Part shown: positions 1 through 64,000 of the stretch, piece after piece
Position numbering within the stretch: position 1 is the first letter of the stretch
Layout: each line of letters starts with the position of its first letter
NCBI GenBank assembly: GCA_964508175.1
Contig: CAZDRU010000029.1
Coordinates: 18,510 to 82,509, forward strand
Source of the DNA: an uncultured Dehalococcoidia bacterium
GTDB taxonomy: Bacteria > Chloroflexota > Dehalococcoidia > Lucifugimonadales > CAZDRU01
Direction: 5' to 3'
Length of the DNA: 64,000 bases
Position numbers and translations under genes: made by a program
The notes under the pieces: generated by a model
Database searches by the model: none
What the model saw: only the letters and a program-made list of their open reading frames with translations
Told to the model about the DNA's origin: nothing

Positions 1-1
1 G

Positions 2-439
2 AATAAAAATTTATCCAACTGTTCTTTAAATTATAACTGTACTATTCCTGATTCAGAAAACAATTTAATCAATAATTACCAAAAATATTTAACTCAAAAT
101 CAAGAGAAAGATCTTATTTTAGGGAAAACAACCATTGGGCCTCATATAGATGATTTTATTATCACAATTGAAAATAAAAATATACGAAAATTTGTATCTA
201 GAGGACAAGCAAGAATTCTAGCTTTATGTTTAAAAATTGCACAAATAGAATACTTTAAAAATCACACAAAAAACGACTCAATTATATTACTTGATGATAT
301 CCTCTCAGAATTAGATTACCCCTCTCAAAAAGAAGTATTAAATCTATCTAGCACTTATCCTCAAACCATTATTACAAGCACTACAACAGAATGGGTAAAA
401 AATTTTGGTCTAATTGACGTTTCTTTATTAAATCTTTAA
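2..439 (+). CDS. recF: DNA replication/repair protein RecF, C-terminal part (5' end outside window)
   Basis: Frame 2 is open from the window edge to TAA at 437-439. Translation ...GKTTIGPHIDDFIITIENKNIRKFVSRGQARILALCLKIAQ...SIILLDDILSELD... matches the RecF C-terminal signatures (GPHRDD, SxGQQR, LLDDvxSELD). Not in the ORF track because no start codon lies inside the window. Confidence 0.8.
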   Translation, partial: NKNLSNCSLNYNCTIPDSENNLINNYQKYLTQNQEKDLILGKTTIGPHIDDFIITIENKNIRKFVSRGQARILALCLKIAQIEYFKNHTKNDSIILLDDILSELDYPSQKEVLNLSSTYPQTIITSTTTEWVKNFGLIDVSLLNL

Positions 440-600
440 TAATTAAATTGATTTTCTTTTTAGTATTTTTTCTTTAATAAACATTTTTGTTCTTAATTCG
501 CTATTAAAACAAATGATTTATTCAATTATTCTTTATATAATTTCTTTAAATAAGAAGAAAATTACATGAAAAAACAATTTTTGGAGAAAATAATCTCAAA

Positions 601-1752
601 ATGAATATCTCTCAATTTATTCAAGACAATTGGTTCGCCATAACAATGCTTTTAAGTTGGATAATTTTTTCATTATTAATATATATAATATTAAAATTAT
701 CAGCTAAAAAAATTCGTTCTTGGATTGAAAATAATATACCTATAGATTTGTCAGGATTTAGTTCAAAAATTTCCTCTTTATTATTCTTATTCATTACGGT
801 TTTATCAGGAATTTTTGTCATAATTATAATTACCAAAGAATACGAAATAATAAACACAGCAACTGCAATAAATAATGTTCAATCTGCTTTGGGAAATTGG
901 TTGCTTTGGATTCTTCCAAAATTACCGAGAATAGTATTTATTTTAGCAATTTCAATTTTTCTCCTTAAACTAAATCAAAAATTCCTTCCTATATTATTAG
1001 AAAAAATTTTCTACGCTAATAAATCAAAAGGCAATGAAAATGAAAATCGCAGATTAAAAACTATCATTGTTATAGTAACACGGGGCATAAAAATACTAAT
1101 TATTTCAGCTGGTAGCTTTATAATACTAGCTGATCTAGGATTCTCTATAAGTCCGATGTTAGCAGGATTAGGAATAGGAGGTATTGCAGTAGCACTAGCA
1201 TTACAACCTGTTTTAAGTAACTTCTTTGCAGCGGCATACGTAGTATCTGATGGAGCTATTCATGTTGGAGATTATATAGAATTAGATTCAGGCATTAATG
1301 GATTTGTGACCGAAATGGGTTGGCGCACAACAAAAGTAAGAACTCCTTTTAATAATATGGTAATCATCCCGAATTCTCGATTATCTGAAGAAATAATCAC
1401 CAATTACTATTCTCCATCCACAGAAATAGGTATTAGAGTCGCTTGTGGAGTAAGCTATGAAAGTAATTTAACTCTAATCGAAAAAATTACTTTAGAAACA
1501 GCGAAAAAAGTCATTAAAAATTGTTCATCTGCTGTAAAAGAACAAGATCCTTTCTTTGCTTTTGATAATTTTGGAGATTCTAATATCGACTTTTGGGTTT
1601 TCTTAAGAGCAACTGATAGATTAGGAAGTTTTCAATTAAAAAGTGAAATGATAAAATCTTTACACGCAAGATTTGCTAAAGAAAATATAGAAATAAACTA
1701 TCCAGTAAGAAGACTGGTTTTCCCAGAAAAATCAAATCCCATAAAGCCTTAA
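601..1752 (+). CDS. MscS-family small-conductance mechanosensitive channel
   Basis: Several N-terminal hydrophobic helices, then the MscS beta-domain pattern VGDYIELDSGINGFVTEMGWRTTKVRTPFNNMVIIPNS. Confidence 0.85.
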   Translation: MNISQFIQDNWFAITMLLSWIIFSLLIYIILKLSAKKIRSWIENNIPIDLSGFSSKISSLLFLFITVLSGIFVIIIITKEYEIINTATAINNVQSALGNWLLWILPKLPRIVFILAISIFLLKLNQKFLPILLEKIFYANKSKGNENENRRLKTIIVIVTRGIKILIISAGSFIILADLGFSISPMLAGLGIGGIAVALALQPVLSNFFAAAYVVSDGAIHVGDYIELDSGINGFVTEMGWRTTKVRTPFNNMVIIPNSRLSEEIITNYYSPSTEIGIRVACGVSYESNLTLIEKITLETAKKVIKNCSSAVKEQDPFFAFDNFGDSNIDFWVFLRATDRLGSFQLKSEMIKSLHARFAKENIEINYPVRRLVFPEKSNPIKP

Positions 1753-1883
1753 TATTAAAAAAAATCTTAAATAGATAACAATTATTTTTTAAAAATACTA
1801 AATTTTTTTTAAAATAATTTAAAATCATACTGTTTAAGTATTTATTCTCCTTTACATAATTTAATATAATCCTTTCAAAATAA

Positions 1884-2441
1884 ATGAGAATTACTGCAGG
1901 CAAATTACGAGGAATAAAATTTGACTTCCCAAAAAACAAAGACACAAGACCTACTTCATCCCTGGTAAGACTTTCAATATTTAACACTATTGGAGTCAAC
2001 AACATTGAAGGAAAGTTAGTATTAGATATGTTTGCAGGAAGTGGTTCTTTAGGCATTGAAGCTCTTAGCAGAAATGCAAAACATGTAGATTTTGTAGAAA
2101 TGTCAAAAATTAACTGTATGACATTGAAAAAAAATCTGCATCTATTGGAAATAGAAAATTTAACTAATATTTATTGTCAAAAGGTGGAAATTTTTTTGAG
2201 TGAAAATAAAACAAAATACGATACAATACTAATGGATCCTCCATATAAACTTAATTCTTTAAACGAAACATTAGATCTATTAGCTCATTCTTCCATTCTT
2301 AAAAAAAATTCAACAATTATAATTGGACATTCAAAAAGACAAATATTAAAAAATACTTATAAAAATTTATATAGAAATAAATTTAAACAATATGGCGAAA
2401 GTAACGTAAGTTATTTTTCATTCAAAAAAGAAGTTTTGTAA
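1884..2441 (+). CDS. rsmD: 16S rRNA (guanine966-N2)-methyltransferase RsmD
   Basis: MRITAGKLRG...RPTSSLVRLSIFN, SAM motif DMFAGSGSLGIEALSR, DPPY motif. Stop overlaps the coaD start (TAATG), the classic rsmD-coaD pair. Confidence 0.85.
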   Translation: MRITAGKLRGIKFDFPKNKDTRPTSSLVRLSIFNTIGVNNIEGKLVLDMFAGSGSLGIEALSRNAKHVDFVEMSKINCMTLKKNLHLLEIENLTNIYCQKVEIFLSENKTKYDTILMDPPYKLNSLNETLDLLAHSSILKKNSTIIIGHSKRQILKNTYKNLYRNKFKQYGESNVSYFSFKKEVL

Positions 2442-2920
2442 TGGTTACCGCACTTTATCCAGGAACATTTGACCCAGTTACTTTAGGACATTTTGATGTC
2501 GTTACCAGAGCTGCTAAATTATTTGAAAAGGTAGTTATAGGAGTATATTCAAACTCGAACAACGTAACCTTTAGTAGTAAAGAACGTGTTGAAATGTGGG
2601 AAAAAACCACGAGTAACATTGAAAACATATCAGTAAAAGAATTCAATGGGCTTGCTATAGAACTAGCAAGAAAAATTAATGCGAGTGTTCTCGTAAGAGG
2701 TTTGCGAAGTGGTTCTGATTTTGAATTTGAATTTGAGATGGCTTTTATGAATAAAAAGCTTAATTCTGAAATAGAAACAATTTGCTTAATGACCAATCTT
2801 TCATATCAATTTATTAGTTCTTCTTTACTAAAAGAAGTTTTAAATCTAGGAGGGAATATTCATTCATTAGTTCCCTCAGAAATAATTGAAATTTTAAAAA
2901 ACAAATTTCCGGAAAAATAA
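2441..2920 (+). CDS. coaD: phosphopantetheine adenylyltransferase
   Basis: N-terminal ALYPGTFDPVTLGHFDVVTRA (nucleotidyltransferase T/HxGH motif); about 159 aa, typical size. Confidence 0.95.
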   Translation: MVTALYPGTFDPVTLGHFDVVTRAAKLFEKVVIGVYSNSNNVTFSSKERVEMWEKTTSNIENISVKEFNGLAIELARKINASVLVRGLRSGSDFEFEFEMAFMNKKLNSEIETICLMTNLSYQFISSSLLKEVLNLGGNIHSLVPSEIIEILKNKFPEK

Positions 2921-2940
2921 AACATAATGGAGGCAACATA

Positions 2941-3423
2941 ATGAATATGATTACTATTATAGATAGAATAGAAGCCCTGATAAATACAAGTCGCAAAGTT
3001 CCAATAACTCAACAAACAATTGTTGATTCAGAAAAAATAACAGAACTGATTACTCAACTTCGATTGAGTGTTCCATTTGATGTGAAAGCTGCAGGCGAGA
3101 TTATCCATAAAAAAGATCAAATTGTACATCAAGCTCAAGGAGATGCTCGAAAACTTGTTGAATCTGCTGAACACGAATATCAATCACGCATTGAACAAAG
3201 TGAAATAGTTAAATCTGCACAAAACAAAGCAGAAGAAATTATAAATGATTCAGAACAAAGAGCTAAAAAAATTATTGATATTGCAGATATTGAAGCAAGA
3301 ACTCATCGTTCAGAAGTTGATACATATACTCAAGCATCCCTAGAAAAATTAGAAAAAGAAGTATTAAGTTTGCTTGACACTGTTAGAAACGGATTAAATA
3401 TACTTTCAAAACCAAATTCGTAG
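2941..3423 (+). CDS. hypothetical coiled-coil protein (ATPase subunit b/H-like heptad region)
   Basis: GGAGG 7 nt upstream of the ATG. Sequence is Glu/Lys/Ala/Gln-rich with a long predicted helix. No catalytic motif recognised. Confidence 0.45.
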   Translation: MNMITIIDRIEALINTSRKVPITQQTIVDSEKITELITQLRLSVPFDVKAAGEIIHKKDQIVHQAQGDARKLVESAEHEYQSRIEQSEIVKSAQNKAEEIINDSEQRAKKIIDIADIEARTHRSEVDTYTQASLEKLEKEVLSLLDTVRNGLNILSKPNS

Positions 3424-3462
3424 AACTTTTGACCAAAAATAAATTAAAACAGAAGGCAAAAA

Positions 3463-4176
3463 ATGAATAATCCGTTTTTTGAGCTGAATAATACAATGGG
3501 AACTCCTAATTTACAGTTGCCCGAAGAATTACGAGAACCTATACGTACTCACTTAAATAATTTACACCAACAATATCTAGAAATGAATTGGGCACAACAT
3601 GTTGGATATGGTAAAAATCCAGCTATCATAGTTATTGATTTAGCTATAAATTGGACTATATTAAATACCCAAATGGGAAGTAATATGGATTCAGTTGTTA
3701 ATGCTACAAAAAATATTTTAGAATCTGGAAGGATGGCAAATATACCAATTTTTTTCTCAACATCAGATTTTGATCCTGATGAACTTTCAGCATTTCGTTC
3801 TAAAAAATTTAAAACGGATGTTAAAAAAGGGAATGAATCTCTTTATGATCTTGATCCACGACTAAACCGGCAACCAAACGAAAAAATAGTGTATAAAAAA
3901 TATGCTTCTTGTTTTAAAGGCACAAATATGCAAGAAATGCTTACTGCATTACAGATTGACACATTAATTTTAACTGGAGTAAGTACAAGTCACTGTGTCT
4001 ACGCTACTGCACGTGATGCAAGTGATAGTTTTCGTGTTATTATTCCATATGAAGCAGTAGGAGATCGTTGCCAAATTATGCAATGGGTAAACCTTCTAGA
4101 TATAGAAATAGATATAGGAGATGTAGTCTCGACACAGAACGTTACTGATTACCTTAAAAGACTAAAATTAAAATGA
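3463..4176 (+). CDS. isochorismatase-family cysteine hydrolase
   Basis: Pattern PAIIVIDL...; LILTGVSTSHCVYATARDASDSFRVIIPYEAVGDR carries the family's catalytic Cys context. 4-nt overlap (ATGA) with the next gene. Confidence 0.75.
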   Translation: MNNPFFELNNTMGTPNLQLPEELREPIRTHLNNLHQQYLEMNWAQHVGYGKNPAIIVIDLAINWTILNTQMGSNMDSVVNATKNILESGRMANIPIFFSTSDFDPDELSAFRSKKFKTDVKKGNESLYDLDPRLNRQPNEKIVYKKYASCFKGTNMQEMLTALQIDTLILTGVSTSHCVYATARDASDSFRVIIPYEAVGDRCQIMQWVNLLDIEIDIGDVVSTQNVTDYLKRLKLK

Positions 4177-5150
4177 CAAAACTTAAAGTTGGAGTAATAG
4201 GATGTGGAAGACATGCTCAAACTCATTTTCAGGAAATTAAAGAAGATAAAAGATTACATTTAGCAGCAATAGCTGAAATCAACTCTGAAAGACGCGAAAC
4301 AACGCTGCAAATGTATAAACCAGACGAAAGTTTTTCAGATTATCAAGATATGCTTCAAAAAATGGATTTAGATATAGTCTATGTAGAAACAATGCCTGGA
4401 CATCTTCTTCCTATTGTAACTGCTTGTTTGGAAGAAGGAATTAATACCTCGGTCGAAAAACCTCCTGGAATGAATTCGAAAGAAACTCAAATTTTAGCTA
4501 ATATTGCAAAAAATAGTAACGTAAAAACGATTGTATCATTCAATCGACGATATTTCCCAGAAGTATTAGCTGTTCGTGAACAAATTCAAAAATCTGGGGG
4601 AGCTGTTCATGTCAATGCCACGTACAACAAACCTATATCACCATTAGTCCATTCTTCACTGAAAAATCTCGTGCCAGATCTTGTCATATGTGATGCAATA
4701 CATCATGTTGATCTTTTACGTTGGATGGCTGGTTCTTCAACAACAACAGCCTCTAAGGCAATTGAAGTCTATTCAATCGTACATGATGGACCACGAGAAG
4801 GTTCACATAGACATAATGCATCTATTAAATTTGCTTCAGGAACAATTGGTTCAATGATAAGTCACTATGGAGTAGGTTATAGGATACAAAGAGCAGAAGT
4901 TCATGCTGAAGATCTATCATTTTATCTCGATTTAACAACCAACAATCGACTCGTAGAACATTATAGTCAAGGAAAGGCAATTGGTGGCAAGTTAAACCTA
5001 GACTCTGTTGGAGGATCTGAATATAACGAAACTCGTCATTTTGTAGATTGTATATTAGAAAACAAAACTCCATGGTCGAATTTAGATGATGCAGTACATA
5101 CCATGCAATTATGTGAAGCTATCCGAAGAGGTCACAAAGGACCACTCTAA
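4173..5150 (+). CDS. Gfo/Idh/MocA-family NAD(P)-dependent oxidoreductase
   Basis: N-terminal Rossmann KVGVIGCGRHAQTHF and the EKPP motif (SVEKPPGM). Confidence 0.8.
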   Translation: MTKLKVGVIGCGRHAQTHFQEIKEDKRLHLAAIAEINSERRETTLQMYKPDESFSDYQDMLQKMDLDIVYVETMPGHLLPIVTACLEEGINTSVEKPPGMNSKETQILANIAKNSNVKTIVSFNRRYFPEVLAVREQIQKSGGAVHVNATYNKPISPLVHSSLKNLVPDLVICDAIHHVDLLRWMAGSSTTTASKAIEVYSIVHDGPREGSHRHNASIKFASGTIGSMISHYGVGYRIQRAEVHAEDLSFYLDLTTNNRLVEHYSQGKAIGGKLNLDSVGGSEYNETRHFVDCILENKTPWSNLDDAVHTMQLCEAIRRGHKGPL

Positions 5151-5242
5151 ATAATTTACTGCAAATTAATCTACTCTTTGCAAACTAAACAATGAAGTTT
5201 CAAATGTTATACTAATTTAATCTTTATAAAGGCTCATTAAAA

Positions 5243-7996
5243 TTGCCAAAAACAGAAACTCAAAATAATAATTTAGTTTTAGCTTTTGATTGCCATTCAT
5301 TAATATATCGATCATGGTTCGGCTTATCATCTTCACAGCTACTTACTACAGCAAATCAAGAAAATGTAACTGCAGTATATGGATTTGCTCGAACATACTT
5401 TTCAATCATTGAAGAATATAATCCATCTCATTGCATAGCAACATTTGACACACCGAAACCAACATTTCGTCATAAAATGCGTAAAGAATATAAAGCAAAT
5501 AGACCTCCAGCGCCACCAGAACTAATTCCTCAGTTTGAAAAAGTTAAAAAATTCCTAGCAGCATTTGATGTGCCACGCTTAGAATTTCCAGGATATGAAG
5601 CTGATGACATCATAGGCACAATTATTAAGATCGCAGAATCTAAGCAAAAAAATACTCTTATCGTTAGTAGTGATTCAGATCTGCTTCAATTAGTTTCAAA
5701 ATATACAAAAGTATTAATGTTAAATCCGTATAGTGGGAAAAAAGTATATGCCAATTCTGAAATTCAAGAGCGATATAACGGATTATCAGCGAATCAACTC
5801 ATTGATTTAAAAGCATTACAAGGAGACAAGTCTGATAACATAATAGGAATACCTGGAATTGGAGAAAAAACAGCTATAAAACTACTATCAGAATATGAGT
5901 CGATAGAAAATATTTATACAAATTTAAACAAAATAAATCCAATAAGAATAAAAAATTTGCTAGAAAACCACGAAGTCTTAGTAAAAGAAAATATAGACCT
6001 CGTAACTATAAAAAACGACCTGAATACCCTACCTAATAAAAAAATTAACCCTTTTTCGCAACCTATTTTTGTTAACTATGGTGAATTTAATATAAGTAAT
6101 GCAATAGAAATGCTAAAAACATTTGAATTTTTTTCTTTAGTTCAAAAAGTTTCAAATTTATCAGGAACCATGACAAATTCTCAACCAATTATTAAAAACA
6201 AATACATTACTAATTATGAACTAATTGATGATGACCTGAAATTAGAAAAACTTAAAATATTACTAAAAAAAACATCAATATTATCCTTAGACACTGAAAC
6301 CACGAATCTCGATCCATGGCAAGCAACACTGGTAGGTATTTCTATATCCATAGGTGAAGGTAAAGCTTGGTATATACCACTAGGTCATACCAATGGAAAA
6401 CAAATATCTTTAAAAAAAATTCAGCTATTTTTAAATGAAATTCTTCTGAAAAACAAAAAAATTATATTCCACAATGCCAATTTTGATTTAAGTGTTTTAA
6501 GAAATGCAAAAATCAAAGTCGAATCTACAATAATTGATACGATGGTTGCTGCTCACATATTAGGAAAAACATCGATAGGCCTTAAACAATTAGCATTAGA
6601 AATATTTGGAATAGAAATGGAACCAATTAAAACTCTCATCGGCAGTGGGAAAAAACAAATTTCTATAGATAATGTTTCAATCGAAAAAGTAAAGAATTAT
6701 GCGTGTTTAGATGCTGAAATTACTTTCAGGCTTTGGGAATTTTTTCAAAAATCAATTGAATCAGAGCCTTTTAAATCCCTATTCTATAATTTAGAAATGC
6801 CGTTAGTAAAAATATTAGTAGATATTGAAGAAAAAGGAATTGAAATAGATATTAATATATTAGAATCAATGTCTACTGAATTATCACAAAGCTTAACATC
6901 TCTACAAGAACAAATATTTACAATAGTAGGTGAAAAATTTAATTTAAATTCACCAAAACAATTATCTGATATTTTATTCACTAAAATAAACCTTCGGAAA
7001 ACACGTAAAATAAAAACAGGCTATTCAACTGATTCAGCTTCACTAGATTCATTAAAAAACGAATCTACAGGAATAGTTTCTAAAATTCTTGAATACCGAC
7101 ATATAACAAAAATTAAAACGACATACGTTGATTCATTGCCAAAACTTAAAAACCAAAATTCAAATAGATTACACACAAAATACAATCAAATTGGTTCAAC
7201 AACAGGTAGAATCTCAAGCAGTGAACCAAACCTTCAAAACATACCTATTAAAACTGAAATTGGAAAAAGAGTAAGAAATGCATTTATAGTCAAAGATTCA
7301 GAAAATTTCACATTGATGTCAATCGATTATTCTCAAATAGAACTTCGAATATTAGCGCATATAAGTAAAGATGATAACCTGTGTAAAGCTTTCAATCAAA
7401 ATGAAGATATCCATTCACAAACAGCATCATTAATGTTTGGAGTTTCCCTAAAAGAAGTAACCGAACAAATGAGACGTGTAGCAAAAATTCTTAATTTTGG
7501 AGTAATCTTTGGACTATCTCCATATGGCATATCGCAACAAACTGAATTTAGTATTGAAGAAGGAGCTCATTTTATAAAAACATATTTCGCTGCATATCCA
7601 AAAATTGAGACTTATATCGAATCCACCCTGAACAAAGCAAACACAGAAGGATATGTAGAAACTCTCCTTGGACGCAGAAGATACATTCCAGAACTAACGT
7701 CATCTAACAGAAATATTCGGCAAGCAGGAGAAAGAATGGCAATTAATATGCCAATCCAAGGAACTGCTGCAGATATAATGAAAATAGCAATGATTAATAT
7801 CGATAAAAAAATACAAACAGAATGTTTAGAAAGTCAAATGATTTTGCAAGTACATGATGAATTAATATTCGAAACGAAAAAAACTGAAACTTCAAACTTA
7901 ACTAATTTAGCAGTAGAAGCAATGACACAAAATTTCGAATTAATTGTCCCTTTAAAAACAAACATCAAAGTAGGATCTTGCTGGGGAGAAATATAA
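5243..7996 (+). CDS. polA: DNA polymerase I
   Basis: 5'-nuclease N-terminus, 3'-5' exo motif LSLDTETT, pol motif A DYSQIELRILAH, motif B RRVAKILNFGVIFGLS, motif C QVHDEL. TTG start as given in the ORF track. Confidence 0.95.
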   Translation: MPKTETQNNNLVLAFDCHSLIYRSWFGLSSSQLLTTANQENVTAVYGFARTYFSIIEEYNPSHCIATFDTPKPTFRHKMRKEYKANRPPAPPELIPQFEKVKKFLAAFDVPRLEFPGYEADDIIGTIIKIAESKQKNTLIVSSDSDLLQLVSKYTKVLMLNPYSGKKVYANSEIQERYNGLSANQLIDLKALQGDKSDNIIGIPGIGEKTAIKLLSEYESIENIYTNLNKINPIRIKNLLENHEVLVKENIDLVTIKNDLNTLPNKKINPFSQPIFVNYGEFNISNAIEMLKTFEFFSLVQKVSNLSGTMTNSQPIIKNKYITNYELIDDDLKLEKLKILLKKTSILSLDTETTNLDPWQATLVGISISIGEGKAWYIPLGHTNGKQISLKKIQLFLNEILLKNKKIIFHNANFDLSVLRNAKIKVESTIIDTMVAAHILGKTSIGLKQLALEIFGIEMEPIKTLIGSGKKQISIDNVSIEKVKNYACLDAEITFRLWEFFQKSIESEPFKSLFYNLEMPLVKILVDIEEKGIEIDINILESMSTELSQSLTSLQEQIFTIVGEKFNLNSPKQLSDILFTKINLRKTRKIKTGYSTDSASLDSLKNESTGIVSKILEYRHITKIKTTYVDSLPKLKNQNSNRLHTKYNQIGSTTGRISSSEPNLQNIPIKTEIGKRVRNAFIVKDSENFTLMSIDYSQIELRILAHISKDDNLCKAFNQNEDIHSQTASLMFGVSLKEVTEQMRRVAKILNFGVIFGLSPYGISQQTEFSIEEGAHFIKTYFAAYPKIETYIESTLNKANTEGYVETLLGRRRYIPELTSSNRNIRQAGERMAINMPIQGTAADIMKIAMINIDKKIQTECLESQMILQVHDELIFETKKTETSNLTNLAVEAMTQNFELIVPLKTNIKVGSCWGEI

Positions 7997-7997
7997 A

Positions 7998-9026
7998 TTA
8001 TTTTTTAGTTAATAATTCTATTGCATAATTTATATCTTGAATTTTATTGCCTTTCTCTATCTCATGAACTAATTCGACAAGACGTTCATTCAATGGAGTT
8101 TTTACCCCAACTTCTTTTCCTTTTTTAACTATATATCCATTAAGAAAATCTACTTCAGTTAAACGTTTTTTTTCTATATCTTGTAAAAGAGAAGGTTTTC
8201 CTTCACCAAGTTTATAAGCATCTTTTTTCAATGATTGCATTATAAGGTCTTTATTCACAGTAGAATTAGATGAAAATAATTTAGATTCAACTCCATTAAT
8301 TGCTTCAATACTAATACCAAGAACTTTAGCTACATTAACAACTTCAGTTGCTATTTCTACGAGAATTTTTAATGTATCGTGTCGAGTTCTAAGTTCTCTA
8401 GCACCCAATCCCGTAACTCCTGCAAGCGAATTCGACATGCAATTTTGAGCAAGTTTGGCCCACCTTTGTCCCCATAGGTTATTTGTTAAAGCTATAGGTC
8501 CTACTAATTCTAATATATCCTTTAAAAAATTTAATCTAGACGATATTAAACCATTTAATTCACCTAATGTAAGTGCTGGATTTTCTTTTACAGAAGTACG
8601 TTTAACAACCCCTGGTTCAATAAGCATGGCTCCTAAAGTTATTACACATCCTATTGTCTTCGAAAAACCCACTAAAGAAGCTATAATTTCATCATTAATG
8701 CCATTTTGAGCAGAAATAATTACTCCTCCAGGAGACATATATCGTTCAATGAATTTTATAACCCAAACTGTATCTTGTGATTTCACACAACAAAAAACAA
8801 AATCAAATTTAGGATTACTATTAGATAATTCCCCTAAATGAAATGCATCTATAGATACTGTGAATTCATCATTATCAGCATTTAATGTTAAACCCTGAGT
8901 TTTAATTGTTTCTACATGTTGAGGCCATGTATCAATAATACTGACATGATGGCCTGCTTTTGCAATATAAGCTGCTATTAAACTTCCAATTGCCCCTGCG
9001 CCTATTACAGCTATTTTGTTTTTCAT
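7998..9026 (-). CDS. 2-dehydropantoate 2-reductase (ApbA/PanE) family oxidoreductase
   Basis: N-terminal KIAVIGAGAIGSLIAAYIAKAGHHVSIID Rossmann fold and PanE-like length and C-terminal helical domain. True substrate not determinable. Confidence 0.7.
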   Translation of the reverse strand: MKNKIAVIGAGAIGSLIAAYIAKAGHHVSIIDTWPQHVETIKTQGLTLNADNDEFTVSIDAFHLGELSNSNPKFDFVFCCVKSQDTVWVIKFIERYMSPGGVIISAQNGINDEIIASLVGFSKTIGCVITLGAMLIEPGVVKRTSVKENPALTLGELNGLISSRLNFLKDILELVGPIALTNNLWGQRWAKLAQNCMSNSLAGVTGLGARELRTRHDTLKILVEIATEVVNVAKVLGISIEAINGVESKLFSSNSTVNKDLIMQSLKKDAYKLGEGKPSLLQDIEKKRLTEVDFLNGYIVKKGKEVGVKTPLNERLVELVHEIEKGNKIQDINYAIELLTKK

Positions 9027-9043
9027 TATTATATTTCTCCTTT

Positions 9044-11476
9044 TTAACTTTTTTCAGGTAATTCGATGTCAAAACGATTTAAGAATCGTTCTGTCTCTAA
9101 ACGTAATTTATTATTTTTATATAATGATGGATCATTGTTTAAGATTTTTTGAGCTTCATTACGAGCTGAAGAAATAATATTAGTATCATTTAAGTTTGCA
9201 ATCCTAAAATCGGGTAATCCGCTCTGTCTTGTTCCTAAGTAATCTCCAGGCCCTCTAAGTTTAAGATCTACTTCTGCTAATTCAAATCCATCATAGGATT
9301 TCTCCATAGCTTTTAATCTTTCCTCGGCAAATTCACCGGAAGTTTCAGCAACTAAAACACAATAACTTTTATGATCTCCTCTTCCTACTCTTCCTCGCAA
9401 TTGATGTAATTGAGATAAGCCAAATCTCTCCGCTGTTTCTATTAATATCACTGAAGCATTAGGTATATCTATTCCAACCTCAATTACAGGAGTACTAACA
9501 AGAATATTTATCCGATTATTTTTAAATTCTTGCATTATTTCATCTTTTTCTTTACTTTTCATTTTCCCATGTAAAAGTCCTATCTTTAATTCTGGGAAAA
9601 TCAACTTACTTAAACGTTCAAATTCTTCTTCTGCTGACTTAATTTGAAGACTTTCAGATTCAGATATTAAAGGACAAACTACAAATGCTTGTCTTCCAAG
9701 TTCTATTTGTTTTCTAAGAAATTTATAGGCTTTATGAATATCGCTTAATGGAATTAACTTTGTGGCAACTTTTTGTCTTCCTTTTGGTAATTGTCGTATC
9801 GTAGAAATATCAAGTTCGCCATAAAATGTCAAAGCTAAACTACGTGGTATAGGAGTTGCAGACATGGTTAATATATGAGGTAATAAATCTAAAGATTTTT
9901 CTCGTAATGAAGCTCTTTGCAAAACTCCAAAACGATGCTGTTCATCTATAACCGCTAATCCTAATTTAGGAATTAAAGTATCTTCTTGAATTAAAGATTG
10001 AGTTCCAACAACAATATCTATATCCCCCATACTAATCTTATTTCTCATCATTTGCTTTTCTTTCTGACTCATTCCTCCAGTAAGTAATCCAATGGTAATA
10101 CCATCTAGAAATTTATCATTATTTTCTAATTTAATAATATTCAATTCAGTTTTTACTGTTCCGAAATTTCTAAGTAATGCATCGAGTGTATTAAAATGTT
10201 GTTCAGCAAGAATTTCTGTAGGGGCCATTAAAACCGATTGAAATCCATTCTTTACACAAATAAGCATTGCTGTAAAAGCTACAACTGTTTTCCCACTCCC
10301 AACCTCTCCTTGTAATAACCTATTCATTGGAATTGATTTTTGATTCATATCATTTAAAATTTCTTTAATCACTTTCGATTGATCTTCGGTTAATTCAAAA
10401 GGAAACAAATTCACAATATATGAATAGAATACTTCATCAAAAACTAACATTGGAGTTTTTATATTCTGATTTTTTTTAGGTTTTTTTAACAGCAATCCTA
10501 ATTGTAATAACAAAAGCTCAGTGAAAACTAAAGTTCTTCGTGCAATCTCCGCATCCTTCATTGTAGAAGGATAATGCAACTTCATTATTGCTAAATTAAT
10601 ATCTAATAAATTTTGCTGTTTACGAATAGTTAAAGGAACAACTTCTGAAATACATTGCAAATAATTATCTAAAACAAATTTAGTTAATTTACGAATGTTT
10701 TTCCCTGAAAGTCCCTTTGTCAAAGGATACACCGGGACTAATCGTCCCGTATGAATTAACTCCTTACTATCAAATACAACTTCATATTCTGGAGACTGTA
10801 AAACATTTATACCTTTATATGATTTTACTTGACCACTAAAAACAAATTGAGATTTTGTTTTTAAATTTTTGGCTACAAAAGGCTGTCCATACCATACAGC
10901 CTTACAATTACCTGTTTCATCTCCTATTATTGCTTCAGTATCTTTTCTAAATGATTTTCCTCTCCTTAAAACCCGAGTTTCCCATACATTCGCAACAACT
11001 GTATGTATATTATCACTACTAATATCTCGAATTTTAGTAATCACCGAAAAGTCGCGATAATAATTGGGAGATAGATAAATTAAATCTTCAATACAATTTA
11101 GTCCTAATTTTTTTAATTTTCCAAGCAAACTTTTTCCTACTGTAGGAAGATTAGAAAGCGAACCAGATAATAGTTGAATATTTCTTTCATAATTACTAAA
11201 TTGTTCTTCCTCTTTAAAAGACGTAGAATCTATGTTCACATTCTTGGTTATAAGAAAATCATTTAATAATTTTACCCATTTTTTCCTTTGAGATTTATTC
11301 ATCTCAGTATAAGAAGAATCTAATAATTTCTTAAATGAAGATGAATTATTAATAACAAATAATTTTTCCTTATTGTTCTCAATAAAACGATCAATACCTC
11401 CACTAACTGAAACATTTGTCCAATTTTTCATTTCTTCAAGTTTAAGAATACTTAATAAAACTTCTCTATAATTCAT
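9044..11476 (-). CDS. recG: ATP-dependent DNA helicase RecG
   Basis: OB wedge region, Walker A GEVGSGKT, DEQH box VIDEQHRFG, helicase C motifs QLHQLRGRVGRG. Confidence 0.95.
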   Translation of the reverse strand: MNYREVLLSILKLEEMKNWTNVSVSGGIDRFIENNKEKLFVINNSSSFKKLLDSSYTEMNKSQRKKWVKLLNDFLITKNVNIDSTSFKEEEQFSNYERNIQLLSGSLSNLPTVGKSLLGKLKKLGLNCIEDLIYLSPNYYRDFSVITKIRDISSDNIHTVVANVWETRVLRRGKSFRKDTEAIIGDETGNCKAVWYGQPFVAKNLKTKSQFVFSGQVKSYKGINVLQSPEYEVVFDSKELIHTGRLVPVYPLTKGLSGKNIRKLTKFVLDNYLQCISEVVPLTIRKQQNLLDINLAIMKLHYPSTMKDAEIARRTLVFTELLLLQLGLLLKKPKKNQNIKTPMLVFDEVFYSYIVNLFPFELTEDQSKVIKEILNDMNQKSIPMNRLLQGEVGSGKTVVAFTAMLICVKNGFQSVLMAPTEILAEQHFNTLDALLRNFGTVKTELNIIKLENNDKFLDGITIGLLTGGMSQKEKQMMRNKISMGDIDIVVGTQSLIQEDTLIPKLGLAVIDEQHRFGVLQRASLREKSLDLLPHILTMSATPIPRSLALTFYGELDISTIRQLPKGRQKVATKLIPLSDIHKAYKFLRKQIELGRQAFVVCPLISESESLQIKSAEEEFERLSKLIFPELKIGLLHGKMKSKEKDEIMQEFKNNRINILVSTPVIEVGIDIPNASVILIETAERFGLSQLHQLRGRVGRGDHKSYCVLVAETSGEFAEERLKAMEKSYDGFELAEVDLKLRGPGDYLGTRQSGLPDFRIANLNDTNIISSARNEAQKILNNDPSLYKNNKLRLETERFLNRFDIELPEKS

Positions 11477-11521
11477 TCGAAATATCCCAATCAGATACTA
11501 GATGTAGAATGCTATGATATC

Positions 11522-13216
11522 TCACTCAATAGTTATAATATATAAAGATTGAGTCTGACCACCAAAAACTAGCTCTATTTCAATTGACGGAAATTCTTTT
11601 TGTAAGTCGGAAACTAAGTCGTTATCTGTAGATACATTCTTTTTCTGAGAATATACTGTTAAAAGTTCACTATCTTCATCAACTACCTTCTTAAGTCCTT
11701 TCTTAATCACACTAATAAGTATTTCCCCCCCACTTATTAATGTTTGATTATGAATACAAACAAAATCTCCTTGTTTTACGCTAAGAGAATTCATACTAAC
11801 ATCTTTAATAGCACTTGCAATTTCAATAGTATTAATCTCTCCTAATGATTGCTTCATTAATTCTATATTATTACTAAAACTTTCATCTTCATCATAATTA
11901 AACATTGCCGTTAAACCTTCTGGTAAACTTCGTGATTGAATAACTTCAACTTTTTTGTCAACTAATCGAACTGCTTCATTACAAACTGCAAAATTATTTT
12001 TATCATTAGCAAGCAGAATTATTGAATTTGAATTAGCTTTTGCCAACATTTCATGTATCTCTTCAACACTAGGGTTCATTATTTTCCCATTGCCAACAAT
12101 ACCAAAACAACCCTGTTCCTTATATAGTTGATTGAAACCATCTCCAGAAGAAATAGCTATAACTAAATGATCAACAAATGTTGTAATTTCTGTTTGATTT
12201 GATTCTAAAACTTCATCATGTTGTTCATCCATATTTTGCATAGTAGCGGATTGAACAGTTCCTACAGAAATTAAATAATTTAATCCATCACCTGGTAATT
12301 CCGCATGAAAATGAATTTTTAACAAACTTTCTGTTCCAGCAACTACTACAGAATTTGATATTGATTCTAAATGCTTACGTATTTCCGTAGATTCAATACT
12401 TGAATCTTTCAATAATATTTCTGAACAATAACCATATTCTTCTTCAATTGTTGATTCCAAAAATTCTCGACTAATAACTTTTTTATTATTCGATATTATT
12501 GGTTTTAATGTTTTGTTATAAAACGAAAGTTCTTCTATATTTTGATCATTAATCACCGCTAACAAAGCTACAAAAATATGTAAAATACCTTGTCCTCCAG
12601 CATCAACAACTTTAGCTTGTTTTAAAATTGATAACTGTTCTGGAGTTTTTTGTAAAGCATCATATGCTTGATTAACAATTGATTCGGATATTATAGAAAA
12701 GTCCATTACTCCATCATTTATCAAAATTTTAACTATTTCTTCTATTGAACGTATGACAGAAAGCATTGTACCTTCTTGAGGATTACTAACAGCTTGATAA
12801 GAATTTTCACGGGCAAGAATTAAAGCTTCCAAAAATCCTTTTGGCAACAATGAACCAGAATCACTAAATAAATTATTCGACTTATCAAGATAGCTTTTCT
12901 CAATCCCCTGAAAAACACCTTGAAACATTTGTGCAAGAATAACTCCACTATTGCCTCTAGCACCCATTAAAGCACCTTTACTCACTGATTCTACAATAGA
13001 TTTCATATCAACTGATGATTTATCCATATACTCACATACAGATTTCATAGTAAGAAACATATTAGTCCCAGTATCACCATCTGGGACTGGAAAAACATTC
13101 AAATTATTAATTTGTTCTTTTGTTTCATTTAAAAAATCCGTTGCTTTTAAAATCCACTTACGAAAAGTTTCATTATTTAATTCTCGTATTACAATTTTTT
13201 TTTCTTTTTTTATCAT
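11522..13216 (-). CDS. DAK2 domain fusion protein (YloV-like)
   Basis: Dak2 motif VFPVPDGDTGTNM near the N-terminus plus a C-terminal DegV-like half. Conserved position between recG and rpmB. Confidence 0.85.
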   Translation of the reverse strand: MIKKEKKIVIRELNNETFRKWILKATDFLNETKEQINNLNVFPVPDGDTGTNMFLTMKSVCEYMDKSSVDMKSIVESVSKGALMGARGNSGVILAQMFQGVFQGIEKSYLDKSNNLFSDSGSLLPKGFLEALILARENSYQAVSNPQEGTMLSVIRSIEEIVKILINDGVMDFSIISESIVNQAYDALQKTPEQLSILKQAKVVDAGGQGILHIFVALLAVINDQNIEELSFYNKTLKPIISNNKKVISREFLESTIEEEYGYCSEILLKDSSIESTEIRKHLESISNSVVVAGTESLLKIHFHAELPGDGLNYLISVGTVQSATMQNMDEQHDEVLESNQTEITTFVDHLVIAISSGDGFNQLYKEQGCFGIVGNGKIMNPSVEEIHEMLAKANSNSIILLANDKNNFAVCNEAVRLVDKKVEVIQSRSLPEGLTAMFNYDEDESFSNNIELMKQSLGEINTIEIASAIKDVSMNSLSVKQGDFVCIHNQTLISGGEILISVIKKGLKKVVDEDSELLTVYSQKKNVSTDNDLVSDLQKEFPSIEIELVFGGQTQSLYIITIE

Positions 13217-13303
13217 TGTTCGAATCTCACCAATTATGATAGTATAGTTTTCGCGTAATTTTACAAGATCAAATAATATTCAGTCAAAAAAAAGGAAAAA
13301 AAA

Positions 13304-13489
13304 GTGGCTTCATGTTCTTTATGTAATAAAAGAAGTACTGCTGGTAATACAGTTAGTCATTCGAATCGACACACGAAACGTCGATTTTATATGAATACAA
13401 GAAAAATGCGAATTGACATTAATGGAAAGAATGAAAGAAGAACAATTTGCATGAGTTGCCTAAAAACAATGTACAAGCCTCGAGTTTAA
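13304..13489 (+). CDS. rpmB: 50S ribosomal protein L28 (zinc-ribbon C+ form)
   Basis: GTG start. CSLC...GNTVSHSNRHTKRRF...CMSC: L28 core motif with two CxxC pairs. Confidence 0.9.
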   Translation: MASCSLCNKRSTAGNTVSHSNRHTKRRFYMNTRKMRIDINGKNERRTICMSCLKTMYKPRV

Positions 13490-13509
13490 CAACTCTATAA
13501 AAGAAAATT

Positions 13510-14184
13510 CTATCGTTGAGCAGCTTCTAATAATCTTTTCATATTATAGCTAATTTTTGAATAATCAGAAAAAACTGCCGTTCCAGCAACTAGTATATCT
13601 GCACCTTTATCAATAACAAGAGATATATTTTGATGATTTACTCCGCCATCAACTTGTATCTCCGTTTGATATCCAAAATTGTTAATAATATCCTTTAAAC
13701 GTTTAACTTTCTCCAAAGTTTCAGGTATTAATTTTTGTCCAGCAAATCCAGGATCAACAGTTGCAACAAGGAGTACATCAACAAGAGGAAGTATTTCTTC
13801 TATAGCAGAAATAGGTGTAGCAGGATTAATGCCAACTCCTACATTAAGTCCCAATTCTTTAATTTTGTAAATAGTTCTATGAAGATGTTTGCAAGTTTCT
13901 TGATGAACAGTTAAATGGTTTGCTCCAGCTGAATGAAATGCTGAAAGAAATTGTTCAGGTTCTTCTATCATTAAATGAACATCTAAATCAATATTAGTAA
14001 CCTTTCTTAACGCTTCAACCACTAATGGACCAACAGTCAAATTTGGAACAAATTTCCCATCCATAACATCAATATGAATTCTATCTGCTCCTGATTTAAC
14101 CACTTCTTGAACATTCCGTCCGAGATCAGCAAAATCTGCTGAAAGAATCGATGGAGCTATTCGTATGTCATTCAACTTAGTCAT
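13510..14184 (-). CDS. rpe: ribulose-phosphate 3-epimerase
   Basis: IAPSILSADFADLG, HIDVMDGKFVPNLT, VDGG motifs. Start overlaps the argH stop by 8 nt. Confidence 0.95.
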   Translation of the reverse strand: MTKLNDIRIAPSILSADFADLGRNVQEVVKSGADRIHIDVMDGKFVPNLTVGPLVVEALRKVTNIDLDVHLMIEEPEQFLSAFHSAGANHLTVHQETCKHLHRTIYKIKELGLNVGVGINPATPISAIEEILPLVDVLLVATVDPGFAGQKLIPETLEKVKRLKDIINNFGYQTEIQVDGGVNHQNISLVIDKGADILVAGTAVFSDYSKISYNMKRLLEAAQR

Positions 14185-15565
14185 TTAACTTCTTATAATA
14201 TTTCAAAGCTTTTTTCAATTGTTCTGGTGAAGTTCCACCAATTGTATTTCTTCTCTTAATAGCATCTATGGGCGTTAATTTTAAAATATTTGCAAAAATA
14301 GAGGTTTTTAAATATTTCAAAACTTCTGCAGAATTTACTGTATCGATATAATTGCTAAGAGTATTATATTCATCAGGTTTTATATCAGAAAGATTTTTGT
14401 CATTTTCTCTAGCATAACGACATAATTTAGATATGTAATGATAAGCTTGTCTAAATGGAATTTTAAATGATTGCACCATCAAATCAGCGAAATCTGTAGC
14501 TAGCAATTCAGGGTCAGAAACTAATTTATTTGCTCTGTCTTTATTAATTTTCATAGTATCAACCATTGAAACAAAAATGGTTAATGTATTTTTTACAGTG
14601 TCTATTGTATCGAAAAGATTTTCTTTGTCCTCTTGTAAATCCCTATTATAAGCATGAGGTAAGCCTTTCAATATGGTAAGTAAAGAAACTAGATTACCTA
14701 TAACTCTTCCAGACTTTCCCCTGCCAAGTTCAGCATAATCTGGATTTCGTTTTTGAGGCATCATACTACTTCCAGTAACATATTTTTCTGATAAAGATAT
14801 TAAATCAAATTCTTTTGTAGACCATAAAATCAACTCTTCAGCAAGTTGGGAAATATGTATCATTATCATAGCGCATGAATAATGCAAATCACTTACAAAA
14901 TCTCTGTCAGAAACGGCATCAATACTATTTAAACTAATTTCTTTAAAATTAAGTTTTTTCTTTAGGAATTCTCTATCAGTATTAAAAGTAGTTCCTGCTA
15001 AAGCTCCACTACCTAAAGGAAGAATATCTGTACGAATATATGCTTCCTTTAATCTCGAAATATCTCTTGTTAAAGCCTCAACATGTGCCAAAAATTGATG
15101 TGCAATTAAAATTGGTTGTGCTCGTTGAAGATGTGTATATCCAGGTATAATAATTTCAACTGTTTCCTCAGCTTTATTAATTAGTGAATTTTGTAAGTTT
15201 TTAACTAATTTACTTAATTCACTAATTGAATCTTTTACAAACATTCGCAAATCCGTAACTACTTGATCATTTCTTGAACGAGCAGTATGCATTTTCCCAG
15301 CAATTGGACCAATGATTTCAAAAAGTCTATTTTCAATATTCATATGTAAATCTTCTAACGATTCATCCCACACAAAAGAATCATTTTCAATTTCAACTTC
15401 TATATCATTTAAACCTTTAACAATCAAAGCCAATTCTTTTGCAGAAATAATACTGATATGATGCAACATCTCTACATGAGCGATAGACCCTTTAATATCA
15501 TATTTAAAAAGCCTGCGATCAAAATTTATCGAACCAGAAAATTTTTTTGGATCTAGATCATTCAC
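14177..15565 (-). CDS. argH: argininosuccinate lyase
   Basis: Fumarate-lyase signatures TARSRNDQV and GSSMMPQKRNPD. Confidence 0.95.
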   Translation of the reverse strand: MNDLDPKKFSGSINFDRRLFKYDIKGSIAHVEMLHHISIISAKELALIVKGLNDIEVEIENDSFVWDESLEDLHMNIENRLFEIIGPIAGKMHTARSRNDQVVTDLRMFVKDSISELSKLVKNLQNSLINKAEETVEIIIPGYTHLQRAQPILIAHQFLAHVEALTRDISRLKEAYIRTDILPLGSGALAGTTFNTDREFLKKKLNFKEISLNSIDAVSDRDFVSDLHYSCAMIMIHISQLAEELILWSTKEFDLISLSEKYVTGSSMMPQKRNPDYAELGRGKSGRVIGNLVSLLTILKGLPHAYNRDLQEDKENLFDTIDTVKNTLTIFVSMVDTMKINKDRANKLVSDPELLATDFADLMVQSFKIPFRQAYHYISKLCRYARENDKNLSDIKPDEYNTLSNYIDTVNSAEVLKYLKTSIFANILKLTPIDAIKRRNTIGGTSPEQLKKALKYYKKLND

Positions 15566-15577
15566 AAAAACCCTTCT

Positions 15578-16777
15578 TTAATTATCCTTATTTTTTTGTA
15601 TTTTTTTCTGCAAAGTGGTTGGCAAAGAAAATATTTTAATAAAACCAACTGCAGACTTATGATCGAAACTGTCCGAATCATCATAAGTAGCTAATTGATA
15701 ATCATAAAGAGAATATTTCGACTTTCTTCCTATTACAATACAATTGCCTTTATGAAACTTAACTTTTACAGTTCCAGAAACAAATCGTTGTGTATTTTGA
15801 AGATACGCTTCAAGATTTTCTCTATGTTGTGAATACCATAGCCCATTATAAACAAGTTCAGAATATTCAATTCCAACTTGGCGTTTAAAACGCAATTGAT
15901 TTTTACTAAGACTCAAAGACTCCAATGAACTAAGAGCTTCATGAAGAACGATTGCAGCAGGACATTCATAAACTTCCCGAGATTTAATTCCAACTAATCT
16001 ATCTTCAATATGATCAATTCTTCCTATACCATTTTCTCCTGCTCTAATATTAAAAAATTCTATTATTTCAACCAAATTCATTTGTTTATTATCAATCGTT
16101 TTAGGAATTCCTTCTTCAAAATATATTTCATATTCTGTAGATTGTTCTGAAGTCTCTTCTATAGATTTTGTCCATTCAAAAGCCCCTTCAGGGGGAATAT
16201 TCCAAGGATCTTCTAAAATTCCTGACTCAATCGCTCTACCCCAAAGATTTTCATCAATAGAAAAATTTGATGGTTTCGTTTCTATAGGAAGAGAATGAGT
16301 TTTTGCATATTCTAATTCCATATCACGACTCATTCCCCATTCTCTTATTGGTGCTATAATTTTTAAATTAGAATTTAATGCAGCAATTGATACTTCTATT
16401 CTCACTTGGTCATTGCCCTTCCCAGTACAACCATGAGCAATATAAACCGCATTTTCTTTGTTAGCTACATCAACTAAACATTTTGCAATCAAAGGCCTTC
16501 CAAGGGCAGTTGCCAATGGATATTTATCTTGATAAATTGCTCCCGCGACTAAAGATTTACTAATATATTCTTCAGTAAATTCTTGCTTTGCATCAATTCC
16601 AATTGCCTTTATTGCACCACAAGCTAATGCTCGATCAGTAATCGTTTTCAAATTTACCATTCCCAAATCGATACTAACAGTTATTATTTCTACGTTATAA
16701 TTTTCTTTAAGCCACGGAATAGCTACTGATGTATCTAATCCGCCGCTATAAGCCAATATTAATTTGTCTTTATTCAT
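15578..16777 (-). CDS. argG: argininosuccinate synthase
   Basis: AYSGGLDTS P-loop-like motif and GCTGKGNDQVR. Confidence 0.95.
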   Translation of the reverse strand: MNKDKLILAYSGGLDTSVAIPWLKENYNVEIITVSIDLGMVNLKTITDRALACGAIKAIGIDAKQEFTEEYISKSLVAGAIYQDKYPLATALGRPLIAKCLVDVANKENAVYIAHGCTGKGNDQVRIEVSIAALNSNLKIIAPIREWGMSRDMELEYAKTHSLPIETKPSNFSIDENLWGRAIESGILEDPWNIPPEGAFEWTKSIEETSEQSTEYEIYFEEGIPKTIDNKQMNLVEIIEFFNIRAGENGIGRIDHIEDRLVGIKSREVYECPAAIVLHEALSSLESLSLSKNQLRFKRQVGIEYSELVYNGLWYSQHRENLEAYLQNTQRFVSGTVKVKFHKGNCIVIGRKSKYSLYDYQLATYDDSDSFDHKSAVGFIKIFSLPTTLQKKIQKNKDN

Positions 16778-16797
16778 TCGTATTCTTAACTCCTAAA

Positions 16798-17988
16798 TTA
16801 ATATTTCTCTTGAAGCAATGTTTTTTTGATTATTTTCACAGATTTATTAATATCTTCTTCATTAATAATTAATGGAGGCATTAATCTGATGGCATTAGGT
16901 TTTACAGGATTTGTTAATAATCCATTTGCATTTAATTCTTGCACTAAATTAGCAGAAATATCATCAGTAAATTCAATGGCAAGTAATAAACCAACTCCTC
17001 TAATTTCTTTTACGATATTTAAATTGCCAATTTCTTGTTGTAATGTAAGTTTTAGTTTCTTGCCAATATCTTTTGCATGATTGGATATATTATTTTTAAC
17101 AATATACTCTGTTGAAGCAAAAGCTGCAGCAGTAGCTAAAGCATTACCTCCAAAAGTAGAACCATGATCACCAGGTTCTAATTTCATTACTCGATCTTTA
17201 CTCAAAAAAGCGCCTATTGGAACTCCATTCCCAAGTGCTTTTCCTAAAGTTATAACATCGGGTTCAACATTAAAATATTGGTATCCAAAAAGTGTTCCTA
17301 TTCGGCCTAATCCAGTCTGAACTTCATCTAAAATGAATAATAAATCATGTTTAACACACCACTCTTTAACACGTGATAAATAATCAATGTCTGGAATATT
17401 TACCCCACCTTCCCCTTGTATTGGTTCTAACATAACAGCAACTGTGTTTTTGTTAGTTGCTGTTTTAATAGCTTCAAAATCGTTATAAGGAACATGTGTA
17501 AATCCTGGTAAAAGAGGTTTGAAAGTTTCTTGATATTTAGGTTGTCCAGTAGCAGCTAAAGTAGCTTGTGTTCGACCATGAAATGAATTTAATGCTGTTA
17601 TTATTTCAAAAGCACCATTCTTTTCAGTTTTACCATATTTTTTTGCTAATTTGCAGGCTCCTTCAACTGCTTCTGCCCCACTATTACAGAAAAAAACTTT
17701 ATCCAAACAACTTTGCTCAACCAATATTTCAGCTAACAAAAGTTGTGGTTTTGTATAAAACTGATTGGAAGTTTGAAGAAGTGTTTCAGATTGTTTTTTT
17801 ATCATGTTTGTAACTGATGGATGACAATGTCCTAAATTTGTTACAGCCCATCCAGCTGTAAAATCTAAATATTCTTTTCCTTCAACATCCCAAACATGTA
17901 CTCCCGCAGCCTTGTCTATAACAACAGGTTGCCTACGAACAGTAAACATATAATACTTTTTTTCTTTTTCTATCCAATTTATTGACAT
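16798..17988 (-). CDS. argD: acetylornithine aminotransferase (class III PLP aminotransferase)
   Basis: LDEVQTGLGRIGTLF and TLGKALGNG (PLP lysine context). Sits inside the arg operon. Confidence 0.9.
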   Translation of the reverse strand: MSINWIEKEKKYYMFTVRRQPVVIDKAAGVHVWDVEGKEYLDFTAGWAVTNLGHCHPSVTNMIKKQSETLLQTSNQFYTKPQLLLAEILVEQSCLDKVFFCNSGAEAVEGACKLAKKYGKTEKNGAFEIITALNSFHGRTQATLAATGQPKYQETFKPLLPGFTHVPYNDFEAIKTATNKNTVAVMLEPIQGEGGVNIPDIDYLSRVKEWCVKHDLLFILDEVQTGLGRIGTLFGYQYFNVEPDVITLGKALGNGVPIGAFLSKDRVMKLEPGDHGSTFGGNALATAAAFASTEYIVKNNISNHAKDIGKKLKLTLQQEIGNLNIVKEIRGVGLLLAIEFTDDISANLVQELNANGLLTNPVKPNAIRLMPPLIINEEDINKSVKIIKKTLLQEKY

Positions 17989-18086
17989 ATAACTTCCTTT
18001 AAATTAATTACTAGAAAAATTATAAACCTATTTCTCTATATAACAAAGATTCTAAATTTACTATAGAACCAACTCTCCTAAAAATT

Positions 18087-18866
18087 TTACTTTATAAAAG
18101 TCCCGGGAGGATTATCACTCATGCAATTTAATATCACATGTTGCTTTCTCCCATCAACAATATGAATTTCTACATTTTTCTTTAATGCTTCTAAACACGC
18201 TTGTAACTTAGGAAGCATACCTCCTCTAGCAACACCGGTATCTATCATATTTTGTGCTTGTTCTCGAGATAATTTACGTATTAATCTACCTGAAGCATCT
18301 AAAACTCCTTCAACATCAGTCAAAAAAATTAATTTTTTTGCTTTCAATTTTGTAGCAAGAGCTCCTGCTGCTTCATCAGCATTAACATTTAATATGCGAC
18401 TTTCTTGTTTTGTTTCTTTACTTAATAAATATCCTATAGGAGCAATAACAGGAATAATACGTAATTTAAATAAAGTTACCAATAAATCAACGTTAATATT
18501 AACAACTTTTCCGACGTACCCTAACATTTCATCTATTAATTCACATTCAAGAATTTTAGAATCAACGCCAGATAATCCAAGAACTTTAGTATTTAAAGTA
18601 TTTAATTCTGAAACTATTCTTTTATTCAATAATCCAGCAAGTGTTGCAGTTACAATATCAATCACGTCTGAATCTGTAACCCTAAGACCTTTAACAAATC
18701 TAGGCCTTTTACCAAGCAAAGCCATCCATTCTGATATTATATTTCCTCCTCCATGAACAATTAATAAAGGTGTTTCCATGGAGTAAAGCTGTCCTATGTC
18801 TCTTGTTGAAGTATCAGAATTACCAAGAGCATTTCCACCAACTTTAATTACAACTAAATTTTGCAA
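18087..18866 (-). CDS. argB: acetylglutamate kinase
   Basis: VVIKVGGNAL, LIVHGGG, amino-acid kinase fold. TTG start. Confidence 0.9.
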   Translation of the reverse strand: MQNLVVIKVGGNALGNSDTSTRDIGQLYSMETPLLIVHGGGNIISEWMALLGKRPRFVKGLRVTDSDVIDIVTATLAGLLNKRIVSELNTLNTKVLGLSGVDSKILECELIDEMLGYVGKVVNINVDLLVTLFKLRIIPVIAPIGYLLSKETKQESRILNVNADEAAGALATKLKAKKLIFLTDVEGVLDASGRLIRKLSREQAQNMIDTGVARGGMLPKLQACLEALKKNVEIHIVDGRKQHVILNCMSDNPPGTFIK

Positions 18867-18945
18867 CGGTTCACCACTCTAATTCAAAATGGAATATTCT
18901 TATTAATATAAATCAAGAGAAAGTTACAATAAAAATCTAAACAAA

Positions 18946-20163
18946 TTATGTAGTATACATACTATTAAATGTAACGTATTCCTCGCTTAAATCACTTCCC
19001 CAAGCAGTGGCTGTAAATTTGCCATTATTGAATTTAATATGAATATTAACGTCTTGTTTATTCATCGCACCAATTGCTCCTTCTTTATGAAATGGCACCG
19101 GAATTCCGTTTTCAAACATACAAACTCCATTTATATTAAGAGTAATTTTGTTTTCATCTATACTTATTCCAGAACGTCCTACTGCTGCTAAAATCCTTCC
19201 CCAGTTAGGGTCAGAACCATGTATTGCTGTTTTTACCAAAGTCGAAGAAATAATTGTTCTAGCAATAGATCGTGCATCTTCTACAGAAGAACATCCTTCG
19301 ATGTTTACTTCTATGAATTTTTGAGCTCCCTCAGCATCTCCTACTATTTCTTTAGCAAGATATATACAAAGTTGATTCAATGCCTGTTGAAAAGAATCAC
19401 CATTGCTAGTAGTAAAATCAATATCTTTAACCTTCGAAGTTCCATTAGCTAACATAATCACACTATCATTAGTACTTGTATCTCCATCAACTGAAATCAT
19501 ATTAAAAGAAACATCGACTGCTTTTCTTAAACATGAAGCAATATCTTTTTCAGAAATTGCTGCATCAGTTGTAATAAAAGCAAGCATAGTAGCCATATTT
19601 GGATGAATCATCCCTGCACCTTTAGCAATGCCACCTATTGTCACCTTTTTATTATCTAATTCAAAACTTATAGAAGCTTGTTTGGTTTTTGTATCAGTTG
19701 TTAAAATCGCTTCAGCAAGACGATCGCCTCCATCATTCGAAAGATCTATTTCAGCAAGGCCTTTTCGTATTAGATCAACTGGCAATTCTACGCCTATTAT
19801 TCCAGTACTACATATTACTAGTTCGTCTGGCAAAAGTTGCATATGTTTTGCAGCAACATTGACACATTCTTCTGCATCAATCATACCCTGATTCCCAACA
19901 CAAGCATTTGCTATCCCACTATTAACAACTACTCCTTGTATCGAACCTTTCTTTAAATTTCTCTCGGATAATGTAACCGAATGAGATCTAATTTTATTTT
20001 TAGTAAATACTCCTGCAGAACTACACTTAACTTCAGATCTTAATAAACCAAGATCCAATTTTGATTCAGCAAATGTTTTAAGTCCAGCATAAGTCCCCCC
20101 TGCAATAAAACTTTTTGGGGAAGTTACATTACCTTTTGGATCCAATTTATATAATTCAGACAT
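18946..20163 (-). CDS. argJ: bifunctional glutamate N-acetyltransferase / amino-acid acetyltransferase ArgJ
   Basis: Autoproteolysis/active-site region HPNMATMLAFITTDA and C-terminal SEEYVTFNSMYTT, typical of ArgJ. Confidence 0.95.
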   Translation of the reverse strand: MSELYKLDPKGNVTSPKSFIAGGTYAGLKTFAESKLDLGLLRSEVKCSSAGVFTKNKIRSHSVTLSERNLKKGSIQGVVVNSGIANACVGNQGMIDAEECVNVAAKHMQLLPDELVICSTGIIGVELPVDLIRKGLAEIDLSNDGGDRLAEAILTTDTKTKQASISFELDNKKVTIGGIAKGAGMIHPNMATMLAFITTDAAISEKDIASCLRKAVDVSFNMISVDGDTSTNDSVIMLANGTSKVKDIDFTTSNGDSFQQALNQLCIYLAKEIVGDAEGAQKFIEVNIEGCSSVEDARSIARTIISSTLVKTAIHGSDPNWGRILAAVGRSGISIDENKITLNINGVCMFENGIPVPFHKEGAIGAMNKQDVNIHIKFNNGKFTATAWGSDLSEEYVTFNSMYTT

Positions 20164-20348
20164 ATTAAGAAAAAAATTTATTGATTTTTATTGCTAATCG
20201 TTAAAAGAGTATAGCATAGGGAATTTAAACTATGTAATACCTTTCAAATACGCTTAAAATAAAAATTGTTCAAAATATTCTTACTTATTCTTATTCACAT
20301 GGTAAAATTAATTAATTCCAACATTTCTAATGAATAAAAGAGGCACTA

Positions 20349-21341
20349 ATGAATAAATTTATAGGACAAGATCAATTCAAATTTAAGGTTGATGCAAACT
20401 GGGCAAAATTACCTGAAGGATGGACATTTAAAGAAGTGGGAGGAGTAGGAGTAGACTCAAAAGATAGAGTATATGTATTTAACAGAGGAGAACATCCTGT
20501 CATAGTCTTTGATAAAGAAGGTAATTTTCTGCAATCCTGGGGAGAAGGTCTTTATCCAAGAGCTCATGGGGTAACTATGGGACCAGATGACACTATCTAT
20601 TTAACTGATGATGGCAATCATTCAGTGAGAAAATGCAACTTAAATGGAGATATTTTAATGACTTTAGGATCTCCTGGAAAACCTTCACATTTCATGAGTG
20701 GTAATCCATTTAATCGATGCACTCATGTAGCATTAGATCCAAATAATGGAGACATTTATGTTTCAGATGGATATGGAAACGCTAAAGTACATAAATATTC
20801 ACCTGATGGGAAAATACTATTTTCGTGGGGAGAATCTGGAACCGGTCCGGGAGAATTTAATTTAGTACATAATATTGCTACGGATAAAGATGGATATGTA
20901 TATGTTGCAGATCGAGAAAATCATCGCGTTCAAGTTTTTGACAAAAACGGCAAATTTGAAACTCAATGGAAAAATTTGCATCGACCTTGTGGTATTTTTA
21001 TTGATGCTAATAATCCTCAAACATGCTATATAGCAGAGTTAGGAGCGACTATGGCAGTAAACATACATTATCCAAATATAGGACCAAGAGTAGTTATTAC
21101 AGATCTAAAAGGCAATATTCTTGAAAAATTAGGAAATGACTCAGAAACAGAAGTAGCTGAAATAAGCGACACTTTGAAAATTAAAATTGGAACAAATCCT
21201 ACAGAATTTACTGCACCACATACAATCACTGTAGATTCAAATGGAGATATTTACGTAGGAGAAGTATCATGGACCGCATCAGGCCAACACTTACAACCTC
21301 CTAGAGAAATAAAGTCTTTCCAAAAATTAATAAAATCCTAA
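20349..21341 (+). CDS. NHL-repeat six-bladed propeller, peptidyl-alpha-hydroxyglycine alpha-amidating lyase (PAL)-like
   Basis: Blades with DIYVSDGYGNAKVHKYSPDGKILFSWGESG and YVYVADRENHRVQVFD closely resemble the animal PAL motifs (VSDGYCNSRI..FSPSGKF..WGEES; VADRENGRIQCF), as I recall them. No signal peptide. Confidence 0.7.
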   Translation: MNKFIGQDQFKFKVDANWAKLPEGWTFKEVGGVGVDSKDRVYVFNRGEHPVIVFDKEGNFLQSWGEGLYPRAHGVTMGPDDTIYLTDDGNHSVRKCNLNGDILMTLGSPGKPSHFMSGNPFNRCTHVALDPNNGDIYVSDGYGNAKVHKYSPDGKILFSWGESGTGPGEFNLVHNIATDKDGYVYVADRENHRVQVFDKNGKFETQWKNLHRPCGIFIDANNPQTCYIAELGATMAVNIHYPNIGPRVVITDLKGNILEKLGNDSETEVAEISDTLKIKIGTNPTEFTAPHTITVDSNGDIYVGEVSWTASGQHLQPPREIKSFQKLIKS

Positions 21342-21351
21342 AATACCATAA

Positions 21352-22119
21352 ATGAGCTCTTTACGGTTAAATTCTACCCAAATTGAACAAGCTAATACAG
21401 ATGGATTTTTACTATTACCTAATATACGTTCATTAAAAGACTGTGAAACATACTTAGATCGTCTCACCTCCTATAGCAGAAAAGAAATAGGCATAAAAGG
21501 CAATATGTATATCCAAACTGAACCAAAAATAGAAAGAGGTGAAATAAATACTGAAGGAGATCAAATCAGGAAAATTAGTGGCATTGCCGTTCATGATCCT
21601 ATCTTCCACGATCTTGTAATAACTACTACAATCATTGAAGCAATGAAACAACTGATGACTCCTAATTTAAAACTATTTCGAGCTGACGCACTAATGAAAC
21701 CCCCCTTTGTAGGATCAGCAAAAGGAATGCATCAGGATTCACCATATTGGCCAATAAAACCAATGGAACTTTGGTCATGTTGGATGCCATTTGAAACAGC
21801 TACCCTCGAAAACGGATGTATGCAAGTTATACCTAAAAGTCATAAAAGAGGTCCATTGAAACATATCAAAACCACTGATGATTATATCGTTACTGAAGAT
21901 CAATATAATCCTAACGAAACCTTAGCTGTTCCAATGAATCCAGGAGACGGATTATTTTTCCATAGCCTTCTTCTTCATAGCACCTCAGAAAACAAATCAG
22001 AAAAATCTCGTCGTGCTATCACAATGTCATACATGGCTTCTGAATATCACTATATTGGGAATACTCCCAAACCAAATTATCTGAAAATCTGTGGAATAGA
22101 TGTGCTGGGGGGGGTATAA
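21352..22119 (+). CDS. phytanoyl-CoA dioxygenase (PhyH) family Fe(II)/2-oxoglutarate oxygenase
   Basis: GMHQDSPYW (HxD facial-triad context), later distal HS in FHSLLLHST, R in SRRAITMSY. PhyH-like N-terminus QANTDGFLLLPN. Confidence 0.8.
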   Translation: MSSLRLNSTQIEQANTDGFLLLPNIRSLKDCETYLDRLTSYSRKEIGIKGNMYIQTEPKIERGEINTEGDQIRKISGIAVHDPIFHDLVITTTIIEAMKQLMTPNLKLFRADALMKPPFVGSAKGMHQDSPYWPIKPMELWSCWMPFETATLENGCMQVIPKSHKRGPLKHIKTTDDYIVTEDQYNPNETLAVPMNPGDGLFFHSLLLHSTSENKSEKSRRAITMSYMASEYHYIGNTPKPNYLKICGIDVLGGV

Positions 22120-22203
22120 CAATTTCAAAATTAAAAGTAGAATTAAATATGTATAAAACTACAAATAATAACCATTTTATGACTTACATTAATTGAGGAA
22201 AAG

Positions 22204-23394
22204 ATGAAAATAACAGACATTCAAATAATCAATTTTGCTGTAGAAACTAATGAACAGAAAACAAAATGGGGTTATGGACAACGAGGTCCTCAAAAAAAAG
22301 TCCCTAATGGATTAATAAAAATCCTAACGGATGAAGGTTATAGTGGTGTCGATTCACAATATGGTTTTGGAGGATATTACTCCCCTCCAAGCATAGAAGA
22401 AACCGAAAATATACTAAAACCTTTACTCGTAGGACAAGATCCACGAAATATTGAAAGACTCTGGCAATGGATGATGGCTCATAGAGGATTCACAGAAACT
22501 GCTGTTGGTTCAGTTGACTGTGCTTTATGGGATCTAATGGGAAAACTTGCTAATACTCCCACTTATCAAGTTCTAGGTGGAGCGAGAAATAAAGTCAAAG
22601 CATATGCAAGTACATATCCTAACCTAGGAAAACCAGACGTTTATGCAAATCATGCAAAAGATGCAGTCAAAAGAGGATATAAAGCTTTTAAAGTTCACGC
22701 GTATATATTTTGGGATCCGATCAACAATTGCACTGCTCCTGGAAAACCTAGTTTTCCTAAACAAGACATCGAAGTTTGTGAAGCAGTCAGAGATGCAGTA
22801 GGAAAAGATATTGTATTAATGTTGGACCCATGGAGTGTTTATACCTACCAGGAATCAATTATGGTTGGAAGAGAACTAGAAAAATTAAATTACTATTGGC
22901 TTGAACATCCGATGGATGAGAGAAGAATTGAACCGTATAAACAATTAACAAATGAATTGCAAATCAATATTCTTGGACCTGAAATGGAACCCGGAAGTTT
23001 CTACACACGAGCAAACTGGGCATTTCAAAGAGCATCTGATATGGGAAGAATAGATGTAAGCTTTGGTGGTATAACTGGATGTAAAAAAGCAATCGCAATG
23101 TATGAATCCCTAGGTATGCAATGTGAAATGCATGTTGGGGGATTTGGTAACCTTGCAATTTTAGGATCTACTACAGAGGAACAATGTGAATATTATGAAC
23201 GAGGTTTGACAAAACCTGATGAGGATAGAGATGCATGTCCCGTATTTTTAAAGAATCCTTCTGACCCAATGGATGATAATGGATATGTAAAAATACCGCA
23301 GCAACCAGGATTAGGCATCGAATTGAATTGGGATTATATAAAAGACAATTTCCTACCAGATTTAAGTAGTAAAAATGTACAATTTGAAGATTAA
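22204..23394 (+). CDS. enolase-superfamily enzyme (mandelate racemase/muconate lactonizing family, divergent)
   Basis: Capping-domain N-terminus, barrel with FKVH, LMLDPW (Asp ligand), WLEHPM (Glu ligand), GPEMEPG, CEMHVGG. Confidence 0.8.
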   Translation: MKITDIQIINFAVETNEQKTKWGYGQRGPQKKVPNGLIKILTDEGYSGVDSQYGFGGYYSPPSIEETENILKPLLVGQDPRNIERLWQWMMAHRGFTETAVGSVDCALWDLMGKLANTPTYQVLGGARNKVKAYASTYPNLGKPDVYANHAKDAVKRGYKAFKVHAYIFWDPINNCTAPGKPSFPKQDIEVCEAVRDAVGKDIVLMLDPWSVYTYQESIMVGRELEKLNYYWLEHPMDERRIEPYKQLTNELQINILGPEMEPGSFYTRANWAFQRASDMGRIDVSFGGITGCKKAIAMYESLGMQCEMHVGGFGNLAILGSTTEEQCEYYERGLTKPDEDRDACPVFLKNPSDPMDDNGYVKIPQQPGLGIELNWDYIKDNFLPDLSSKNVQFED

Positions 23395-23418
23395 ACAAAT
23401 AAGAGTGAGCACAAAACA

Positions 23419-24537
23419 ATGAAAATAACTGATGTAATTAGCGAAGTTTTTGAATGGGAAAGGCCGGGCATCTGGAACGGAGGTCATTTTTATGGACCAG
23501 GCAGATTACACAAAGTAACGGTTAAGACAGATGAGGGTATAGACGGTTATGGCTGGAACGGTGGCACCGCTGCCGAACGGCCACTAAGTATATTCCCCCC
23601 ATTTGTAGATTATTTTCGAGATCTCTTAATTGGTCGGGATCCTTTAGATACCAGAGCCATCGCAGAAGACTTGGGAGAAAAGCATATTAAGATACTTGGA
23701 TCCGGTGGAATTAATACCCAGGTTTTAGCCGCAATTAATATCGCCTGTTGGGATATAAAAGGCAAATCACTTGGCAAATCAGTGCATAGTTTACTCGGAG
23801 GCGCCCAATCTCGAATCAAAACCTACATAGCTGGAGGTTATTACGCTGAAGGGAAAGGTTTGTCTGAACTTCAAGAAGAAGTAAAGTTTAATATAGAAGA
23901 ATTGCATGCAGGTGCTGTGAAGATCAAAATTGGTGATCCAAATGAAGGGCTGATTGGAGATATGAAGAGAGTCGAAGCAGCAAGAAAAGCCGTTGGTGAT
24001 GAAGTTATTCTTATGGTTGACGCTAATTGTGCTCTTGATCTCTACACTTCACTGGGATTTGCTGAAGAATTACCAAAATATGGAGTCTACTGGTTTGAAG
24101 AGCCTATGCATATACACAAGTACAAAGAACATGGGATTTTAAAATCAAAATCTAATGTAAAAATAGCAACTGGGGAAAATGGATATTATTTAGCACATTT
24201 TGAGACTTTGTTGGATCACAATGGAGCTGACATACTCAATGTGGACGCAACCATTTGTCCTGGTTACGACATCGCCAAGGATATATGTGATTTAGCATTA
24301 AAAAAAGGAGTTTCCATTGCTCCACATGGGTGTCAAGAACTACAACTACCTCTTGCCGCTGCAGTACCTCATGGAGAGTTCTTGGAGTATTATCCAAGTG
24401 CCGTAGATCCTATGAGAACGGAGATGTTCATCCCCAAAATGAAACCTGATAAGGATGGCTTTGTCACGGTTCCTGACACACCCGGTATTGGATATGAACT
24501 GAATATGGAATTGTTAAATAAATATAAATTAGGGTAA
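23419..24537 (+). CDS. enolase-superfamily enzyme, MR subgroup (acid-sugar dehydratase-like)
   Basis: KxK motif AVKIKIGD, metal ligands LMVDANCAL / WFEEPM / IATGENG, general base region APHGCQE. Confidence 0.85.
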   Translation: MKITDVISEVFEWERPGIWNGGHFYGPGRLHKVTVKTDEGIDGYGWNGGTAAERPLSIFPPFVDYFRDLLIGRDPLDTRAIAEDLGEKHIKILGSGGINTQVLAAINIACWDIKGKSLGKSVHSLLGGAQSRIKTYIAGGYYAEGKGLSELQEEVKFNIEELHAGAVKIKIGDPNEGLIGDMKRVEAARKAVGDEVILMVDANCALDLYTSLGFAEELPKYGVYWFEEPMHIHKYKEHGILKSKSNVKIATGENGYYLAHFETLLDHNGADILNVDATICPGYDIAKDICDLALKKGVSIAPHGCQELQLPLAAAVPHGEFLEYYPSAVDPMRTEMFIPKMKPDKDGFVTVPDTPGIGYELNMELLNKYKLG

Positions 24538-24542
24538 TTATT

Positions 24543-25700
24543 TTAAATTTTATGTTGGAAATATTTGCCTTCAGTTTTAATACTAGGAGCAATAATAAGT
24601 TCTGCTTCATGCATATCTTTTAAGGTAATTGCTCCACACATTCCCATCGAAGTTCGTAATGCACCTATTAAATTTTGAGTGCCATTATTATGAGAACTCG
24701 GACCAAAAAGAATTTGATTTAATGTTCCAATATTCCCTACTGAAATTCTAGCTCCTCGAGGTAAAGCTGCATCTGAAGTTGCCATTCCCCAATTAAATCC
24801 CTTTCCTGCAGCTTCTTCTGATTGAGCAAATGGAGTTCCTAACATTACAGCATCTGCGCCAGACACTATTGCCTTGCAAAAATCACCACCCGATCTAATT
24901 CCTCCATCAGTAATAATAGGAATATATTTACCCGTAGAATTATAAAAATAATCTCTAGCAGATGTTGTTTCAATCGTTGCAGTAACTTGCGGAACTCCTA
25001 CTCCAACTACTTCTCTAGTAGTACAAGCTGCACCTGGACCAACTCCAACTAATATCCCATGAATTCCTGTTTCAAGTAATTCCAATGCCGCACTAAAAGT
25101 CACACAATTACCAACTATAACTGGTATCGGAATTTCTTTTAGTAAATCTGAAAACACTAATCCTTTATAACTTCTTGAAATATGTCTTGCAGTACTCACA
25201 GTTGATTGCACCACTAAAATATCAGCTCCTGCCTCAACAGCAATAGCTGAAAATCTCTTAGTATTAGCAGGAGTAACCGACACAGCACAAATCACGTTTT
25301 TTTCTTTTATTTTAGATATACGTTCTCCAATAAGATTTTCATCTATTGGGCTAGCATAAATACGTTGAATAGTATTTATGCTTTCTTCTTTTGGAGCTTG
25401 ACAAATTTCTTCTAATGCGATTTCAGGATCTTTATAACGAGTATAAATGCCTTCAAGATTCATAACTCCTAATCCACCCATTTTATTGAGTTGCACAACA
25501 AAATCGGGAGAGCTGACTGCATCCATAGCAGAAGATAATATAGGAATTTCAAATTCATGTTTGCCAATAGAAAAAGAAGTAGTAACCATATCAGGATTAA
25601 TAGTAAAATCTCCGGGAACAATCGCAACTTCATCAAATCCTACAGCATTTGAAAGTTGTTTCTTAGGAATTTCTTCTCTTAAGTCTCTTTTTCTATACAT
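24543..25700 (-). CDS. GuaB3-like IMP dehydrogenase-family protein lacking the CBS (Bateman) insert
   Basis: IMPDH barrel with GVGPGAACTTREVVGVGVPQ (catalytic-Cys loop) and GGIRSGGDFCKAIVSGADAVMLG. 385 aa with no CBS pair. Confidence 0.8.
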   Translation of the reverse strand: MYRKRDLREEIPKKQLSNAVGFDEVAIVPGDFTINPDMVTTSFSIGKHEFEIPILSSAMDAVSSPDFVVQLNKMGGLGVMNLEGIYTRYKDPEIALEEICQAPKEESINTIQRIYASPIDENLIGERISKIKEKNVICAVSVTPANTKRFSAIAVEAGADILVVQSTVSTARHISRSYKGLVFSDLLKEIPIPVIVGNCVTFSAALELLETGIHGILVGVGPGAACTTREVVGVGVPQVTATIETTSARDYFYNSTGKYIPIITDGGIRSGGDFCKAIVSGADAVMLGTPFAQSEEAAGKGFNWGMATSDAALPRGARISVGNIGTLNQILFGPSSHNNGTQNLIGALRTSMGMCGAITLKDMHEAELIIAPSIKTEGKYFQHKI

Positions 25701-25845
25701 CTAATTAAATCGTAGGCTAACAAAGGAAACAACTAAAGTCAACACTGTATAAAAAAGCTATGAAATATATAATTCTAAAAAAAAGCCCTAAGACTATAAA
25801 GCATTCCCATTGATAAGGATAAATCTCATTGATATACTCCCATTT

Positions 25846-26763
25846 ATGTCTATTAATAATAACTATATAAAAATCAAAATACCGGGAACTACAAGTAATT
25901 TTGGATCTGGTTATGACATTTTAGGAATGTCGTTAGGAATATGGAACGAAATAAAACTAAAAAAAACTGATATAACAAAAGTTAAAATTACTGGAGAAGG
26001 GAAAGGTATTCTACCAGAAAACAAAAACAATCTTGTTTATAAAACTATTTCTCAAATGTTAGACATCGTTGGAGAAAAAAATCTTCAATTCACTATTGAA
26101 TGCAAAAATCAAATCCCCTTATCAAGAGGAATAGGTAGTAGTTCAGCTGCAATCGTTGGTGGATTACTAGGGGCAAATTATTTTCTTGGTAATCCTATGA
26201 CAATTTATGATTTATTTAAAATAGCAGTCGATATTGAAGGCCATCCAGACAATGTAGCGCCTGCGCTTTTTGGAGGAATGCAAATAATCACAAAAGATAA
26301 TTCGGAATTAATCACACAAACAGTTAATATTCCTAAAGACCTTCGTTGTGTTTTATTTATTCCAGAAAAAATTATAAACACGAAAGCTGCAAGAAAAATA
26401 CTGCCAAAAAAAATAACAAGATCAGATGCTATTTTTAACATGAGCAGAATTGCTCTTTTAATTAATTCTTTAGCTCAAAAAGATTACTCAAATTTAAATA
26501 TAGCAACAGAAGATCTACTACATCAACCATATCGCGCAAAATTATTTCCAGCAATGAATCAAATTATAAAAGGGGCTTTAGAAGGTGGTGCTTTAGCTTC
26601 ATTTCTTTCTGGCAGCGGTACAACTATCATAGCATTAACTAAAGGAAAAGAAATGAGTGTAGCCTATGAAATGGCGGAGGCAGCAAAAAAATGCAATGAA
26701 TCAGGCAATGTTAAAATAATAAGACCTACTCAAAAAGGCGCTTATTTAGTAGAAAATACCTAA
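25846..26763 (+). CDS. thrB: homoserine kinase
   Basis: GHMP kinase motif PLSRGIGSSSAAIVGG; N-terminus MSINNNYIKIKIPGTTSNFGSGYD fits ThrB. I prefer ATG 25846 to the TTG at 25810 given in the ORF track. Confidence 0.9.
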   Translation: MSINNNYIKIKIPGTTSNFGSGYDILGMSLGIWNEIKLKKTDITKVKITGEGKGILPENKNNLVYKTISQMLDIVGEKNLQFTIECKNQIPLSRGIGSSSAAIVGGLLGANYFLGNPMTIYDLFKIAVDIEGHPDNVAPALFGGMQIITKDNSELITQTVNIPKDLRCVLFIPEKIINTKAARKILPKKITRSDAIFNMSRIALLINSLAQKDYSNLNIATEDLLHQPYRAKLFPAMNQIIKGALEGGALASFLSGSGTTIIALTKGKEMSVAYEMAEAAKKCNESGNVKIIRPTQKGAYLVENT

Positions 26764-26773
26764 TTGAATTAAC

Positions 26774-27979
26774 ATGAATATAATTGTGCAAAAATATGGA
26801 GGTTCTTCAGTTGCAAATAGCGAACTAATCCATCATGTTGCAACAAAAATAAAAAGTGTTTCCGGCAAAAAAATCATTGTCGTATCTGCAATGGGAAACA
26901 GTACTGACGATCTTATAGATCTCGCTGGAACCATTAGTAATAATCCAAACAAACGAGAAATGGATTTATTACTTTCAACCGGAGAATTGGTTTCTTCTGC
27001 TCTACTTAGCATTGCATTAAATGAAATAAATGTCCCATCAATTAGCCTAACAGGATATCAAGCAGGAATAGAAACTAACGATATTTATGGACAAGCAAAA
27101 ATCAAAAACATTAATATCAAAAGAATTGAAACAGAATTAAAAACACATGAAGTAGTAATAGTAGCAGGATTTCAAGGCATTACAGAAAATGAAGATATTA
27201 CCACTCTCGGAAGAGGCGGGTCTGATACTACAGCAGTAGGATTAGCAATCGCATTAAAAGCTAAAAGATGTGAAATATATACTGACGTAAAAGGCATTTA
27301 TTCTGCAGACCCCAATATAGTTAAGAATGCAAAAAAAATTGAGGAAATTGGATACGAAGAAATGTTAGAATTGGCGAATCTTGGAGCAAAAATGCATCCT
27401 AGATCGATTGAATTAGGATCAGTATATAATATGCCTATATATGTTGGTTCAACTTTTATAGATGAACCTGGAACATTAATTCATCCTGGAGTAAAAAAAA
27501 TGGAACAAAGAAAAAAAGTTACAGGGGTAGCATATTCTAAAAATATATCAAAAATAACGATACGAAATGTTCCAGATAAACCAGGAATAGCTGCAAAAAT
27601 ATTTTCACTCCTTGCAAAAAATTTAATTAGCGTTGATACGATAGTTCAAAACGCAAGTGTTAATGGAACAACTGACTTGAGTTTTACAATAGAAAGCGAA
27701 GATGAAAAAAAAGGAAAAGAAATAGTAGGAACCTTAACAAAGGAAATAGCTATTACAGAAATTATTAGTGAATCACATTTAGGCAAAGTAAGTATCGTTG
27801 GTTCAGGAATGCAAAATGAACCAGGTTATGCAGCAAAAATGTTCGAATGTTTAGCAAATATAAAAACAAACATAGAAATGATAACAACATCAGACATTCG
27901 AATTACATGTATTATTAAAGCCGACGAAGTTGAAAAATCATTAATTGCGCTTCATGATATTTTTGAATTAGATAAATAA
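26774..27979 (+). CDS. ask: aspartate kinase
   Basis: VQKYGGSSV, TLGRGGSDTTA, and two C-terminal ACT-like repeats. Confidence 0.95.
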   Translation: MNIIVQKYGGSSVANSELIHHVATKIKSVSGKKIIVVSAMGNSTDDLIDLAGTISNNPNKREMDLLLSTGELVSSALLSIALNEINVPSISLTGYQAGIETNDIYGQAKIKNINIKRIETELKTHEVVIVAGFQGITENEDITTLGRGGSDTTAVGLAIALKAKRCEIYTDVKGIYSADPNIVKNAKKIEEIGYEEMLELANLGAKMHPRSIELGSVYNMPIYVGSTFIDEPGTLIHPGVKKMEQRKKVTGVAYSKNISKITIRNVPDKPGIAAKIFSLLAKNLISVDTIVQNASVNGTTDLSFTIESEDEKKGKEIVGTLTKEIAITEIISESHLGKVSIVGSGMQNEPGYAAKMFECLANIKTNIEMITTSDIRITCIIKADEVEKSLIALHDIFELDK

Positions 27980-27984
27980 GAACA

Positions 27985-29091
27985 ATGATGGATAATACCA
28001 CTTATATACTTGGATTAAAAAAAGAAAAAATAGATACCCCCGCTTTTTTAATTGATTTAGACATCATGGAAAAAAATATCAACTTAATGTCTGAATATTG
28101 CAAATCTGCAAATATTAATCTTCGACCACATACTAAACACCATAAATCACCGATCATTGCACATAAACAACTTCAAGCAGGGGCAATTGGAATTTGCTGT
28201 CAAAAATTAGGAGAAGCTGAAGTAATGGTAGCTGCAGGAATCCCTGAAATCTTAATTACATATGAAATTATTGGTGAAATAAAAATTAAAAGACTGATGT
28301 CTTTATGCAATCAATCAAACATTATTGTTACTGTTGATTCTCATGAAAATATAAACGATTTATCAGAAGCAGCTACAAGCTTTGGTGTAGAATTAGGAAT
28401 TTTATTAGATGTAAATGTAGGTCAAAATAGATGTGGAATAGAACCAGATAACTCAGTAATCGAATTAGCTCAACTAATTACTTCTTCTAAAAATTTGAAC
28501 TTCAAAGGCATTCATGCATATGCAGGAAACATTCAAGGAGTGTTCAATGATGAAGAACGTTTTCAGCTTGATAAAAAATCAATGATAAAAACAAAAATTG
28601 CCGTTGAAAAATTAACATCTGCTAATTTACCCATAGAGATTGTGACAGCTGGCGGAACCGGAACATATAAATTTACATCACAATATAGTTACATAACTGA
28701 AATTCAACCAGGTTCATATGTTTTTATGGATGGACAATACCGTAAAGTATTAGAAGATTTTGAAATATCTGGAACTATATTAGCTACTATAATTAGCAAG
28801 CCAAATGCAAATAGAATAGTATTAGACAGTGGAATGAAAACTATTTCTTCTGATCAATGGCCTCCAATCATTAAAAACTTTCAAGGAATCGAATTCACAT
28901 CAATATCCGATGAACATTTAACTTTAAATATCCAAAATTCAGATGCAAAAGAATTAAAAGTTGGAGATAAAATTGAAATTATTCCAGCTCATAACGATAC
29001 AACAGTAAATTTACATACTGAATTTTTTGGCATTAGAAAAGGTATTCTAGAATGTGTCTGGCCTATTAGTGCAAGAGCTAAAATTAGATAA
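27985..29091 (+). CDS. DSD1-family PLP enzyme (D-serine dehydratase / D-threonine aldolase-like, alanine-racemase N-terminal fold)
   Basis: TPAFLIDLD...LRPHTKHHKSP (RPHxKxHK PLP-lysine motif) and C-terminal HNDTTVNLH. Confidence 0.75.
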   Translation: MMDNTTYILGLKKEKIDTPAFLIDLDIMEKNINLMSEYCKSANINLRPHTKHHKSPIIAHKQLQAGAIGICCQKLGEAEVMVAAGIPEILITYEIIGEIKIKRLMSLCNQSNIIVTVDSHENINDLSEAATSFGVELGILLDVNVGQNRCGIEPDNSVIELAQLITSSKNLNFKGIHAYAGNIQGVFNDEERFQLDKKSMIKTKIAVEKLTSANLPIEIVTAGGTGTYKFTSQYSYITEIQPGSYVFMDGQYRKVLEDFEISGTILATIISKPNANRIVLDSGMKTISSDQWPPIIKNFQGIEFTSISDEHLTLNIQNSDAKELKVGDKIEIIPAHNDTTVNLHTEFFGIRKGILECVWPISARAKIR

Positions 29092-29500
29092 GATAGATAA
29101 ATTTTTGAAAAAAATCAGAAATAATTACGAAGATATTTATCCTGGAGGCACTCCTTGCGTAAGAGGAATTCGCACGGGAAACACTTTATACATATCAGGC
29201 ATTACTGCTTTTGGTTCTAAGGCAGAAGGTGGAAGCCTTACAAATCAGTTAGAAGTTATCTTAGATCGAATTATAAGAATCGTAGAATTTGAAGGTGGAA
29301 AAGCATCTGATATTGTTGCGATGACTACATATATTGTTGATTCAAAAATGTCCGAGTATGAACCAAGCAAAGGAAAACAACTACAAATATGGAACCAATA
29401 TTTTAAAGGCGCATGGCCTACTAATGCATATATTGGAGTTTCTTGCCTTGCAGCTTCGACTGTTGATTTAGAAATAACTACTACAGTAATATTTGATTGA
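29054..29500 (+). CDS. RidA/YjgF/L-PSP family reactive-intermediate deaminase
   Basis: GNTLYISGITA..., C-terminal YIGVSCLAASTVDLEITTTV. Start uncertain: GTG 29054 overlaps the upstream gene by 38 nt; the in-frame TTG at 29105 gives a more typical length of about 131 aa. Confidence 0.75.
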   Translation: MSGLLVQELKLDKIDKFLKKIRNNYEDIYPGGTPCVRGIRTGNTLYISGITAFGSKAEGGSLTNQLEVILDRIIRIVEFEGGKASDIVAMTTYIVDSKMSEYEPSKGKQLQIWNQYFKGAWPTNAYIGVSCLAASTVDLEITTTVIFD

Positions 29501-29539
29501 TATAATAGGGTTTTTAATCATTTAATAAAAGGGTTTTTC

Positions 29540-29902
29540 ATGACAACAAAGGTAGCAGGAATTATTATTTCAACTCACAACTTTGCTCAAATGAAATACT
29601 TCTACACAAACACCCTGGGATTAAAAATATCCCGACAGAAAAAAAATCAACTTACTTTCAAGCATGGAAATTTCAAATTCATTATAACAACACATTCAAA
29701 AGTAATTGGACAAGCAAAGGACCCACACCGTATTATGCTCAATTTCGTAGTAAACAACATCGAATCAGAATATCTCCGATTAAAAGAAAAAAATGTTCCT
29801 TTTCTCAGAATTCCAGCAAAAGAACATTGGGATGGATGGATAGCTACATTAACAGATCCAGATGGGAATATCATACAATTATTACAAATGAAAGAAACAT
29901 AA
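29540..29902 (+). CDS. VOC (glyoxalase/bleomycin-resistance/dioxygenase) family protein
   Basis: About 120 aa; paired beta-alpha-beta-beta-beta pattern; C-terminal LTDPDGNIIQLLQ is typical of the VOC fold. Confidence 0.7.
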   Translation: MTTKVAGIIISTHNFAQMKYFYTNTLGLKISRQKKNQLTFKHGNFKFIITTHSKVIGQAKDPHRIMLNFVVNNIESEYLRLKEKNVPFLRIPAKEHWDGWIATLTDPDGNIIQLLQMKET

Positions 29903-29920
29903 AACAACCAATTTGTTTAA

Positions 29921-30949
29921 TTATTTAATTAACATAGCATCACCAAAGCTATAAAATCTATATTTCAATTTTATAGCTTCTTTATATGCAGTAAATAGAT
30001 ATTCACGACTAATAAAGGCAGAAACTAGCATCAAAAGGGTACTTTTAGGTAAATGAAAATTTGTAATAAGCCCATCAATAACTTGAAATTGGAAACCCGG
30101 AACAATAAATAAGTCAGTTGAGCCTGTTATAGGTTTTAATTCTTTCGAACCCTGTTTATTAGAAACTATCATTGCATATTCAAGAAGCCTAGTAACAGTC
30201 GTTCCTACTGCAAAAATTCTTGAACCTCTTTTTTTACTATAGTTTATTTTCTCAGCAGTTATTTTATCCAATACAAAATATTCTTCATGCATTTTATGGT
30301 TAAGTACATTTTCAACTCTTACAGGCAAGAATGTTCCAATGCCAATATGTAACGTAACAAAAAGAATTTCGACTCCAATATTCTCCAATTTTGAAAGTAA
30401 ACTTTTCGTAAAATGTAATCCAGCAGTTGGTGCTGCAATACTTCCAGGTAAAGATGCATAAACTGTTTGATATTTAGTTTGATCTGTTAAATTTTGGTCA
30501 ACATATGGAGGCAATGGTATATTTCCATATTTATTAATGAATTCCTCATCATCGAATTTAACAATAAACTCTCCATTTCCTTCATTACTAACAATTGATA
30601 AAGTAGCTGTACTATCAACAATTGTAAGTTTCATTCCAGGTTCAATTCTTCTAGCAGGTTTTCCGATTGCTTTCCACTTATATTGAGTTAATTGCTTAGT
30701 AACTAATATCTCAAATTTTCTATTTCCAACAAAATCAACACAAAACAATCGAGCTGGTATTACCATAGAATTATTGAGAACCAATGTGTCGCCTGGACGA
30801 AGAATTTTCAGGAGAAAATCAAACTGTTTATGAATAAACCCTCCATTATCTTTATCCATGATTAATAATCGTGACTGTCCTCTTTTTTTTAATGGAGTTT
30901 TTGCTATAAGATTTTTGGGAAGATTGTAATCAAAATCCTTTAATTCCAT
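29921..30949 (-). CDS. queA: S-adenosylmethionine:tRNA ribosyltransferase-isomerase
   Basis: N-terminal DFDYNLPKNLIAKTPLKKRGQSRLL, PLPPYV, TAGLHFT, AVGTTVTR, C-terminal YRFYSFGDAMLI. Confidence 0.95.
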   Translation of the reverse strand: MELKDFDYNLPKNLIAKTPLKKRGQSRLLIMDKDNGGFIHKQFDFLLKILRPGDTLVLNNSMVIPARLFCVDFVGNRKFEILVTKQLTQYKWKAIGKPARRIEPGMKLTIVDSTATLSIVSNEGNGEFIVKFDDEEFINKYGNIPLPPYVDQNLTDQTKYQTVYASLPGSIAAPTAGLHFTKSLLSKLENIGVEILFVTLHIGIGTFLPVRVENVLNHKMHEEYFVLDKITAEKINYSKKRGSRIFAVGTTVTRLLEYAMIVSNKQGSKELKPITGSTDLFIVPGFQFQVIDGLITNFHLPKSTLLMLVSAFISREYLFTAYKEAIKLKYRFYSFGDAMLIK

Positions 30950-31003
30950 AATAATTCAATATTAATTCAAAAAAATGTACTGTAATAAAATTACTTAATT
31001 TAT

Positions 31004-32053
31004 TTACTGTTTAAGCACATCTGTTAATTTTAATTCTTTAACAAGTGTCCAAATATTATTCCAAGTACTATCTTCAATCTCTATTCCTTGTTTTCGTTTT
31101 AAATTAGATGTACGCCATTCTAATTCACCTGGATAAAATACTTCCTTAAACCCTTTTGCAGGTTTAGATGTTTTCATATATTGAGCAATGCCAGCAACTT
31201 CTTCTTTAAATTTGTCTATAGGTTGAAATGCACTAGGATTAAAAAGAGCTATAAAAACTCCATCATTATGTTTGCCAGGAGGATAATGACCAAATCCTAA
31301 ACCAGTAAGTAAACTTGTCATTACTTCAACCATAAATCCTAATCCATAACCTTTATGACCTTGTGGTCCACCAACTGGAAGAATTGCTCCTCCATCCATA
31401 TATCCTTGAGGATCAGTAGTCATATTTCCTTCCGCATCAATAATTAAATTTTCTTGAACTTGCTCGTTTCTTGCAGCAGCCACCACTAACTTATTTCCGG
31501 CTACAGCTGATGTTGCAAAATCAAAATAAACAGGTCCTTCCAAATTGCTGGGCAATGACATACATATTGGATTTGTGCCTATTCGAGGTTCTCTGCCTCC
31601 AAATGGAGCAACATGTTTGGTTGTTCTTCCTGAATCTGCCATAACTATAGCAATAAGATCTTGAGATGAAGCCATTAATCCATAATCAGTCAATCTACCG
31701 ACATGACTTTGATGAGCTATTGTAGCTGAGGCAACATGATTATTTTTTGCTTTTTTAATAAGCAATTCCATCGATTTTTCTGTAACAACAAAACCAAAAC
31801 CCCAGTTGCCATCTATAGAAAGGGTTGATTCAGTTTCATTCAAAATTTCAAAAGGTGCCCCTGGAACAATATCTCCATTTTTTATTCTATCAACATAAGT
31901 AGCAATTTGAATAACCCCATGAGAATCATGTCCTGCTAAATTTGCTGCAATTAGATGATTAGCAATAATCGTACATTCACTTTCAGGAGTACCTACTGCT
32001 TTAAATATCTCAAATGCAACTTTGTGTAAATAACTATGTGTTAACTTTGCCAT
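31004..32053 (-). CDS. Ldh2-family (malate/L-lactate/ureidoglycolate-type) 2-hydroxyacid dehydrogenase
   Basis: GHDSHGV motif, HQSHVGR, GGPQGHKGYGL, typical of the Ldh_2 family. Confidence 0.85.
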   Translation of the reverse strand: MAKLTHSYLHKVAFEIFKAVGTPESECTIIANHLIAANLAGHDSHGVIQIATYVDRIKNGDIVPGAPFEILNETESTLSIDGNWGFGFVVTEKSMELLIKKAKNNHVASATIAHQSHVGRLTDYGLMASSQDLIAIVMADSGRTTKHVAPFGGREPRIGTNPICMSLPSNLEGPVYFDFATSAVAGNKLVVAAARNEQVQENLIIDAEGNMTTDPQGYMDGGAILPVGGPQGHKGYGLGFMVEVMTSLLTGLGFGHYPPGKHNDGVFIALFNPSAFQPIDKFKEEVAGIAQYMKTSKPAKGFKEVFYPGELEWRTSNLKRKQGIEIEDSTWNNIWTLVKELKLTDVLKQ

Positions 32054-32129
32054 AAATTAACTCCTATTTTTTTGCTTTAGAATAATAAGTTTATAAAAAA
32101 CGTCTGCAATTTTCCATTATGATTAAAAA

Positions 32130-32798
32130 CTAAATTTGCAAAATTTTAGGCCAAGAATCCATATCCCAAGACATTTGCCAAAACATAAATTCATAACACA
32201 AACTAGTATAATAAATTTTTTCCAGGTTATTTTTATTAGATTTCAACATCATATTCTTAGCCAAATCTCTAATCCATTTTGCCAAATCAGAATATTCTGA
32301 TGAAATATACATATCTGTCCATGCAGCATATTTAGAATTATTTTGTAATTTATTTTCAGAATGTAATTGTCGGCCCAATTCATAATATCCCCATTGACAA
32401 GGAAATAAGGAAATTAAGATTTCGTCAAAGTTACCTTCATAGGCTATTCTCAATAAAAAATTTGTGTATGCCATAGTTATTGAAGCAGGACGTGTTTCCA
32501 ATATTTCTTCTCTAGAAATCCCAAATTTTGAACAAAAAGAAATATGTAAATCCATCTCATTATTAAGTGTTTCGTGAAGCAATGTTGAAACTTTCATCAT
32601 CAATGACATAGAAGATGCTTTAGCAACCATTAATCCTAACAAACGACTATATTCAATTAAAAAAAGATAGTCTTGTTTAAGATAAAAAATGAATTTTTCT
32701 TCAGCCAAATCACCATTAGAAATTCCACGAATAAATGGATGTGTAAGAATGGCTTTATTAATAGTACTATATTTTAATTCAAGATCTTCAAGCAACAT
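32130..32798 (-). CDS. tenA: TenA-family aminopyrimidine aminohydrolase (thiaminase II)
   Basis: HPFIRGISNGDL..EKFIFYLKQDYLFL and the all-helical TenA/PqqC-like pattern, with the conserved Cys in FPCQWGY. Confidence 0.85.
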   Translation of the reverse strand: MLLEDLELKYSTINKAILTHPFIRGISNGDLAEEKFIFYLKQDYLFLIEYSRLLGLMVAKASSMSLMMKVSTLLHETLNNEMDLHISFCSKFGISREEILETRPASITMAYTNFLLRIAYEGNFDEILISLFPCQWGYYELGRQLHSENKLQNNSKYAAWTDMYISSEYSDLAKWIRDLAKNMMLKSNKNNLEKIYYTSLCYEFMFWQMSWDMDSWPKILQI

Positions 32799-32914
32799 TT
32801 ATAATTTCTCCTGAGTTACATATAATTAAAAACCTTTAATATAATACCATTGAAACTTAATATAAACTCCGATACCATTTTAAATAAAATTATTCTCATA
32901 AATTTATAGGTAAT

Positions 32915-34363
32915 ATGTCTTCAATAAATAATAAGGTAATTCACGAGTTAGAATCCATTGTCGGAAAATCACGTTGTATGTCAATGAGAGAAGATTTATT
33001 TTGTTACGAATATGATGGTTCTATAGATAAATCTCTGCCACTTGCAGTAGTTTTACCTAAAAACAAAGAAGAAGTCGCGAACATTCTAAAATGTCTCTAT
33101 AAATTTAATATTAAGGTAGTAGGAAGAGGTTCAGGAACTGGACTTAGTGGTGGAGCTATAGCCCCAGAAAACAGTGTGCAAATTGTTTTTTCATTAATGG
33201 ATAAAATAATTGATATAGACTCAGTCAACCGTATCGCAGAAGTAGAACCTGGCGTTATTAATTCAAATCTTAATATTGAAGCACAAAAATTTGGACTTCG
33301 ATATGCTCCAGATCCATCAAGTCAACAAGCTTGCAGTATAGGAGGAAATATAGCAGAAAATGCAGGAGGACCACATTGTCTATTATACGGGGTAACTTCT
33401 AATCACGTACTCGGAATAGAAGTAGTCTTAGAACAAGGTCAAACTGTTCTTCTTGGAGGAAAACTGAAAGAATCTCTTGGATATGATTTAAGAGGAGTAT
33501 TTATTGGTTCAGAAGGAACTTTTGGATTGGTTACAAAAGTTTTCCTTCAATTAATCGAATATCCTGAATCGACACATACATTACTGGGTAGTTTCCCTTC
33601 CATTGAAAGTGCAGGTAATGCAGTTTCTGCAATTATAGGAAAAGGAATTGTACCAGCAGCTTTAGAAATGATTGATTCATTAACTATAAAATCAGTAGAA
33701 AAAGTACTTAAAGTAGGTTTGCCTAAAAATGCTGGAGCCGTTCTTCTTGTTGAAGTTGAAGGACTACAAGAAGATACTCAAATCTTACGTAAAGAAATTG
33801 AACAACTTTTATGGGAATCAGGCTCAACGGAAGTACTGTCTGCAAAAGATGAAAAAGAAAGAATAAAACTTTGGTCTGGCAGGAAAAAAGCAATTGGTTC
33901 TTTAGGAACGATCGCTCCTAATTATTTTATCGTTGATGGAGTTGTACCAAGAACGAAAATTGCCTTTTTAGTACAAGAAGTAGAAAAGATAAGCAAATTA
34001 TTCAATTTGCCGATAGCAAATATTCTGCATGCAGGTGATGGAAATATTCATCCATGTATTCTTTTTGATGAAAAAACTCCTGGAATTCTTGAGAAAGTAC
34101 TGCAAGCTGGATCCGAAATATTAAAAATTTGTGTTAATGCAGGCGGAAGTTTAAGTGGAGAACACGGAATAGGTTTAGAAAAAAAAGAACAAATGCCTCT
34201 TCTTTTTTCCGAAAAGGATCTAAATGCAATGAAAAACCTTAGAGACGTTTTTTCTCCTTCAAATCTTTTTAATCCAGATAAAATATTCCCCAATTCAGTT
34301 AAAGGAACTCCATTCTTACAAAATAATGCAGTTAAAAATGCTGGAAAAGATTCGTATATTTAA
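32915..34363 (+). CDS. glcD: glycolate oxidase subunit GlcD (FAD-linked oxidase)
   Basis: FAD_binding_4 motif VVGRGSGTGLSGGA, C-terminal GSLSGEHGIGLEKK. Followed by glcE/glcF-like genes. Confidence 0.9.
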   Translation: MSSINNKVIHELESIVGKSRCMSMREDLFCYEYDGSIDKSLPLAVVLPKNKEEVANILKCLYKFNIKVVGRGSGTGLSGGAIAPENSVQIVFSLMDKIIDIDSVNRIAEVEPGVINSNLNIEAQKFGLRYAPDPSSQQACSIGGNIAENAGGPHCLLYGVTSNHVLGIEVVLEQGQTVLLGGKLKESLGYDLRGVFIGSEGTFGLVTKVFLQLIEYPESTHTLLGSFPSIESAGNAVSAIIGKGIVPAALEMIDSLTIKSVEKVLKVGLPKNAGAVLLVEVEGLQEDTQILRKEIEQLLWESGSTEVLSAKDEKERIKLWSGRKKAIGSLGTIAPNYFIVDGVVPRTKIAFLVQEVEKISKLFNLPIANILHAGDGNIHPCILFDEKTPGILEKVLQAGSEILKICVNAGGSLSGEHGIGLEKKEQMPLLFSEKDLNAMKNLRDVFSPSNLFNPDKIFPNSVKGTPFLQNNAVKNAGKDSYI

Positions 34364-35718
34364 TGATTAACCTAAATAAAAATACTACTATTAATAAAAT
34401 TATTGCAGAATTAGAAACTCATCTTCCTTATAACCAGATAGTTAATAATCACGAAAAAGAACAAATTACTATTGATGGCATAGTTCCATCAATAGTAATC
34501 TATCCTACTAATCATTCCCAAATAAAACTGATATTCACAATTGCAAAAAAGAATAATCTGGGAATCATTCCATTCGGAGGACAAACTAAAATAAATCTAG
34601 GTAATATACCTAAAAAATTTGATATTGCGCTATCAACAAAAAACTTAAACTCAATAATTAATCATCAACAATTTGATCTTACAACAACGGTAGAAGCAGG
34701 TATTACCTTATTAAAACTACAAAAATTTCTTGCAAAATTTGGACAATATCTTCCTATCAATTCTCCTAATCCTGAAAAAGCTACAATTGGAGGAATACTT
34801 TCAACATATCCTTTGGGCCTTAATACTTCTAACATCGGATTACCCAGAGATTGGTTACTTGGTATCAAAGTAGCTTTAACTTCAGGTGAAATTATCAAAG
34901 GTGGAGGACAAGTAGTAAAGAATGTAACTGGATATGATATGCCAAAACTTTTCTCAGGAGCATTAGGAACTCTAGGAATTATTTTAGAAGCAACTTTTAA
35001 ATTAACACCAATTAAAACAAATCCAGAATACTTACTATATTCTTATGACTCAATTGAAAAAACATTAGAAATAATAGAACAATTTAAAAATTTGGATTTT
35101 GCTCCAGACACAGTAAGTGTATTTAATTCTTGTTTATTAAATTCATCAACAAAAAACTCTAGTACTCAAAAAAGTAACTATTCGATTTTTTGTAAAATAG
35201 CTGGATTAAAAAATACTAACAAAAGAAAAATAGAACAATTAAAAAACATTTTAAACCAACACGGAAATTTGATAAATTTAGAGAACACCGAATTATCATT
35301 CATCGAACAAAATCTAATCAACTACACATGGAATACTAAACAAGAATTAATAATTCTAAAAATTAATTTCCCAATAACAAATTTAAAAAAATTAATAAAC
35401 TATTCTTTAATTTTTGAAAAAAATAATATCAATAACCAAATGATTTTAGATCCATTATCTGGAATAATGTATCTATCACTCGAATTCAAACAAAACAAAA
35501 CAAATAAAAATCTCTTGTATCAACTATTAAATGAGTTTAGAAAAGGCATTCTGAACATAGGAGGCTTCTCTGTCATTCAATCATGTGACATCGCAATAAA
35601 AAGAAAATTCGATGTTTGGGAAAGGTCTCAAAATAATTCTTTTCTGATGGAAGCAATAAAAAGGAAATTTGATCCTAATGGAATTTTAAATAAAGGTCGA
35701 TTTATTGATAAACTTTAA
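34363..35718 (+). CDS. glcE: glycolate oxidase FAD-binding subunit GlcE (divergent, Asn/Lys-rich C-terminal half)
   Basis: PCMH FAD-binding pattern IIPFGGQTK..., ATIGGILS, KNVTGYDMPKLFSGALGTLGII. 1-nt overlap with the glcD stop (TAATG). Confidence 0.75.
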   Translation: MINLNKNTTINKIIAELETHLPYNQIVNNHEKEQITIDGIVPSIVIYPTNHSQIKLIFTIAKKNNLGIIPFGGQTKINLGNIPKKFDIALSTKNLNSIINHQQFDLTTTVEAGITLLKLQKFLAKFGQYLPINSPNPEKATIGGILSTYPLGLNTSNIGLPRDWLLGIKVALTSGEIIKGGGQVVKNVTGYDMPKLFSGALGTLGIILEATFKLTPIKTNPEYLLYSYDSIEKTLEIIEQFKNLDFAPDTVSVFNSCLLNSSTKNSSTQKSNYSIFCKIAGLKNTNKRKIEQLKNILNQHGNLINLENTELSFIEQNLINYTWNTKQELIILKINFPITNLKKLINYSLIFEKNNINNQMILDPLSGIMYLSLEFKQNKTNKNLLYQLLNEFRKGILNIGGFSVIQSCDIAIKRKFDVWERSQNNSFLMEAIKRKFDPNGILNKGRFIDKL

Positions 35719-37045
35719 TAAAATATTCGAAAACTCTAAAGAAAATAATCCGAATCTAAAATTGAACGCAAATTATCCTGAATTCAAAGAAGATATTTAT
35801 AAATGTGTCAAATGTGGATTTTGCTTAACTGCATGTCCAACTTATTTAGATACTGGACTGGAAACTGAATCTCCCAGAGGACGAATTGCACTTATGAGAG
35901 CTGTTACTGAAGAAAGGCTTCCATTAACAAATAGAATTATTGATCATTGGGCTCTTTGTCTACAATGTCGTGCTTGTGAAGCAGTTTGTCCTTCAGGTGT
36001 TCCATTCGGACATATGATGGAATCAACAAGAAATGCTGTTAATATCTCAGGCAAACAAGGATTAACTACAAAATTAGTAGGGTTAATTTTTCTCAGATTT
36101 CTCTTAAAAAATCTAGGAATATTAAGATTTCTTTTTAAAATACTATATATAACTCAAATTTTAAAATTACATAAATTATTTCAATGGAAAATAGTTAGTT
36201 CATTGTTACCAAAACAATTATCAAACACTTTAGGGAATCCTCCAATAATTAATCGTCGTTTCTTTACTACTACTTCTAAAACAATTAAACCAAATACTCC
36301 TTATCCAAAGAAAAAAGTGGTATTACTAGCAGGATGTATCATGCCACTTACTCACAGTGAAACTTTACATGCTTGTGTAGAAGTATTAAAAATAAATGGC
36401 TGTGAAGTTATGATCCCAGAACAACAAGGTTGTTGTGGAGCCCTAAATATACATAATGGAGAATTAAAATCAGGTAAAGAAATGGCCAAAAAAAATATCG
36501 AATCATTTCTTGAATCAAAACCTGATGCAATTATTTCTGCTTCAGCAGGTTGTGGATCAACTATGAAAGAATATCACCAATTATTAAAAGAGGATCCTAA
36601 ATTACTTGATCAAGCAACATTATTTTCAAAGCTAACAAAAGACATTACTGAGTTTTTAATAGAACTACCTCTTATTAAACCAAAAGGAAAATTAAACAAG
36701 AAAGTAATATTCCAAAATCCTTGCCACCTATTACACGCTCAAAACATCTATGAAGAACCTAAAAAAATTTTAGATCTTATACCTGGACTCGATATTATTG
36801 AATCAATCGATGAGAATTGCTGTGGAGCTGCAGGAATTTACTCGATTTTACAACAATCCACCTCTCAACGCATACTAGAAAAAAAACTCGCTAATTTGTT
36901 AAAAGAATCTCCTGATTTAATTTTGACTGCTAATCCAGGATGTATGATTCAAATAGAACAAGGATTAAAATCAAAAGCATCAAATACTCAAATACTACAT
37001 ATCATTGAACTACTTTATCAATCGTATATTACAGAAATTAGTTAA
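35705..37045 (+). CDS. glcF: glycolate oxidase iron-sulfur subunit GlcF
   Basis: Two ferredoxin motifs, CVKCGFCLTACP and CLQCRACEAVCP, plus two cysteine-rich CCG domains (CCGA..., NPGC). TTG start overlaps the glcE end by 14 nt. Confidence 0.85.
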   Translation: MINFNKIFENSKENNPNLKLNANYPEFKEDIYKCVKCGFCLTACPTYLDTGLETESPRGRIALMRAVTEERLPLTNRIIDHWALCLQCRACEAVCPSGVPFGHMMESTRNAVNISGKQGLTTKLVGLIFLRFLLKNLGILRFLFKILYITQILKLHKLFQWKIVSSLLPKQLSNTLGNPPIINRRFFTTTSKTIKPNTPYPKKKVVLLAGCIMPLTHSETLHACVEVLKINGCEVMIPEQQGCCGALNIHNGELKSGKEMAKKNIESFLESKPDAIISASAGCGSTMKEYHQLLKEDPKLLDQATLFSKLTKDITEFLIELPLIKPKGKLNKKVIFQNPCHLLHAQNIYEEPKKILDLIPGLDIIESIDENCCGAAGIYSILQQSTSQRILEKKLANLLKESPDLILTANPGCMIQIEQGLKSKASNTQILHIIELLYQSYITEIS

Positions 37046-37054
37046 AGAAACTGA

Positions 37055-37855
37055 TTATACCGTTTTCTGTCCACCTGTAACCATTATAACTTCACTTGTT
37101 ATATATGCTGCATCCGAACTCGCCAAAAAAGCTACTATAGAAGCAACATCTTCTGGTTCTGCCATTCTCTCAAGAGGAACTTTAGCTTTTGCTGCATTTT
37201 GCATAAGTTCTCCTTTTTTCAATCCCAACTTATCCTGTCCAACAGCTTTATCAAGCACATCATGAAAATCAGTATTTACAATACCAGGAGCAACTGCGTT
37301 AACTCGAATACCATACTTAGCTAAATATGCAGCCGCCACAACTGTGAAATTAACTAATCCTGCCTTAGCTGCAGCATAAGGAGGAGAAGATGTTAATCCT
37401 CCAATTGCTGCTATTGAAGCTAGATTAATTATACTTCCTGATTTTTGAGCTATCATAATCTTTGCTGCTTCTTGCATCAGAAAAAAAGCTCCTTTAAGAT
37501 TAAGGTCCATAGTCCAATCCCACATTTCCTCAGTAACTTCTGGGAATGTCGAAGGCTTTGACGCTCCAGCATTATTAATAAATACATCTAATCTGCCAAA
37601 TTTTTTAACTACCGCAGATATAAATTCAGAAGCAGTTGAAATATTAGAAACATCAAGAATGGTTCCTGCAGCAGTTATGCCTAATTTATTGAGTTTGTTC
37701 AACGCTGTGGATAAACCATCTTCATCAATATCTCCAATGAAAACTTTCGCGCCTTCTTTTCCCACTCTTATTGCAGTTGCAAAACCATTACCTTTTGCTC
37801 CTCCTGTTATAGCTACAATTTTATCTTTAAGACGCTCATTTATCGGATTTTCCAT
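37055..37855 (-). CDS. short-chain dehydrogenase/reductase (SDR)
   Basis: TGGAKGNGFA (TGxxxGxG), NNAG, catalytic YAAAKAG (YxxxK). Confidence 0.9.
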   Translation of the reverse strand: MENPINERLKDKIVAITGGAKGNGFATAIRVGKEGAKVFIGDIDEDGLSTALNKLNKLGITAAGTILDVSNISTASEFISAVVKKFGRLDVFINNAGASKPSTFPEVTEEMWDWTMDLNLKGAFFLMQEAAKIMIAQKSGSIINLASIAAIGGLTSSPPYAAAKAGLVNFTVVAAAYLAKYGIRVNAVAPGIVNTDFHDVLDKAVGQDKLGLKKGELMQNAAKAKVPLERMAEPEDVASIVAFLASSDAAYITSEVIMVTGGQKTV

Positions 37856-37881
37856 TTCAAAACCTCATTAATGCGTTAATT

Positions 37882-39066
37882 TCAAAAATTACTCAAAGCT
37901 TCTTCAGCATATTTAGCAGCATTGACTTTATTTTTCAAATTACCGTTTGTAATTAACAATGTTTCTAATGCATTAAGAAGTTTAACAATATTCTCATTCC
38001 TTGAAGAATATCCCATCAAACCAATTCTCCAAATTTTACCTTTTACATCTCCTAAGCCACCGCTAATTTCTATATTAAATTGGTCATACAATTGGTTTCT
38101 GAATTCCATGTCATCAACATTATCTGGAATAATAACAGAAATTAATGTATTTAATTCATATTCCTGACTTGCAAATGATTTTATACCAAGAACATCTAAT
38201 CCTTTCCTCAATGCAAAAGCATTCTTTTTATGGCGCAACCATCTATTTTCGATGCCTTCTTCTTTAACTAATTCTAAAGCACGTAACAAACTAAAAAGAT
38301 TGTTCACTGGGGACGTATGATGATACATTCGTTCTGCATCCCAGTACTTATGGACTGTTAAAAGATCTAAATAAAATGTAGAAATTGGAGTTTTTCTAGA
38401 ATGTAGTTTTTCTAAAGCCCTATCACGTAAATTCACAGGACCTAAACCAGGCGTAGCTCCTAAACATTTTTGTGTAGCTCCATAACAAAAATCAATATCC
38501 CAATCTGCCGTTAAAAGTTTTTCTCCTCCTAATGACGTAACAGCATCCACTATGATTGGTATATTTTTTTGATGAACAACTTCGCATATATCTTGAATCG
38601 GAGAAAGTACTCCTGTCGAAGTTTCAGCATGAACTACTGCGACTACTTTTGTGTCTGGATTATTTTTCAATCCTAATTCTATATGTTCAGGTAATATAGG
38701 TAATCCCCATTCTTGATTTACAGTTTCTACATTAGCACTATATCTTTTAGCAATCTCGGCTAATCTGGCACCAAAAAATCCATTTACACCAATTAATATT
38801 TTCTCCCCTGGTTCGACTAAATTCGCTATCGCTGCTTCCATTGCAGCAGTACCTGTTCCAGGAATTGGCAATGCCAATGAATCGTCTGATTGAAATACAT
38901 AACGAAGTAATTTTTTTATAGCATCATTAATAGGGAAAAGTGCTGGGTCTAAATGTCCAATCGTAGGTCGAGAAAGTTCAGTTAATACTGATGGATGAGC
39001 TGCACTTGGACCAGCTCCCAAAAGAATCCTTTGAGGAATATCTATTTCATCGTACAAAGAAGACAT
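37882..39066 (-). CDS. class V aminotransferase, alanine/serine-glyoxylate aminotransferase type
   Basis: LLGAGPS..HPSVL, GTGTAAMEAA, PLP-lysine context YGATQKCLG. AGXT-like length. Confidence 0.85.
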   Translation of the reverse strand: MSSLYDEIDIPQRILLGAGPSAAHPSVLTELSRPTIGHLDPALFPINDAIKKLLRYVFQSDDSLALPIPGTGTAAMEAAIANLVEPGEKILIGVNGFFGARLAEIAKRYSANVETVNQEWGLPILPEHIELGLKNNPDTKVVAVVHAETSTGVLSPIQDICEVVHQKNIPIIVDAVTSLGGEKLLTADWDIDFCYGATQKCLGATPGLGPVNLRDRALEKLHSRKTPISTFYLDLLTVHKYWDAERMYHHTSPVNNLFSLLRALELVKEEGIENRWLRHKKNAFALRKGLDVLGIKSFASQEYELNTLISVIIPDNVDDMEFRNQLYDQFNIEISGGLGDVKGKIWRIGLMGYSSRNENIVKLLNALETLLITNGNLKNKVNAAKYAEEALSNF

Positions 39067-39102
39067 TATTTTATTATATTAACAATATTAATTAAATCAA
39101 AG

Positions 39103-40671
39103 TTAAAAATCACTTTTTATAGGTAATTTCTGAAAATCTCGTAATATTTTCAAAGCCATAGGAATGGCTAAAATAAGTTCCGAGGCTAAAGCACCCCCAC
39201 TGCCAAATTTATCTTTAAGTATTTCTGCTGCTTTAGAATGAACTAAAACTCCACTGATAGCAGCTAATTCGGGTTTTAATTCTTGTGCTATAAATCCTCC
39301 TATTATTCCTGCTAATACATCACCTGTTCCAGCGGTAGCTAATATCGAAGATGCAAATGGATTTATATAACATTTACCACTTGGAAAAGCTATTACAGTC
39401 ATTGCACCTTTCAAAATCAATATAACATTCCATTTTCTTGCATATTTAATTGAAATTGCTATACGGTTACTTTGGATTTCTTTTTTAGATAGATTTGTAA
39501 TAGCTGACATTTCTCCAGGGTGTGGAGTTAATATGCTTCCTTTGGGAATTATTTCCCACCAACGTGATATATTCTTTAAATTATTCAATGCATCTGCATC
39601 AATTATAGTTGGGAGATTAAATAATTTAATTGTTTTCATTAAATCAGGTATCTGTTTTTTGACTATTTCATCTTGTCCAAGACCACAACCAATAACCACG
39701 GAAGAAACTTTATCCAAATAAGGAGAAATTGTTTCATGCCAACCTTGTTTTTTTGAGGTTAAAGATAAAGGAACATGAATTATTTCTTTTGATTGAGCAG
39801 CAATCGCAGTTTGAATATTTTCAGGGTAAGCAATACTAACTAAACCAGCTCCAATTCTAAAAGCAGCGTTAGCTGCTAATACTGGTGCTCCTATATAATT
39901 CCTTGATCCTCCAACTACAAGAACACTTCCAAAAGTACCTTTATGAGAAATATTGCTTCTTATAGGAAAAGAAGTTTCTGTTGTTGTAAGAACATTCAAA
40001 GGACCTGTAGAAATTAATTCTTTAGGAATACCAATATCTGCAACCAATAATTGGCCAATAAATTGACTAGCGGGATATTCAAACAATCCAATTTTAGACA
40101 AACCAAGACAGATAGTAATATCCGCTTTTATACAACAACTACCAATTGTTCCATTATCAGGATTAATTCCAGAAGGAATATCAATTGAAATTATTTGCAA
40201 ATTAGAATTATTATCTCGAAAATTTACTATTAATTGAAAAATACTTTCCACACTTTCTGTAATAGGCCGAGAAACTCCAGTTCCTAAAAATGCATCTATT
40301 ACTACATTCATATTCCCAAGTAATAATTTTAATTTCTTCAAATTTAAGTCATCTTTATAATTAATCAGTACTGGAGTATTAAGTTTTTTAAACATTTTCA
40401 TACTTAAATCAGAAAAAGTTTCACAACATTGATAATAAGTTACGTTAGCTCCTATCGTTTCCAAATAACGTCCTGCAACAAAACCATCTCCCCCGTTATT
40501 CCCCGGACCAATTAAAATAAGAACATTTAATTCTATGTTTTTCTTAATTTGAGCATGAATAATCTTTGCTATTGATTTCCCAGCATTTTCCATCAATTGA
40601 TCTTCGGTAATGCCATAATCAAGACAACTCTTTTCTATAAATTTCATTTCTTTTGTATCAACAACTTTCAT
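39103..40671 (-). CDS. nnr: bifunctional NAD(P)H-hydrate repair enzyme Nnr (epimerase + ADP-dependent dehydratase)
   Basis: YjeF_N motif GPGNNGGDG in the N-terminal half; carbohydrate-kinase motif GTGDVLAG in the C-terminal half. Confidence 0.9.
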   Translation of the reverse strand: MKVVDTKEMKFIEKSCLDYGITEDQLMENAGKSIAKIIHAQIKKNIELNVLILIGPGNNGGDGFVAGRYLETIGANVTYYQCCETFSDLSMKMFKKLNTPVLINYKDDLNLKKLKLLLGNMNVVIDAFLGTGVSRPITESVESIFQLIVNFRDNNSNLQIISIDIPSGINPDNGTIGSCCIKADITICLGLSKIGLFEYPASQFIGQLLVADIGIPKELISTGPLNVLTTTETSFPIRSNISHKGTFGSVLVVGGSRNYIGAPVLAANAAFRIGAGLVSIAYPENIQTAIAAQSKEIIHVPLSLTSKKQGWHETISPYLDKVSSVVIGCGLGQDEIVKKQIPDLMKTIKLFNLPTIIDADALNNLKNISRWWEIIPKGSILTPHPGEMSAITNLSKKEIQSNRIAISIKYARKWNVILILKGAMTVIAFPSGKCYINPFASSILATAGTGDVLAGIIGGFIAQELKPELAAISGVLVHSKAAEILKDKFGSGGALASELILAIPMALKILRDFQKLPIKSDF

Positions 40672-40686
40672 TTAATCATTCTGTGG

Positions 40687-41061
40687 TTAAAATAAAATTA
40701 CAGCAAAAGCTATCGCATATTTTTTAGAATGTGATATAGAAATTGAAATATCCTCAATGTCTTTGGATTCAGCAAAAACCTTTCCTCGACCATGTAATTT
40801 AATTTCGGGAGCTTTATCTTCAGCCCTAACTACCTCAATATCGGTCCAGGAAATACCAATTCGACCCGTTCCAAAAGCTTTCATAACTGCTTCTTTAGCA
40901 GCAAATCTTCCAGCAAATCTCTCAATTTTATTATTTGAAAATCGAATTTCTTCTTCAGTAAATATCTTTTTCAAAAATCTCTCACCTCTTCTTTCAATAA
41001 TCTCTTCAATTCGAGAAATTTCAATAATATCTACCCCTGTTTTAAGTTGATGACCTGCCAT
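40687..41061 (-). CDS. acpS: holo-[acyl-carrier-protein] synthase
   Basis: GVDIIEISRI..., FAAKEAVMKA, ISISHS. About 124 aa. The nnr-acpS pairing is common. Confidence 0.9.
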   Translation of the reverse strand: MAGHQLKTGVDIIEISRIEEIIERRGERFLKKIFTEEEIRFSNNKIERFAGRFAAKEAVMKAFGTGRIGISWTDIEVVRAEDKAPEIKLHGRGKVFAESKDIEDISISISHSKKYAIAFAVILF

Positions 41062-41092
41062 AGAATGAATTATAGTCTTTTTTTTAATACTT
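40981..41092. repeat. direct repeat copy A (functional acpS 5' end plus about 30 bp upstream)
   Basis: Aligns by eye to 42432-42542 with about 11 mismatches and one 1-nt indel over about 110 bp. Confidence 0.85.
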
Positions 41093-41174
41093 GCACGTTT
41101 AATCCTAAGTAATATGTTAAATTATTTAATAAATCTAAAATCACTAAAACGTAAAAATAAAACTGAGTTATCGG

Positions 41175-42383
41175 ATGGTTAGCCGTTACCGTTTCGTTAT
41201 AGGGATCTTAATAACGTTTATCGGATTTTCAACAGGACTTAATCTGTTTCCAATCGGACCCATCACTCCATTAATAATCACTGACTATCAAATTAATAAC
41301 AGTACTGCTGGCCTCTTAACAAGTATCATATTTCTTGTCCAAATAGTATTTGCTATTCCACTAAGTACCTTAGTAGGTAAAATGCAAATCAAAACAATGA
41401 TTGTTTTAGCAACATTTTTAGGGGCTGCTCCGTTGCTGACTTTCATGGCAACAGACAATTTTTCTCTTTTACTATTACTCCGTGCAATCCATGGATTAGG
41501 CCTCATCCTATTCTATTCCGCAATAGGACCATTGTTTTTACAATGGTTTCCTTCAAAAGAACTCCCCTTAATTAACGGAGCCACTATACTTGCCTCTAGT
41601 TTAGGGTTAGCTACTTCTACTTTCTTAGTTGCTCCAATGTCAGAAATAATCAAATGGGAAGTAGTTCTAAGTGGATTTGGAGCTGTCTTATTATTAAGTT
41701 CGTTCACTTGGTTTATATTTGGAAAAACTACAAACATTCCATCAACTAACGAAACTATATCTATAATAAAACGTTGCTGGGAAGTCTTCCGTGCTCGAAA
41801 CACTTTGCTTATATCAATTGCTGATGCAGGACCCCTCACATTACTTACCGTCTCTATAGCATGGTTACCCACGTTCTATCATGAAACATACGGAATGTCA
41901 TTAATAAAAGCTGGTAACCTTATGGGATTTCTATCATTATCAGGAATTCTTGCTGTAATACTAGCTAGCTTACTTTCATCACGAATGAATAAAAGAAGGC
42001 CATTTCTCATTATCCCCGGTATTGTAACTGGATTTGCTGGATTTGCTGCAATCCTACTGAACGATTCATTTGTAATACATATCGCCGTACTACTGATTGG
42101 ATTTACTTGCTGGTTTTATATACCAACTCTAATGACCATTATAATGGAATTACATGCTAAAGACCCCCGCAGAATCGCTCTGATTATTGCAACTCTTATG
42201 ACTATAGGGGGAATTACAAATTTCATTGCGCCGCCAATAGTTGGGGCAATTACTGATCTAACAGAAAGTTTTATTCCTGGCTTAGCTATTTTTGCTTTCA
42301 TATCTTGGAGCCTGGCCATAGGAGGAATTTTGTTGCCTGAAACTGGAATTGGACAAATAAAACGATCAACCAACAATCAATGA
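41175..42383 (+). CDS. MFS transporter
   Basis: About 12 hydrophobic segments in a 6+6 layout with a central basic loop (SSRMNKRRP). Substrate unknown. Confidence 0.8.
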   Translation: MVSRYRFVIGILITFIGFSTGLNLFPIGPITPLIITDYQINNSTAGLLTSIIFLVQIVFAIPLSTLVGKMQIKTMIVLATFLGAAPLLTFMATDNFSLLLLLRAIHGLGLILFYSAIGPLFLQWFPSKELPLINGATILASSLGLATSTFLVAPMSEIIKWEVVLSGFGAVLLLSSFTWFIFGKTTNIPSTNETISIIKRCWEVFRARNTLLISIADAGPLTLLTVSIAWLPTFYHETYGMSLIKAGNLMGFLSLSGILAVILASLLSSRMNKRRPFLIIPGIVTGFAGFAAILLNDSFVIHIAVLLIGFTCWFYIPTLMTIIMELHAKDPRRIALIIATLMTIGGITNFIAPPIVGAITDLTESFIPGLAIFAFISWSLAIGGILLPETGIGQIKRSTNNQ

Positions 42384-42431
42384 TTTGTTATCTATTAAAG
42401 TATGCATAAAAACTTTAGTTTTATAACTTGC

Positions 42432-42542
42432 ATCACTTCTTCCTTCAATAATCTCTTGAATTCAAAAAATTTCAACAATATCTACCCCTGTTTTAAGTTG
42501 ATGACCTGTCATACAATAAATTATAGTCCTTTTTTAATAGTT
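42432..42542 (-). pseudogene. direct repeat copy B: decayed duplicate of the acpS 5' end and upstream region
   Basis: The minus strand reads ATG ACA GGT CAT CAA CTT AAA ACA GGG GTA GAT ATT GTT GAA ATT TTT TGA (MTGHQLKTGVDIVEIF*). The real AcpS begins MAGHQLKTGVDIIEISRI. Similarity continues past the premature stop and into the upstream 30 bp. Confidence 0.8.
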
Positions 42543-42597
42543 GGATTCTTAACACGTACTAGATAAAAATATTATAATTTAAATATGAGTAAATAAT

Positions 42598-43467
42598 ATG
42601 TCAGAATATTTAATAGATGGGAAATTAGTAGCAGATAAAAATAAAATTGAAATAACTAAAAATGTTCTTTCTCTGAAACAAAAAACTGGAATAATACCAG
42701 GATTGGCAACTATATTGATAGGAGATGATCCTGCTTCACAAATATATGTAAATAGAAAAAATAAAGCATGCAAAGAAGTTGGAATACATTCTGAAATAGT
42801 CCAATTACCTGAAAATACAAGTCAAAATAAACTTTTAGAACTTATACAAACATTAAATAATTCAAATACATTTCACGGCATTATTGTCCAGAATCCTCTT
42901 CCAAATCATATTGAAACATCATTAATAGCTAATGCAGTTTCTCCATTAAAAGATGTAGATGGATTTCATCCAACAAATATTGGACTACTTGCAACAGGAA
43001 AACCACAATTCATTCCAGCAACGCCCTTAGGAATCATTGAATTATTTAAATATTACCAAATAAAAACATCTGGAAAAAAAATAGCAATTTGCGGAAGAGG
43101 AAATATCGTTGGGAAACCTTTATCTATTCTCTTATCTCTAAAAGGATATGATGCAACCGTAACATTATGCCATTCAAAAACACAAAAACTAACAGATATA
43201 ACGAAAAATTCTGAGATAGTTATTTCAGCAATAGGAATACCACATTTCATCAGAGAAAATATGATTTCCAAAGGAGCTATTATTATAGATGTTGGAATTA
43301 ATCGAATATTTGAAAAAAACAACAAAAAACTTGTCGGAGATGTTTTTTTCGAAGAAGTTGAAAAAAAAGCAAAAGCGATTACTCCTGTACCTGGCGGAGT
43401 TGGCCCAATGACAATAGCAATGCTACTTAAAAATACATTAAAATCAGCATCTAGCAACTTTGACTAA
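42598..43467 (+). CDS. folD: bifunctional methylenetetrahydrofolate dehydrogenase / methenyl-THF cyclohydrolase
   Basis: GDDPASQIYVNRKNKAC, GRGNIVGKP, PVPGGVGPMT. Confidence 0.95.
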   Translation: MSEYLIDGKLVADKNKIEITKNVLSLKQKTGIIPGLATILIGDDPASQIYVNRKNKACKEVGIHSEIVQLPENTSQNKLLELIQTLNNSNTFHGIIVQNPLPNHIETSLIANAVSPLKDVDGFHPTNIGLLATGKPQFIPATPLGIIELFKYYQIKTSGKKIAICGRGNIVGKPLSILLSLKGYDATVTLCHSKTQKLTDITKNSEIVISAIGIPHFIRENMISKGAIIIDVGINRIFEKNNKKLVGDVFFEEVEKKAKAITPVPGGVGPMTIAMLLKNTLKSASSNFD

Positions 43468-43550
43468 ATAATATTAAACTTTTATAAAAACACTTAATAA
43501 ATTTGATAATACAGAATATCATTAAATTATATATAATAAGAGGAGGATAT

Positions 43551-43718
43551 ATGCCCTTAACAGAAAAAGCTACGCCAGCGATATGCCCAGAATGCAACCA
43601 AATAATGCGACGCCAATTGGGAGATAAAACTATAGCTCTAAACCCTTCAATTTTTTGGTTTTGCATATCTATCACATGTCGTGATGGTAAAAAGAACAAA
43701 GTTTTCCATGGAGGATAA
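43551..43718 (+). CDS. small (55 aa) putative zinc-ribbon protein
   Basis: AGGAGGA 4 nt before ATG 43551 (preferred over the track start at 43503). CPEC...C(x4)C cysteine arrangement. Stop abuts the TTG start of the next ORF. Confidence 0.45.
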   Translation: MPLTEKATPAICPECNQIMRRQLGDKTIALNPSIFWFCISITCRDGKKNKVFHGG

Positions 43719-44330
43719 TTGATAAAATTATCACCAAAGAAACCTGCATCTTTATTAAAACAATATTCAAATAAAAATATACAAAATTTCTTATTAATTT
43801 TTCTTTTTATCTTTGCAACTTTGTTTATTTATCAAGGATGCAAAATAAATAAAAATAATATAGAAAACATACGTACAACTTCCAAATTAATAGAAAATCG
43901 TTCGTTATTAAAAGGATGGATTCTTCCTGAAAACATAACGGAAAATGTATTCGAAGAAAAACTCGAAACACACCTTATATATGATCAACAAGAAGCTGAA
44001 ACTCTTTTAAGTTCTATGAAATTTTACAGAGCGCAAGGCAAATTAGAAGAAATATCTTCTATAAACTATGACGACAATATTGTTCTGATAGCTTACTATC
44101 TATGGAGACCATTAAAAGGCAATCCTTTATTGGTAGAAAGATTTGAAATCAACAACAATATTGTGAAGGCATATATAACTCTGGATAACAATAATATTGG
44201 GAAAGAATATCCATTATTATTAGCTCCCATTCATATTGTAGCTATTTCAAAATCCAATATTATTAACACAGATACTATACAAATTTTTTTTAACGGAACT
44301 TTAAATAATAAAATACCTCTTAAAAAATAA
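43719..44330 (+). CDS. hypothetical N-terminally membrane-anchored/exported protein
   Basis: Basic N-terminus, then hydrophobic segment FLLIFLFIFATLFIYQGC (the Cys follows the helix but the lipobox is not canonical). No family recognised. TTG start directly after the upstream stop. Confidence 0.5.
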   Translation: MIKLSPKKPASLLKQYSNKNIQNFLLIFLFIFATLFIYQGCKINKNNIENIRTTSKLIENRSLLKGWILPENITENVFEEKLETHLIYDQQEAETLLSSMKFYRAQGKLEEISSINYDDNIVLIAYYLWRPLKGNPLLVERFEINNNIVKAYITLDNNNIGKEYPLLLAPIHIVAISKSNIINTDTIQIFFNGTLNNKIPLKK

Positions 44331-44371
44331 TTTATTTACATCATTTATCGATTAGTTTACAATCGTCTATC

Positions 44372-45199
44372 ATGATTAAATTAGCATGTTTATCTCTCAG
44401 CTATAAAAGACTATTCCTAGAGAATAAAATGGATGTTTTTGATTTCATCAAACAAGCTTATGATCTTAAATTTGATGGAGTTGATTTTAATTCAAAACAT
44501 ATTAAATCTACTAATAAAGACTACCTTAGAAAGATCAAGCAAGAATGCATAAAACATGGTTTAGTTATTTCATGTATTGGAATATCAAACAGCTTTTCTA
44601 AATTAGATGAACCTGTTGATAACGCAATAAATGAAGTTAAGAAATGGATTGATGTTGCTTATTACTTAGGAGCTCCAATCGTACGAGTTTTTGCAGGCGG
44701 GGCAACTCCTGAAAATCTCAACTTAGCTTGGAATAGAGCAGTTCAAGGATTAAGTGAAGTTAGTGAATACGGGCAAAAAGCTGGAATTCGAGTTTCATTG
44801 CAAAACCATAATCATACCGGAATAATAAAAACAGGAAATGATGTATTAAAAATGTTAAACGATGTTGGTTCCAATCTCGGATACATAATGGATACTGGAC
44901 AATATGCTGGTTCCCCCGGTGCAAGTGGAGGAGAATTAAATTCAGATTTTGATTTCTACAAAAGCATGGACCAAACGGCTCATTTGGCATCTTTAGTAAG
45001 AGTAAAGCTGTATTATGGAGGCAGTGAAGCTTCAGGAATAAAAAATGTTCATATGGATTATACTCGCATTTTCCAGTTACTTAAAAAAGTTAAATTTAAC
45101 GGTTTTATTTCACTAGTCTATGAAGGACTTGATGATGAATTTCAAAGTGTGATTCGAGGAAATATAGAATTAAGAAAACATCTCCAAAAAATCAACTAA
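44372..45199 (+). CDS. sugar phosphate isomerase/epimerase (xylose isomerase-like TIM barrel) family protein
   Basis: Pattern GFDGVDF...(W)IDVAYYLGAPIVRVFAG...LQNHNH...; typical AP_endonuc_2/TIM-barrel family signature. Confidence 0.75.
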   Translation: MIKLACLSLSYKRLFLENKMDVFDFIKQAYDLKFDGVDFNSKHIKSTNKDYLRKIKQECIKHGLVISCIGISNSFSKLDEPVDNAINEVKKWIDVAYYLGAPIVRVFAGGATPENLNLAWNRAVQGLSEVSEYGQKAGIRVSLQNHNHTGIIKTGNDVLKMLNDVGSNLGYIMDTGQYAGSPGASGGELNSDFDFYKSMDQTAHLASLVRVKLYYGGSEASGIKNVHMDYTRIFQLLKKVKFNGFISLVYEGLDDEFQSVIRGNIELRKHLQKIN

Positions 45200-45202
45200 A
45201 AT

Positions 45203-45973
45203 TTATCCTAAAAGCCCCATTCTTGAAAAAATCAATGCACTAGTAACAATAGCAGCAGTTTCGGCTTTTAAAATAGCAGTTCCCAATGTAACAATCTTGA
45301 TATTTTTTTGATGAGCTAATAAAACTTCTTCAGATGAAAAACCTCCTTCTGGACCTATAATTAAATTGATTCCTTTTTCAGAAATTTTCATTTTTTTTAA
45401 AACATCAGATAACTGTAAATTAGTCTCGTTTTCATAAGGCATAATTGAATAGTTATCTTCTCGTAAATTTGATATATATTCTTTAAAAGTGACTCCCTCC
45501 AAAACTTCTGGAATAACTATTCTCTTGCTCTGTTCGGCTGCTGCTTTAGCAATAGAATTCCATCGTACAAATTTCTGATTTTTTAATGGAGGCCTAATAA
45601 TTGTCCTTTCGGTAAATAACGGAACTATAGTTCGAATACCAATTTCAGTACATTTTTGTATAACAAAATCAAATTTTTGCAATTTTAAAATACCAATTGC
45701 CAAGGTAACATTAGGCAAAGAAGGAATATCCATTGTATATTCACTATTTACCGAAACGGCTAAAAAGGACCCTTTTGAAATCTCTTTTATTTGAAAAACA
45801 GATTCTCTGCCTAATCCATCGAACAAAATAAACTGTTCTCCTACTGTCATTCTCAATACTTTTATTATTCTATGAAATAAAGACCCATCAATAATTAATG
45901 ACTTCAATAATGATTTTTCAAATAAAAATCTTCGAATGTTACTTTGATAATTCAAGAGTGGTCCATTCGCCAT
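45203..45973 (-). CDS. rsmE: 16S rRNA (uracil1498-N3)-methyltransferase RsmE
   Basis: RRFLFE near the N-terminus, HRIIKVLRM, SPOUT C-terminus IGPEGGFS..E. I prefer the ATG at 45973 (or the TTG 18 nt downstream) to the track start at 46006. Either choice overlaps the prmA 3' end. Confidence 0.8.
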   Translation of the reverse strand: MANGPLLNYQSNIRRFLFEKSLLKSLIIDGSLFHRIIKVLRMTVGEQFILFDGLGRESVFQIKEISKGSFLAVSVNSEYTMDIPSLPNVTLAIGILKLQKFDFVIQKCTEIGIRTIVPLFTERTIIRPPLKNQKFVRWNSIAKAAAEQSKRIVIPEVLEGVTFKEYISNLREDNYSIMPYENETNLQLSDVLKKMKISEKGINLIIGPEGGFSSEEVLLAHQKNIKIVTLGTAILKAETAAIVTSALIFSRMGLLG

Positions 45974-46793
45974 TTTCGTGAGATTTAATAAACAAAAAAC
46001 CTGCATTTAATAAAATGTTTCTCAATTTTTCCGCTTTTTCATTCATAAATCCTGAAGCAAAAAATCTCCCATTTTCTTTAAGTAATATAAAAATGTTTTT
46101 TGCCTTTTCTTCAATTACTTCTGCACTAATATTTGCTGTAATAATATCAAATTCTTTTTTATGTAATCGTGTGTCTGGGATTGTTCCTAAATATACATCA
46201 ATATTGGAAACAACATTGTTAATCTTAGCATTTTCTTTTGCAGATTTTATCGAATTTTCGTCAGTATCTAAAGCAATAATATTATCTATTCCCAGCTTAG
46301 CAGCAGTAATAGCTAAAATACCCGAACCAGTTCCTAAATCAAGTAAACTATTAAATGATTTTGCACATTTTTCTAATAATTCCAAACACATTAAAGTAGT
46401 AGGATGATGACCAGTTCCGAAAGCTAATCCTGGGTCAATAATAATACTAGTTTGGCTTAAATGAGATTTTTTACTTAACCACGAAGGTTGAATAATTAAA
46501 TCAGAAGAAATATGCAAAGTTTTAAAATGTTGTTTCCAATATTCTTTCCAATCAGTCTCTTTAACAAAACGTTTCTTCAGCGAAAAAACAGGGAGGATTT
46601 TTTTGAGCAATCCTAACCCTAATTCAATTTGATTTAGTTCTTTTTTATTAGATTTAAGCACATAAGTTGTGCATTCAATCATATTATCATTCACTTGTTG
46701 AGTAACTAATCCAGTTCCATATTTATTAAACAAATATGAAGTAGGATCAGCTAATTCGGAAGATAATCTGACTTTAATTTCAACCCAAACCAT
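45939..46793 (-). CDS. prmA: ribosomal protein L11 methyltransferase
   Basis: FGTGHHPTT and SAM motif LDLGTGSGILAI. Sits in the dnaJ-prmA-rsmE order. Confidence 0.9.
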   Translation of the reverse strand: MVWVEIKVRLSSELADPTSYLFNKYGTGLVTQQVNDNMIECTTYVLKSNKKELNQIELGLGLLKKILPVFSLKKRFVKETDWKEYWKQHFKTLHISSDLIIQPSWLSKKSHLSQTSIIIDPGLAFGTGHHPTTLMCLELLEKCAKSFNSLLDLGTGSGILAITAAKLGIDNIIALDTDENSIKSAKENAKINNVVSNIDVYLGTIPDTRLHKKEFDIITANISAEVIEEKAKNIFILLKENGRFFASGFMNEKAEKLRNILLNAGFLFIKSHENGEWTTLELSK

Positions 46794-46838
46794 ATAATGT
46801 CAATTCCTGTAATCTATTTAAAAAAACAATTCGTTAAT

Positions 46839-47966
46839 TTAACTATTCATCGAATCTTTGATTCGTCCAAACCAATTGCGTTTATCCAAAGTTTTTTTAT
46901 CAACATTAGTATTATCAGCAAGATTTTTAATAATTGTTTTCTGTTCAGAAGTTAATTTTGTAGGAACAACTAATTTAATAATAACTTTTATATTGCCCAA
47001 ACTACCTCCATTTACATCAGTTATTCCTTTTCCTTTTAAAATAAAAACTGCATCATTTTGTGTGCCAGGAGGAATATTCAATGTTTCAGGCTCTCCTAAA
47101 GTAGGAATTTGAATTCTTGAACCAATAGAAGCATCAAAAATATTAACTATTGAATGATATATAAGATCTTTACCATATCTAATAAAATCTTTATGACTGT
47201 TAATTCTTACTTCAACATAAAGATTACCAGAGGGACCTCCAAAAAAACCAACATTACCTTCCCCAGATAACCTTATTTTCATACCATTATCAATGCCAGC
47301 TGGAATCGTTACTATTAAACTACTTTCTTTTCTAAAATACCCTAATTTATTACAAATTTTACAAGGATTTGTTATTATAGTTCCTTTTCCTTCACAATTT
47401 GGACAAGGAACAACTTGAACAAATTGACCAAATAAACTTGATTGAGATCTTTTAACTTGCCCTGAACCTTTACAATTCGAACAGTTCACTGGAGAATATC
47501 CTGTTTCTGAACCAGTCCCAGAACACGAATCACATTTACATACTCGTCGAATGTTTATGCTTTTTTCCGAACCAAAAACTGCTTCTTCAAAACTCAAATC
47601 AATAAGAGCTTCTAAATCATCTCCCCGTTGAGGTCTATTTGATTTTTGAGATCCAAATCCTCCAAAAAACGAATCAAAGATATCTCCAACTCCACCAAAG
47701 ATATCAGAACCTTCAAATCCTTGCCAAAAATTACCATTACCCTCGCCTACTCCAGCATGTCCAAATTGATCATATTTATTTCTTCTCTCTTGATCACTAA
47801 GAACATGGTAAGCTTCATTCACACTTTTAAATTTTTCAGCAGCATCATCATTTTTATTTCTATCTGGATGATATTGCATTGCTTTTTTTCTAAAAGCTTT
47901 TCTAATATCTTCATCACTAGCATCTTTAGAAATATCTAGTACATCATAATAATCTTGTTTAGCCAT
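46839..47966 (-). CDS. dnaJ: molecular chaperone DnaJ
   Basis: J domain with HPD (QYHPDRNK), G/F-rich linker, four CxxCxGxG zinc-finger repeats (CDSCSGTG, CSNCKGSG, CPNCEGKG, CKICNKLG). Confidence 0.95.
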   Translation of the reverse strand: MAKQDYYDVLDISKDASDEDIRKAFRKKAMQYHPDRNKNDDAAEKFKSVNEAYHVLSDQERRNKYDQFGHAGVGEGNGNFWQGFEGSDIFGGVGDIFDSFFGGFGSQKSNRPQRGDDLEALIDLSFEEAVFGSEKSINIRRVCKCDSCSGTGSETGYSPVNCSNCKGSGQVKRSQSSLFGQFVQVVPCPNCEGKGTIITNPCKICNKLGYFRKESSLIVTIPAGIDNGMKIRLSGEGNVGFFGGPSGNLYVEVRINSHKDFIRYGKDLIYHSIVNIFDASIGSRIQIPTLGEPETLNIPPGTQNDAVFILKGKGITDVNGGSLGNIKVIIKLVVPTKLTSEQKTIIKNLADNTNVDKKTLDKRNWFGRIKDSMNS

Positions 47967-48078
47967 TTTTTTCTCTAATTATTTATCCAAACTGGTTTAA
48001 TATATAGTATATATTGTACTGTAATACGGAAAACATGAAAATTATTTCCTAAAAATAATTTTGCAGGAAATTGTGAAT

Positions 48079-49092
48079 TTATACACCAAGTAAAAAACTA
48101 ATACGATTTCTCATAAGTTCAGAAACAACCTTTAAAACACCTATAATCCTCATATAAGTCATTCGTGTAGGTCCAACAATAGCTAATGAACCAAGAAAAG
48201 CATTGTCTAATCCATAAGACATTTTAATCAAAGAAAGATCATGTAATTTACTTTCTTTATTTTCAGAACCTATAGTAACATCGAAAGTATTATTATCAAT
48301 ATTGTCAGAAAATATCTGTGAGAGTAAATCTCTATCGCCTTCAATCATATCAGTAATAACATTGTTTTTTTCAATTTCGCTAAATTCAGGTTGTGCTATT
48401 AATCGAACTAATCCATTAATTTCATATTCTGTTTGTTCCGAATCTAAAATAGTAAGTACATCAATTATTTTTGCGCCTAATTCTTTCTCTAATCCATTTA
48501 AATCGACAATATTAATCGAATCTTTAGTTTTTCCTTTAAATAATTCATTAAGCTTATTACTTATTTTTATTAACTCTTCTTTTGTAACTACAGTCTCACT
48601 TTTTATTAATTCTTTCTTTACCATCAAATTTGAATCTATAATCACAAAAAAGATCGAATATTCATCTATAAAAACTAATTCAATATGTCGAAGTTTAGTA
48701 ATTTCAGATTTTGGAAATGTGATAATTGTTAAATTATCACATATTACAGAAAGTAGTTTGGCTGTCTCTTTAATAATTTCTTCTATATCATCGTTAATAT
48801 TAGAAAAAATTTCTTGTATTTGACTCATTTCATATTTTTCAAGAACTAACGCATCGTCTAGATTATTAACATACTGTCTATATCCTTTACTTAAAGGTAT
48901 TCCTCCTGAAGAAATATGCGGTCTTGTTATATATCCATATTGTTCAAGTTTTGACATGTCATTACGAATTGTGGCAGAACTTGTTTTAGGAAAAATTGTT
49001 TTAGCAATACTCGTTGATGAAACGGGACTTTTTGTTCCAATATAATCTTCTATAAGAAATTTAAGAACATTTTCAGTACGAACATTAATCAA
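48079..49092 (-). CDS. hrcA: heat-inducible transcriptional repressor HrcA
   Basis: N-terminal winged-helix pattern VLKFLIEDYIGTKSPVSSTSIAK, HrcA-length C-terminal domain ending GSLAIVGPTRMTY. TTG start. Confidence 0.9.
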   Translation of the reverse strand: MINVRTENVLKFLIEDYIGTKSPVSSTSIAKTIFPKTSSATIRNDMSKLEQYGYITRPHISSGGIPLSKGYRQYVNNLDDALVLEKYEMSQIQEIFSNINDDIEEIIKETAKLLSVICDNLTIITFPKSEITKLRHIELVFIDEYSIFFVIIDSNLMVKKELIKSETVVTKEELIKISNKLNELFKGKTKDSINIVDLNGLEKELGAKIIDVLTILDSEQTEYEINGLVRLIAQPEFSEIEKNNVITDMIEGDRDLLSQIFSDNIDNNTFDVTIGSENKESKLHDLSLIKMSYGLDNAFLGSLAIVGPTRMTYMRIIGVLKVVSELMRNRISFLLGV

Positions 49093-49191
49093 AGAAAACT
49101 CCTATAAATTCAACTCTATACTGCTATAAGATTATCAACTTTATCAACAAATATAAAATAGTGTCAAGTCGAAATATTTTCAAATTTATCT

Positions 49192-49866
49192 TTATTGTTT
49201 TTTCTTTCGTTCAACAATAGTCCAAGATCCTGCAATGAAAATTGAAGCAAGCATTAATTTCACCAAATCTCCTGGAATAAAAGGATACATACCTTTACTA
49301 AATAATTCTCCACCTTTAGGCCATGAAAAACCAATTCCATTTGGTTCGTGATTAACATAAAGCCACAATAAACCTGGCAAATAAATAATTAAATTTCCAA
49401 GTAACATTGGCCAAATAATTTTACTTTTATTCCAACCTCGTCGACTTAAAAATCCTACAAGAGGAGTAGCAAGTACAAAGCCTAATAAATAGCCTGTAGT
49501 CATAGACTGTGTAGCATATGTAAATCCACCACTTCCATCCTTAAACACTCCTAATCCTGTCATTCCAAGCAAATAATAAAGAATAATGGTAAATAACCCC
49601 CATCTTCCTCCAAACAACCCTCCAGTCAACAATACAGCTGTTGTCTGAAACGTAATTGGAACAGGATTATCTGGAAGATAAAAAGTCAATCGACCAGAAG
49701 CAATAAGAACACCGACCATCACTAAAGATGCAAAGACTTTCAATAAAACATGTGTTTTAGGAAACAAAGAGTCAAATAAAGAAGGCGTTGGCTTTGTTAA
49801 TAATCTCCATGGTTTAGTATCGACCCATTCATTAAAAAGACTTGTTGATTTTTGGACTATTTCCAT
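49192..49866 (-). CDS. bioY: biotin transporter BioY (solitary S component)
   Basis: VPITFQTTAVLLTGGLFGGRWG matches the BioY core (vPiTlQ..a.ll.G...G...G). About 6 TM segments. No adjacent ECF A/T genes. Confidence 0.85.
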   Translation of the reverse strand: MEIVQKSTSLFNEWVDTKPWRLLTKPTPSLFDSLFPKTHVLLKVFASLVMVGVLIASGRLTFYLPDNPVPITFQTTAVLLTGGLFGGRWGLFTIILYYLLGMTGLGVFKDGSGGFTYATQSMTTGYLLGFVLATPLVGFLSRRGWNKSKIIWPMLLGNLIIYLPGLLWLYVNHEPNGIGFSWPKGGELFSKGMYPFIPGDLVKLMLASIFIAGSWTIVERKKKQ

Positions 49867-50025
49867 TTTTTACCTCTGTTTTTATAAAATAAATATTATG
49901 AGGAATTATAGAAGGAAAGAGAATTATACGTCAATAGGTTGACACAAGTAATAATAACATGCTATTTTCGGTTCTTAGGTAGATAAGATTCTGAGTTTAT
50001 CTCAAATATATTTTAGGAGAGTTGG

Positions 50026-50664
50026 TTGGAAATTACATGGATTACTGAAAATTGCTTTTTAATAACCTCTGAAGACCTTTCTATTATCACCGATCCAGAC
50101 CCAAAAACAAATATTGATAAAGTAATTGCTCCTCATCAGGGGAAAAATAGTATAGTGACTACGAGCAACAAAACTATTGCTGGGCTAATTGAAGAACGAT
50201 CTTTTCTAAAACCAGATTATATCCTATCAGGTCCCGGATATTACGAATTATTTTCATCTCCCATCGAAGGATTATCTACAATACCAGCTCCAGAAGAAAT
50301 TGAACCAGAACAAAATATCTTATATAAATTCAAAATAGAAGATATATCAATACTTCATTTAGGCAATATTCAATCATCATTAAAACCGGGACAAATAGAA
50401 GAATTATCACCCGTTGATATTGTTTTACTACCTGCTAAAAACACTCTTATAGAACTAGAATTAGCTCAATTCATACAAAAAATTGAAGCAAAACTTATTA
50501 TTCCAATTGACACTAGTGAAGAATCAAATAAAACAACAAACGTCCTAAGAGAATTAGGAGCAATTGTTATTGAACCTAGAAATAAACTTAATCTTAAAAA
50601 GAATTCGTTGAAAGAAAATCTTCAAATACCGTTATTAATACCGCAATTCAATAACCTAAGTTAA
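50026..50664 (+). CDS. MBL-fold (UPF0173/Lactamase_B_3)-like protein with degenerate metal-binding motifs
   Basis: AGGAGA 7 nt before the TTG start. MEITWITENCFLITSEDLSIITDP mirrors the family start MkItwlGHscfli..g..iliDP, but the GH, HxHxDH and later His positions are replaced (TE; APHQGKN; HLGN; IPID). Confidence 0.45.
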   Translation: MEITWITENCFLITSEDLSIITDPDPKTNIDKVIAPHQGKNSIVTTSNKTIAGLIEERSFLKPDYILSGPGYYELFSSPIEGLSTIPAPEEIEPEQNILYKFKIEDISILHLGNIQSSLKPGQIEELSPVDIVLLPAKNTLIELELAQFIQKIEAKLIIPIDTSEESNKTTNVLRELGAIVIEPRNKLNLKKNSLKENLQIPLLIPQFNNLS

Positions 50665-50668
50665 GATT

Positions 50669-51334
50669 TTACTCTTTCACTCCTCGTTTTTTTAAACTAT
50701 AGAACAAAAAAGTTAGTCCTAATAATAAAATAGTTAAACCTATATAAGGAATAATTTGAACAGTTCTTTTAACAATGGGATCTCCCACTATAGGAAGAGA
50801 TGGAGTAGGTGTAGGAGTTGCTATTACCATTGGTGTTGGTGTTGGTGTTGGAATTGGCGTTGGTGTTGGAATTAAAGGAATTGATTGAAAATGCAAATCA
50901 AAGTCATTCCTTACATCAAAAACCCACCTATTCGCTTTTAAAATTAAAGTTCCATTATAAACATCTATTTCATCAGCACTTATACTAGTTGAACCAGCAG
51001 TAACATGAAAAGTAATTAATCCTCCTTTTAATTCAGGCGGAGCTGATACTGAAAGAGAAAAATATGTTCCATCTTCTTTAACACGTACTTTTTCAGTAAC
51101 TTGACCTGTATCTTCACAAGTTTTAACACAAGCAAAAACATCTAAAATAATTTTATTATCTGTTAATAGTTGTTGAACAGTTGGATCTTCAAAAATTACC
51201 TTTCCACTATAAAAAACAGGCATTGTGGGAACAGACGTCTGAGTAAATCCTTTTTCTTGAGTAACAAACATAACTCCTATAAGGCTAAAAAGAAAAATCA
51301 ATAAAAGAACTGGGATTTTTTTTATGATAATCAT
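50669..51334 (-). CDS. exported protein: N-terminal signal/anchor, beta-rich domain, Pro-Thr linker, C-terminal TM helix and basic tail
   Basis: MIIIKKIPVLLLIFLFSLIGVMFV...; domain with FYSGKVIF...GTYFSLSV...GGLITFHV; linker IPTPTPIPTPTPTPMVIATPTPTPS; C-terminus IIPYIGLTILLLGLTFLFYSLKKRGVKE. Confidence 0.6.
   Translation of the reverse strand: MIIIKKIPVLLLIFLFSLIGVMFVTQEKGFTQTSVPTMPVFYSGKVIFEDPTVQQLLTDNKIILDVFACVKTCEDTGQVTEKVRVKEDGTYFSLSVSAPPELKGGLITFHVTAGSTSISADEIDVYNGTLILKANRWVFDVRNDFDLHFQSIPLIPTPTPIPTPTPTPMVIATPTPTPSLPIVGDPIVKRTVQIIPYIGLTILLLGLTFLFYSLKKRGVKE
50801..50873 (-). repeat. tandem imperfect hexanucleotide (GGTGTT/GGAGTA-type) repeat encoding the (Pro-Thr)n linker
   Basis: Top strand reads tggagtaggtgtaggagttgctattaccattggtgttggtgttggtgttggaattggcgttggtgttggaatt. 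Confidence 0.85.
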
Positions 51335-51394
51335 TACGGCAATTATAAACCATTTAACTCTATTAATTGAATAGTTTTAGTAAAAGATTTTGAT

Positions 51395-51434
51395 AAAAGA
51401 AAAGCCCCCTTGTAAAAAGGAGGCTTTTCTTTTT
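51395..51434 (-). terminator. Rho-independent (bidirectional-shaped) terminator downstream of the large surface-protein gene
   Basis: Stem AAAAGAAAAGCCCCCT / AGGAGGCTTTTCTTTT with one mismatch, 7-nt loop TGTAAAA, and T-tracts on both strands. Lies 27 nt after the stop at 51461. Confidence 0.65.
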
Positions 51435-51460
51435 AATTAGGTTATTTTAACTACTAAACC

Positions 51461-54400
51461 TTACGGAACAAGTGTTCCTTTCTCAGTCATGTAGACCCAA
51501 TATCCTCGACCAACCTGGACTTCGTCATCGACTCCGTCACCTTCGTGGTCAAGAGTACTAACTTGGTCACCAGCATCAGCAGCGCTTTGGATTTTAATCC
51601 AAGCATTAGTCTGAGTATTCCAAGTCATAGCGGCAACTACGCTGTCGCTTACACTATTGAAATAGGTGTCAAGATCTATACCTGTATTCTCAGCACTTGT
51701 ACCAACATCAATAACTGGTACTAAGTTCCATCCTTTATTCAAGGAAACTGTATCAGGCAATTGCAAGAAACCTGCTTTAGGAATATCTACAGAAACTGTA
51801 ACAAAACCACTAGATTGTACAAAATAGGCTTGTCCAGATTTAACTGCAGACAAATTACCTTCTAGTAATCCAGAAGATGCATTTCTCTGTGCAGATTGCC
51901 ATGAAGCTCCTGAGCTAGCAGGATCAAAAGTTGCTACGAGTTCAATAGCTGCGTCGCTAAAGACATCGTTAACAGCTGATGAAGAAGGAGTTCCAGGTAC
52001 TGAAACTAAGTTCATTCCTGGGATTAAGCTCTTTGTCCATTCCGGACGAGCTATAATCTCAAACGCATAGTCGTAACTTGTAGCTTCTGTTGCTCCAGCA
52101 GCACTACCAATGTTTCCAGCATCATCTGAAGCTGTGACTTTCAACGTGTAAGTACCCGTTGCTAGTCCAAGTCCAGCTGCTGCTAGTATGTAATCATTGG
52201 TTGAACCTGTCTTCAACTGAATGTTAGAAAGAACATCAGTCGAAACATCACTAGAATCAACTATAGCTGCGGTAGTTACAGTAACTGCGCCGTGACTATC
52301 GTTAACATATTCTGAAGCCTCTCCACCAAAGGTTACTTCGATAAATGGAGTAGTACTATCAGTTTTTGCTGAACTACTTTCTGGCCTTAATGTAAATGTA
52401 GGATTTGCTCCGTTGTTCAAAACAACGTCAAATTCAAACAATTGTCCGCCATCATCAACTGCACCGTCAGCGTTTGTGTCTATACCTGTATCAACAACAC
52501 CTGAAGTAGCAGCATTTGAAGCAGCATCTGTCAATGCTACATAAACACCAGCTTGTTTACCATTTCCAACAGCAGCCAATGTGGAAGTTGCTATATCAAC
52601 TTGCCAATTGGTTGTTGAAAGAGTAGATACACTACTAGTTAAAGCTGTAGCGTTAAGAGATCCAAATTGAGTTCCTGCAGTATTTGCATCAGTATCACCT
52701 GTGTAATATCCACGAACTGTAGGTGTTCCTGCAGCTTCTGAAGACGTAATGTCAACAGTTACTGTTGCATTAGTTGCAGAAGAATTACAGTCACCAGCTC
52801 CACACTTAATAGTTATAACAGGAGCAAGAGCATCTATAGCTGTAACAGCGTCTGCTGAAGTTGATACGGAGTTACCCGCAGTATCTTTAACAGAACCTGA
52901 AACGCTAACTGAAGGAGTAGCATCTGTAGCTAAAGCGGAAGAAAGTGTAAGTAAAACAACTTCTCCTGCATTACCTGAAGCATCGTTACCTAACGCTGCG
53001 GCAGATACGGTAGCACCAGATACTGTAAAGTCACCTGCTGAGATTGTAGCTGCATCAAGAGGAGCTCTATTAGGAGAAGCAGCTCCACCAAGATCAAATC
53101 CAATACTCAACGAAGTTGTAGCTTCTACATCAGCTTCTAAATTACTAGTATCAGCATTAAGCTTTCCACCAGTTTTGACTTCTGCAGCAACAATTGTAGG
53201 TGCTGCTGTATCAATTGTATAAGCAAATGGAGAAGCAGGAGTTGTTGTTCCTGTTCCTGAACCACTTACAGCATCATCGCCTGAAACAACTACAGTATTA
53301 CCTACAGCATCAGTAGCAGTAACCCACCATTGGGTTTTACCTTCTGATTGTGCAGCTAACTGTCGAAGCAAGCTAACTTTTGCATTATTTACTTTAAGAG
53401 CGGTAGGTCCAACTAAACCAAGGTTAGCAGTTTGTGCTGTACCTGCGCTAGCTGAAGGACCTTGAATATACATTGTTGAAGTAGCAACGTCATTTGAAGT
53501 CTCAAGACCTGAAGAATTGCCACCGACAACAGCAGCGTCTTCAACGTGTACTTCGAGTTTTGGTGCAGTAGTATTCAAATAGTCAGCTGAAGGGCTAACT
53601 TTTGTAATAGTAGGTGCACTAAGATCAATATAAGCGTTTGCGGTTACTGAAGCTGCAGGACTTGCGTCTGCATAATTCACAGTTAAAGTAGCGCCATCAT
53701 TAACAAAAACACGTTTTACCGCACCTGTGAAAGAATAAGCATCACTAGCATCCCAATCGTTCTCAGTTCCGCCTGATAATGTACAAGTTACGGTTGTTGC
53801 AGTAACTCCAGTAATCGTACAACTTGAACCATCAGTACCGTTTGCAACGGTATCACCAGGTCGAACTCCACCTGCTAAGAAACCTGCTGCACTATCAGTT
53901 AAAGCAGATGCATTAGCACTACCTGTGCTGGTACCTGTAATAGGTGCCAAACCACCTGAACCAAAAATTTCGGTTCCGGTCTTGCCATGATGTGCCACAG
54001 CGTCTGTCAACTGTACTGTTTCAGTAAATGAACCTGAAGTAGCTGAAGTTTCAGCTGGTGAAAGAGCAACACTACTACCAGCAGCAGTACTATTAATAGT
54101 AACTTTGTCACTTATAGTATCTGCTTGACCATATTGATAACGAGCTGCTACTGTACGTAATTCTTGTATCTGTACAGCGAAACTACCACTAGCATGGTCA
54201 ACTGAGAAAGTAAGAGTTCCTGCTTTCCAATATTTCGTAGAAATACCGTCATTAGCTATAGTATTGGTTGTTCCATTTGAAGTGAGTGAAGTATCACTAG
54301 CAGCAATAACTTCAGTGTCACTAGCTGTCTCAGCAAGTGTTGTAGGATTAACTGATGTACCACCAATGGTTATTCCACCAGTTCCTGTTGCACCTGAAGA

Positions 54401-54961
54401 GTCAGCAGAAATAACAACCTGTACTTTAGCTACATTACTAATAGCAGTACTCATACTTTGAGAAACAACATCAGCCGAAACTGTTGCTGCACTCGATAAT
54501 AAGTTTCCTACAGCTGTACCAGTTGTAGCTGCACTAAGTGTAACTGCACCAGTAGCTGCGGAAGTTCCAGCTGCTATAAAGCTTGTCGAAGCAGACTGTA
54601 ACTGCCTTATTAATAAAGCGTCAGGAATATCATCTGCATTTTCATCTTGTATATTTGTATGAGGTAGTTGATAACTAGCTGATCCTCCTACTCCTATCAA
54701 GACACAACTAAAATTAGATAATGCCGTATCAGAACATGTTCCTGACAATGAAGCAAGAGTTTGTTCATCAGCATCTCCAATAGTAATTACTGGGGCGTCC
54801 TTGCCCGAAACTAAAGAATACCAAGAATTGCCAGCATTCGCTGTAGCATTAGAAAAACTAACGGTACCTGCAGTAGCAGCACCGGTAGGTAAAACAGCAA
54901 ATAGGCTCACCATTATCGCAATGGCTCCTAATATCCCTATATATTTAAGTTTGGTACTCAC
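51461..54961 (-). CDS. large secreted Ala/Thr/Ser/Gly-rich Ig-repeat surface protein, candidate S-layer protein
   Basis: Start reassigned to GTG 54959-54961, 6 nt after a perfect AAGGAGG (54968-54974); the track start TTG 54979 lies inside that SD. Signal peptide MSTKLKYIGILGAIAIMVSLFAVLPTGAATA. Repeated modules start D-x-x-AP-x-I (IDLSAPTI, IDTAAPTI, IDALAPVI) and end tD-x-aGN (TDAVGN, KDTAGN, SDDAGN). No TM anchor. Confidence 0.65.
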   Translation of the reverse strand: MSTKLKYIGILGAIAIMVSLFAVLPTGAATAGTVSFSNATANAGNSWYSLVSGKDAPVITIGDADEQTLASLSGTCSDTALSNFSCVLIGVGGSASYQLPHTNIQDENADDIPDALLIRQLQSASTSFIAAGTSAATGAVTLSAATTGTAVGNLLSSAATVSADVVSQSMSTAISNVAKVQVVISADSSGATGTGGITIGGTSVNPTTLAETASDTEVIAASDTSLTSNGTTNTIANDGISTKYWKAGTLTFSVDHASGSFAVQIQELRTVAARYQYGQADTISDKVTINSTAAGSSVALSPAETSATSGSFTETVQLTDAVAHHGKTGTEIFGSGGLAPITGTSTGSANASALTDSAAGFLAGGVRPGDTVANGTDGSSCTITGVTATTVTCTLSGGTENDWDASDAYSFTGAVKRVFVNDGATLTVNYADASPAASVTANAYIDLSAPTITKVSPSADYLNTTAPKLEVHVEDAAVVGGNSSGLETSNDVATSTMYIQGPSASAGTAQTANLGLVGPTALKVNNAKVSLLRQLAAQSEGKTQWWVTATDAVGNTVVVSGDDAVSGSGTGTTTPASPFAYTIDTAAPTIVAAEVKTGGKLNADTSNLEADVEATTSLSIGFDLGGAASPNRAPLDAATISAGDFTVSGATVSAAALGNDASGNAGEVVLLTLSSALATDATPSVSVSGSVKDTAGNSVSTSADAVTAIDALAPVITIKCGAGDCNSSATNATVTVDITSSEAAGTPTVRGYYTGDTDANTAGTQFGSLNATALTSSVSTLSTTNWQVDIATSTLAAVGNGKQAGVYVALTDAASNAATSGVVDTGIDTNADGAVDDGGQLFEFDVVLNNGANPTFTLRPESSSAKTDSTTPFIEVTFGGEASEYVNDSHGAVTVTTAAIVDSSDVSTDVLSNIQLKTGSTNDYILAAAGLGLATGTYTLKVTASDDAGNIGSAAGATEATSYDYAFEIIARPEWTKSLIPGMNLVSVPGTPSSSAVNDVFSDAAIELVATFDPASSGASWQSAQRNASSGLLEGNLSAVKSGQAYFVQSSGFVTVSVDIPKAGFLQLPDTVSLNKGWNLVPVIDVGTSAENTGIDLDTYFNSVSDSVVAAMTWNTQTNAWIKIQSAADAGDQVSTLDHEGDGVDDEVQVGRGYWVYMTEKGTLVP

Positions 54962-55148
54962 GTTATACCTCCTTACCAAATCATTAAACGATTCACTGAT
55001 CGTTTTCTTTTTAAGTTTAAGTGAGTGATGTTTGTCATATTTTTTATATTTTATTTATACTTTTATTATTAATTTACCTTGGCAAAAATGCCTATGGGAC
55101 AAAACCCATATATAATTTCGACTTCTAAATTCGTAATACTTATATGTA

Positions 55149-55181
55149 CACCTCCTGTAATTTTGCGATTATTTCGCAAAA
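55149..55181 (-). promoter_or_regulatory. 5'-UTR element: stem-loop followed by an orphan perfect Shine-Dalgarno (AGGAGGTG) with no canonical start codon after it
   Basis: Minus strand reads TTTTGCGA-AATAA-TCGCAAAA (55161-55181), then attac, then AGGAGGTG (55149-55156). This is about 190 nt upstream of the real start. The next ATG/GTG/TTG in suitable spacing is absent (an ATA follows). Confidence 0.4.
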
Positions 55182-55293
55182 AAATCAGTAAATACCCTAA
55201 AGCATAACCGTATAAAAAGATGCCAAGAGATGCATATTAATAACATAAACCCTTGGTCTTATGCCTGTTGGTAATTAATAATTCTATTAATGA

Positions 55294-55322
55294 ATGATAC
55301 ATAGTCAAAAGTGCCTTGTCAA
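55294..55322 (-). promoter_or_regulatory. sigma70-like promoter candidate for the surface-protein gene
   Basis: Minus strand TTGACA (55317-55322), 17 nt, TATCAT (55294-55299). Implies a leader of about 320 nt. Confidence 0.4.
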
Positions 55323-55404
55323 TACTATTAAATTCAATTTAATGGCCTTTTTTCTCACATTTTTTTTCTTTTTTTATATTTTTTTTATATTTTACTAAAT
55401 ATTT

Positions 55405-56703
55405 CTATTTTGAGTTGTTTGGGGAATTTAAATGTTCAAGATACAATGAATTGTTTTTTGATTTCCCAACAGTTTCAAGAACTTTCATAGTTGCATCGCT
55501 AGCATTTTGTTTTTGCTCAGAATTCAAAAGTCCAACCATTCTACGCAAAAGCATAATTTGCGAATATGTCTTGGATTCATAAAGTAAATCTTCTCGCCGA
55601 GTTCCACTGCGTTGAATATCAATAGCAGGGAAAATACGTCGTTCTGCCATTTTTCTCTCCAAATGCAATTCAAGATTACCGGTTCCTTTAAATTCTTCGT
55701 AAATAACATCATCCATACGACTACCAGTATCAACAAGACATGTAGCAACAATTGTCAAACTCCCCCCATTTTCTACATTTCGTGCTGCTCCAAAAAAACG
55801 TTTCGAGGGATATAACGCAACTGGATCTATACCTCCAGACAAAGTCCTGCCACTAGATGGAACTGCTAAATTATACGCTCTTGTTAAGCGAGTTATACTA
55901 TCAAGTAAAATCATCACATCTTCACCATTTTCAACTTGTCTTTTAGCTCGCTCTAAAGCTAACTCTGCAACTCGACATTGATCTTCTACCGATTCATCAA
56001 AAGTAGAACTAAAAACTTCCCCTTTAACTGATCGAGTCATATCGGTTACTTCTTCAGGTCGTTCTCCTATAAGAACAACCATTAATTTAATATCTGGACA
56101 ATTTTCAGTAGTACCAGCGGCAATATCTTTCAGAACAGTTGTCTTTCCTGCCTTAGGAGGAGAAACAATCATACCTCTTTGTCCACGTCCTATAGGAGAA
56201 AACAAATCTATCATTCTTGCTGTTAACTTTGTAGGTGCTGTTTCAAGTTTTATATGAGTATCCGGAAAAACAGGGACTACTTTTTCAAAAGATACTCTTT
56301 TTCTAGTCTCTAGTGGAGAATTACCATTTATTTCCTGAGCTTTGACTAATCCAAAATATCGTTCTCCTTCTTTAGGAGGTCTAACTTGTCCTTGAACAAA
56401 ATCTCCGCTTTTCAATCCAACTCTTCGAATTTGGGTTTGCGAAACATAAACATCTCCAGGATTTGCCCTCGCTCCTCCTTGTCTAAGAAAACCATACCCG
56501 TCAGACATAATTTCAAGCAACCCAGATCCAGACAATGGTTTATTCTCAGATGCAATTCTAAGAATTTTATGTGCAATTTCTTCAGTTTTTATATTTTCTA
56601 ACGCAGCAGAATCCATATCCATTTCTTCAGCTAAAGACAATAATCCTTGTCTATCTCTATTGGTAACGTCAGATATATTTATTATTTCAGTTTTTTGTTT
56701 CAC
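55405..56703 (-). CDS. rho: transcription termination factor Rho
   Basis: N-terminal Rho_N, cold-shock-like RNA-binding domain (GYGFLR), Walker A GRGQRGMIVSPPKAGKT, C-terminal RRIFPAIDIQRSGTRRE. GTG start. Confidence 0.95.
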   Translation of the reverse strand: MKQKTEIINISDVTNRDRQGLLSLAEEMDMDSAALENIKTEEIAHKILRIASENKPLSGSGLLEIMSDGYGFLRQGGARANPGDVYVSQTQIRRVGLKSGDFVQGQVRPPKEGERYFGLVKAQEINGNSPLETRKRVSFEKVVPVFPDTHIKLETAPTKLTARMIDLFSPIGRGQRGMIVSPPKAGKTTVLKDIAAGTTENCPDIKLMVVLIGERPEEVTDMTRSVKGEVFSSTFDESVEDQCRVAELALERAKRQVENGEDVMILLDSITRLTRAYNLAVPSSGRTLSGGIDPVALYPSKRFFGAARNVENGGSLTIVATCLVDTGSRMDDVIYEEFKGTGNLELHLERKMAERRIFPAIDIQRSGTRREDLLYESKTYSQIMLLRRMVGLLNSEQKQNASDATMKVLETVGKSKNNSLYLEHLNSPNNSK

Positions 56704-56741
56704 ATTTAACCTCTACTTTAAATTAATTATTTTTTCGTATT

Positions 56742-58412
56742 TTATGCTTCCTTTAATAAAGGCGGCTGTTTGCCCTCAGGATAAACTGTCCCCGCATTCT
56801 TAATAAATTCGACAAAAAGTGGATGTGGTCTATTCGGCCTAGATCTAAATTCCGGATGAAATTGAACACCAAGCATAAATAAATGAGATTTAACTTCACA
56901 AATCTCAACAAGGCTATTATCCGGAGAGACTCCACTGGCTATCAAACCTAATTGTTCAAAATCATTTCTAAATTTATTATTTAATTCATAACGATGTCGA
57001 TGTCTTTCATTTACACTATCCATAAGATAAGAGTTTCCAGCTTTTGTGTTTTTCAAAAGATTACAACGATATTCACCAAGTCTCATTGTTCCTCCTTTTT
57101 GGTCAACATTGATTTGGTTTGGCATAATATCTATAACCGGAAATTTGTTTTCAGAATCGAATTCAGTAGAATTAGCACCTTCAAAACCTAAAACATTTCG
57201 AGCAAATTCTATAACCATTATTTGCATTCCAAGACACAATCCAAAATAAGGAACATTATTTTCACGAGCAAATTTAGCAGTAACAATCATTCCTTCAATC
57301 CCACGCTCCCCAAATCCACCAGGAACAATAATCCCATTAACATCTCCAAGCAATGACCTAACATTGTCTAAAGTAACATCTTCAGAATTTACCCATTCAA
57401 TCTCTATAGTTTTTTTGGCGGGAATCGAAGCATGAATAATTGATTCTTTAACAGACATATATGAATCAGGCAAAGCAACATATTTGCCTACAATTGCAAT
57501 TTTAATACTTTCTTGAGGTTCTTTCATTCTCTTAAGAAGTTTTTCCCATTGAACCGTATCAAGATCTGCAGAATCAACGTGTAAATAATTCTCTATTATG
57601 CGACCAAGACCAACCTCTTCCATATATATTGGGATATCATAAATATTATTAACTGTTGGCAAATGTATAACTGCATCGTTAGAAACATCACAAAATAACG
57701 CTATTTTTCTTTTTACTTCATCGCCTAATTCACCGTCTAATTCTCTATCACTTCGAAATACAATTACATCCGGCTGAATTCCAATAGCTCTTAATTCTTT
57801 AACACTATGTTGTGTTGGTTTTGTTTTAATTTCACCAGTTGTAGACATCTCCGGAACTAAAGTTACATGAACATACAAAACATTATCACGACCAACATCA
57901 TTTCTCATTTGTCGTATAGCTTCTAAAAACGGAAGTCCTTCTATGTCCCCTACAGTGCCACCAACTTCAACAACTATAAAATCTGCTTCACTTTCTCTAG
58001 CTAATCCAGTAATTTTGTTTTTTATTTCAGTAGTAACATGTGGGACTATTTGAATTGTTCCCCCAAGAAAATCGCCATTTCTTTCTTTTTGAATCAACGA
58101 AAGATATATTTGTCCAGCTGTAATATTGCTAGATTTTGTTAATTCTTGATCAACAAATCTTTCATAATGCCCTAAATCTAAATCAGTTTCTCCACCATCT
58201 TTCGTGACAAAAACCTCTCCATGTTGATAAGGAGACATAGTTCCAGGATCAACATTTAAATATGGGTCTAATTTAATAATGGAAATAGACTTAGATCTGA
58301 ATTTTAACAATCTTCCAATCGAAGCTACTGTAATTCCTTTTCCTACCGAACTAGTTACTCCGCCGGTCACAAAAATATATTTGGTTTTATTGTGTTGAAA
58401 ATCTTTTGACAT
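56742..58412 (-). CDS. pyrG: CTP synthase
   Basis: KYIFVTGGVTSSVGKG, glutamine amidotransferase GLCLGMQ and QFHPEF. ATG 58412 preferred over the upstream TTG 58433 because of the usual short N-terminus. Confidence 0.95.
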   Translation of the reverse strand: MSKDFQHNKTKYIFVTGGVTSSVGKGITVASIGRLLKFRSKSISIIKLDPYLNVDPGTMSPYQHGEVFVTKDGGETDLDLGHYERFVDQELTKSSNITAGQIYLSLIQKERNGDFLGGTIQIVPHVTTEIKNKITGLARESEADFIVVEVGGTVGDIEGLPFLEAIRQMRNDVGRDNVLYVHVTLVPEMSTTGEIKTKPTQHSVKELRAIGIQPDVIVFRSDRELDGELGDEVKRKIALFCDVSNDAVIHLPTVNNIYDIPIYMEEVGLGRIIENYLHVDSADLDTVQWEKLLKRMKEPQESIKIAIVGKYVALPDSYMSVKESIIHASIPAKKTIEIEWVNSEDVTLDNVRSLLGDVNGIIVPGGFGERGIEGMIVTAKFARENNVPYFGLCLGMQIMVIEFARNVLGFEGANSTEFDSENKFPVIDIMPNQINVDQKGGTMRLGEYRCNLLKNTKAGNSYLMDSVNERHRHRYELNNKFRNDFEQLGLIASGVSPDNSLVEICEVKSHLFMLGVQFHPEFRSRPNRPHPLFVEFIKNAGTVYPEGKQPPLLKEA

Positions 58413-58552
58413 TACAAATTCGCTATAAACCAATTAATTACCCAATAAAATTTCTCAAACATAAAATATGGGACTCCCGATCTTAAAATGTGGAATAATT
58501 AAATTATCTTGAAAAGTTCTAGATATAATTATGGGAAAATATTTATTATTAG

Positions 58553-58582
58553 ATTATAAGTCCGTAGTTTTTTAAGTGTCAA
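58553..58582 (-). promoter_or_regulatory. near-consensus sigma70-like promoter candidate for pyrG
   Basis: Minus strand TTGACA (58577-58582), 18 nt, TATAAT (58553-58558). Confidence 0.45.
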
Positions 58583-58734
58583 GCAATTCCATACTATTAT
58601 TTATAGAATTATCAGAAATAATGAATAATAAAGACAATAAATTTCATCTGAAATAATCACTTGACATCTAATGTGATGTTCAATATTGTTCGATATTATA
58701 CTTTTGATCAAAACATTATTTTGAGGAGATTTTT

Positions 58735-59424
58735 ATGAATATTAATAAAATAACAAAATTAATAGAATTTGATACTGCGACAGTTTCTAATGGCTTAGGA
58801 GAATTAAAAGTACGTGACGATTCATATGGTTATACTGGCCCAAATATTCGATACTTATCACCTCAATTTGGGCCTCGTGTTGGCGTAGCAGTAACTGGAA
58901 GAATGGATACAACATCTCCAGGAACAGAAGAAAATGAATCACTTTTTGTTCAATGGCTTGACGAATTTGTTAAACAAAGTGAAGCTGAAGGAGGAGAACC
59001 TATACCAGTTTTTGCAGTTCTTGAATCCGTAGGACTGCGTCCAGAATATACTGTTACCATTGGAGATGGTATGGGAACTCGAATGATGCTTGCAGGTGCG
59101 GTAGGGTTTATTACTAATGGTTGTGTAAGAGACATAGAAGGCCTACGTAATGTTCCATTGCCATGTTGGGGTGCTGGACTATCTCCTATGCACGGTCAAA
59201 TACGATGGCTTGATATTAATAGCCCTGTAGTTATTGATGGCATGACTGTAAAAACTGGAGATTTTATTCACGCAGATGAAAATGGATCTGTCGCAATTCC
59301 CAGAAATGTTGCAGATCAAGTATATGATGAAGCTAAGAAAGTACAGGAAGGAGAAGCAGAATTATTTAAAACAATGGGAAGTCCAGATTTTGACATAAAA
59401 AAATGGATAGCTGAAAATAAATAA
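58735..59424 (+). CDS. RraA-family protein (4-hydroxy-4-methyl-2-oxoglutarate aldolase / oxaloacetate decarboxylase-like)
   Basis: FDTATVSNGL at the N-terminus, GAVGFITNGCVRD, ADENGSVAIP: RraA/HMG-aldolase fold signatures. GAGGAG RBS 7 nt before the ATG. Confidence 0.8.
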   Translation: MNINKITKLIEFDTATVSNGLGELKVRDDSYGYTGPNIRYLSPQFGPRVGVAVTGRMDTTSPGTEENESLFVQWLDEFVKQSEAEGGEPIPVFAVLESVGLRPEYTVTIGDGMGTRMMLAGAVGFITNGCVRDIEGLRNVPLPCWGAGLSPMHGQIRWLDINSPVVIDGMTVKTGDFIHADENGSVAIPRNVADQVYDEAKKVQEGEAELFKTMGSPDFDIKKWIAENK

Positions 59425-59480
59425 CCCATAAAGGAATTGAAATCATTAAAAAGAAATTAAAACTTTTATACAGTAATTTA

Positions 59481-60695
59481 TTGATTGACGGAAATGGAGG
59501 AACTCCTATATCAAAAGGAGCAATCCTCATTGAAGACGATACTATTATTGATGTTGGGGAGAAAGGGAAAATTAAAATTCCCGAAAATGCCGAAGTTGAA
59601 AAAATATATTTTGAGAACGAAACTTTACTTCCTGGTCTAGTTGATTGCCATGTACATCTAAATGGATTTGGTGATGGAAGATTTGGTGATGATCTTGCAT
59701 TATTACCTGACGAAATTCTTACATTACAAGCAGCTAAAAATGCTCGCTCCCATCTGTATTCAGGAGTTACAACCATTCGAGACCTTGGTTCAAAACATAA
59801 AACCAGTCTTCTTCTAAGAAAAGCTATTGAAATGGGAATTACAGTTGGACCAAGAATGATTCTGTGTGGTAGGCCTGTAGCAATAATAGGAGGCCATATG
59901 CACTATTTTGGGATCGAAGCAACAGGAGTAGATGAAGGTCGCAAAGCAGTCCGACAACTTATGAAAGATGGGGCTGATATGATTAAAATTACTGCTACTG
60001 GAGGTAGTACCAGAACTTCTTTTCCTTTTAGATCTTCTTTCAATCTTGACGAGTTAAAAGCCATTATTAGTGAAGCACATAAATTTGGCAAACATACTGC
60101 TGCACATTTAGGAAGTTCTGAAGCAATGTTAAACTGCCTAAAAGCAGGAGTTGATACTATAATACACTGCGGATATCACGAACCTGATGGAACTATAAAA
60201 TTTAGAAAAGAAGTGGCTGATAGAATTGTTAAACAAGAAGTTTTTGTTAATCCAACATTATCTCAATCCTTTATTCCTTATATGGATGGCAGAATTACAG
60301 ACAAAAAACTAATTGAAACGAAACTAATAAAAGAAAAAAAAGATGGCAAATTCAGTAAACACGTTGCAAACATCCAAAGAACGGTAGATATGGGAGCAAA
60401 ATTAGTCGCTGGCTCTGATTCATCATGGAGCACATATCCTATGGGAAGTTTTCAATATGAAATAATAGCTCATGTAGAAGATATTGGACTTTCGCCAATG
60501 GAAGGAATCGTTTCTGCAACTCGTGATTCTGCAAAATCTCTATGGATTAATGATACAGTGGGCACATTAGAAAAAGGTAAAAAAGCCGACATTTTAATTG
60601 TAAAAGGTAATCCTGCTCAAAACATACATAACCTTTGGAATGTAGTTACAGTATTTCTAGGAGGAAAAGAAGTTAAGAAAAATGGAAGTCTGTAA
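59481..60695 (+). CDS. metal-dependent amidohydrolase (imidazolonepropionase/prolidase-like subgroup)
   Basis: LLPGLVDCHVHL (HxH), IKITATGG, HTAAHL, IIHCGY, AGSDS. The annotated TTG start probably truncates the N-terminus (see findings). Confidence 0.85.
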   Translation: MIDGNGGTPISKGAILIEDDTIIDVGEKGKIKIPENAEVEKIYFENETLLPGLVDCHVHLNGFGDGRFGDDLALLPDEILTLQAAKNARSHLYSGVTTIRDLGSKHKTSLLLRKAIEMGITVGPRMILCGRPVAIIGGHMHYFGIEATGVDEGRKAVRQLMKDGADMIKITATGGSTRTSFPFRSSFNLDELKAIISEAHKFGKHTAAHLGSSEAMLNCLKAGVDTIIHCGYHEPDGTIKFRKEVADRIVKQEVFVNPTLSQSFIPYMDGRITDKKLIETKLIKEKKDGKFSKHVANIQRTVDMGAKLVAGSDSSWSTYPMGSFQYEIIAHVEDIGLSPMEGIVSATRDSAKSLWINDTVGTLEKGKKADILIVKGNPAQNIHNLWNVVTVFLGGKEVKKNGSL

Positions 60696-61522
60696 TGTTA
60701 AATGAAACTCAATTAAAACACTTAGAACTTTTTGGATTTGTAATACTAAAAAATATTTTTACCACCAAAGAATTAGAAATACTTCGCAGCGAATTTGAAA
60801 TTGCCTGCAAAAACAACGAACTAAAACAAGGTCCTTACGATAACACATATCGTTATATGAATATGCTGGGAAAAGATACTCCTTTCTATGCTTCTTTAAT
60901 CGAAGATCCTCGATTTTATAAACCGGTAACTCAATGGTTTGGAGAAAAATCTTTTGGATTTGAAATACATTCATATCGCTATGTTAATGACACAAGATGG
61001 CATTACAATGACGGTTCCCCAAATATTTATGGATATGGAGCAAAGTATCAATTTCCACTATATGAACCTGTTACTGCACAAACAGGAGCTTTAAGATTTT
61101 TACCAGGATCTCACAAAGATCCTTGGCAATCAGAATTAAGACAATGGTGGCCTTTTGAGGATTTTAAAACTCAAGAAAAACATAATACCTCTCAAGCAGC
61201 TATGGAAATAATTAATAGTATCCCTTATTCTCCAGCTGAATGTGAATTAGGTGATGCTGTTTTATTTGACTTGCGAATTATGCATTCAACATGGGGAGGA
61301 GGCATCGATCGAAATGTAAGTTGCATTTCATACTTTCATTATCCAGAATCTCCTGAAGAATTCGATACCATGAAAAAAATCATACCAGCTCACTGGGGAA
61401 GAAAAGATAGATGGGACCAAGAAGAATTTGATTACTTTTTTTCAAATCCTAATAAATCTCCAATACGAGAAAAATGGATAGATTCATATGAGGAACTTTT
61501 AAAACTAAGTCGTAATATTTAA
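60695..61522 (+). CDS. PhyH-like Fe(II)/2-oxoglutarate dioxygenase family protein (divergent)
   Basis: N-terminal LELFGFVILKNIFT..EL, RWHYNDGSP region, LRIMHSTWGG. 1-nt overlap with the upstream stop (TAATG). Weaker match than the PhyH at 21352. Confidence 0.65.
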   Translation: MLNETQLKHLELFGFVILKNIFTTKELEILRSEFEIACKNNELKQGPYDNTYRYMNMLGKDTPFYASLIEDPRFYKPVTQWFGEKSFGFEIHSYRYVNDTRWHYNDGSPNIYGYGAKYQFPLYEPVTAQTGALRFLPGSHKDPWQSELRQWWPFEDFKTQEKHNTSQAAMEIINSIPYSPAECELGDAVLFDLRIMHSTWGGGIDRNVSCISYFHYPESPEEFDTMKKIIPAHWGRKDRWDQEEFDYFFSNPNKSPIREKWIDSYEELLKLSRNI

Positions 61523-61535
61523 TTCAATATTTTTT

Positions 61536-63677
61536 CTATTTTGAAGGCTCGATTATATCTTTAGGTTTTCGACGACCATTACTGCTAACTTTACCATTCA
61601 ATAAATTAGCATCTATTCCTTTTTTCTTCTTTGAAATCTTTGAATTAAAAAGCGCTTTAAGATCCTCTCCCTCAACACTCTCGTGAATAATTAAATATTC
61701 TGCAATTTGACTAAGTTTACCATGATTGTCTAAAAGTACAGACTTCGCCTTTTTATATGCATCAGACATAATAGCATTTACTTCTTGATCAATAGCTTTA
61801 GCAATATCATCGCCATAATCTTTTTCTTCAGAAATTTCTCTTCCAAGAAATACTAATTCTTCTCTCTTCCCATAAACTCTGGGACCCAATTTATCAATTC
61901 CCATTTCGCTAACTATTTCAATATCTATTGATTGCTTAGAAGCTCCTTGTAAAATATCCATAATATTTGTTTCAGGTTCTTTTTTCGTAATGTATTTCTT
62001 TTTATTAGTCGTAACAAAAAGTAAATCATCGCCAAATACTCGTATGCTTTTTACTTTCTTCCCTTTTATCCAATCTAAAAAGGTACTAATAGAGATTTTT
62101 TCTTCATCAAAATTATCAAAATAACTCATACTATATTTAGTTACCATTTGACGAGCAATTCTCGTAGCTTGTTCAAGATCGTTGCTAGGACCAGTAGTAA
62201 TTTCTCCAAAATGAATTTCTTCTGCTCCTCTTCCTCCAAGAGCTGTTGCTATCATCCCGATAAACTGGTCTCTAGTCCAAAGATGTCTTTCCTCTTCAGG
62301 AACCATTCGAGTATAACCACCCATCATACCTCTAGAAATTATAGAAATTTTCTGTGGTGGATCTGCATTAGGAAGAGTCCATGCAACTAAAGCATGACCT
62401 GCTTCATGGTAAGAAGTTATTTCTTTCTCTTTTTTACTAATAACTCTACTTTTTCTTTCGGGGCCTGCTATTACTCGATCTACTGCCTCTTGAAGTTCAT
62501 CTGAACCTATTTGAGATTTTGATTTTCTCGCAGCAAGTATTGCTCCTTCATTAATTAAATTAGCAAGATCTGCTCCACTAAAACCCGGTGTAATTTTCGC
62601 TATTAATTCTAAATCCAATGAACTTTCAAGTGGTTTTCCTTTTGAATGAACTTCTAAAATTGCTTGTCTGCCTTTTACATCTGGTTGATCAATAACAACT
62701 CTTCTATCAAATCTGCCAGGCCTTAATAAGGCAGGGTCTAAAATGTCAGGTCTATTTGTTGCAGCTATTAATATAATATTAGTGGTTGTATCAAATCCAT
62801 CCATTTCAACTAAAATCTGATTAAGAGTTTGTTCTCTCTCATCATGTCCTCCTCCCAAACCAGCACCACGATGTCTTCCTACAGCATCAATTTCATCAAC
62901 AAACAATATACAAGGTGAATTTTTTCTTGCTTGTTCAAACAAATCCCGTACTCTTGAAGCCCCAACTCCTACAAACATTTCTACAAATTCACTTCCGCTA
63001 ATAGAAAAGAAATTAACTCCAGCTTCTCCTGCAATAGCACGTGCAAATAATGTTTTTCCAGTTCCAGGAGGCCCAACTAAAAGAACTCCTTTCGGTATTT
63101 TTGCACCTAAATCTAAGAATTTTTGTGGATTTTTTAAAAATTCAACAATTTCGGCAAGTTCCTGTTTTGCTTCATCAGCTCCAGCCACATCAGAAAAGGA
63201 TACTGAAGGAGTATTAGGGTTGAAAGCCTTTGCTTTACTTTTTCCAAATCCTAAAGCATTATTATGGCCTCCTTGAGCTTGTCTCATCATAAAAAACAAC
63301 AATCCCCCAAAGAAAATCAATGGCAAAAAATTTAAAAATATCCCAAAGAATGTACCTAATCCGCTAGATCCTTTAACTTCGACATCTACTCCATTAGGTC
63401 CAATCTTAACTCCTGCATTTTGTAGTAATTCATAAATACTAGTTCCCGATTCTTTTTTTGCTGAATATTCTCTGCCATTTAAATTTACAACTTTCAGGTC
63501 ATCTCCTTTAACTATAATCTTTTGTATTTGACCAGTCTTTGCCAAATCAATTACTCCTGCTAACGTATAAGGTTCAGGACTACTTAATTTGGGAACAAGA
63601 TTAACCAGAATTATTGCAACTACTACAATGATTACAACGTAAACGATGCTATTTCTAAAAAGTTTCTTATCTTTCAC
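61536..63677 (-). CDS. ftsH: ATP-dependent zinc metalloprotease FtsH, with a 77-aa insertion in the M41 protease domain
   Basis: TM1, inter-TM domain, TM2, Walker A GPPGTGKT, Walker [31 protein letters not shown], zinc site HEAGHA. 713 aa, longer than usual. Confidence 0.95.
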
Positions 63678-63736
63678 AGTTTCAATGTCCTAACAATAAA
63701 TAAAAAAGCGTAATTTCGTAATTTATTATAATTTTC

Positions 63737-63765
63737 ATGATACGACAGTTATATGGTAAAATCAA
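63737..63765 (-). promoter_or_regulatory. sigma70-like promoter candidate for ftsH
   Basis: Minus strand TTGATT (63760-63765), 17 nt, TATCAT (63737-63742). Confidence 0.35.
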
Positions 63766-63859
63766 AGAAAGCTAGACTATAATAAATGCCTTTAAATTAT
63801 GTTTTTATTATTTTTGTTTAATTTCTAAAAATACCCAGTGTTTTAAGTTCGTAAATACT

Positions 63860-64000
63860 ATGATTAATGTAATTACCGTATCTGATAACATTAAAATAAT
63901 TTCTACATTATCAAAAATTTTTGATAATAATACAGAAATTAATGCTTCATTCTCTCAAATAAACGATGTTACAAAAAATTTGTTTGAAAACGACAAAATA
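63860..64000 (+). CDS. 5' end of an unidentified ORF running off the window
   Basis: ATG 63860, open to the window end: MINVITVSDNIKIISTLSKIFDNNTEINASFSQINDVTKNLFENDKI. Too short to classify. Confidence 0.3.
   Translation, partial: MINVITVSDNIKIISTLSKIFDNNTEINASFSQINDVTKNLFENDKI

What the first reader, a model, noticed from the sequence alone, without database searches (positions are those of the whole stretch)
61893..62123. FtsH carries an internal copy of its own inter-TM (extracytoplasmic) domain inserted into the cytoplasmic protease domain
Canonical FtsH reads ...ARxMVTxxGMS-xx-LGPxxxG...FLGR. Here, MVTKYSMS and [18 protein letters not shown] are separated by 77 extra residues ([77 protein letters not shown]). 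An ungapped eye alignment of insert residues 10-62 with N-terminal residues 37-89 ([53 protein letters not shown], nt 63411-63569; that domain's full extent is 63375-63569) gives 19 identities in 53 positions, including GDDL, Y-x-x-KKE and LQ-x-A. The N-terminal segment is the domain between TM1 and TM2, normally outside the cytoplasm. The copy would therefore sit on the cytoplasmic protease ring near the substrate exit or oligomer interface. The DNA-level similarity is low, so the duplication is old and the frame is maintained, which suggests function. I am not aware of this architecture having been described.
Basis: seen in the sequence. Interest (0 to 1): 0.7.

Follow-up and report, generated by a model that had tools for sequence, protein, structure and literature searches.

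The report
FtsH protease with nested second N-domain
This membrane protease (FtsH) of an uncultured marine Chloroflexota bacterium carries a second, old copy of its small outside-the-cell domain inserted into its inside-the-cell protease ring; many relatives keep this undescribed variant under selection, yet some very close relatives have cleanly lost it.

Summary
ORF 61536-63677 (-) encodes a 713-aa FtsH with all catalytic motifs intact. Residues 519-595 (nt 61893-62123) interrupt Peptidase_M41 between GMS and LGP.

The insert is homologous to the FtsH extracytoplasmic N-domain:
- BLASTP against its own N-terminus gives E 1e-10.
- Pfam FtsH_ext's best stretch lies on the insert.
- Profile-profile comparison gives E 1e-32.
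- The AlphaFold model's best PDB matches are FtsH periplasmic domains (4v0b: TM 0.91, rmsd 1.2 A).

It is not an artefact. The exact protein is on 13 contigs. 41 of the 120 best homologues, and 18 species-level Chloroflexota MAGs, carry it at the same site.

The duplication is old and arose once, and the insert is under purifying selection (dN/dS 0.05-0.18).

New here: presence is labile. Syntenic orthologues that are 91% identical differ by exactly this domain.

The insertion point corresponds to the AFG3L2 M666-G671 loop, an intersubunit loop at the centre of the protease ring. I infer six cytoplasmic copies forming a dispensable accessory collar. No paper describing this was found. Verdict: a new variant of a known kind.

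The parts
61536..63677 (-). ftsH ORF, 713 aa (GTG start; stop codon included)
   Evidence: Pfam: Peptidase_M41 E 1e-59, AAA 1.9e-46, AAA_lid_3 2e-11, FtsH_ext 7.6e-8. PDB: 7tdo FtsH E 4e-179.
63573..63668 (-). TM1 (residues 4-35)
   Evidence: Kyte-Doolittle 19-residue window up to 3.15. Helix 3-31 in the AF2 model.
63366..63572 (-). Original extracytoplasmic N-domain (residues 36-104), the paralogue of the insert
   Evidence: AF2 elements H39-47, E51-57, E60-65, E70-74, H81-87, E97-102, pLDDT about 86-90. Aligns with the insert.
63282..63365 (-). TM2 (residues 105-132)
   Evidence: Hydropathy 2.25. Helix 108-134.
62490..63086 (-). AAA+ ATPase module (residues 198-396): Walker A GPPGTGKT at 202, pore loop MFVG at 234, Walker B DEID at 261, second region of homology at 307
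62124..62447 (-). Peptidase_M41, part before the insert (residues 411-518), with zinc motif HEAGH at 424-428 and NDLE at 499
   Evidence: Pfam stretch 411-518 matches profile positions 1-108 of 191. Motifs.
61893..62123 (-). Nested FtsH_ext-like domain (residues 519-595), the finding
61632..61892 (-). Peptidase_M41, part after the insert (residues 596-682). Residues 598-621 are the counterpart of the AFG3L2 'central protease loop'.
   Evidence: Second aligned stretches 595-682 and 592-683 against T. maritima FtsH. pLDDT below 50 at 603-617. AFG3L2 description.
61539..61631 (-). Basic, disordered C-terminal tail (residues 683-713)
   Evidence: pLDDT below 50 at 685-713

Best explanation
SHOWN. 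An ancient single duplication placed an FtsH_ext-type domain (alpha-beta-beta-beta-alpha-beta, about 77 aa) in frame into a loop of the M41 protease domain of FtsH, between GMS and LGP. This happened in an ancestor of a large uncultured Chloroflexota (Dehalococcoidia/SAR202-type) radiation. The host protein keeps every ATPase and protease motif. The insert has no flanking membrane segment, so it is cytoplasmic. It folds like the periplasmic N-domain. It evolves at the same rate as the real N-domain and under purifying selection. Very close relatives have nevertheless lost it cleanly, several times.

INFERRED. The N-domain natively sits as a loop insert between TM1 and TM2, so I expect its two ends to lie close together, which would make it easy to nest in a surface loop. 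[quoted passage not shown] Six copies would therefore cluster around the sixfold axis on the membrane-distal face, the same symmetry the domain has outside the membrane (the E. coli N-domain structure 4v0b is deposited as 'hexameric N-domain'). The most likely role is a self-associating accessory collar that reinforces or caps the protease ring around its axial opening. It would modulate hexamer stability or access to the axis rather than catalysis. That would explain both the selection on it and its dispensability.
For: Homology and fold. Exact site shared by 42 proteins. 18 species-level MAGs, all Chloroflexota. Exact protein on 13 contigs. Single origin: the 42 inserts are monophyletic against 69 N-domains in the full data and in 23 of 25 bootstraps; 41 of 42 have another insert as nearest neighbour. 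Insert against own N-domain 31.1% identity, against other proteins' N-domains 30.9%. Selection: dN/dS 0.05-0.18 in six locus pairs; mean pairwise identity 40.0% against 39.4% for the N-domain. Cytoplasmic location. Active enzyme by motifs. [quoted passage not shown] Shared conserved signature GxDL...(S)RKE in both copies despite their different compartments, which argues for an intrinsic role in fold or assembly. Dispensability: P0022 (with insert) and P0054 (without) are 91.4% identical and sit in syntenic loci of one sample. Further cases.
Against: No hexamer model or coordinates could be obtained. Whether the domain points out of the ring or into the chamber, and whether the six copies touch, is therefore untested. 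A preprint reports that the isolated bacterial FtsH N-domain (FtsH-IMS) is a dimer in solution (abstract), so ring formation is not a given. Repeated loss shows that the proposed stabilising role is not essential. No conserved neighbouring gene points to a function. Whether a second, insert-less ftsH coexists in the same genome, which would allow mixed hexamers, is unknown; none lies in the 64-kb window or within about 6 kb in 18 loci.
Confidence: 0.5

Rival explanations
1. Docking platform. The cytoplasmic copy is a binding module for a partner, such as an adaptor, a substrate class or a cytoplasm-facing SPFH/NfeD-type scaffold. This would parallel the periplasmic domain, which sits with HflK/C in the E. 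coli FtsH-HflK/C complex.
For: The solved periplasmic domains that match the insert model include those in FtsH-HflK/C complexes (7wi3, 9cz2). One insert-bearing ftsH (L023) lies two genes from a Band_7 (SPFH)-NfeD pair. Several positions are conserved in the inserts but not in the N-domains (the Y/F before G-x-D-L-L, R-S-R-K-E, P-I-S).
Against: The Band_7/NfeD neighbourhood is seen in only 1 of about 24 loci. No neighbour is specific to insert-bearing genes. The most conserved motifs are shared with the extracytoplasmic copy, which cannot meet the same partner.
Confidence: 0.2
2. Tolerated passenger. This is a self-folding domain in a permissive loop with little or no function. It persists because only perfectly clean deletions are viable, and it is lost whenever such a deletion occurs.
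For: Repeated precise loss among close relatives, with no other change in the protein. The insertion does not disturb any catalytic motif.
Against: dN/dS of 0.05-0.18 and retention of fold and motifs at only about 40% mean identity across a deep radiation show long-term purifying selection on the sequence itself. However, selection against misfolding alone could produce part of this signal.
Confidence: 0.2
3. Allele exchange rather than loss. Insert-bearing and insert-less alleles (or paralogues) coexist in the clade and are swapped by homologous recombination through the highly conserved flanks. This, not independent deletions, would produce the patchy distribution.
For: L001 and L002 show mosaic divergence inside ftsH: dS 0.6-0.7 in the 5' half and 0.08-0.12 in M41 plus insert. 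Insert-bearing and insert-less proteins interleave in the core tree. P0011, from the same sample as P0022 and P0054, sits in a different gene neighbourhood.
Against: The P0054/P0022 pair shows no local excess of divergence around the junction; the 45 residues after it are identical. Inserts within the subclade look vertically inherited (P0022 against P0011, 63% identity).
Confidence: 0.25
4. Assembly, frame or gene-calling artefact, or chance similarity.
For: None found.
Against: The exact protein occurs on 13 independent contigs. There are 41 homologues with the insert at the same site and 18 GTDB species. Profile-profile E is 1e-32. The fold matches.
Confidence: 0.01

Closest known systems
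FtsH periplasmic / intermembrane N-domain (Pfam PF06480 FtsH_ext; PDB 4v0b, 2muy, 4m8a, 4q0f, 7wi3)
   Same: Same fold and same order of secondary-structure elements. Recognisable by sequence profile. Present as six copies per hexamer.
   Different: The known domain lies between TM1 and TM2 outside the cytoplasm. This copy has no flanking membrane segments and is nested inside the cytoplasmic M41 protease domain. The protein also keeps its normal N-domain.
Canonical bacterial FtsH (E. coli, T. maritima 7tdo/2ce7, T. thermophilus 2dhr, A. aeolicus 4ww0)
   Same: Two TM segments, AAA+ module and M41 protease with all motifs. About 60-68% identity to insert-less Chloroflexota FtsH.
   Different: No solved FtsH has anything at this site. 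In the two alignments printed, the match stops at query residue 518 and resumes at 592-595, continuing at the adjacent chain residue.
m-AAA protease AFG3L2 'central protrusion' (extended central protease loop, residues 673-695)
   Same: A lineage-specific elaboration of the same small region at the centre of the protease ring, where it affects hexamer stability and substrate hand-over.
   Different: AFG3L2 has a short loop extension that points up into the chamber. Here a whole autonomous domain is inserted a few residues upstream, in the loop equivalent to N667-V670.
Nested accessory domains in other AAA+ machines (from my own knowledge, not tested here): HslU I-domain, ClpB/Hsp104 M-domain
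   Same: An autonomous domain inserted in a loop of a core domain of a hexameric AAA+ machine, displayed six times around the axis.
   Different: Those are inserted in the ATPase module and are not duplicates of another domain of the same protein. This one is in the protease domain and is a paralogue of the protein's own N-domain.

Membership tests
FtsH (AAA+ / M41 membrane metalloprotease), whole protein | Pfam AAA, AAA_lid_3 and Peptidase_M41 above their curated cut-offs | tested here: met
   158.2 bits against a cut-off of 21.2; 43.7 against 27.2; 202 against 29.9
FtsH (AAA+ / M41 membrane metalloprotease), whole protein | Walker A, Walker B, pore-loop FVG, second region of homology, HEXXH zinc motif and the downstream acidic ligand region | tested here: met
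   GPPGTGKT at 202, DEID at 261, MFVG at 234, [18 protein letters not shown] at 307, HEAGH at 424, NDLE at 499
FtsH (AAA+ / M41 membrane metalloprotease), whole protein | Two N-terminal transmembrane segments flanking a small extracytoplasmic domain | tested here: met
   Hydrophobic segments 4-35 and 105-132 only. The domain between them is modelled with pLDDT about 86-90.
FtsH (AAA+ / M41 membrane metalloprotease), whole protein | ATP-dependent proteolysis as a hexamer | not testable with these tools
   Needs biochemistry or a multimer model
FtsH_ext (PF06480), the insert | Pfam match at or above the gathering score | tested here: inconclusive
   The insert alone scores 24.3-24.5 bits against a cut-off of 25.5. 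The whole protein scores 32.9 bits, with the best stretch on the insert, residues 520-566. 22 of 35 inserts match at E <= 0.01.
FtsH_ext (PF06480), the insert | Homology to bona fide FtsH N-domains | tested here: met
   hhalign E 1.1e-32 and 3.1e-32, probability 99.9%. BLASTP E 1e-10. tblastn cross-hits of the query N-domain onto inserts in L003, L005 and L006.
FtsH_ext (PF06480), the insert | The alpha+beta fold of the solved periplasmic domains | tested here: met
   Foldseek: 2muy E 1.9e-6; 4v0b TM 0.91, rmsd 1.2 A; 7wi3; 4m8a. Model pLDDT 72.9 alone and 75-90 in context.
FtsH_ext (PF06480), the insert | Position between TM1 and TM2, outside the cytoplasm | tested here: not met
   No hydrophobic segment near it: the highest 19-residue hydropathy for windows starting at residues 500-602 is 0.53. 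It interrupts the cytoplasmic M41 domain.
Intein or other self-splicing / mobile in-frame element | Conserved nucleophile at the first residue and at +1, a terminal His-Asn, and endonuclease or Hint blocks | tested here: not met
   The boundary residues vary (Y/D/E/F... and G/D | L/K) across 42 sequences. The only Pfam family matched is FtsH_ext.

The most novel reading that the evidence does not exclude
The six cytoplasmic copies assemble into a second 'crown' on the membrane-distal pole of FtsH, mirroring the extracytoplasmic one. This crown would be functional, either gating the axial opening of the protease ring or docking the protease to a cytoplasm-facing scaffold or adaptor. The natural orthologue pairs with and without the insert (91% identical) would then be a ready-made experiment on what the FtsH N-domain does intrinsically, independent of the membrane and of HflK/C.
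Probability: 0.2. Interest if true: 0.75.

Novelty: new variant of a known kind. Interest (0 to 1): 0.58.

Why it matters
FtsH is the universal membrane-anchored AAA+ protease. The role of its small extracytoplasmic domain is still debated: assembly, HflK/C binding or substrate routing. Here nature has moved a copy of that domain to the other end of the machine and into another compartment. It has kept that copy under selection across a large, abundant and almost uncultured bacterial radiation (Dehalococcoidia/SAR202-type Chloroflexota), and has removed it cleanly in some very close relatives.

This gives three things. First, a previously undescribed FtsH architecture. Second, evidence that the loop at the centre of the protease ring, a hotspot for SCA28 mutations in human AFG3L2, can accept a whole domain. 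Third, natural matched pairs for testing what the domain contributes by itself.

It is a structural variant of a known enzyme, not a new system.

Tried and rejected
- **Genome scan with the full 35-sequence insert alignment** failed for lack of a conserved stretch. A 9-sequence subset worked, but only through one narrow motif, [ILF]EVYG[ND]DLL. The window's own protein (IRVFGDDLL) does not carry that motif, so 18 species is a lower bound.
- **Census with the search of protein representatives** was uninformative. I think this is because full-length FtsH proteins collapse into 50% clusters; the listed hits look mostly like gene fragments and N-terminal pieces. It did reveal FtsH_ext-like modules in other proteins.
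- **Sequence-only search of the PDB with the insert profile** is weak: 2muy/4v0b E 0.14, with spurious ETV6 repeat hits at about 0.01. The link to solved structures therefore rests on the fold search and on within-clade profiles.
- **Expected monophyly of insert-bearing proteins** in the core tree was not found (0 of 30 bootstraps). This led to the finding that insert presence is labile.
- **Gene conversion between the N-domain and the insert** is rejected (31.1% against 30.9% identity).
- **Intein or mobile element** is rejected.
- **Second ftsH nearby**: none in the window or in L001-L018. Whole-genome paralogy could not be tested.
- **Conserved neighbours specific to insert-bearing genes**: none.
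- **Junction microhomology** in L021: nothing obvious by eye. The repeat-finder call failed on strand syntax and was not repeated.
- **L019 (Planctomycetales)** is a chance match: no FtsH and no ORF there.
- **The T. maritima crystal-structure paper** is not held, and model coordinates are not exposed. The position in the hexamer therefore rests on the AFG3L2 description.

Full report
**1. What is in the sequence**

ORF 61536..63677 on the minus strand encodes a 713-aa protein. Pfam finds FtsH_ext, AAA, AAA_lid_3 and Peptidase_M41. The M41 match is split into two stretches. The quoted 77 residues are exactly residues 519-595, nt 61893-62123.

Every solved FtsH aligns up to query residue 517 or 518. 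In the two alignments printed, the match resumes at 592-595 and continues at the adjacent residue of the solved chain (T. maritima 7tdo S521|E522). So this is a clean insertion between the conserved GMS and LGP.

All catalytic motifs are present: Walker A and B, the MFVG pore loop, the second region of homology, HEAGH and NDLE. Only two hydrophobic segments exist (residues 4-35 and 105-132). For windows starting at residues 500-602, the highest 19-residue hydropathy is 0.53. The insert therefore stays in the cytoplasm with the protease domain.

**2. Is the similarity to the N-terminal domain real?**

Yes.
In 1000 shuffles the best equivalent match averaged 9.2 and never exceeded 14.
- BLASTP of the insert against the protein's own N-terminus gives E 1e-10.
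- Pfam's best FtsH_ext stretch in the whole protein is on the insert (520-566). The insert alone scores 24.3 bits, just under the 25.5 cut-off. 22 of 35 inserts from relatives hit PF06480, and no other family recurs.
- A profile of 42 inserts against a profile of the N-domains of the same proteins gives probability 99.9%, E 1.1e-32 over 77 columns. Against the N-domains of insert-less FtsH it gives E 3.1e-32.
- An AlphaFold model of the insert (pLDDT 72.9) has the order helix-strand-strand-strand-helix-strand. Its best PDB matches are all FtsH periplasmic domains: 2muy E 1.9e-6; 4v0b TM 0.91 and rmsd 1.2 A; 7wi3; 4m8a; 4q0f.
- In the full-length model, the N-domain (H39-47, E51-57, E60-65, E70-74, H81-87, E97-102) and the insert (H530-538, E542-548, E551-556, E561-565, H572-579, E585-590; pLDDT 75-90) have the same order of elements.
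- A sequence-only search of the PDB with the insert profile is weak (E 0.14 for 2muy/4v0b). The link to solved structures therefore rests on fold.

**3. Not an artefact, and not private to this genome**

The exact protein is on 13 contigs in NCBI and ENA. A TARA Oceans mesopelagic sequence is in its 90% cluster.

Among the 120 best homologues, 41 carry a 76-83-aa insert at the same place; with the window protein that makes 42. The other 79 have two residues there.

A scan of one genome per GTDB species, using one narrow insert motif, found 18 species. All are Chloroflexota MAGs labelled Dehalococcoidia, SAR202, Chloroflexota/Chloroflexi or, in one case, Chloroflexia. They come from marine, lake and other environmental samples. 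This is a lower bound, because the window's own protein does not carry that motif.

**4. Age, origin and selection**

- Nucleotide identity between the two copies in the window is 47%.
- Insert against own N-domain is 31.1% identical. Insert against other proteins' N-domains is 30.9%. So there is no ongoing conversion between the two copies.
- In a joint tree the 42 inserts form one clade apart from 69 N-domains, in the full data and in 23 of 25 bootstraps. 41 of 42 inserts have another insert as nearest neighbour. This indicates one origin.
- The insert diverges as fast as the true N-domain: 40.0% against 39.4% mean pairwise identity.
- dN/dS of the insert is 0.05-0.18 in six informative locus pairs. 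This is purifying selection.
- Both copies share the signature GxDL...(S)RKE.

**5. An unexpected twist: presence is labile**

Insert-bearing proteins are not monophyletic in a tree of the core domains.

The sharpest case is P0022 (701 aa, with insert) against P0054 (615 aa, without). They are 91.4% identical over 615 aligned positions, including both termini. Both come from ENA sample ERZ26167216, on different contigs with the same gene order: abhydrolase, ftsH, an 85-aa ORF, greA, DUF3090..., inositol phosphatase, CNNM, His_Phos (tilS follows in the longer L020). DNA identity between the loci is 79-86%. I read these as orthologous loci of two related species that differ by exactly this domain: GMS-DA[86 aa]LGP against GMS-ER-LGP.

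P0022's insert is most like those of its subclade (63% to P0011). The simplest reading is therefore loss in the P0054 lineage.

P0050 and P0072 (no insert) form a separate group in the same subclade. P0117 (with insert) is 86% identical in the core to a whole group of insert-less proteins. So there were several independent clean losses.

Alternatively, alleles may be exchanged by recombination. L001 and L002 show a mosaic ftsH, with dS 0.6-0.7 in the 5' half and 0.08-0.12 in M41 plus insert.

Either way the domain is selected but dispensable.

**6. Where it sits, and how it probably works (inference)**

The site is T. maritima S521|E522. By my own alignment of the conserved FGM...G motif, using AFG3L2 residues recalled from memory, this corresponds to human AFG3L2 between M666 and G671.

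In the AFG3L2 cryo-EM study (bioRxiv 10.1101/551085):
[quoted passage not shown] The Chloroflexota insert therefore emerges at the centre of the floor of the protease ring, close to the sixfold axis.

The N-domain natively sits as a loop between two membrane helices. I therefore expect its ends to be close together, which suits nesting in a loop. Outside the membrane it occurs as six copies around the same axis (4v0b is deposited as 'hexameric N-domain').

I therefore propose a second ring of six copies on the membrane-distal face. It would act as an accessory collar or cap that modulates hexamer stability or access to the axial opening. The conserved features shared by copies in two different compartments favour an intrinsic assembly role over a compartment-specific ligand.

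This is not shown. No multimer model or coordinates were available. A preprint reports that the isolated bacterial FtsH N-domain (FtsH-IMS) is a dimer in solution.

**7. Rivals**

- A docking platform for a cytoplasmic partner. One locus has a Band_7/NfeD pair nearby, but this neighbourhood is not conserved.
- A tolerated passenger domain. Repeated loss fits this. Low dN/dS argues against it, although selection against misfolding alone could explain part of that signal.
- Allele or paralogue exchange as the cause of the patchy distribution.

No second ftsH lies in the window or within about 6 kb in 18 loci. Whole genomes could not be searched.

**8. Comparison with what is known, and novelty**

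The protein is a bona fide FtsH by every feature testable here. The insert is a member of the FtsH_ext fold and homology group, but it fails the family's defining context, which is a position between TM1 and TM2 outside the cytoplasm.

No solved FtsH-family structure has a domain at this site. Searches of the held literature for FtsH with Chloroflexi, Dehalococcoidia, SAR202, PF06480 or domain insertion, plus an FtsH evolution review, found no description.

The nearest analogues are the short central-loop extension of m-AAA proteases and, from my own knowledge, nested domains such as the HslU I-domain.

I classify this as a new variant of a known kind, of moderate to good interest.

Noticed in passing
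P0138, P0154, P0162, P0163, P0231; no window coordinates: The FtsH_ext-like module also occurs outside FtsH, in other membrane or secreted proteins. P0138 and P0154 each carry two tandem copies. By my reading of the sequences, P0162 places it after a PspC-like N-terminus and between two hydrophobic segments, and P0163 after a PKD-like region. All score higher with the N-domain profile than with the insert profile. The small domain therefore seems to be shuffled between proteins.
   Followed up: partly
L021:4852-5112(-), L020:11903-12160(-), L022:10167-10427(-); also L004, L011-L017: A conserved ORF of about 85 aa with no Pfam match lies convergently just downstream of ftsH in many loci, whether or not ftsH has the insert. 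It is absent downstream of ftsH in the window.
   Followed up: partly
L001 against L002, ftsH gene: Synonymous divergence is mosaic within the gene: dS 0.62-0.73 in the N-domain and AAA regions, but 0.08-0.17 in M41 plus insert. This suggests a recombination breakpoint inside ftsH between related lineages.
   Followed up: no
L023:10962-13187(-): In one insert-bearing locus (P0011), a Band_7 (SPFH) gene and an NfeD gene lie two genes downstream of ftsH. This locus is not syntenic with those of the closely related P0022 and P0054 from the same sample. It could be a paralogous locus or a rearrangement.
   Followed up: no
P0127: A 563-aa predicted protein starts with a region that looks unrelated to FtsH (SIR2-like by eye, not scanned). 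It continues with the C-terminal half of an insert-bearing FtsH of the P0117 type and ends in a further unrelated tail. It is probably an assembly or gene-call chimera.
   Followed up: no
L019:6001-6117: The only non-Chloroflexota hit of the genome scan (a Planctomycetales MAG) is a chance match. There is no FtsH similarity and no ORF on that strand.
   Followed up: yes
window 59481-61522(+): Two plus-strand ORFs (404 aa and 275 aa) converge on the 3' end of ftsH, leaving only 13 bp between the stop of the 275-aa ORF and the ftsH stop codon. The greA gene that follows ftsH in several relatives (L020, L021, L024) is not at this position in the window.
   Followed up: no
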